Below are positions 1-32,000 of a stretch of 32,000 bases of DNA, in pieces. Under the pieces are notes generated by a model, which saw nothing but the letters and a program-made list of their open reading frames with translations, did no database searches and was not told the DNA's origin. Position 1 is the stretch's first letter. Every line of letters begins with the position of its first letter. The stretch comes from Pseudoalteromonas sp. NBT06-2 (GTDB taxonomy: Bacteria; Pseudomonadota; Gammaproteobacteria; Enterobacterales; Alteromonadaceae), in NCBI RefSeq assembly GCF_002276045.1, contig NZ_NQMR01000024.1, forward strand, positions 6,313-38,312, given 5' to 3'. The position numbers and the translations under genes are program-made.

Positions 1-216
1 CAGTTTTTAAGGCAATTTAAAGCCGCAACAGGTATGACACCTCACGCATATTTAAAACGCGTTAGATTGGAGTATGCTAAAAAAGCCTTAGCAAAAGGCT
101 GTAATATGGTTGATATTGCCCACAAAGTAGGTTTTTTTGATCAAAGCCATTTTAATAAAGCTTTTAAAAATGCCTTTTTAATTACGCCATCTCATTTTCA
201 AAAACAGATTAAATAA
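1..216 (+). CDS. AraC/XylS-family transcriptional regulator, C-terminal HTH portion (5' end outside the window)
   Basis: Frame 1 is open from base 1 (QFLRQFKAATGMTPHAYLKRVRLEYAKKALAKGCNMVDIAHKVGFFDQSHFNKAFKNAFLITPSHFQKQIK). This matches the canonical second helix-turn-helix of AraC regulators (G.TP..Y....R...A...L......I..IA...GF.d.ShF...FK...g.TPs.F). Stop TAA at 214-216. Confidence 0.85.
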   Translation, partial: QFLRQFKAATGMTPHAYLKRVRLEYAKKALAKGCNMVDIAHKVGFFDQSHFNKAFKNAFLITPSHFQKQIK

Positions 217-304
217 TTATCAACTCAGCAGATTGCAATAATTTACAATCTTTATCATTGAGTAAAGTGCAAACTTATATCAAATAACTCTTTTAGGCTA
301 AATC

Positions 305-946
305 ATGGAACTACAACTTCTTATTTCACTCGCAGTGATCCACAGCGTTGCACTTGCAAGCCCTGGTCCTGATTTTGCGCTTGTAGTAAAAATGGCAAGT
401 CAAGAACGTTGCAGTACAGCCATTGCATCAGCGGTAGGGATATCGATTGCGATATTAGCGCATACATTATTAAGCTTAACCGGAGTCAGTTTACTTATCC
501 AAAGCTCTCAGATCCTGTTTATTATGGTAAAACTCATTGGTGCTAGCTATTTAGGATGGATGGGGATCGGTGCTATTAAAGCAGCTATAACGCATTGGCG
601 AGATAAACAAATCTCTATTTTTGAAACAGAACAAAAAAACAAACTATCAGTCAAAAAAGGGTTTTTATTGGGGTTTTATACCAATATGTTAAACCCCAAA
701 GCTATGGTGTTTTTTATTACATTATTTTCGACTTTGATCACGCCTAATGTTGCCCTTGAAACAAAAATAGCAGCAAGCTGCCTTTTACTCGTTTTATCTT
801 TAATTTGGTTTATTTTTATCGCTTTTGTTTTGTCTAAACCAATTATACAAAAAGCCATGCAAAAGGCGACACCAAGTATCAACTTAGTTACGGGTGTATT
901 ATTTTTAAGCGTATCAACAATGATAATTTTTGGCCTTATAAATTAA
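305..946 (+). CDS. LysE/RhtB-family amino-acid exporter (six-TM translocator)
   Basis: 213-aa hydrophobic ORF with the N-terminal LysE-family signature (ASPGPDFALVV) and the size and TM layout typical of RhtB/LysE translocators. AGG lies about 10 nt upstream of the ATG. Confidence 0.85.
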   Translation: MELQLLISLAVIHSVALASPGPDFALVVKMASQERCSTAIASAVGISIAILAHTLLSLTGVSLLIQSSQILFIMVKLIGASYLGWMGIGAIKAAITHWRDKQISIFETEQKNKLSVKKGFLLGFYTNMLNPKAMVFFITLFSTLITPNVALETKIAASCLLLVLSLIWFIFIAFVLSKPIIQKAMQKATPSINLVTGVLFLSVSTMIIFGLIN

Positions 947-1007
947 TTTATCAAAATCACGCCTTTAAGTTTACAATTAAACCTGAAAAATTAATTAGGG
1001 CATAAAA

Positions 1008-1907
1008 ATGGATTTACATCAGCTAGATTTAAACTTATTGGTTATGTTTGATGCCTTATATCGTCATCAATCGGTCTCTCAAGCAGCCAATGAAATTTGC
1101 ATAAGTCAGTCAGCTTTTAGTCATGGTTTATCTCGGCTGAGAAAACGCTTAAATGATGAACTCTTTATCCGAACAAATAATGTAATGGTTCCAACTTCTC
1201 GCGCACAAGAAATGGCTCTGCACTTAACAAAGGCCTTGCCATTAATTTCATCAGCCATTAATGAAAGACAAGTTTTCAATCCAAAAACCGATACATCAGA
1301 ATTTAAATTCTCAGCAACCGATTATACTGAATTTAGCCTTTTACCGCGATTAATAGGGAGGGTGAATCATCAAGCACCTAATATAAAACTTAATGCTATT
1401 GGCACTAAAGAACATCACCCTTTAGCTTTATTAGAGAATCATCAAGTAGATTTTGCTTTAGGTTATAGCCACCTTATTGAGAGCTCTTCAACCATAGAGT
1501 CTTTTACTTGGTTACAAGAAAGCTATTGCACAATAGCAAGAACCAATCATCCTGCATTAACAAACGGTCTTGATTTAGATACTTTTTTATCTTTATCTCA
1601 TGTAAGAGTATCGCCTTGGGGAGAAAAATCAGGTGTCGTTGATGATGTACTCGCAAAACAAAAACTCAGCCGTAGTGTTGCACTTCAACTACCCAGTGTT
1701 TTAGTGGCACCTCATACGGTTTTACATTCAGATTTATTATTAACAATTCCAAGAACGATTGCTGAACAACTATCTAGCCAAATAAACATTCAAATATTTG
1801 AAATACCGATTGATATCCCTAACTACCATTTAAATATATATTGGCACAAAATTAACTCAGCTAAACCAAGCTTTAAATGGGTTAAACAACAAATTTTGAG
1901 CCTATAA
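1008..1907 (+). CDS. LysR-family transcriptional regulator
   Basis: 299 aa. The N-terminal winged HTH (LDLNLLVMFDALYRHQSVSQAANEICISQSAFSHGLSRLRKRLNDELFIRT) is typical of LysR-type regulators. It is followed by a substrate-binding-domain-sized C-terminus. Confidence 0.9.
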   Translation: MDLHQLDLNLLVMFDALYRHQSVSQAANEICISQSAFSHGLSRLRKRLNDELFIRTNNVMVPTSRAQEMALHLTKALPLISSAINERQVFNPKTDTSEFKFSATDYTEFSLLPRLIGRVNHQAPNIKLNAIGTKEHHPLALLENHQVDFALGYSHLIESSSTIESFTWLQESYCTIARTNHPALTNGLDLDTFLSLSHVRVSPWGEKSGVVDDVLAKQKLSRSVALQLPSVLVAPHTVLHSDLLLTIPRTIAEQLSSQINIQIFEIPIDIPNYHLNIYWHKINSAKPSFKWVKQQILSL

Positions 1908-2040
1908 ACTTAGCTTTACGTATGAATGATGATTTTAAATTCACGATAAAGTCAAGGTGATTTAACTTGGCCTAAAAGTACAACATATCCTAATTATAAT
2001 GATGTAAAAAAATTTGATTCATTTTTGATTAGCCACTAAT

Positions 2041-2049
2041 TGTTATAAT
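2041..2049 (+). promoter_or_regulatory. Candidate extended -10 promoter element (TGtTATAAT) for the M20 peptidase gene
   Basis: TGTTATAAT at 2041-2049 matches the TGnTATAAT extended -10 consensus exactly. No well-spaced -35 is present, and extended -10 promoters do not require one. It sits about 30 nt upstream of a GGAG Shine-Dalgarno at 2080-2083. Confidence 0.35.
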
Positions 2050-2088
2050 ATGACTATTTCTACATTTCATTTATGTTTTGGAGCACCA

Positions 2089-3585
2089 GTGTTTAAAAAA
2101 TTAGCTTTGTTATCATGTTTATTAACCCCTTTAATGAGTCAGGCACAAAAAGTCAGTCCTATTTCTCAAAGTACAGCTGATTATGCGGTAAAGACCTATC
2201 AACACGATATGGTACAAAGCTTAAGAAAATTGATTAAACACAATACGGTTGCTAAAGAGGGTACGCCATCTACAAAAAATCCAACACATATCGCATTTAA
2301 AAAAGAACTAAAAAAACAAGCTTTAGCCTTAGGATTAGATTTTGAAGATCATGGTTATGTTGCCATAGTTGGGCTAGGTAAAAGTACTGAACGTGTTGGT
2401 ATTATTACTCACGGTGACGTGCAACCTGTTAATCCTGCTAAATGGGTAAAATCGCCATTTGAGTTAGACTCAACATCACAACCCGGAAAATTAATAGGTC
2501 GCGGTACAGAAGACGACAAAGGCCCTATCGCAACAGCTATGTATGCTATGAAGGCAATTAAAGACAACAACATAAAACTAAATAAACGTTTAGAACTTTA
2601 TGTCTATATGGCTGAAGAAAGTGATTGGGAGCCATTAAAAGAATTTATAAAACAGAATAGTTTACCTCAAACCAATATTACTATTGATGCATCATACCCT
2701 GCTGTAATAGCAGAAAAAGGTTGGGGCATGTTAAAAATGACCTTTCCTAAAAATGACATTAACAGCACTAGGCCTTATTTAAGTGCTTTTACTGGCGGTT
2801 TGTTTGGTAGTCAAATTCCTGAAGATGCTCAAGTTGTAATAGAAAATGCAACCCCATTTATTGTTAAACACATTCAACAAATTGCAGCTAAACACCCTAA
2901 AATAAAATACAGCTATCAATGGCAGAACAAGCAATTAACCATCACCGCTTTAGGTAAATCTGCACATTCATCCCAACCAGATGAAGGCTTAAATGCCATT
3001 ACACATCTAGCTGAACTTTTATCATTTAAACATTGGCCGAATAGTACAAGCGGCGCTTTAGTTAATTTTATCAATGACAATTTAGGTACTGATCTATACG
3101 GTGAAAAATTTGGTGAAATTAGCTATGAAGATACTTTTATGGGAAAAATGACTGTATCTCCTACGGTTTTAAAACAGCTAGATGACGGTATACAACTTAA
3201 TATCAATATTCGTAGACCAAAAGGAAAAATGACTGGTGTACTTGAGCTAGAAATACAACAAGTATTAGCGCAATGGCAAGCTAAAAATAAAGTGACGTTA
3301 TTAAATTTTGAAAGTGAAATAGAAGAACCCTTTGTACAAGAGAATGCACCACATATAGATACTTTATTAAATGTATTTTCACATTATACTGGCATTAAAA
3401 ATCCAAAACCAATATCTATTGGCGGCGGCACTAACTCAAGATTATTTCCTAATGCAGTCAGTTTCGGCCCCTCAATGCCAAACGCTGAATACACTGGTCA
3501 TTCTGAGCATGAATTTATAACCATGGAACAATTCATACTAAACCTAAGAATGTATACTGCAGTGATGATTGAGTTGGCAAAATAA
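2089..3585 (+). CDS. Secreted M20-family metallo-dipeptidase (Sapep/PepV-like)
   Basis: M20 metal-ligand motifs are present: ITHGDVQPV and GRGTEDDKGP. The dimerisation/lid-domain length is typical. I place the start at GTG 2089 rather than the track's ATG 2050 because GGAG lies 5 nt upstream. The resulting N-terminus MFKKLALLSCLLTPLMSQAQ is a clean signal peptide, and the ATG at 2050 abuts the TATAAT box. The stop is unambiguous. Confidence 0.85.
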   Translation: MFKKLALLSCLLTPLMSQAQKVSPISQSTADYAVKTYQHDMVQSLRKLIKHNTVAKEGTPSTKNPTHIAFKKELKKQALALGLDFEDHGYVAIVGLGKSTERVGIITHGDVQPVNPAKWVKSPFELDSTSQPGKLIGRGTEDDKGPIATAMYAMKAIKDNNIKLNKRLELYVYMAEESDWEPLKEFIKQNSLPQTNITIDASYPAVIAEKGWGMLKMTFPKNDINSTRPYLSAFTGGLFGSQIPEDAQVVIENATPFIVKHIQQIAAKHPKIKYSYQWQNKQLTITALGKSAHSSQPDEGLNAITHLAELLSFKHWPNSTSGALVNFINDNLGTDLYGEKFGEISYEDTFMGKMTVSPTVLKQLDDGIQLNINIRRPKGKMTGVLELEIQQVLAQWQAKNKVTLLNFESEIEEPFVQENAPHIDTLLNVFSHYTGIKNPKPISIGGGTNSRLFPNAVSFGPSMPNAEYTGHSEHEFITMEQFILNLRMYTAVMIELAK

Positions 3586-3945
3586 AATATAACAAAAAAG
3601 AAAATAATCTTATCGCAAGAGAATTATCTTTAGGAAGGCTAGATACTGCAACTAACATAAATACCTTAGAGCAAGTTAAAAAAGGTTATTTATCACAACC
3701 CGTATTCAGATACTCTAATGTTGCAGTGTCACTTAAACGTAAAAACATCATACTTAAAAACATATCCCAACTCAGTAAGGTTTCCGTAGCCTCATTTCAA
3801 GATACTAAAGAGTTTTTTGGCGATAACTATAAAAACAGTTACTAAAAACCCTAATTATTATTAACACTTACATATGAATGCTTTATTAATGCAACTTGCG
3901 AAAAACAGAGTGGATGTAGTTATTATGGATAAAAATATTATTTAA
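3586..3945 (+). pseudogene. Decayed family-3 periplasmic solute-binding protein (amino-acid ABC-type SBP) remnant. The N-terminal third is missing and there is one frameshift.
   Basis: There is no start codon. Frame 3 is open at 3585-3845 and reads ...LGRLDTATNINTLEQVKKGYLSQPVFRYSNVAVSLKRKNIILKNISQLSKVSVASFQDTKEFFGDNYKNSY*. Frame 1 at 3874-3945 then reads MNALLMQLAKNRVDVVIMDKNII*. Together these give the SBP_bac_3 pattern (L..GRxD.a...t..R......S.P.......v.......i....dL.g..V.........f....; then a..mL..gRvDavi.D). They are split across two frames and lack the first ~90 aa. Confidence 0.45.
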
Positions 3946-4163
3946 AGCACTGTTAAAGATCAAAGGAAACGGTGAATACTAAGCTATTTATGACGCTTAC
4001 TTATCAAAAAATCAACCTCTCTTTCATTTACAAACATTTGCAATTAAAATCCACACTTACCCAATACAAAAACACAGAGGCATTCTTATTTAGTTTCAAA
4101 CACGATATAGTTAATTTACTTAACTTTTCTAAATCGTTTAGGTCAAACTTCAAAAGGAATATC

Positions 4164-6941
4164 ATGGATATATCAAAAAGAACCAGACTAGCAGCGGCAC
4201 TATCGCTGGCTTTTATGACTACAGCATGTGTTTCAACAAATGATACTGCAAATACAACAACTAAGTCAGAAAACTCAGTAGCTAAAGACATTGTTAATTT
4301 ATCTTATAATGAATTCAAACTTAACAATGGCTTACGTGTTGTTGTGCATGAAGACCGTAAAGCACCAATTGTGACTTTAGGTGTTTGGTATCATGTTGGT
4401 TCTAAGAATGAACCACAAGGCCGCACAGGTTTTGCTCATTTGTTTGAACATTTGATGTTTAATGGCTCAGAAAATGCTAACGAAGATTATTTTAAACCTT
4501 TGCAAGAAATTGGTGCTACAGGCTTAAATGGTACAACTTGGTTTGACCGTACAAACTACTACCAAACAGTGCCTACTTCAGGATTAGATATTGCCCTTTG
4601 GATGGAATCAGACCGTATGGGTCATCTAGAAGGTGCGATTTCTCAAGATAAATTAGATGAGCAGCGTAAAGTTGTACAAAACGAAAAACGTCAGAGTGAT
4701 AGCGCCCCTTATGGCATGTCTGAATATCGTATTCTAGAAGGTTTATTCCCTGCTGGCCACCCTTACAGACATTCAACTATTGGTTCAATGGCTGATTTAG
4801 ATGCCGCTTCTCTTGATGATGTTAAGTCTTGGTTTGCTAAATATTATGGTGCCGCAAATACAGTTGTTGTTTTAGCGGGTGATATTGACGTTGAAACTGC
4901 AAAAACAAAAGTAGAAAAATACTTTGGTGATATCGCATCGGGTGATCCATTACACCATATGACATCTATGATCCCTGAACGCACAGTTAATATCTCAGAA
5001 GTCATGTACGATAATGTATCGCAAACCCGCATTACATGGAATTGGGCAGTACCTGGACGCACAACAAAACAAGCAACAGAGCTATCGCTAGCAGCTGCAA
5101 TTTTAGGCCAAGGAAAAAGTTCACGCCTTTATAAAGAATTAATCCATAAAAACCAGTCAGCCACCGATGTTCACGCCTCTTTAGACAGACATGAACTGGC
5201 AAGTACTTTCTCTATTTCAGTTACCTTAAAGTCTGGCGGTAATGCTGAAGAAATGGAAAAAATGGTCAATAATATTTTAAATGAATATTTAAAAAAAGGC
5301 CCTACAGAAGCTGAACTGGCTCGAATTAAGACCGTTATCAATGGTGGCGTAATTCGCTCATTAGAATCGATTAGCGGTAAAGCGAGTACATTAGCACAAG
5401 GTGCACTGTATGCCGGCAACCCTAACTTTGTTAATACTAGACTAAAATGGATTGAAAACTCAAAACCAGCTGATATTCAAGCAACCACTAAAGAATGGCT
5501 TTCAGATGGACACTACAAACTAACAGTAAAACCATTTGGTAAACATACAGTCGCTAAAACGGGTGCTGATCGTAGCAAACGCCCTGAAATGACAAGTGCT
5601 AAAAAGCTTTCTTTACCCGATGTGCAAACAGCTAAGCTTTCTAACGGTATAGAAGTATTTTTATCAGAGCGACACAGCGTGCCAGTAGTTGAAATGAGCA
5701 TAATTTTTGATGGTGGTGATGCTGCTAACGTAAAAAATAAAACGGGTTTAGCTTCTTTCACTTTAGGTATGATGAACGAAGGTACTAAGTCGCTTTCTTC
5801 ATTAGAGCTAGCTGAAAAACAAGAACTATTAGGTGCAAAAATCGGCGCGAGTTCTTCTCGAGATATATTCAGAGTCAATGCTTCAGTACTTAAGTCTAAC
5901 TTAGCTGCATCTGCTGACTTATGGGCCGATGTTGTGATAAACCCAGCATTTAATACTGAGGATTTAAAACGCGATCAACTCTTAACAATAGAAGATATCA
6001 AAAAAAGTCAAAACAATCCGCAATCAATCGCTTTTAATGTTTTACTACCAGCACTCTACGGCAGTGAGCATTCATACGGCTTCCCTAGCTCGGGCACTGA
6101 AGCGTCAGTAATGTCATTTACTACCAATGATATGGAACAATTCCATAGCGCGTGGATCAGACCTGACAACGCAAAAATATTCGTAGCTGGTGATACGACT
6201 TTAGCAGAAATAACTGAGCAACTTGAAGCCTCTTTTGGTACTTGGCAAGCACCACAAGCGGATAAAGGAAGTAAATCATTTAAGCCAGTAGCCTTAGCTA
6301 AAAAACCGAAAGTAATCTTAATCGATCGTCCTAACTCACCACAAAGCATGATAGTTTCAGGTCACTTAATACCCTCATCAGGTGAAGCTAATCATTTAGA
6401 ACTAGAAACAATGAATGGTTTATTAGGTGGTACTTTCACAGCGCGTATGAATATGAATTTACGTGAAGATAAAGGCTGGACATACGGCGCTTATACTGGT
6501 ATCTCTACTGCTCGCGGACAACGTATTTGGTATAATTACGCACCAGTACAAAGTGATAAAACAGCTGATGCGATAAATGAAATAATTGGTGAAATCACAC
6601 GTTATAGAAGTACGAAACCAGCAACACAGGCCGAACTTGATTTATTTGTTAAAAGCAAAACATTAACATTACCCGGTAAATTTGAGCAAGCTAAAACAGT
6701 GTTAGGCCATATGGTTAGTAATAACAACCTACGACGTCCACAAAAGTCTGCTGAATCACTGCAACGTAAATACGACAACATGACGCCAAAAATGATGGCT
6801 GATCTGGCTAAATCAGCATTTGATCCAAATGCCATGGTTTGGGTTATAGTAGGTGATTTAAATAAAATTGAAGCCGATGTTAAAAAATTAAACTTAGGCG
6901 ACGTAGAAATTTGGGATACTGAAGGTAATAAACTTCGTTAA
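4164..6941 (+). CDS. M16-family zinc metalloprotease (pitrilysin/PqqL-like, two fused M16 units), predicted lipoprotein
   Basis: Inverted zincin motif HxxEH is present (GFAHLFEHLMFNGSEN). A second, inactive M16 unit occupies the C-terminal half. I place the start at ATG 4164, which is preceded by AAGGA at 4154-4158. This gives MDISKRTRLAAALSLAFMTTAC, a lipoprotein signal with a lipobox Cys. The track's GTG at 3972 would add 64 non-signal residues. Confidence 0.9.
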   Translation: MDISKRTRLAAALSLAFMTTACVSTNDTANTTTKSENSVAKDIVNLSYNEFKLNNGLRVVVHEDRKAPIVTLGVWYHVGSKNEPQGRTGFAHLFEHLMFNGSENANEDYFKPLQEIGATGLNGTTWFDRTNYYQTVPTSGLDIALWMESDRMGHLEGAISQDKLDEQRKVVQNEKRQSDSAPYGMSEYRILEGLFPAGHPYRHSTIGSMADLDAASLDDVKSWFAKYYGAANTVVVLAGDIDVETAKTKVEKYFGDIASGDPLHHMTSMIPERTVNISEVMYDNVSQTRITWNWAVPGRTTKQATELSLAAAILGQGKSSRLYKELIHKNQSATDVHASLDRHELASTFSISVTLKSGGNAEEMEKMVNNILNEYLKKGPTEAELARIKTVINGGVIRSLESISGKASTLAQGALYAGNPNFVNTRLKWIENSKPADIQATTKEWLSDGHYKLTVKPFGKHTVAKTGADRSKRPEMTSAKKLSLPDVQTAKLSNGIEVFLSERHSVPVVEMSIIFDGGDAANVKNKTGLASFTLGMMNEGTKSLSSLELAEKQELLGAKIGASSSRDIFRVNASVLKSNLAASADLWADVVINPAFNTEDLKRDQLLTIEDIKKSQNNPQSIAFNVLLPALYGSEHSYGFPSSGTEASVMSFTTNDMEQFHSAWIRPDNAKIFVAGDTTLAEITEQLEASFGTWQAPQADKGSKSFKPVALAKKPKVILIDRPNSPQSMIVSGHLIPSSGEANHLELETMNGLLGGTFTARMNMNLREDKGWTYGAYTGISTARGQRIWYNYAPVQSDKTADAINEIIGEITRYRSTKPATQAELDLFVKSKTLTLPGKFEQAKTVLGHMVSNNNLRRPQKSAESLQRKYDNMTPKMMADLAKSAFDPNAMVWVIVGDLNKIEADVKKLNLGDVEIWDTEGNKLR

Positions 6942-6959
6942 CCAAAAAACATAAAAAAA

Positions 6960-7000
6960 GGGGTCAGAGTACATTAATTTAATGTACTCTGACCCCTTTT
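6960..7000. terminator. Bidirectional rho-independent terminator between the convergent M16 and ptrB genes
   Basis: Perfect long inverted repeat GGGGTCAGAGTACATTAA / TTAATGTACTCTGACCCC. It is flanked by an A-run (6952-6959) and a T-run (6996-7001), so it can terminate transcription in both directions. Confidence 0.85.
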
Positions 7001-7002
7001 TA

Positions 7003-9072
7003 TTATGCGTTAGTTAAACTAATAAAAAATGCCATTTCTAACGCTTTTTCTTTTAGGCTTTTAAAACGACCTGATGCACCACCATGACCGGCATCCATAT
7101 CTGTTTTGAATATTAAAACATTATCATCTGTTTTATATTCTCGCATTTTTGCTACCCATTTCATTGGCTCCCAGTATTGTACTTGTGAGTCGTGTAAGCC
7201 TGTAGTAACTAGAATATTGGGGTAAGCTTGTGGTTTGATATTATCCATAGGCGAATAGGCTAAAATCGTATCGTAATCCTCTTTTTCATTTGGATTACCC
7301 CATTCATCATATTCATTTGTTGTTAGTGGAATACTTTCATCTAACATAGTGGTTAATACATCTAAAAATGGCACATGGCAGCCAATGCCTTTATAAAGTT
7401 CAGGAGCTTGATTTACAACTGCTCCCATTAATAAACCGCCAGCACTACCGCCCGATGCAAAGACTTTATTTTCAGCGCCATAACCTTGTTCTACTAATGT
7501 TTTTGTAACATCAATAAAGTCATTAAAGGTATTTTGTTTAAACTGTTTTTTACCATTATCGTACCAATCACGACCTAACATTTCTGAACCTCGAATATGC
7601 GCTATAACATATACAAAACCGCGATCTAATAAGCTTAATGCACTACTTGAAAAGTTTGGATCGATTGTGAAGCCATACGCACCGTACCCGTATTGAAATA
7701 ATGGATTTGTACCATCTTTTTTGAATTTTTCTTTATGATAAACGATAGATACAGGTACTTGAGCACCATCTCTCGACTCAATAAATAATCGCTCTGAACC
7801 ATATTTATCGGCGTTAAAGTCACCTAATACTTTTTGTTGTTTAAGTAATTTCCGTTCACCAGTATTTAAATCAAATTCAAATAATGAACCTGGCGTAGTT
7901 AAGCTTGAATAATACAATCTTGCTGTTTCACTACCTGGTTCTGGATTATCGCCCACAGCAGCATAATAACAAGGATCGTTAAATTCTAAAGGGTATTTAG
8001 TACCATCTTTTTTATAAACGACAAAACGAATTTGGCCAAGCTCTCGCTCAGTCACTACCATAAAGTTATTGAATAACTCTACACCTTCAAATAATACGTT
8101 TTCTCTATGAGCTATACATTCCTGCCATTGATTTTTATCATAAATGGTATCTTTATTCGCAGTCATTAACCTGAAGTTTTTAGCCTGCCAATTGGTTGTG
8201 ATATAAAAAGTATCATTTAATTTATTGATATCAAACTCATGCTTTTCTTCACGCTCAATGACTTGAGTAAAATCGCCATCAGGCGTATTTGCATCTAATA
8301 TCCAAGTATCACTACTTTCGGTCGATTCAAGATCAATAAAAATTAAACTCTCATCACGACTTTTACCTAGACCCATATAATAACTACGGTCATCTTCTTG
8401 ATAAACTAAAATATCATCGGTTTGCGCAGTACCTAATTTATGGCGATAAACTTCAAAACCTAATAAAGTTTTGAGGTCTTTTTTAACGTAATAAATGGTT
8501 TTATTATCATTAGCCCAAACAGTTTGGCCTTCGGTATTTTCTAATACATCAGTTAAATATTCGCCCGAGTTAATATCTTTAAAACGTATGGTATAAATAC
8601 GACGCCCATCTGTATCTTCACTATATGCTAAAATTTCATCATTTTCGCTTATAGATATATCACCTAGCTCATAAAACTCATAATCACTGGCAAGCTGATT
8701 GACATCTAACAATAAAAGCTGGTTATCCCCCTCAAAACTTGTTGTTCTGTAATAGCATGCAAATTCATCATCACCACTTACCGTACTGTGATACCAAAAA
8801 TCACCATCACGTACTGGCACTGTGCTGTCATCTTTTACAATGCGGCCTTTAAGTTCTTCAAAAATCTTATCTTCTAATGGTTTTTGGCCAGCTAAAACAT
8901 AATCACAATAATCATTTTCAGCTTTTAAATGTGCAAGAACGTCTTCATTTTGACGCTCATCATCACGCATCCAATAATAGTTATCATCTCTTTGGTGATT
9001 ATGGTGAGTCATTAAATATGGTGATTTTTTTGCGATCGGCGCTTTAGAAGTTTCAGATATTTTTTCAGACAC
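7003..9072 (-). CDS. ptrB: Oligopeptidase B (protease II), S9A prolyl-oligopeptidase family
   Basis: 689 aa. The N-terminus PIAKKSPYLMTHHNHQRDDNYYWMRDD aligns with E. coli PtrB ([27 protein letters not shown]). It has a beta-propeller-sized middle region, the catalytic Ser motif GGSAGGLLMG and the His motif DAGHGG. The start codon is GTG (9070-9072). No signal peptide. Confidence 0.9.
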   Translation of the reverse strand: MSEKISETSKAPIAKKSPYLMTHHNHQRDDNYYWMRDDERQNEDVLAHLKAENDYCDYVLAGQKPLEDKIFEELKGRIVKDDSTVPVRDGDFWYHSTVSGDDEFACYYRTTSFEGDNQLLLLDVNQLASDYEFYELGDISISENDEILAYSEDTDGRRIYTIRFKDINSGEYLTDVLENTEGQTVWANDNKTIYYVKKDLKTLLGFEVYRHKLGTAQTDDILVYQEDDRSYYMGLGKSRDESLIFIDLESTESSDTWILDANTPDGDFTQVIEREEKHEFDINKLNDTFYITTNWQAKNFRLMTANKDTIYDKNQWQECIAHRENVLFEGVELFNNFMVVTERELGQIRFVVYKKDGTKYPLEFNDPCYYAAVGDNPEPGSETARLYYSSLTTPGSLFEFDLNTGERKLLKQQKVLGDFNADKYGSERLFIESRDGAQVPVSIVYHKEKFKKDGTNPLFQYGYGAYGFTIDPNFSSSALSLLDRGFVYVIAHIRGSEMLGRDWYDNGKKQFKQNTFNDFIDVTKTLVEQGYGAENKVFASGGSAGGLLMGAVVNQAPELYKGIGCHVPFLDVLTTMLDESIPLTTNEYDEWGNPNEKEDYDTILAYSPMDNIKPQAYPNILVTTGLHDSQVQYWEPMKWVAKMREYKTDDNVLIFKTDMDAGHGGASGRFKSLKEKALEMAFFISLTNA

Positions 9073-9223
9073 TAAAAGCTAGTCCATTAATAAAATAAGT
9101 ATGGCTTGAGTTTACCCCATTAAATATGTGACTGCACTACTAAGCGACAAGCACGAAAGACTAACTATTTAACCTTATTGAATAATCAGGTTAAAAAAAT
9201 TTAATCATTTACGCGCATTTTTA

Positions 9224-9253
9224 TTGAAAATTAGCGGCAAATTATGATATTAA
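9224..9253 (+). promoter_or_regulatory. Candidate sigma70 promoter for the GH2-GH63 operon
   Basis: TTGAAA (9224-9229), an 18-nt spacer, then TGaTATTAA (extended -10-like, 9245-9253). It lies about 45 nt upstream of the GH2 ATG. Match by eye only. Confidence 0.3.
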
Positions 9254-9270
9254 TCTACTTATTATATTAA

Positions 9271-18606
<9,336 letters not shown>

Positions 18607-18717
18607 AAGCTTAATACACCTGACATTGTAATGATAAATTATGAGTTCTTTGTGTAATCATAAATAATACTAATATGTAAGTTAACAATCTTAATAATAA
18701 TGTTTGTAATGACAGCA

Positions 18718-18918
18718 TTAGTGACTACTCTTATTTATCTTGCTAAAGATATAAAGTTTGATTACAACTATAAGCACCATAGCGGCCCAAACAGTTAATG
18801 TAACAAGCCAAATATGAAATAAAGACAACGCATCAAAGAGAAGTATTGGAAACAAAAAAAGCAGAGCAGTACAAAGCCCTATCAACCACAGAGACTCAAT
18901 TTTATTTTTCTCAGTCAT
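18718..18918 (-). CDS. Small hypothetical membrane protein (two predicted TM helices)
   Basis: 66-aa ORF with two hydrophobic spans (LWLIGLCTALLFLFPILLF and IWLVTLTVWAAMVLIVVIKLYIF). It lies 111 bp upstream of the kinase gene on the same strand. I recognise no family and the RBS is weak. Confidence 0.4.
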   Translation of the reverse strand: MTEKNKIESLWLIGLCTALLFLFPILLFDALSLFHIWLVTLTVWAAMVLIVVIKLYIFSKINKSSH

Positions 18919-19128
18919 ATAGAGAAGCCTAAAGCAATAAGTTTTATCCCATCAATTATAGTTCAAATCATAAATATAACAGCTCGATTTAAGCTACTTC
19001 TGATCTAGATAAAAATAAAAGTTCGACCTTAAATCATCGATATACTATTTATTTTGCTTATTCATAGAGAAGTCTAAAACAAGTAAAAAATCCTTTCTTA
19101 AAGTTAACAACCAAGGAAATAAAGAACT

Positions 19129-19269
19129 TTATAAATCACTATTTAAAAGTACAAAATCAGAAAAACCATCAGCTTTGATTCTTTTGTCTCTTTCAACTTT
19201 TTTTAACATACCGGGGATACCGCCAATTACCTCGTACGTATGATCACCTGCGAGCCAAAATACTTGCAT
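19129..19269 (-). CDS. Possible unannotated 46-aa ORF, or a gene fragment
   Basis: My own translation of the minus strand gives MQVFWLAGDHTYEVIGGIPGMLKKVERDKRIKADGFSDFVLLNSDL*. It is below the 60-aa cutoff of the ORF track. Composition is non-repetitive and protein-like, but the RBS is weak and I recognise no family. Confidence 0.2.
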   Translation of the reverse strand: MQVFWLAGDHTYEVIGGIPGMLKKVERDKRIKADGFSDFVLLNSDL

Positions 19270-19356
19270 CGATAAGGGTTTCCAAAACTTTAATACTTAT
19301 AAAATTTGTCAAAAAATATTTCAACCCGAACCCTTAAATAAATAAGGTGAAATGTG

Positions 19357-19380
19357 GCAGCCATTAAATATAATGGCTGC
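19357..19380 (-). terminator. Hairpin downstream of trpS (candidate terminator)
   Basis: Perfect 10-bp inverted repeat GCAGCCATTA-aata-TAATGGCTGC, 28 nt downstream of the trpS stop. The U-tract on the minus-strand transcript is poor, so confidence is moderate to low. Confidence 0.4.
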
Positions 19381-19407
19381 TTTAAAACTTAAAAATACAG
19401 CTGTATT

Positions 19408-20406
19408 TCAGAATAAATTTAATCCAAAAGCTGATTTAACACGCTGAGAAACAGTCTGTGTTTGTTGGTTTGCCAGCTCGGTTCCAGATTTAAGAATAGA
19501 AATTAGTTCAGCTTTATCAGCCAAGTAACTCTCTCTCTTAGCTCTGTTCGGTGTTATTAGATTAATTAAACAATCACTTAAAATACCTTTAAGTTTACTA
19601 TCCCCTAATCCACCGGCTGCATAATGATTTTTGAGTTGTGTGATATAGGTTTTATCTTCATGAAAGGCATCTAAATATGTAAATACAACATTACCTTCAA
19701 TTTGTCCTGAATCATCTACTCTTAAGTGATTTGGGTCGGTATACATAGCACGAACAGCTTTCACTATCATGTCATCACTACTGCCAAAGGTAATCACATT
19801 ACCCAGTGATTTAGACATTTTAGCTTTACCATCAACACCCGGTAACCTAGGTGTATCACTCAACAAAGGCTTTGCTTCTACTAAAACAGGTTCCTTAGCA
19901 ATATTATTTAATTTTCTCACTATTTCATTGGTAATTTCTATCATAGGTAACTGATCATCACCAACAGGCACTAAAGTAGCATCAAAAGCTGTAATATCGG
20001 CAGCTTGGCTGATTGGATAGCTAAAAAAGCCAGCAGGTATAGAGTTGCCAAATTGTTTACTTGCAATCTCAGCCTTAACCGTTGGATTTCGCTCTAAACG
20101 TGAAACAGATACTAAATTTGCGTAAAACATGGCAAGTTCAGATAAAGCAGGCAAAGCTGATTGCAAACAAATCGTGGTTTTTTTAGGGCAAATACCAACA
20201 GCAAGATAATCAGCCAAAACATTTAAAATATTACCCGACACTTTTTGTGGGTTATGACCGTTATCAGTAAGACCTTGTAAATCAGCGATTAAAATTGTTT
20301 GTGAATACTGGTTTTGTAATTCAACTCGATTTTTTAACGAACCAACATAATGACCTAAATGAAGTGGCCCTGTAGGTCTATCGCCAGTTAAAATTTTGTG
20401 ATTCAT
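19408..20406 (-). CDS. trpS: Tryptophan--tRNA ligase (class I aaRS), type-II-like/divergent form
   Basis: HIGH-type motif TGDRPTGPLHLGHYVGS, KMSKS motif (GKAKMSKSLGN) and the central VPVGDDQ motif of TrpRS/TyrRS-type enzymes. I place the start at ATG 20406, preceded by AAGGA. The track's upstream start at 20469 adds 21 unlikely residues. Confidence 0.9.
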   Translation of the reverse strand: MNHKILTGDRPTGPLHLGHYVGSLKNRVELQNQYSQTILIADLQGLTDNGHNPQKVSGNILNVLADYLAVGICPKKTTICLQSALPALSELAMFYANLVSVSRLERNPTVKAEIASKQFGNSIPAGFFSYPISQAADITAFDATLVPVGDDQLPMIEITNEIVRKLNNIAKEPVLVEAKPLLSDTPRLPGVDGKAKMSKSLGNVITFGSSDDMIVKAVRAMYTDPNHLRVDDSGQIEGNVVFTYLDAFHEDKTYITQLKNHYAAGGLGDSKLKGILSDCLINLITPNRAKRESYLADKAELISILKSGTELANQQTQTVSQRVKSAFGLNLF

Positions 20407-20460
20407 GTGTAATTCCTTCAATTTAAAATAAGCGCCCAATGAGAAGGGGTTGGATGATAA

Positions 20461-21312
20461 CCAAGCCAAAGATTTGCCTACATTCGTGATAACAAACCAT
20501 GTAAAGCGATTGGCGATTTAGACAATAATGGCACACCCGATAATCATCAGGATGTTACAACGTTATCTGATAGCCACCCATGCCAAGCTATAAGTATAGA
20601 AGTGGTGAACACCGGAAATAAAGATCTTGAAGCTGAAAAGTCAGGTTCCTTTACCACAGGTTTTACTTATGAAGCCACAGATGATACCCGTTTTCATTTT
20701 AACCTTTATTATCAATATTTCGATAATGAAATTAGCTTGCTAGAGAATGATAAACTATTGGAGCGTGAAGGTTTATTTGGTGAAAATAAACGAGTGATCA
20801 GAGATCAGTACGGTAATTTAATTAGAATACTCAATAGTTACGGCAATTTTTCGGGGTCAAAAACAGCTGGAATCGATTTAGAATATGATTTGATTTGGCA
20901 AACAAAATTATATGGTTCATTTAAATGGTCTACTGAGATTACAGGTGTATTATTTCACAAAGCAGAAGTTATCCCAGGACAAGGATTTGATGATGTAAAT
21001 GGCGATTTAGGTAATACTGATGGTCGATTAAATACCTCTTTACGCTGGCACTTAGGTGATTGGAATACTTTACTCAGTGCTGATTTTTTGCCATCAACTG
21101 ATGAAAACGACATTAAATTAAAATCAACTATTGTCACTAATTTACAAACCAAATATCAACTCAGTAAACAGATGTATGCCTCTTTTGGTGCTTATAATTT
21201 ATTTGATATAGAACCACCCAATAACAAGGCTTTAGGTTGGCCGTACTATATGGCTGGCTTTGAATTTGTACAAGGTAGAACCTTATACTTAGATGTGTCG
21301 TATACTTTTTAA
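20461..21312 (+). pseudogene. 5'-truncated TonB-dependent receptor: only the C-terminal ~280 aa of the beta-barrel remain
   Basis: The frame is open from 20461 with no plausible start, plug domain or signal peptide. The translation ...EVVNTGNKDLEAEKSGSFTTGFTYE...FHFNLYYQYFDNEI...GRTLYLDVSYTF has the alternating beta-strand pattern and terminal aromatic (F) of TonB-dependent receptors. Intact TBDRs are 700-1000 aa. The fragment begins inside the trpS upstream region. Confidence 0.7.
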
Positions 21313-21492
21313 AGCTCGCTATTGCAGGGTTACTTAATTGGTAAGCCTGCTACTTCCACATACTCAATTTCAAACACCTCAATACTCTATAAAAAGTCAT
21401 CAATATAAAAACTCAAGTTTACCCATACATTAAAAATAAAATTAAACCACTAAATATCAAACCATTAGCCTAATACTAAATTTCATATTTTA

Positions 21493-21522
21493 TAAAGGTT
21501 CGGATAAGCGTTTTAACCTTTA
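21493..21522. promoter_or_regulatory. Inverted repeat TAAAGGTT-N14-AACCTTTA upstream of the GH16 gene (candidate operator)
   Basis: Perfect 8-bp arms at 21493-21500 and 21515-21522, about 125 nt upstream of the GH16 start. No U-tract follows, so it is unlikely to be a terminator. Confidence 0.25.
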
Positions 21523-21646
21523 TTCGAACGACACAAGTTAATAATACACATAACATTTATTCTGTCAGAGATATTTACCTAAGTATGCCTCTTGCTTAAA
21601 GGCCGTAAATATTAATATTTTTGCAATTAAAAAATAATAAAAATAG

Positions 21647-23404
21647 ATGGGACATTTAATGAAAAAAATAAAACCAATATCGCAAATACATAGATTAAAA
21701 GTAATGCTTCCTTATTGCTTTCTTGTATTACCCACATTGTCGTTTGCAGATATTTATCAAGCAGAAGATTACACTTGGTCATTTGATACAACGACTGGTA
21801 ATTCTGGTGGAGCGTATAAAACAGGAGATGTCGATATCCAAGCCACACAAGATGAAGGAGGTGGTTACAACGTTGGCTGGATAGAAAAAAATGAATGGTT
21901 AGCTTATCAAAATATAAAAATTGCACAATCCGGTAATTATATTGTAAATGCCAGAGTAGCCAGTCCATCTGGCGCTACATTTTCTATAGACTTAAATTCA
22001 GGAGAAACTCAGTTAGGCAGTTTTGAAATTCCAGCGACCGGAAGTTGGGATAAATGGATTACAGTAACAAAAACGATATATATTGAAGCAGGAATCCATA
22101 ATTTAGGTGTGTTTGCCGTTACTAATGGTTGGAATTTTAACTGGATAGAAATCATACCAGAAGCAGATATATTAAATGGGGAAGTAGTCTGGGCGGTAAA
22201 TGCTGGCGGCAACCAATATACCGCTGTAGATGGCACCGTTTATTTAGCTGATGAAGGCTTCACAGCAGGAACATCTGCTAAGACGACTCAAATAATTCAT
22301 GCGACCCAAGATAGCATTCTATATCAGAGTGAACGATGGGGTAATGATTTTAGTTACGAAAAAATCTTGGAAAATGGCACTTACCAAATCAATTTACGCT
22401 TAGCTGAAACTTACTGGCAAAGCCCTAATGACAGAAAATTTTCATTTAGCGCAGAAGGCCGGGAACGACTTAGCAGTATTGATATTGTTGCTGAGAAAGG
22501 CGGCAGAGATCATGCTGCTTATGATTTGTCTATTCCTGATGTTGTCGTGAGTGATGGTAAGTTAAATCTTAATTTTAAAGGTATCGTAGATGCAGCCAAA
22601 ATAAGTGCCTTTGCCGTGCGTAAATCCCATATGCCAGAAAATGAATGGCAACTTATATGGCAGGACGAATTTAATACCAATGGTGCTATTGATACAACCA
22701 AGTGGACTCATGAATTATGGGTGCCGGGACGAGTAAATAACGAATGGCAGCGCTATACCGACCGCCCTGAAAACTCACGAGTAGAAAATGGCAAGCTCGT
22801 GATCGAAGCGCGTAAAGATAACTATATGGGCGACGAATATTCATCAGCACGTATTCATAGTGCCAATAAAGCTGATTTTCTCTACGGACGAATAGAAGTG
22901 AGCGCCAAATTACCCAATGGTATCGGAACTTGGCCAGCTATATGGATGATGCCTACTGACGTATTTAGTTATGCAACAACCTGCGACGCACAAACGGGAT
23001 GGGATGAAGATTGTGATGCATGGCCAAATTCAGGAGAAATCGACATTATGGAACATGTTGGTTATGACACAGGTAAAGTACATGCCACGGTACATAACTT
23101 AGATGGATACTGGGTAAATGGTGAGCAGATCCAAGGCACTGTTTACCAACCAGCAGTAGATGATGGCTTTCATACTTATGCTTTAGAATGGTCGCCTGAC
23201 CGTATTGATATGTTTATTGATAACACCCTCTATTATACCTATGTTAATCCAAAAACGGGTTGGCAAGCCTGGCCTTACGATAAACCTTTTCATGTAATTC
23301 TAAATTTAGTGGTAGGTGGAGATTGGGGAGCGGTTGCCGGTGTTGACCCAGACATCTGGCCACAAAGAATGGAAGTTGATTACGTACGTATGTATCAAAA
23401 ATAA
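21647..23404 (+). CDS. Secreted endo-1,3-beta-glucanase (laminarinase): CBM6 + malectin-like domain + GH16 catalytic domain
   Basis: Signal peptide (..LPTLSFA/DI). CBM6-like module at aa 36-170 (YQAEDY...GDVDIQ...GGGYNVGW...GWNFNWIEI). Malectin-like module at aa 178-326 (AVNAGG..Y...DG..Y..D..F..G.......LYQSERWG..FSY......G.Y.I.L..AE). GH16 domain at aa 333-585 with WQDEFN and the catalytic ExDxxE motif GEIDIMEH (codons 23036-23053). The start could be ATG 21659 (MKKIKP) instead. Confidence 0.9.
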   Translation: MGHLMKKIKPISQIHRLKVMLPYCFLVLPTLSFADIYQAEDYTWSFDTTTGNSGGAYKTGDVDIQATQDEGGGYNVGWIEKNEWLAYQNIKIAQSGNYIVNARVASPSGATFSIDLNSGETQLGSFEIPATGSWDKWITVTKTIYIEAGIHNLGVFAVTNGWNFNWIEIIPEADILNGEVVWAVNAGGNQYTAVDGTVYLADEGFTAGTSAKTTQIIHATQDSILYQSERWGNDFSYEKILENGTYQINLRLAETYWQSPNDRKFSFSAEGRERLSSIDIVAEKGGRDHAAYDLSIPDVVVSDGKLNLNFKGIVDAAKISAFAVRKSHMPENEWQLIWQDEFNTNGAIDTTKWTHELWVPGRVNNEWQRYTDRPENSRVENGKLVIEARKDNYMGDEYSSARIHSANKADFLYGRIEVSAKLPNGIGTWPAIWMMPTDVFSYATTCDAQTGWDEDCDAWPNSGEIDIMEHVGYDTGKVHATVHNLDGYWVNGEQIQGTVYQPAVDDGFHTYALEWSPDRIDMFIDNTLYYTYVNPKTGWQAWPYDKPFHVILNLVVGGDWGAVAGVDPDIWPQRMEVDYVRMYQK

Positions 23405-23415
23405 AAAACAAGAAC

Positions 23416-23450
23416 AGCCATTTATTTTAATTTGATAAATGGCTTTTTTA
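23416..23450 (+). terminator. Rho-independent terminator after the GH16 gene
   Basis: AGCCATTTAT-tttaatttg-ATAAATGGCT followed by TTTTTT, 12 nt after the stop codon. Confidence 0.7.
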
Positions 23451-23552
23451 ATCTGATTGTTTTTGAAACTACATGCTTGGTTTTAACTGCATTTAAATTG
23501 AGATGCATATGAACCTCCTCTATTTATAAAAATAAAAAGGATACAAATAAAA

Positions 23553-25619
23553 ATGTCTGGGAAAAAACTTAAACTTAAATTTAAAAATAATAAATGTAGC
23601 CTTTCAGCTTTGCTTTTATTAGCTTCAGCTAGCACTTGTCTTGGGGCAAATGAAAGAATACAAGCCGAGAATTATAGCCACTTCATAGATACCACTCCTG
23701 GCAATCAAGGTGGCACATTACATAATGACGATGTAGATATTGAAGTAACGACTGACAATGATGGTGGTTTTAATGTCGGTTGGATCACTCAAGGAGAACG
23801 TTTAGATTATCAACTAGATTTATTATCAGGTAATTATAATTTAACAAGCAGAATTGCATCGGCTGTTAGTACTGGAAGTTATAGTGCATATATTGATGGT
23901 GAACTCATTGGAACTTATACAGTTGCAGATACTGGCGGCTGGCAGATATTTGATACTCACTTAATCGGTAATATCAATGTGAACACTGGGTCACACACTT
24001 TAGCAATAGAAGTGCATTCTGGTGATTTTAATCTTAACTGGTTTGAATTATCGGCTGTTAATTCAGATTTGGTAATACAAGCGGAAGATTATCAAAGGGC
24101 TTTTGATAGTACCGTTGGTAATACAGGCGGCGAATACCGTTTTGAGGATAATGTAGATATAGAAGTAAGTTCAGATATTGACGGTGGGTATAATCTTGGT
24201 TGGACAGACTCAGGTGAGTGGCTTGAGTTTGATATTTCCGTAGCTGATGGCAATTACAATTTAATTTCAAGAGTCGCGTCTAAACTTGATACAGGCCATT
24301 ATTCAATATTAATTGATGATGTATTAGTTAGCACTCATAACGTAAATAATACTGGCGACTGGCAAGTTTTTGAAAGTCAAAATTTAGGCGAAGTAAGCTT
24401 AACTTCTGGATCTCATACTTTAAGAATTAATATAGAACAGGGTGACTTCAATTTAAACTGGCTTAAATTGCAATATATTACGCCTCCTGCTGATAGTGAT
24501 AATGACGGTATAACTGATGAAATAGACATTTGCCCTGATACACCCGCTGAAACCAAAGTTGATGAAACAGGCTGTGAATTAATAATATTTCCTGCATATA
24601 AGAGTATAGAAGCCGAAAGCTATACTTTAATGAGCGGTATTAGTATTAAAAATAACGCCTATATTGGCTCATTTGATTCTGGAGATTATATTAACTTTAA
24701 AAATGTAGATTTTGGCGATATTTCTCAAAGTTTGACACTCAATGTTGCCGGTAAATCTGAAAATGGCATTGCTGAATTCAGAATAGACAGTCCTGAAGGT
24801 CCTTTAATTGCCAGCTACACTATGACCGCAACATCTGGTTGGCAGGTATTTGAACAAACGAGTATTAATATTACTGAAACCTCAGGGGTTCATGATCTTT
24901 ATATATCAGGTAAAACTGGCCAAGGAATTTTTAATCTTGATAACTTTATATTCTCAGCTAAAAAACGAGTCTCAGCCTCTGATATTAAGGTCATGACGCT
25001 TAATGTTTATGGTTGGGCCACAATGCCACAACATGCATCAAGTTATGCTGAACTAGTACATTCACGAAATGTCGATATTTTAGGAATACAAGAAGGTGCT
25101 GAAGACTGGTTAATTTCAACTGATTTTCCGACAGATTATAGCAGAGCGGATGCTTTAGGCGTGGCGTTAGGTGAATGCTGGCAACAAAGATATCAAATTT
25201 ATATTAACACTTGCAAAGGCAATAATTTTGTATCTAACGCTAGATTTGATTTAACTGACGGGCCAAATGCAGTTCGTACAGGTGAATCAGCACTCATTAA
25301 CAAAAATGGTTTTGATTACAGGGCCATAAATGTGCACTGGGATCATCAGGATGATGCAGTAACACTTATAAATGCCAATGAAACTGCAACTCATATAAAC
25401 CTTAATGCCTATATGCCTACTATTTTGGTGGGAGATTTTAATTCAAGCTGCACTGGTAACGAAGTGAGTACAACCATTCAACAAACTAATATGAGATTAA
25501 TTGGCAGCGCAAGAATCGATTGTATTATCACAAAAGGGTTTACTGGCACTGCAAAAGTCTTTGATGCAACACCTTCAGATCATCCTAGTTTAGATGCGAT
25601 ATTAACTCCTGATTTATAA
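23553..25619 (+). CDS. Secreted multidomain protein: CBM6 - CBM6 - thrombospondin-type-3-like Ca-binding linker - CBM6/35-like - endonuclease/exonuclease/phosphatase (EEP) domain
   Basis: Signal peptide aa 1-32. CBM6 modules at aa 35-167 and 175-307 (IQAE[ND]Y ... DVDIEV..D.DGG[FY]N[VL]GW ... GDFNLNW). TSP3-like DSDNDGITDEIDICPDTP at aa 314-331. A third CBM module at aa 351-468 (IEAESY...GDYINFKNVDFG...GWQVF...FNLDNFIF). EEP domain at aa 477-688 with ordered catalytic motifs MTLNVYG, ILGIQEG, NVHWDH, LVGDFN and PSDHPS. Confidence 0.85.
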   Translation: MSGKKLKLKFKNNKCSLSALLLLASASTCLGANERIQAENYSHFIDTTPGNQGGTLHNDDVDIEVTTDNDGGFNVGWITQGERLDYQLDLLSGNYNLTSRIASAVSTGSYSAYIDGELIGTYTVADTGGWQIFDTHLIGNINVNTGSHTLAIEVHSGDFNLNWFELSAVNSDLVIQAEDYQRAFDSTVGNTGGEYRFEDNVDIEVSSDIDGGYNLGWTDSGEWLEFDISVADGNYNLISRVASKLDTGHYSILIDDVLVSTHNVNNTGDWQVFESQNLGEVSLTSGSHTLRINIEQGDFNLNWLKLQYITPPADSDNDGITDEIDICPDTPAETKVDETGCELIIFPAYKSIEAESYTLMSGISIKNNAYIGSFDSGDYINFKNVDFGDISQSLTLNVAGKSENGIAEFRIDSPEGPLIASYTMTATSGWQVFEQTSINITETSGVHDLYISGKTGQGIFNLDNFIFSAKKRVSASDIKVMTLNVYGWATMPQHASSYAELVHSRNVDILGIQEGAEDWLISTDFPTDYSRADALGVALGECWQQRYQIYINTCKGNNFVSNARFDLTDGPNAVRTGESALINKNGFDYRAINVHWDHQDDAVTLINANETATHINLNAYMPTILVGDFNSSCTGNEVSTTIQQTNMRLIGSARIDCIITKGFTGTAKVFDATPSDHPSLDAILTPDL
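23655..24473 (+). repeat. Tandem duplication of a CBM6-encoding module within the CDS (two ~133-codon units)
   Basis: Units at 23655-24053 and 24075-24473 encode collinear modules. By eye, about half the residues are identical and the start and end motifs are the same. Confidence 0.7.
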
Positions 25620-25635
25620 AATTGGAACTAATAAC

Positions 25636-25658
25636 GGGGTCTTTTTAGACCCTTTTTA
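25636..25658 (+). terminator. Rho-independent terminator after the CBM6-EEP gene
   Basis: GGGGTC-ttttta-GACCC followed by TTTTT, 17 nt after the stop. Confidence 0.7.
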
Positions 25659-25839
25659 ATTTGTAGTTTTATGCTATATTTTTAAACTGATTTGCTAATA
25701 TACCCAAACCACTTCAAGATGCAGGTTTTAATAATGAGAGATATGAAGATCGAAAAATGAGTGACTGTGCATTGCGACAATACCTTAGCATGATATGATT
25801 TCTAAAAAATAATTAGAACTTGTTGTCTAAAAGAGAATT

Positions 25840-27018
25840 ATGAAGCCTTTTGAGTTCCAAACTGTATTGTTCAATTTTCATGACGTTATGCTTTTAATGA
25901 CAGTCATGCAATGCCTATTTTTTGGTACGCTACTTTATGTTACCAATACTAGCCGTATTAAAAGTACTTTGTTTCTTGCTGCCTTTTTGTTCGCCCATGC
26001 ATTGATCCCTGCCAATGAATTAATGATGTGGGGCGCAGAGTTTAAGTCTCTAGTAAGAAATCAATGGCCTAGTGTGCATTTTATACCTGGGATTGCCTAT
26101 TACATAGATGGACTTTTATTATTTTTTTGTATCAAGTCCTTAATATTTCGTAATTTTTCATTAAAAAAAATAGATCTACTTCATTTGTTACCTCTACTCG
26201 CATATATCATATTTATATCAACTGAATTCTATAGTCATTCTTTTGAGCAAAGACAAGAGATGCTCAATAGCGAATCTTTTGTATATAGTGCCGGTTATGT
26301 AACCATGGAATTCTTTAGTAAATGGGTGAGGTTTTTTTACGCAATTGCTTGCTTTGTATTAATATTTAAATACAAGAATCGGTTACAGGATACTCATTCA
26401 AACATAGAAAATGTGCATATAAATTGGCTAAATGGGCTTGTTGTTGGTTTTATGGTGGTAATGCTTTCGGAAGTAATATTAGTTGGCGCTAAGGTTTTTA
26501 ATTTGTTTTACCCTTTAGGAACCGACATGTTCATGTACCTAGGACTGACCGGAAATTACACCTCCTTTGTTTTAGTTAACTTATTAATATTTACCGCTAT
26601 TCGATATTTTTTGATATTTGAACAAGTAACTGATGATGAAACTATTAAAAAATCAGTAGATGATAAGTTTGTTAATCCTGATATGGCCGCTGAAGTTGAC
26701 TGTGCAATACTCAAAAGCAAAGCCTATATGGAACCTGATATTACGCTAGATAAACTCGCTGAGTCTTTGTCCATTATACCGCGAGATCTATCTATGTTGA
26801 TAAATCGCCATTTTGGTATTAATTTTTATGAGTTTATTAACAAATATCGTATTGAAGAAGCAAAAAAAATGCTCGTTGATCCAGAGCACAAAAACACCAC
26901 AATAACCGATATTTACCTAGCTGTAGGCTTTAACAGCAAATCAGTGTTTTACACTTTTTTTAAAAAGTTTGAAAGTGTCACGCCTTCTCAGTTTCGCCAA
27001 TCAGCTCTCTGTAAATAA
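25840..27018 (+). CDS. Membrane-embedded AraC-family regulator (about 6-7 N-terminal TM helices + C-terminal AraC HTH)
   Basis: Residues 15-260 are a series of hydrophobic spans, for example VMLLMTVMQCLFFGTLLYV, LFLAAFLFAHALIPA, IPGIAYYIDGLLLFFCIKSLIF, LLHLLPLLAYIIFIS, VRFFYAIACFVLIF, LNGLVVGFMVVMLSEVILVG and SFVLVNLLIFTAIRYFLIF. Residues ~290-390 carry the dual AraC HTH (ITLDKLAESLSIIPRDLSMLINRHFGINFYEFINKYRIEEAKKML......TITDIYLAVGFNSKSVFYTFFKKFESVTPSQFR). Confidence 0.85.
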   Translation: MKPFEFQTVLFNFHDVMLLMTVMQCLFFGTLLYVTNTSRIKSTLFLAAFLFAHALIPANELMMWGAEFKSLVRNQWPSVHFIPGIAYYIDGLLLFFCIKSLIFRNFSLKKIDLLHLLPLLAYIIFISTEFYSHSFEQRQEMLNSESFVYSAGYVTMEFFSKWVRFFYAIACFVLIFKYKNRLQDTHSNIENVHINWLNGLVVGFMVVMLSEVILVGAKVFNLFYPLGTDMFMYLGLTGNYTSFVLVNLLIFTAIRYFLIFEQVTDDETIKKSVDDKFVNPDMAAEVDCAILKSKAYMEPDITLDKLAESLSIIPRDLSMLINRHFGINFYEFINKYRIEEAKKMLVDPEHKNTTITDIYLAVGFNSKSVFYTFFKKFESVTPSQFRQSALCK

Positions 27019-27036
27019 TTAATGTAGTAAAATAAT

Positions 27037-27073
27037 ACCAGTGACTTAGTATAAAGCTTAGCCACTGGTATAA
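27037..27073. terminator. Inverted repeat between the convergent AraC and GH30 genes (candidate bidirectional terminator)
   Basis: ATACCAGTG (27037-27045) pairs with CACTGGTAT (27065-27073): a perfect 9-bp stem with a 19-nt loop. The flanking A/T tracts are weak. Confidence 0.35.
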
Positions 27074-27081
27074 CTACAAAG

Positions 27082-28533
27082 TTAATAAACTAACGTTTGC
27101 ATAGCTCTGGCAGGGATAGTCAAAATTGATTGTTTACCTTCAACAATAAAATTGTAGTTAACTTTTTCATCTGTTTGGTTCATGACAATCGTAGCCATTA
27201 TATTATCTTCATTAACAAATGATGTCGCTAACAAGACACTGCGACTACTACTGGTACTCATACGTTGTGCATTAGGGCGAACAAATTTTGAAAAATGACC
27301 GATATAATAATAAGTTGGCGTATAAATTAACTCTCCAGTCGACGTATTAGCATGGATAGGCGCAAAACAAAAATTACTCACATGATTTGGACCTCCATTT
27401 TGATCTAATAATATATTCCAATCAGTCCAGCCAACCGTACCTTTGTTAAAATCATTAATCATCGAATGGCCGTATCGCTCTGCATTTGGCCAATACTGAT
27501 AACGATCGGCTCTAAAATTTTCATTTGTTCCTTCTGTGAACATAAGCTTCATATCAGGATATGACTCTGTCACTAAAGCGAGGTTGTCATGCATGGTTTT
27601 TCCACCAGCCCAAGTTTCATACCAGTGAAAGCCAATGCCCCATGCATATTTTGCCGCTTCAGGATCATCAAATATAGTGTTAGCACGATTAGTGATTAAA
27701 TCACGATTATGATCCCAAACAACAATATTTTTATCACCATAACCTGACTTCTCCATAATCGGCCCTAAATGATTTTTTAAGAAATCACGCTCTTCCTCTG
27801 CCGTATAAATCATTGATTCCCAGCGCTGCACTGCCATAGGTTCATTCTGAATTGTCACTCCCCAAATAGGCATACCCTCAGCTTCATAAGCTTTTATAAA
27901 CTTAGTAAAATAAGTTGCCCAAGTATCATAATACTCTGGCAGCAACTTTCCACCTTGCAGCATGTTATTATTAGTTTTCATAAAAGCAGGCGCACTCCAA
28001 GGACTGGCATAAAGCATTAAATTGCCTCCAGCTGTGTCGATTGCTTGTTTGATTAACGGAATACGAAACTCACGATCATGGTCAATGCTAAAACTAGATA
28101 ATGACTTATCCCCCTCATCTATATATGTATGGCTACCGCTGCCAAAATCAGAACTGTGGATAGGAGTACGAGCCAAAGAATAACCAATGCCAGCCTTAGG
28201 ATCATAATAAGCTTTTAGCATTTCATTTTGTTTATCTTTTGGCAACTTAGCAAATACTTCAGCACTAGCATCAGTAATTGCACCACCTATGCCTAGTATT
28301 TTTTGAAAACGCTTATTTGGGTTTACAAAAACCGAAACCTCTCCTTCCGTAGGCTGTACACTTGGTTTTAACGTCTTTTGTTGCGTTAAAGTCAAGCGCA
28401 TATCGGTATCTTTAGCAGTAGTATAAACCGCTATTTTATTTGCATAAAATGAAGCTGCATGAAGATAAGTTGATGTTATGCCTGCCATTAACGGAGCTAA
28501 CAGCACAGGTACTATGAACTTTTTTTTATTCAT
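27082..28533 (-). CDS. Secreted GH30 glycoside hydrolase (glucosylceramidase-like; probable beta-1,6-glucosidase/glucanase)
   Basis: Signal peptide (..STYLHA/AS). Collinear with GH30_1 enzymes and human GBA as I recall them: GIGGAITDASA, GIGYSLARTPIHSSDF, LYASPWSAPAFMKTN, the acid/base motif VTIQNEP and the nucleophile motif KLMFTEGT. It starts 36 bp after the GH5 stop, so it is probably co-transcribed with GH5. Confidence 0.9.
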   Translation of the reverse strand: MNKKKFIVPVLLAPLMAGITSTYLHAASFYANKIAVYTTAKDTDMRLTLTQQKTLKPSVQPTEGEVSVFVNPNKRFQKILGIGGAITDASAEVFAKLPKDKQNEMLKAYYDPKAGIGYSLARTPIHSSDFGSGSHTYIDEGDKSLSSFSIDHDREFRIPLIKQAIDTAGGNLMLYASPWSAPAFMKTNNNMLQGGKLLPEYYDTWATYFTKFIKAYEAEGMPIWGVTIQNEPMAVQRWESMIYTAEEERDFLKNHLGPIMEKSGYGDKNIVVWDHNRDLITNRANTIFDDPEAAKYAWGIGFHWYETWAGGKTMHDNLALVTESYPDMKLMFTEGTNENFRADRYQYWPNAERYGHSMINDFNKGTVGWTDWNILLDQNGGPNHVSNFCFAPIHANTSTGELIYTPTYYYIGHFSKFVRPNAQRMSTSSSRSVLLATSFVNEDNIMATIVMNQTDEKVNYNFIVEGKQSILTIPARAMQTLVY

Positions 28534-28569
28534 GGGTAAAATTCACTCTTTTAGTTATTTTTATAAGAT

Positions 28570-31113
28570 TTAAGGTAAAACGGAAAATTGCATCCAGTTA
28601 AAATTCCAGCCGCCACCAAGAGACTCTATTCGTAAGGTATGTTCGCCTGCAGGTAGGTTTAACGTACTAGTTTGAGTAGACCATGACTGCCAACCTCCAG
28701 TGGAGTTCACTGTGACTGTATCTATTAACTCTCCATCTAGTGTTAAATTAAAACCGTCACTACCACTTTCACTCGCCAATCGGTATTCGACCTGATAGCT
28801 GCCCGCTTCATTAATATTAACGTTGTACTCTAGCCAATCATCTGTATCAGCAAAACCAGTATTGTTACCACCACCAATGTCTGATGTTACTTCAACTTCA
28901 AATCCAGCCATATCAGTCCAATTTTCTGCTTGAATTACACCTGGTAACGTATTAACTAGCACACCCGATACAACTTCTTCACTATCAAAACTAATATCCT
29001 GGGCATCAATAGCCGTTATTTTGAAATAATAAATATTAGAGTCAGTAATGGTTGTATCTGAAAAAGTTTCGGCTGCTGCATTTTCAGCAATTAATTGGTA
29101 ATTTGAATTATTATTAGTGCTGCGGTAAATATTGTAGCCAGTAACATCTTCTTCTTGATTAGCGTTCCAACTTAAATGTGCGCCAACATCATCAAGCATA
29201 ATGCTTAAACCTGTTGGTTTTGCAGGTAATGTATATAATGTTGAAGCTTGTGTTGCAGTCATCGCAGTTAAAAGCGGTTGGTGAATGTCATATTCAACCG
29301 TACCGTACAGTTGAAATATTGATTCTATTTCGGCTATTGGTGCATTGGCAAAATCAACACTGGGTAATGCTTGTTCAGAAACAACATCTTTTCCCTCAAC
29401 TGGTTCATCTGTCACAATATATATTTCAGCCCATGCATTTACACTGGTGTTATCTTTAAAAACACCTGAAAGCGTATAATTTTTACCACCTTCCAAAGTG
29501 ATTGCTTGATAGATGCCACCATTAAACTCTGTGATATTTGTATCAGTCAAACCACTCATTCTTAACACAGTACCTTCAGAGCCTGTAGGAAAACTATCAG
29601 CATCAGTCACATTATAATCTATTGTTGGTGCACCGCTAGCAACCCAAGTTGTCCAACTATTTTGTGAGCCAAAATTTCCATTTAATATAACTTCATTACC
29701 TAAGTCATCCAGTAAGCTAATTTTATCAAGTGTTATATCAAGCTTACCTCCACAGCAAGTACCCGATTTAATAACTAGGTAATACGTTTGCTTACCTGCG
29801 ACAGTAGGAGAAATTGCATCGCTAGCAGCAGCACATGCATTACTAAAACTACTATCCCAGCCTGCACAATTCCATGTTGAAGCCTTGGTTACTAACCCTA
29901 AGCTGTTTTTTTTATTTGTGACCATGCCCCATGTTCCAGCACCTTGACCACCATCACCCGTTAACACTTTATATGACCAGTTAGTTGCAGCCCAATTTAG
30001 CTCAGCAAATTTATCGTAAGTTGCACGTGCATTTTCACCACCAAACTCATAACCTAAACTTTGCCATGGTTGAAACTCACCAATTAACAATGGCGATGCT
30101 AAATCTTGCATTTTTGCATCCCATGCACACACTCCACCCGCACCATCTTCGCCACAAGTTAACCAATCTCGATGTGTTTCATAATTTGGCTCTGCCCAAC
30201 CGAAAATACCGGGATAAAAATGCATTTCAAACGCAACATTTGTACCATCAAACGAATCAGGATGGCCATATTCATCAATACCAGAATGATGCCCAGGAAG
30301 CACAATTATTTTTTTTGCATCAGTTTCACGAACCGCTTTATATAAATCAATCATGACATTAGCTAGATTATCCGCTTCGGTTCCCCAAGGTTCATTGAGT
30401 AAACCATATGCTGCAACAGTGCCGTTATCCTTATAACGTTCGGCGATTTGTTGCCATAGCCAGATTGTACGTTCTTGATATTCAGGTGTACTCCAGTATT
30501 GATTTTGTCCAGCACAACCAGAATGATCAGCCCAACCTTGAGCGCCAACAGCACCATGTAAATCTAAAATGACATACATACCGCGTGCTTGTGCTTGTTC
30601 AATTGCATAATCAATATATTGCCAAGCATCGGCACGCAAAGTCATAGGATTTTTTTCGTTTTCAATCACATTCCAAACAAAGGGTAATCTAATGGTATTT
30701 AAGCCATAACTTTCTAATATGTCCCAATCCCGTTCAGCTATCCAGTTATCACGAAACATATCTAATAAACGTTCACGCTCTTCAAAACCAAATCGTTCAT
30801 CAAAAGTCGCCTCCAAAGTACATTGATCTGTTGCAACAGTATTTGATGATTGATTCATCATCCAAAACTCGTGTAATAACCAATTACCTAAATTAGTGCC
30901 TTTTAAAGTTACAGTTTTATTTTCTGCATTAACCCATTTAACACCCTCAGTATGAAGTGCCGATAACCCAACTAACTTTGGCTGAGGATCTACTGATGGA
31001 ATGGTAGTTGAAGTTGAATCTAGATCTGGTGAGTCACTATTAACTCCACATGCAGTCATGACCACAGTTAAGAGTCCATAGAGTAAAAATTTTGCTAGAG
31101 ATATTATTTTCAT
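28570..31113 (-). CDS. Lipoprotein GH5 beta-glucanase with a CBM4/9-like module, an FN3 domain and a C-terminal CBM6
   Basis: Lipobox LLTVVMTAC (Cys22). GH5 (cellulase-family) domain at aa ~55-400 with GTNLGNWLLHEFW, IRLPF, VILDLHG, acid/base LLNEPWG and nucleophile LIGEFQPW. A beta-sandwich module at aa ~470-575 (VILNGNFGS..W..W). FN3 at aa ~630-718 (PTGLS...LSWNAN.EEDVTGYNIYRS). CBM6 at aa 727-846 (IQAENW...GGGNNTGF...GWNFNWMQF). Confidence 0.9.
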   Translation of the reverse strand: MKIISLAKFLLYGLLTVVMTACGVNSDSPDLDSTSTTIPSVDPQPKLVGLSALHTEGVKWVNAENKTVTLKGTNLGNWLLHEFWMMNQSSNTVATDQCTLEATFDERFGFEERERLLDMFRDNWIAERDWDILESYGLNTIRLPFVWNVIENEKNPMTLRADAWQYIDYAIEQAQARGMYVILDLHGAVGAQGWADHSGCAGQNQYWSTPEYQERTIWLWQQIAERYKDNGTVAAYGLLNEPWGTEADNLANVMIDLYKAVRETDAKKIIVLPGHHSGIDEYGHPDSFDGTNVAFEMHFYPGIFGWAEPNYETHRDWLTCGEDGAGGVCAWDAKMQDLASPLLIGEFQPWQSLGYEFGGENARATYDKFAELNWAATNWSYKVLTGDGGQGAGTWGMVTNKKNSLGLVTKASTWNCAGWDSSFSNACAAASDAISPTVAGKQTYYLVIKSGTCCGGKLDITLDKISLLDDLGNEVILNGNFGSQNSWTTWVASGAPTIDYNVTDADSFPTGSEGTVLRMSGLTDTNITEFNGGIYQAITLEGGKNYTLSGVFKDNTSVNAWAEIYIVTDEPVEGKDVVSEQALPSVDFANAPIAEIESIFQLYGTVEYDIHQPLLTAMTATQASTLYTLPAKPTGLSIMLDDVGAHLSWNANQEEDVTGYNIYRSTNNNSNYQLIAENAAAETFSDTTITDSNIYYFKITAIDAQDISFDSEEVVSGVLVNTLPGVIQAENWTDMAGFEVEVTSDIGGGNNTGFADTDDWLEYNVNINEAGSYQVEYRLASESGSDGFNLTLDGELIDTVTVNSTGGWQSWSTQTSTLNLPAGEHTLRIESLGGGWNFNWMQFSVLP

Positions 31114-31134
31114 TTTTTACCTGCTTATTTAGTT

Positions 31135-31163
31135 ACCATATTGTTATGCTGTGTAAGTTTCAA
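31135..31163 (-). promoter_or_regulatory. Candidate sigma70 promoter for the GH5-GH30 operon
   Basis: The minus strand reads TTGAAA (31163-31158), a 17-nt spacer, then TATGGT (31140-31135). The -10 lies about 22 nt upstream of the GH5 ATG at 31113, with AGCAGG as the RBS. Confidence 0.35.
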
Positions 31164-31183
31164 TAGAGCACGATGCCAACACG

Positions 31184-31208
31184 CAGTAATAACCAAGTGC
31201 TATTACTG
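31184..31208. promoter_or_regulatory. Perfect palindrome CAGTAATA-N9-TATTACTG just upstream of the candidate GH5 promoter (candidate activator/operator site)
   Basis: 8-bp arms at 31184-31191 and 31201-31208, centred about 35 bp upstream of the putative -35. This is the position used by class I/II activators such as AraC-type proteins. Confidence 0.3.
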
Positions 31209-31241
31209 TTTATATTAAAAATGTAAAAAGTGAGAGATGAA

Positions 31242-31264
31242 AAAGTCACTAGAAAAATGACTTT
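31242..31264 (-). terminator. Candidate terminator after the TonB-dependent receptor gene
   Basis: The minus-strand transcript reads AAAGTCA-tttttctag-TGACTTT followed by TTC (a U-rich 3' arm). It lies 38 nt downstream of the receptor stop. Confidence 0.4.
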
Positions 31265-31301
31265 CATCATCAGTTTTTAGCTTATATATTCATAGACAAA
31301 G

Positions 31302-32000
31302 CTAGAATACATAACGGGCACCGAGGTTATATCGAGTGTGTCCAACAGAGTACTCTCGTACTTGATAGCTAGAGCGACCATGTATCCGTTGATCTTCTTC
31401 AGTCAGATTTATGCCCTCAAGAAACACTGACAATTTATCATTCACTTCATAACTGATGTTGGCATCCCACTGGAAGTATTCCTCAACAAATCTTGGGTCT
31501 CTACTTGTAGACTGTAAGTATTTATCACGCCAGTTATAAGCAAGCCTTACCTGCAAGCCATCCTTTTCATAAAAAGCAACAAGGTTAGCGGTATCACTCA
31601 TACCAGGCACAACCCATTGCGCTTCATTTTTATTGATATCGTAATTTAAATCGCCCTCTACAATAGTGAAGTTAGCTTGAAGCCCAAAACCTGTTTCACC
31701 GAAGGTATGTTGCATCGCAACTTCCCAACCTTTAACCGTGGTTTTATTTTGGTTAATTGGAATATTGACATCAAATTTAGCAACCGGATCTGAACCTAAT
31801 CCTGTGACAACAACTTCAATATCCTCGCCTTCACCAGTAACCACTATGTTTGCCTCATCACCATAATGCTCCGCAAAATAGGCGTTAAGATCGGCATTGT
31901 CGTATTCAAACTGAGGATCGCCGCCAGTAATAGCTTCAACTGCTTGCTCATAAAGCGCACCTTCGATTGGTGTTGTTAGATCACTAAAAAGAGGTTGGTC
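31302..32000 (-). CDS. TonB-dependent outer-membrane receptor, C-terminal part (N-terminus outside the window)
   Basis: I checked that the frame stays open from 31844 to the window edge at 32000. The GTG at 31844 is therefore not the real start. Beta-barrel strand pattern with the terminal ...RYNLGARYVF (C-terminal Phe). It sits at the head of the GH5-GH30 genes on the same strand. Confidence 0.85.
   Translation of the reverse strand, partial: DQPLFSDLTTPIEGALYEQAVEAITGGDPQFEYDNADLNAYFAEHYGDEANIVVTGEGEDIEVVVTGLGSDPVAKFDVNIPINQNKTTVKGWEVAMQHTFGETGFGLQANFTIVEGDLNYDINKNEAQWVVPGMSDTANLVAFYEKDGLQVRLAYNWRDKYLQSTSRDPRFVEEYFQWDANISYEVNDKLSVFLEGINLTEEDQRIHGRSSYQVREYSVGHTRYNLGARYVF

Follow-up and report, generated by a model that had tools for sequence, protein, structure and literature searches.

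Laminarin-type beta-glucans are among the ocean's largest carbon fluxes, and their bacterial breakdown is usually told via glycoside hydrolases alone. On starch and glycogen, the CBM-tethered glucan phosphatases SEX4, LSF2 and laforin remove phosphate esters, after which the glucan hydrolases proceed, and the yeast-mannan PUL offers a two-step precedent in which the GH92 enzyme BT2629 acts first and BT3783 second. In enzyme assays, BT3783 and BT2630 acted on phosphorylated sugars as Mg-dependent phosphatases, as did BT3783 on a phosphorylated high-mannose N-glycan (PMC4978465). A literature search found nothing on an EEP enzyme in laminarin PULs, on CBM6 combined with EEP or on strain NBT06-2. 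CBM6-EEP and GH16-CBM6-EEP architectures are already present in public databases as uncharacterised proteins, for example in Hahella chejuensis.

The window analysed here, a stretch of 32,000 nucleotides from Pseudoalteromonas sp. NBT06-2, contains a complete gene with an ATG start encoding a 688-aa CBM6x3-TSP3-like-EEP protein, exactly at the position given by the initial annotation (23553–25619, + strand). The protein is an exact-sequence match to PAJ75077.1 / WP_095366021.1 of the same strain, the latter publicly named “carbohydrate-binding protein” and nothing more. A signal peptide is predicted at about aa 1–32 (MSGKKLKLKFKNNKCSLSALLLLASASTCLG/AN; 23553–23648, +) from a by-eye reading of the translation (K-rich n-region, LSALLLLASAS core, CLG/AN). 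Pfam CBM_6 matches three stretches of the protein (E 2.4e-59, 199.6 bits), placed by PDB alignment at about aa 55–166, 184–312 and 348–469, and each of the three modules matches CBM6 structures in the PDB: CBM6a at aa 35–167 (23655–24053, +; Pfam CBM_6; 5fui, 1uxz), CBM6b at aa 175–307 (24075–24473, +; Pfam CBM_6 and CBM_35_2; 8zvk, 5g56/2y8k) and CBM6c, a divergent classical CBM6, at aa 347–469 (24591–24959, +; Pfam CBM_6; 2v4v, 1gmm, 1w9s), which also provides the best Pfam CBM_6 stretch (aa 353–468). CBM6a and CBM6b share 49% identity and are 35–39% identical to the CBM6 modules of the GH16 and GH5 enzymes encoded nearby, and CBM6c shows 20–30% identity to these other CBM6 modules and is missing a ∼20-residue insert; the module type said to be common to this protein and the two hydrolases is thus borne out for the first two modules and fails for the third. 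For CBM6a the match to 5fui (E 3.3e-12) is to a CBM6 chain that bears the name endo-1,3-beta-glucanase GH16, and it is this similarity that suggests beta-1,3-glucan as a candidate ligand, in a family whose ligand specificity is flexible (PMC2386152).

The linker that follows CBM6b carries a single TSP3-like acidic repeat at aa 313–333 (DSDNDGITDEIDICPDTP...; 24489–24551, +), in which one copy of a DxDxDGxxDxxDxCP motif is seen by eye; it scores 17.3 bits against a Pfam TSP_3 cutoff of 25 (E 0.0039) and is also matched by an NCBIfam model (aa 313–366, E 1.4e-06). Clear TSP3 repeats are found in relatives, including Hahella P0067 (51.6 bits) and a Microbulbifer GH30 protein (35 bits). CBM6c is separated by just ∼8 residues from the C-terminal EEP domain (aa 477–688; 24981–25616, +), which is supported by Pfam, family alignment, AF2 model, Foldseek and PDB profile search, and the two form a unit that aligns contiguously at 41% identity with a Bermanella GH16-CBM6-EEP protein. 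In the layout first proposed, a secreted protein with three CBM6 modules, a TSP3-like linker and an EEP domain, the CBM6 and EEP parts hold with profile scores over threshold, the TSP3 element is reduced to one sub-threshold repeat and the signal peptide stands as a by-eye reading.

The EEP domain barely exceeds the Pfam Exo_endo_phos (PF03372) cutoff (26.8 vs 24.5 bits, aa 481–677), a match that is significant, spans the entire profile (1–225 of 225) and falls within the 25.8–38.9 bits scored by members of its family. All five annotated EEP motifs are present and hold the catalytic residues N484, E514, H595, D597, D628, N630, D676 and H677, each of which is either invariant or conserved to 90% or more across an alignment of 33 family members. 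Four further cysteines (542, 554, 633 and 657) are invariant in the domain, which fits an extracytoplasmic location. An AlphaFold (AF2) model of aa 470–688 (mean pLDDT 93.3, pTM 0.91) has a four-layer alpha/beta-sandwich fold, which Foldseek matches to many EEP structures with probability 1.00; at E≤1e-3 it gives 157 matches in the PDB, and every one among the matches listed has the EEP fold. Between orthologues the EEP domain is the best kept part of the protein (76–77% identity vs 63–69% for the CBMs), and on this ground, together with the invariant catalytic residues, a non-catalytic EEP domain was rejected. Mg2+-dependent phosphoester hydrolysis is predicted for this domain. The family is small, marine and sharply bounded, with 32 clusters reaching E≤1e-30 in a search of 1.84 billion representatives and membership dropping off abruptly at about that value, and we found no characterised member. 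One relative of 273 aa (P0001) was considered as a possible Logan assembly collapse; this was rejected because 258–273-aa forms occur on several independent JGI contigs, and the degenerate CBM6c remnant retained at its junction also counts against a collapse.

Among PUL sugar phosphatases, the EEP domain has its relatives in the BT3783 group. The top matches of a PDB profile search are 3l1w, 3g6s, 4c1r and 3mpr (E 6e-08 to 3e-05), including 4c1r, the BT3783 structure named mannosyl-6-phosphatase (2.2e-05), and 3mpr (3e-05), and these four share an [NT]xHxDH...R...GDFN block with the EEP domain. The structure comparison proposed in the initial annotation leads to the same subfamily: Foldseek ranks 1–5 span 1e-13 to 2e-11 and include 3mpr (1.2e-13), 4c1r (1.5e-12), 3g6s and 3l1w. 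Identity to BT3783 is only 14–18% and the domain forms a distinct, much shorter branch (∼210 vs ∼285 aa), which counts against a BT3783-like reading; at this identity and with a 32-cluster family boundary, neither orthology nor membership of the same sequence family was found. The domain is best described as a separate family that works like BT3783 rather than one that is a BT3783-type enzyme.

The surrounding genes make this a beta-1,3-glucan locus, with the neighbours as originally annotated. Upstream lies a GH16 laminarinase whose N-terminal part carries CBM6 and malectin domains (21647–23404, +; Pfam; PDB 3iln, named laminarinase, E 6.4e-67) and downstream an AraC-family regulator whose N-terminal part spans the membrane (25840–27018, +; Pfam HTH_18, HTH_AraC), followed on the opposite strand by a GH30 gene (27082–28533, −; Pfam) and a GH5 gene with a C-terminal CBM6 (28570–31113, −; Pfam; PDB 8z2w, 6zb9, 1eqp), whose catalytic domain is nearest to beta-1,3-glucosidases and exo-beta-1,3-glucanases, as well as by the 3′ end of a TonB-dependent receptor (TBDR) gene (31302–32000, −; Pfam), which continues beyond the window and is 96% identical in L006. 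The sequence TTTTAAyCTGATT is found upstream of the GH2, EEP and AraC genes (3 matches vs 0.89 expected), a count reached in 5 of 100 shuffles and not significant, and scanning the window for tRNAs and Rfam families gave no matches.

Coupling of the EEP domain to beta-1,3-glucan machinery recurs in separate lineages. Bermanella (L025) and P0186 have GH16, CBM6 and EEP in a single polypeptide, P0182 is a CBM56-CBM6x2-EEP protein, L046 has the gene order GH17, CBM6-EEP, GH64, and in Microbulbifer a fusion of EEP to an ADP-ribosylglycohydrolase-like (ARH-like) protein adjoins a GH30-CBM6 gene. Colwelliaceae have the order TBDR, halogenase-like, GH3, ARH, esterase, EEP, with GH5-CBM6 genes and AraC regulators alongside, and homologues of the window's AraC gene recur in Colwellia EEP loci. 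Overall, GH3, GH5, GH16, GH30 or GH63-like genes flank 22 of 36 EEP loci. Two further proteins point to convergence: Hahella chejuensis P0067 joins GH16-TSP3-CBM6x2 to an EEP domain of another, BT3783-like subfamily, and in P0162 (ARH-CBM6x3-Metallophos) a non-homologous metallophosphoesterase takes the place of the EEP domain. That GH16, GH17, GH64, GH30 and CBM56/CBM6 repeatedly adjoin the family or are fused to it suggests a natural substrate carrying phosphate, as esters or as phosphodiester bridges. Against a glucan link, many of the supporting loci are from closely related Colwelliaceae and are non-independent, the tree of fusions carries no support values, and some members lie outside glycan loci: P0061, a 69%-identical orthologue, has a Na/Ala symporter on one side and PntB on the other, and the genes next to several members from Polyangia and Latescibacterota are unrelated. 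The linkage to beta-glucan genes first proposed thus recurs in unrelated lineages, GH16-CBM6-EEP fusions included, and is frequent without being universal.

We predict with moderate confidence that the gene encodes a secreted Mg2+-dependent phosphoesterase, tethered to polysaccharide and accessory to beta-1,3/1,6-glucan (laminarin-type) degradation, the substrate being the inferred part of this assignment. This agrees with the core of the initial annotation, a glycan-targeted EEP-fold phosphoesterase in a beta-glucan locus, and among the three roles suggested there the BT3783-type relatives favour phosphorylated or decorated glycan, with nucleases and sphingomyelinases ranking lower. The phosphoesterase activity is favoured by the invariant catalytic set, the confident model, the conservation of the EEP domain above the rest of the protein and the BT3783-type sugar phosphatases as nearest solved relatives, and the glucan link by the locus itself, by the repeated coupling in separate lineages and by the convergent Hahella and P0162 proteins. 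The CBM6 modules would hold the enzyme on beta-glucan-rich material, where the compact EEP domain could hydrolyse phosphate esters on the glucan or bridging it to other polymers. Candidate targets on the glucan or its oligosaccharides include phosphomonoesters and substituents attached through phosphodiester links; oomycete-type phosphoglucans and phosphoglycerol, phosphoethanolamine or phosphocholine substituents are possible substrates, as are GPI-remnant and phosphomannan links on the walls of microbial eukaryotes. Phosphate removal would allow the GH16, GH30, GH5 and GH3 enzymes to reach completion. Phosphorylated storage beta-1,3-glucans of stramenopiles are reportedly described by Wang and Bartnicki-Garcia (1973), which favours phosphate on the glucan; phosphorylation goes unmentioned in the stramenopile laminarin reviews consulted, and the description of commercial and textbook laminarin as neutral counts against a phosphoesterase acting on glucan.

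Nucleases are numerous in the EEP superfamily, and it is possible, if unlikely, that the protein is a particle-anchored nuclease or general phosphate scavenger, in which CBM6 merely immobilises the EEP domain on algal gels or marine particles and the enzyme degrades extracellular DNA/RNA or other organic phosphorus, clearing matrix or harvesting phosphate and leaving glycans untouched. Foldseek lends this some support (TDP2 6e-11, CNOT6L 8e-10), but the leading neighbours in both profile and fold searches are sugar phosphatases, with DNase I (E 0.11–0.21), ExoIII (0.86) and TDP2 (within 0.1–0.9) far down the PDB profile search. NCBIfam includes an ExeM/NucH-type extracellular nuclease model, which was not listed for this protein, and no NCBIfam nuclease model was better than E ∼0.1 (the best, PRK05421 at 0.089 and xth at 0.12, were far under cutoffs). 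The domain is furthermore acidic (pI 4.7, net charge about −12) and the most compact in our comparison, with no evident DNA-binding insertions, and a nuclease makes the covalent fusion to a GH16 catalytic domain hard to account for. PLD-like and purple-acid-phosphatase-like domains occur in fusion with CBM6 as well, which also fits particle-anchored phosphorus scavenging and, with the metallophosphoesterase fusion, suggests a general theme, and the orthologue P0061 lies outside glycan loci. Terminator-like hairpins with T-runs, consensus matches only, lie between the GH16 and EEP genes (23416–23444, +) and directly after the EEP stop codon (25636–25653, +) and would make the EEP gene its own transcription unit. 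Pho-box-like sites were however not found in the intergenic regions of the locus, and nuclease, nucleotide-uptake and pst-type genes are missing from the recurrent neighbour clusters of the 36 loci.

A lipid or glycolipid phosphodiesterase, sphingomyelinase- or PLC-like and working with the glucosylceramidase-like GH30 on algal or fungal phosphosphingolipids, glycosyl-inositol-phosphoceramides or GPI anchors, is in our view improbable. The adjoining GH30 is indeed nearest to chains named glucosylceramidases by their depositors (2wnw, SrfJ, 6.2e-78; 1ogs, human glucosylceramidase, 1.5e-73), but GH30 enzymes of this type are also found in laminarin loci, acting as beta-1,6-glucosidases. Neutral sphingomyelinases, bacterial and human, match the EEP model at ∼1e-09 (TM ∼0.70), the first of them only at rank 34 (E 1.1e-09), and are absent from the PDB profile list at E≤10. 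An esterase/lipase-fold lipoprotein neighbours the EEP gene in 12 of 36 loci, frequently in Colwellia, whereas the fusion partners of the domain are glycan modules (CBM6, CBM56, RicinB, FN3, GH16) and never lipid-binding domains.

We give similarly little credence to ribose or ADP-ribose-type nutrient processing, in which the EEP domain and the ARH-like partner would dismantle ADP-ribose conjugates, NAD-derived molecules or ribitol-/ribose-phosphate polymers in the manner proposed for Bacteroidetes ribose utilisation systems, even though the ARH-like protein is the commonest EEP neighbour (17 of 36 loci), is fused to EEP in Microbulbifer and has a parallel in rus-type PULs, whose enzymes include ADP-ribosylglycohydrolases and an “EEPase” (bioRxiv 10.1101/574913). 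The window and the GH16-, CBM56-, GH17- and GH64-linked members lack an ARH partner, ribokinase and nucleoside hydrolase are absent from the recurrent neighbour clusters of the 36 loci, and the ARH-like family is itself fused to CBM6 modules (P0162), which points to a glycan substrate. A phmmer search of the ARH-like partner against the PDB gave zero matches. Its list of homologues is long and uninformative on substrate. In lineages where ARH and EEP are paired or fused, glucan-directed phosphoester hydrolysis may be the second of two steps, glycosyl or ribosyl decapping followed by dephosphorylation; the window contains neither an ARH nor an esterase partner, which counts against the glucan-directed reading of the protein.

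A broader idea can be put forward tentatively, and as something we would not yet bet on: in nature, marine beta-1,3-glucans or the glycoconjugates of walls and stores that embed them may carry unnoticed phosphate esters or phosphodiester cross-links, and marine bacteria may hold a dedicated, hitherto unrecognised class of CBM-tethered “beta-glucan phosphatases/phosphodiesterases” required for their complete turnover, often paired with an ADP-ribosylglycohydrolase-fold decapping enzyme. The materials concerned would be diatom chrysolaminarin, oomycete-type phosphoglucans and the walls of microbial eukaryotes, and the phosphate a feature that purified commercial laminarin does not show. On confirmation, the laminarin pathway would gain one enzymatic step, carbon and phosphorus cycling would be linked on particles, the recalcitrance of some natural glucan to glucanase cocktails would be explained, and two uncharacterised marine families, the EEP family and its ARH-like partner, would acquire a function. 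Such enzymes would be the beta-glucan counterpart of both the starch and glycogen glucan phosphatases and the BT3783 yeast-mannan step.

The closest described enzymes are BT3783 and BT2630 of the B. thetaiotaomicron yeast alpha-mannan PULs (3MPR, 4C1R; Cuskin et al. 2015, PMC4978465), which resemble the EEP domain in fold and catalytic residues; with such phosphoglycan EEPs known, the lack of precedent implied in the initial annotation was overstated, and its accompanying statement that it knew of no characterised CBM6-EEP enzyme agrees with our literature search, in which none was found. Like the window protein, they have the HxDH...R...GDFN block, belong to a glycan-utilisation locus and are accessory to glycoside hydrolases. 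The window domain differs from BT3783 in being ∼75 residues shorter and part of a separate, sharply bounded family, and the protein is secreted with three CBM6 modules, whereas we know of no CBM in BT3783. BT3783 is also part of a Sus-like PUL for alpha-mannan, in contrast to a gammaproteobacterial TBDR/AraC locus for beta-glucan. Closer in architecture is Hahella chejuensis KCTC 2396 P0067 (“Beta-glucanase/Beta-glucan synthetase”, 1140 aa, GH16-TSP3-CBM6-CBM6-TSP3-EEP), an uncharacterised marine gammaproteobacterial protein that shares the CBM6 modules, TSP3 linkers and C-terminal EEP domain and has a laminarinase-type GH16. Its EEP domain is more BT3783-like (3g6s, 2e-10) and its GH16 lies within the same polypeptide, and it looks like an independent recruitment. 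Lam16A of Saccharophagus degradans (GH16/CBM6/CBM6/TSP3x4/COG3488) is likewise a secreted beta-1,3-glucan enzyme type combining CBM6, TSP3 linkers and a non-glycosidase appendage (PMC2386152). That appendage is thiol-oxidoreductase-like rather than a phosphoesterase, and the window protein itself lacks a GH domain. With secreted EEP nucleases (DNase I; Vibrio Xds, Shewanella ExeM/NucH) it shares the fold, secretion and an occurrence in marine gammaproteobacteria, but the window protein has no significant profile match to them and bears glycan-binding modules instead of DNA-binding accessory domains. Two further systems offer analogies to the proposed function. The phosphomannanase of yeast-lytic bacteria, reportedly described by McLellan, McDaniel and Lampen in 1970, is said to be a phosphodiester-directed helper that gives beta-1,3-glucanases access to a beta-glucan wall and lets them lyse it; to our knowledge its sequence and fold have not been established, and the concept is what it would have in common with the enzyme proposed here. 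SEX4, LSF2 and laforin differ in their dual-specificity phosphatase fold, CBM20/CBM48 modules, alpha-glucan substrate and intracellular, eukaryotic setting, and would share with it, by analogy and not homology, the logic of its proposed function.

The gene at window positions 23553-25619 (plus strand, ATG start) encodes a secreted modular protein of 688 aa that combines three CBM6 modules with an intact Exo_endo_phos (EEP) active site and is kin to sugar phosphatases of polysaccharide utilisation loci (PULs), and its EEP family is recurrently coupled to beta-1,3-glucan enzymes. The reading frame is exactly that proposed in the initial annotation, and an exact-sequence look-up identifies the product as PAJ75077.1 / WP_095366021.1 of Pseudoalteromonas sp. 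NBT06-2, publicly named only "hypothetical protein" or "carbohydrate-binding protein". A putative signal peptide was recognised by eye. Pfam bears out the expected carbohydrate-binding modules, matching CBM_6 in three stretches (E 2.4e-59): CBM6a and CBM6b form a tandem pair (49% mutual identity) sharing 35-39% identity with the CBM6 modules of the window GH16 and GH5 proteins, and CBM6c is a divergent classical CBM6 with a linker of only ~8 residues to the EEP domain. For the thrombospondin-type-3 (TSP3) linker the match is sub-threshold: a single DxDxDGxxDxxDxCP repeat is visible but scores 17.3 bits, under the 25-bit Pfam cutoff; repeats of this type score clearly in relatives. The EEP domain, also anticipated, is matched at aa 481-677 over the entire 225-position profile with a marginal score (26.8 bits versus a cutoff of 24.5), and the five motifs picked out earlier correspond to N484, E514, H595/D597, D628/N630 and D676/H677.

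Searching with aa 470-688 recovered 59 relatives with identities of 45-63%, plus one of 92%; most are stand-alone secreted proteins or lipoproteins of ~240 aa, and the set spans Colwelliaceae, Paraglaciecola, Alteromonadaceae, Rhodothermales, Polyangia and Latescibacterota. The family alignment contains a complete and invariant catalytic set, four invariant cysteines, fitting an extracytoplasmic protein, and a family-specific loop, RFDLTDGPNATRTGE. When 1.84 billion cluster representatives were searched exhaustively with the family profile, only 32 reached E<=1e-30 and 52 reached E<=1e-10, beyond which scores drop to the generic EEP level. The family is narrow, with a sharp boundary. The CBM6x3-EEP layout is kept in orthologues of 92%, 69% and 67% identity, the most conserved part being the EEP domain (76-77% versus 63-69% for the CBMs). 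Short forms of 258-273 aa and >90% identity (relatives P0001 and P0321-P0327) lack the equivalent of window 21788-24940, that is, the GH16 gene plus the three CBM6 modules, leaving the GH16 signal peptide joined in frame to the EEP domain (L006:1174-2162 on a 92%-identical contig, versus window 21490-25619). Because this hybrid is present on several independent metagenome contigs it is a real population variant; the CBM tether is thus gained and lost within short spans of time, and the catalytic domain persists.

The window gene is located in a beta-1,3-glucan locus. Its upstream neighbour encodes a GH16 protein with CBM6 and malectin domains, and its catalytic domain has a match to 3iln, a Rhodothermus laminarinase (E 6e-67). 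Terminator-like hairpins bracket the EEP gene (window 23416-23444 on one side and 25636-25653 on the other), which is therefore probably transcribed as a separate unit. The motif TTTTAAyCTGATT lies in three promoter regions, those of the GH2 gene (9184-9196, minus strand), the EEP gene (23446-23458, plus strand) and the AraC gene (25680-25692, plus strand), which is suggestive of a common operator but not significant (three matches against 0.89 expected; 5 of 100 shuffles reach three).

Several other features of the region were recorded. The GH2 LacZ-like gene (9298-12501) overlaps a GH63/YgjK-like gene (12501-14990) stop to start, and the latter, a type also recurrent in Colwellia EEP loci, has a 32-bp convergent overlap at its 3' end with a gene (14959-18606) for a histidine kinase of 1215 aa whose sensor domains are of the Reg_prop and Y_Y_Y types. 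At 20602-21312 (plus strand), adjoining trpS (19408-20469, minus strand), only the C-terminal ~236 aa of a TonB-dependent receptor (TBDR) barrel are encoded (Pfam positions 261-436 of 436), a truncated remnant at a rearrangement boundary where the glucan locus ends on its left side; the left flank of L006 is unrelated to that of the window. The GH30 protein (27082-28533, minus strand) best matches chains named glucosylceramidase or similar (SrfJ, 6e-78; human GBA1, 1.5e-73) and matches 5ngk more weakly (1e-52), a kinship that bears on a lipid-directed role for the EEP protein.

Clustering of ORFs from 36 loci encoding family members, with annotation of recurrent clusters, identified an ARH-like (ADP-ribosylglycohydrolase-fold) protein as the commonest neighbour (17/36 loci), along with an esterase-fold lipoprotein and GH3 (12 each), TBDR (11), an AraC regulator, GH5 (cluster c6) and GH5-CBM6 (cluster c7) (10 each), a tryptophan-halogenase-like protein (nine), and GH30 and GH63-like proteins (five each). 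Many of the supportive loci come from related Colwelliaceae, in which the order TBDR, halogenase-like, GH3, ARH, esterase, EEP is shared. In locus L046 a CBM6-EEP gene is flanked directly by GH17 and GH64 genes. Both of these (L046:8378-13412) carry DUF7910/FRG1/fascin-like beta-trefoil modules, and the contig is transposase-rich, suggesting that this beta-1,3-glucan cassette is mobile. Contrary cases exist, however: P0061, the 69% orthologue, is encoded between genes for a Na/Ala symporter and PntB, an EEP-fusion gene of Hahella is an orphan, and glycan genes are absent at several Polyangia and Latescibacterota loci.

Fusions are more informative than gene neighbourhood. GH16-CBM6-EEP single polypeptides occur (Bermanella, locus L025; P0186), as do CBM56-CBM6x2-EEP (P0182), CBM6-FN3-EEP, CBM6-RicinB-EEP and FN3-EEP layouts and, in Microbulbifer agarilyticus, an ARH-EEP protein whose gene adjoins one for GH30-TSP3-CBM6. 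A rough neighbour-joining tree without support values distributes these fusions over at least four or five distinct clades. The GH16-TSP3-CBM6x2 fusion of Hahella chejuensis has its EEP domain from another subfamily, one more like BT3783, and in P0162 (ARH-CBM6x3-Metallophos) a non-homologous metallophosphoesterase takes the position of the EEP domain. Phosphoester hydrolysis was thus recruited to beta-1,3-glucan modules on several occasions, by more than one fold. The ARH-like family, which includes P0162 and proteins encoded at L018:6250-7665, L017:7486-8886 and L034:8438-10642, comprises uncharacterised marine lipoproteins with >6000 matches at E<=1e-20; phmmer found no PDB relative. Other fusion partners of marine CBM6 modules include di-haem oxidoreductase (DUF1111), purple-acid-phosphatase-like and PLD-like domains (P0070, P0071, P0094, P0132, P0143 and P0150), so that glycan-tethered non-glycosidase enzymes look like a wider theme in marine bacteria.

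Against all PDB sequences, the EEP family profile ranks 3l1w, 3g6s, 4c1r and 3mpr first (E 6e-08 to 3e-05), aligned through the block [NT]xHxDH...R...GDFN; DNase I, ExoIII and TDP2 reach E 0.1-0.9 and sphingomyelinase is absent from the matches listed. Foldseek with an AlphaFold model of the domain (pLDDT 93.3, pTM 0.91) gives the same order: 3mpr and 4c1r (BT3783), 3g6s and 3l1w lead (1e-13 to 2e-11), TDP2 follows, and sphingomyelinases start at rank 34. This placement, like the GH16 fusions, argues against a particle-anchored nuclease or phosphate scavenger, which we consider unlikely given that nuclease models gave no matches, the domain is acidic and compact and no Pho box was found, even though CBM6 is fused elsewhere to PLD-like and acid-phosphatase-like domains. 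A phosphodiesterase acting on lipids or glycolipids, with which the sphingomyelinase fold matches and the glucosylceramidase-like GH30 would agree, is improbable because those fold matches are lower-ranked and the EEP fusion partners are glycan modules. BT3783 and BT2630 are Mg-dependent phosphatases encoded in Bacteroides thetaiotaomicron yeast-mannan PULs; phosphorylated sugars served as assay substrates for both, and a phosphorylated high-mannose N-glycan for BT3783 as well (PMC4978465). Because of these assays, the phosphoglycan-acting, PUL-encoded EEP enzyme is an experimentally established kind.

We propose, giving it about an even chance, that the protein is a glucan-tethered phosphoesterase: the CBMs would hold it on beta-glucan-rich material, the EEP domain would strip phosphate groups, in mono- or diester linkage, by which the glucan is blocked or cross-linked, and the ARH-like partner, where present, may first act as a decapping hydrolase. 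The equivalent steps in the mannan PUL are carried out first by BT2629, a GH92 enzyme, and then by BT3783. Processing of ribose or ADP-ribose conjugates with the ARH partner has precedent in rus-type PULs but merits little credence, as the window and the GH16-, GH17- and GH64-linked members have no ARH. For the glucan-tethered phosphoesterase, candidate substrates include phosphoglycerol, phosphoethanolamine and phosphocholine substituents on bacterial beta-glucans, phosphoglucans of the type reportedly found in oomycetes (Wang & Bartnicki-Garcia 1973), and GPI-remnant or phosphomannan links in the walls of microbial eukaryotes. A more doubtful proposition, offered tentatively, is that phosphate esters are present, unrecognised, on natural marine beta-glucans, which would need dedicated "beta-glucan phosphatases".

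The searchable literature yielded no characterised member of the EEP family or of the CBM6-EEP architecture, and the family sequences are already public, un-named. Bacteroides already provides examples of accessory EEP phosphoesterases encoded in glycan-utilisation loci; what is new is a compact marine EEP family that is CBM-tethered, beta-glucan-linked and partnered with ARH. The GPI-remnant and phosphomannan candidates would echo the older "phosphomannanase" helper of yeast-lytic glucanases. The window EEP domain may work like BT3783 but is not its orthologue, being 14-18% identical, ~75 residues shorter and a member of a separate family.
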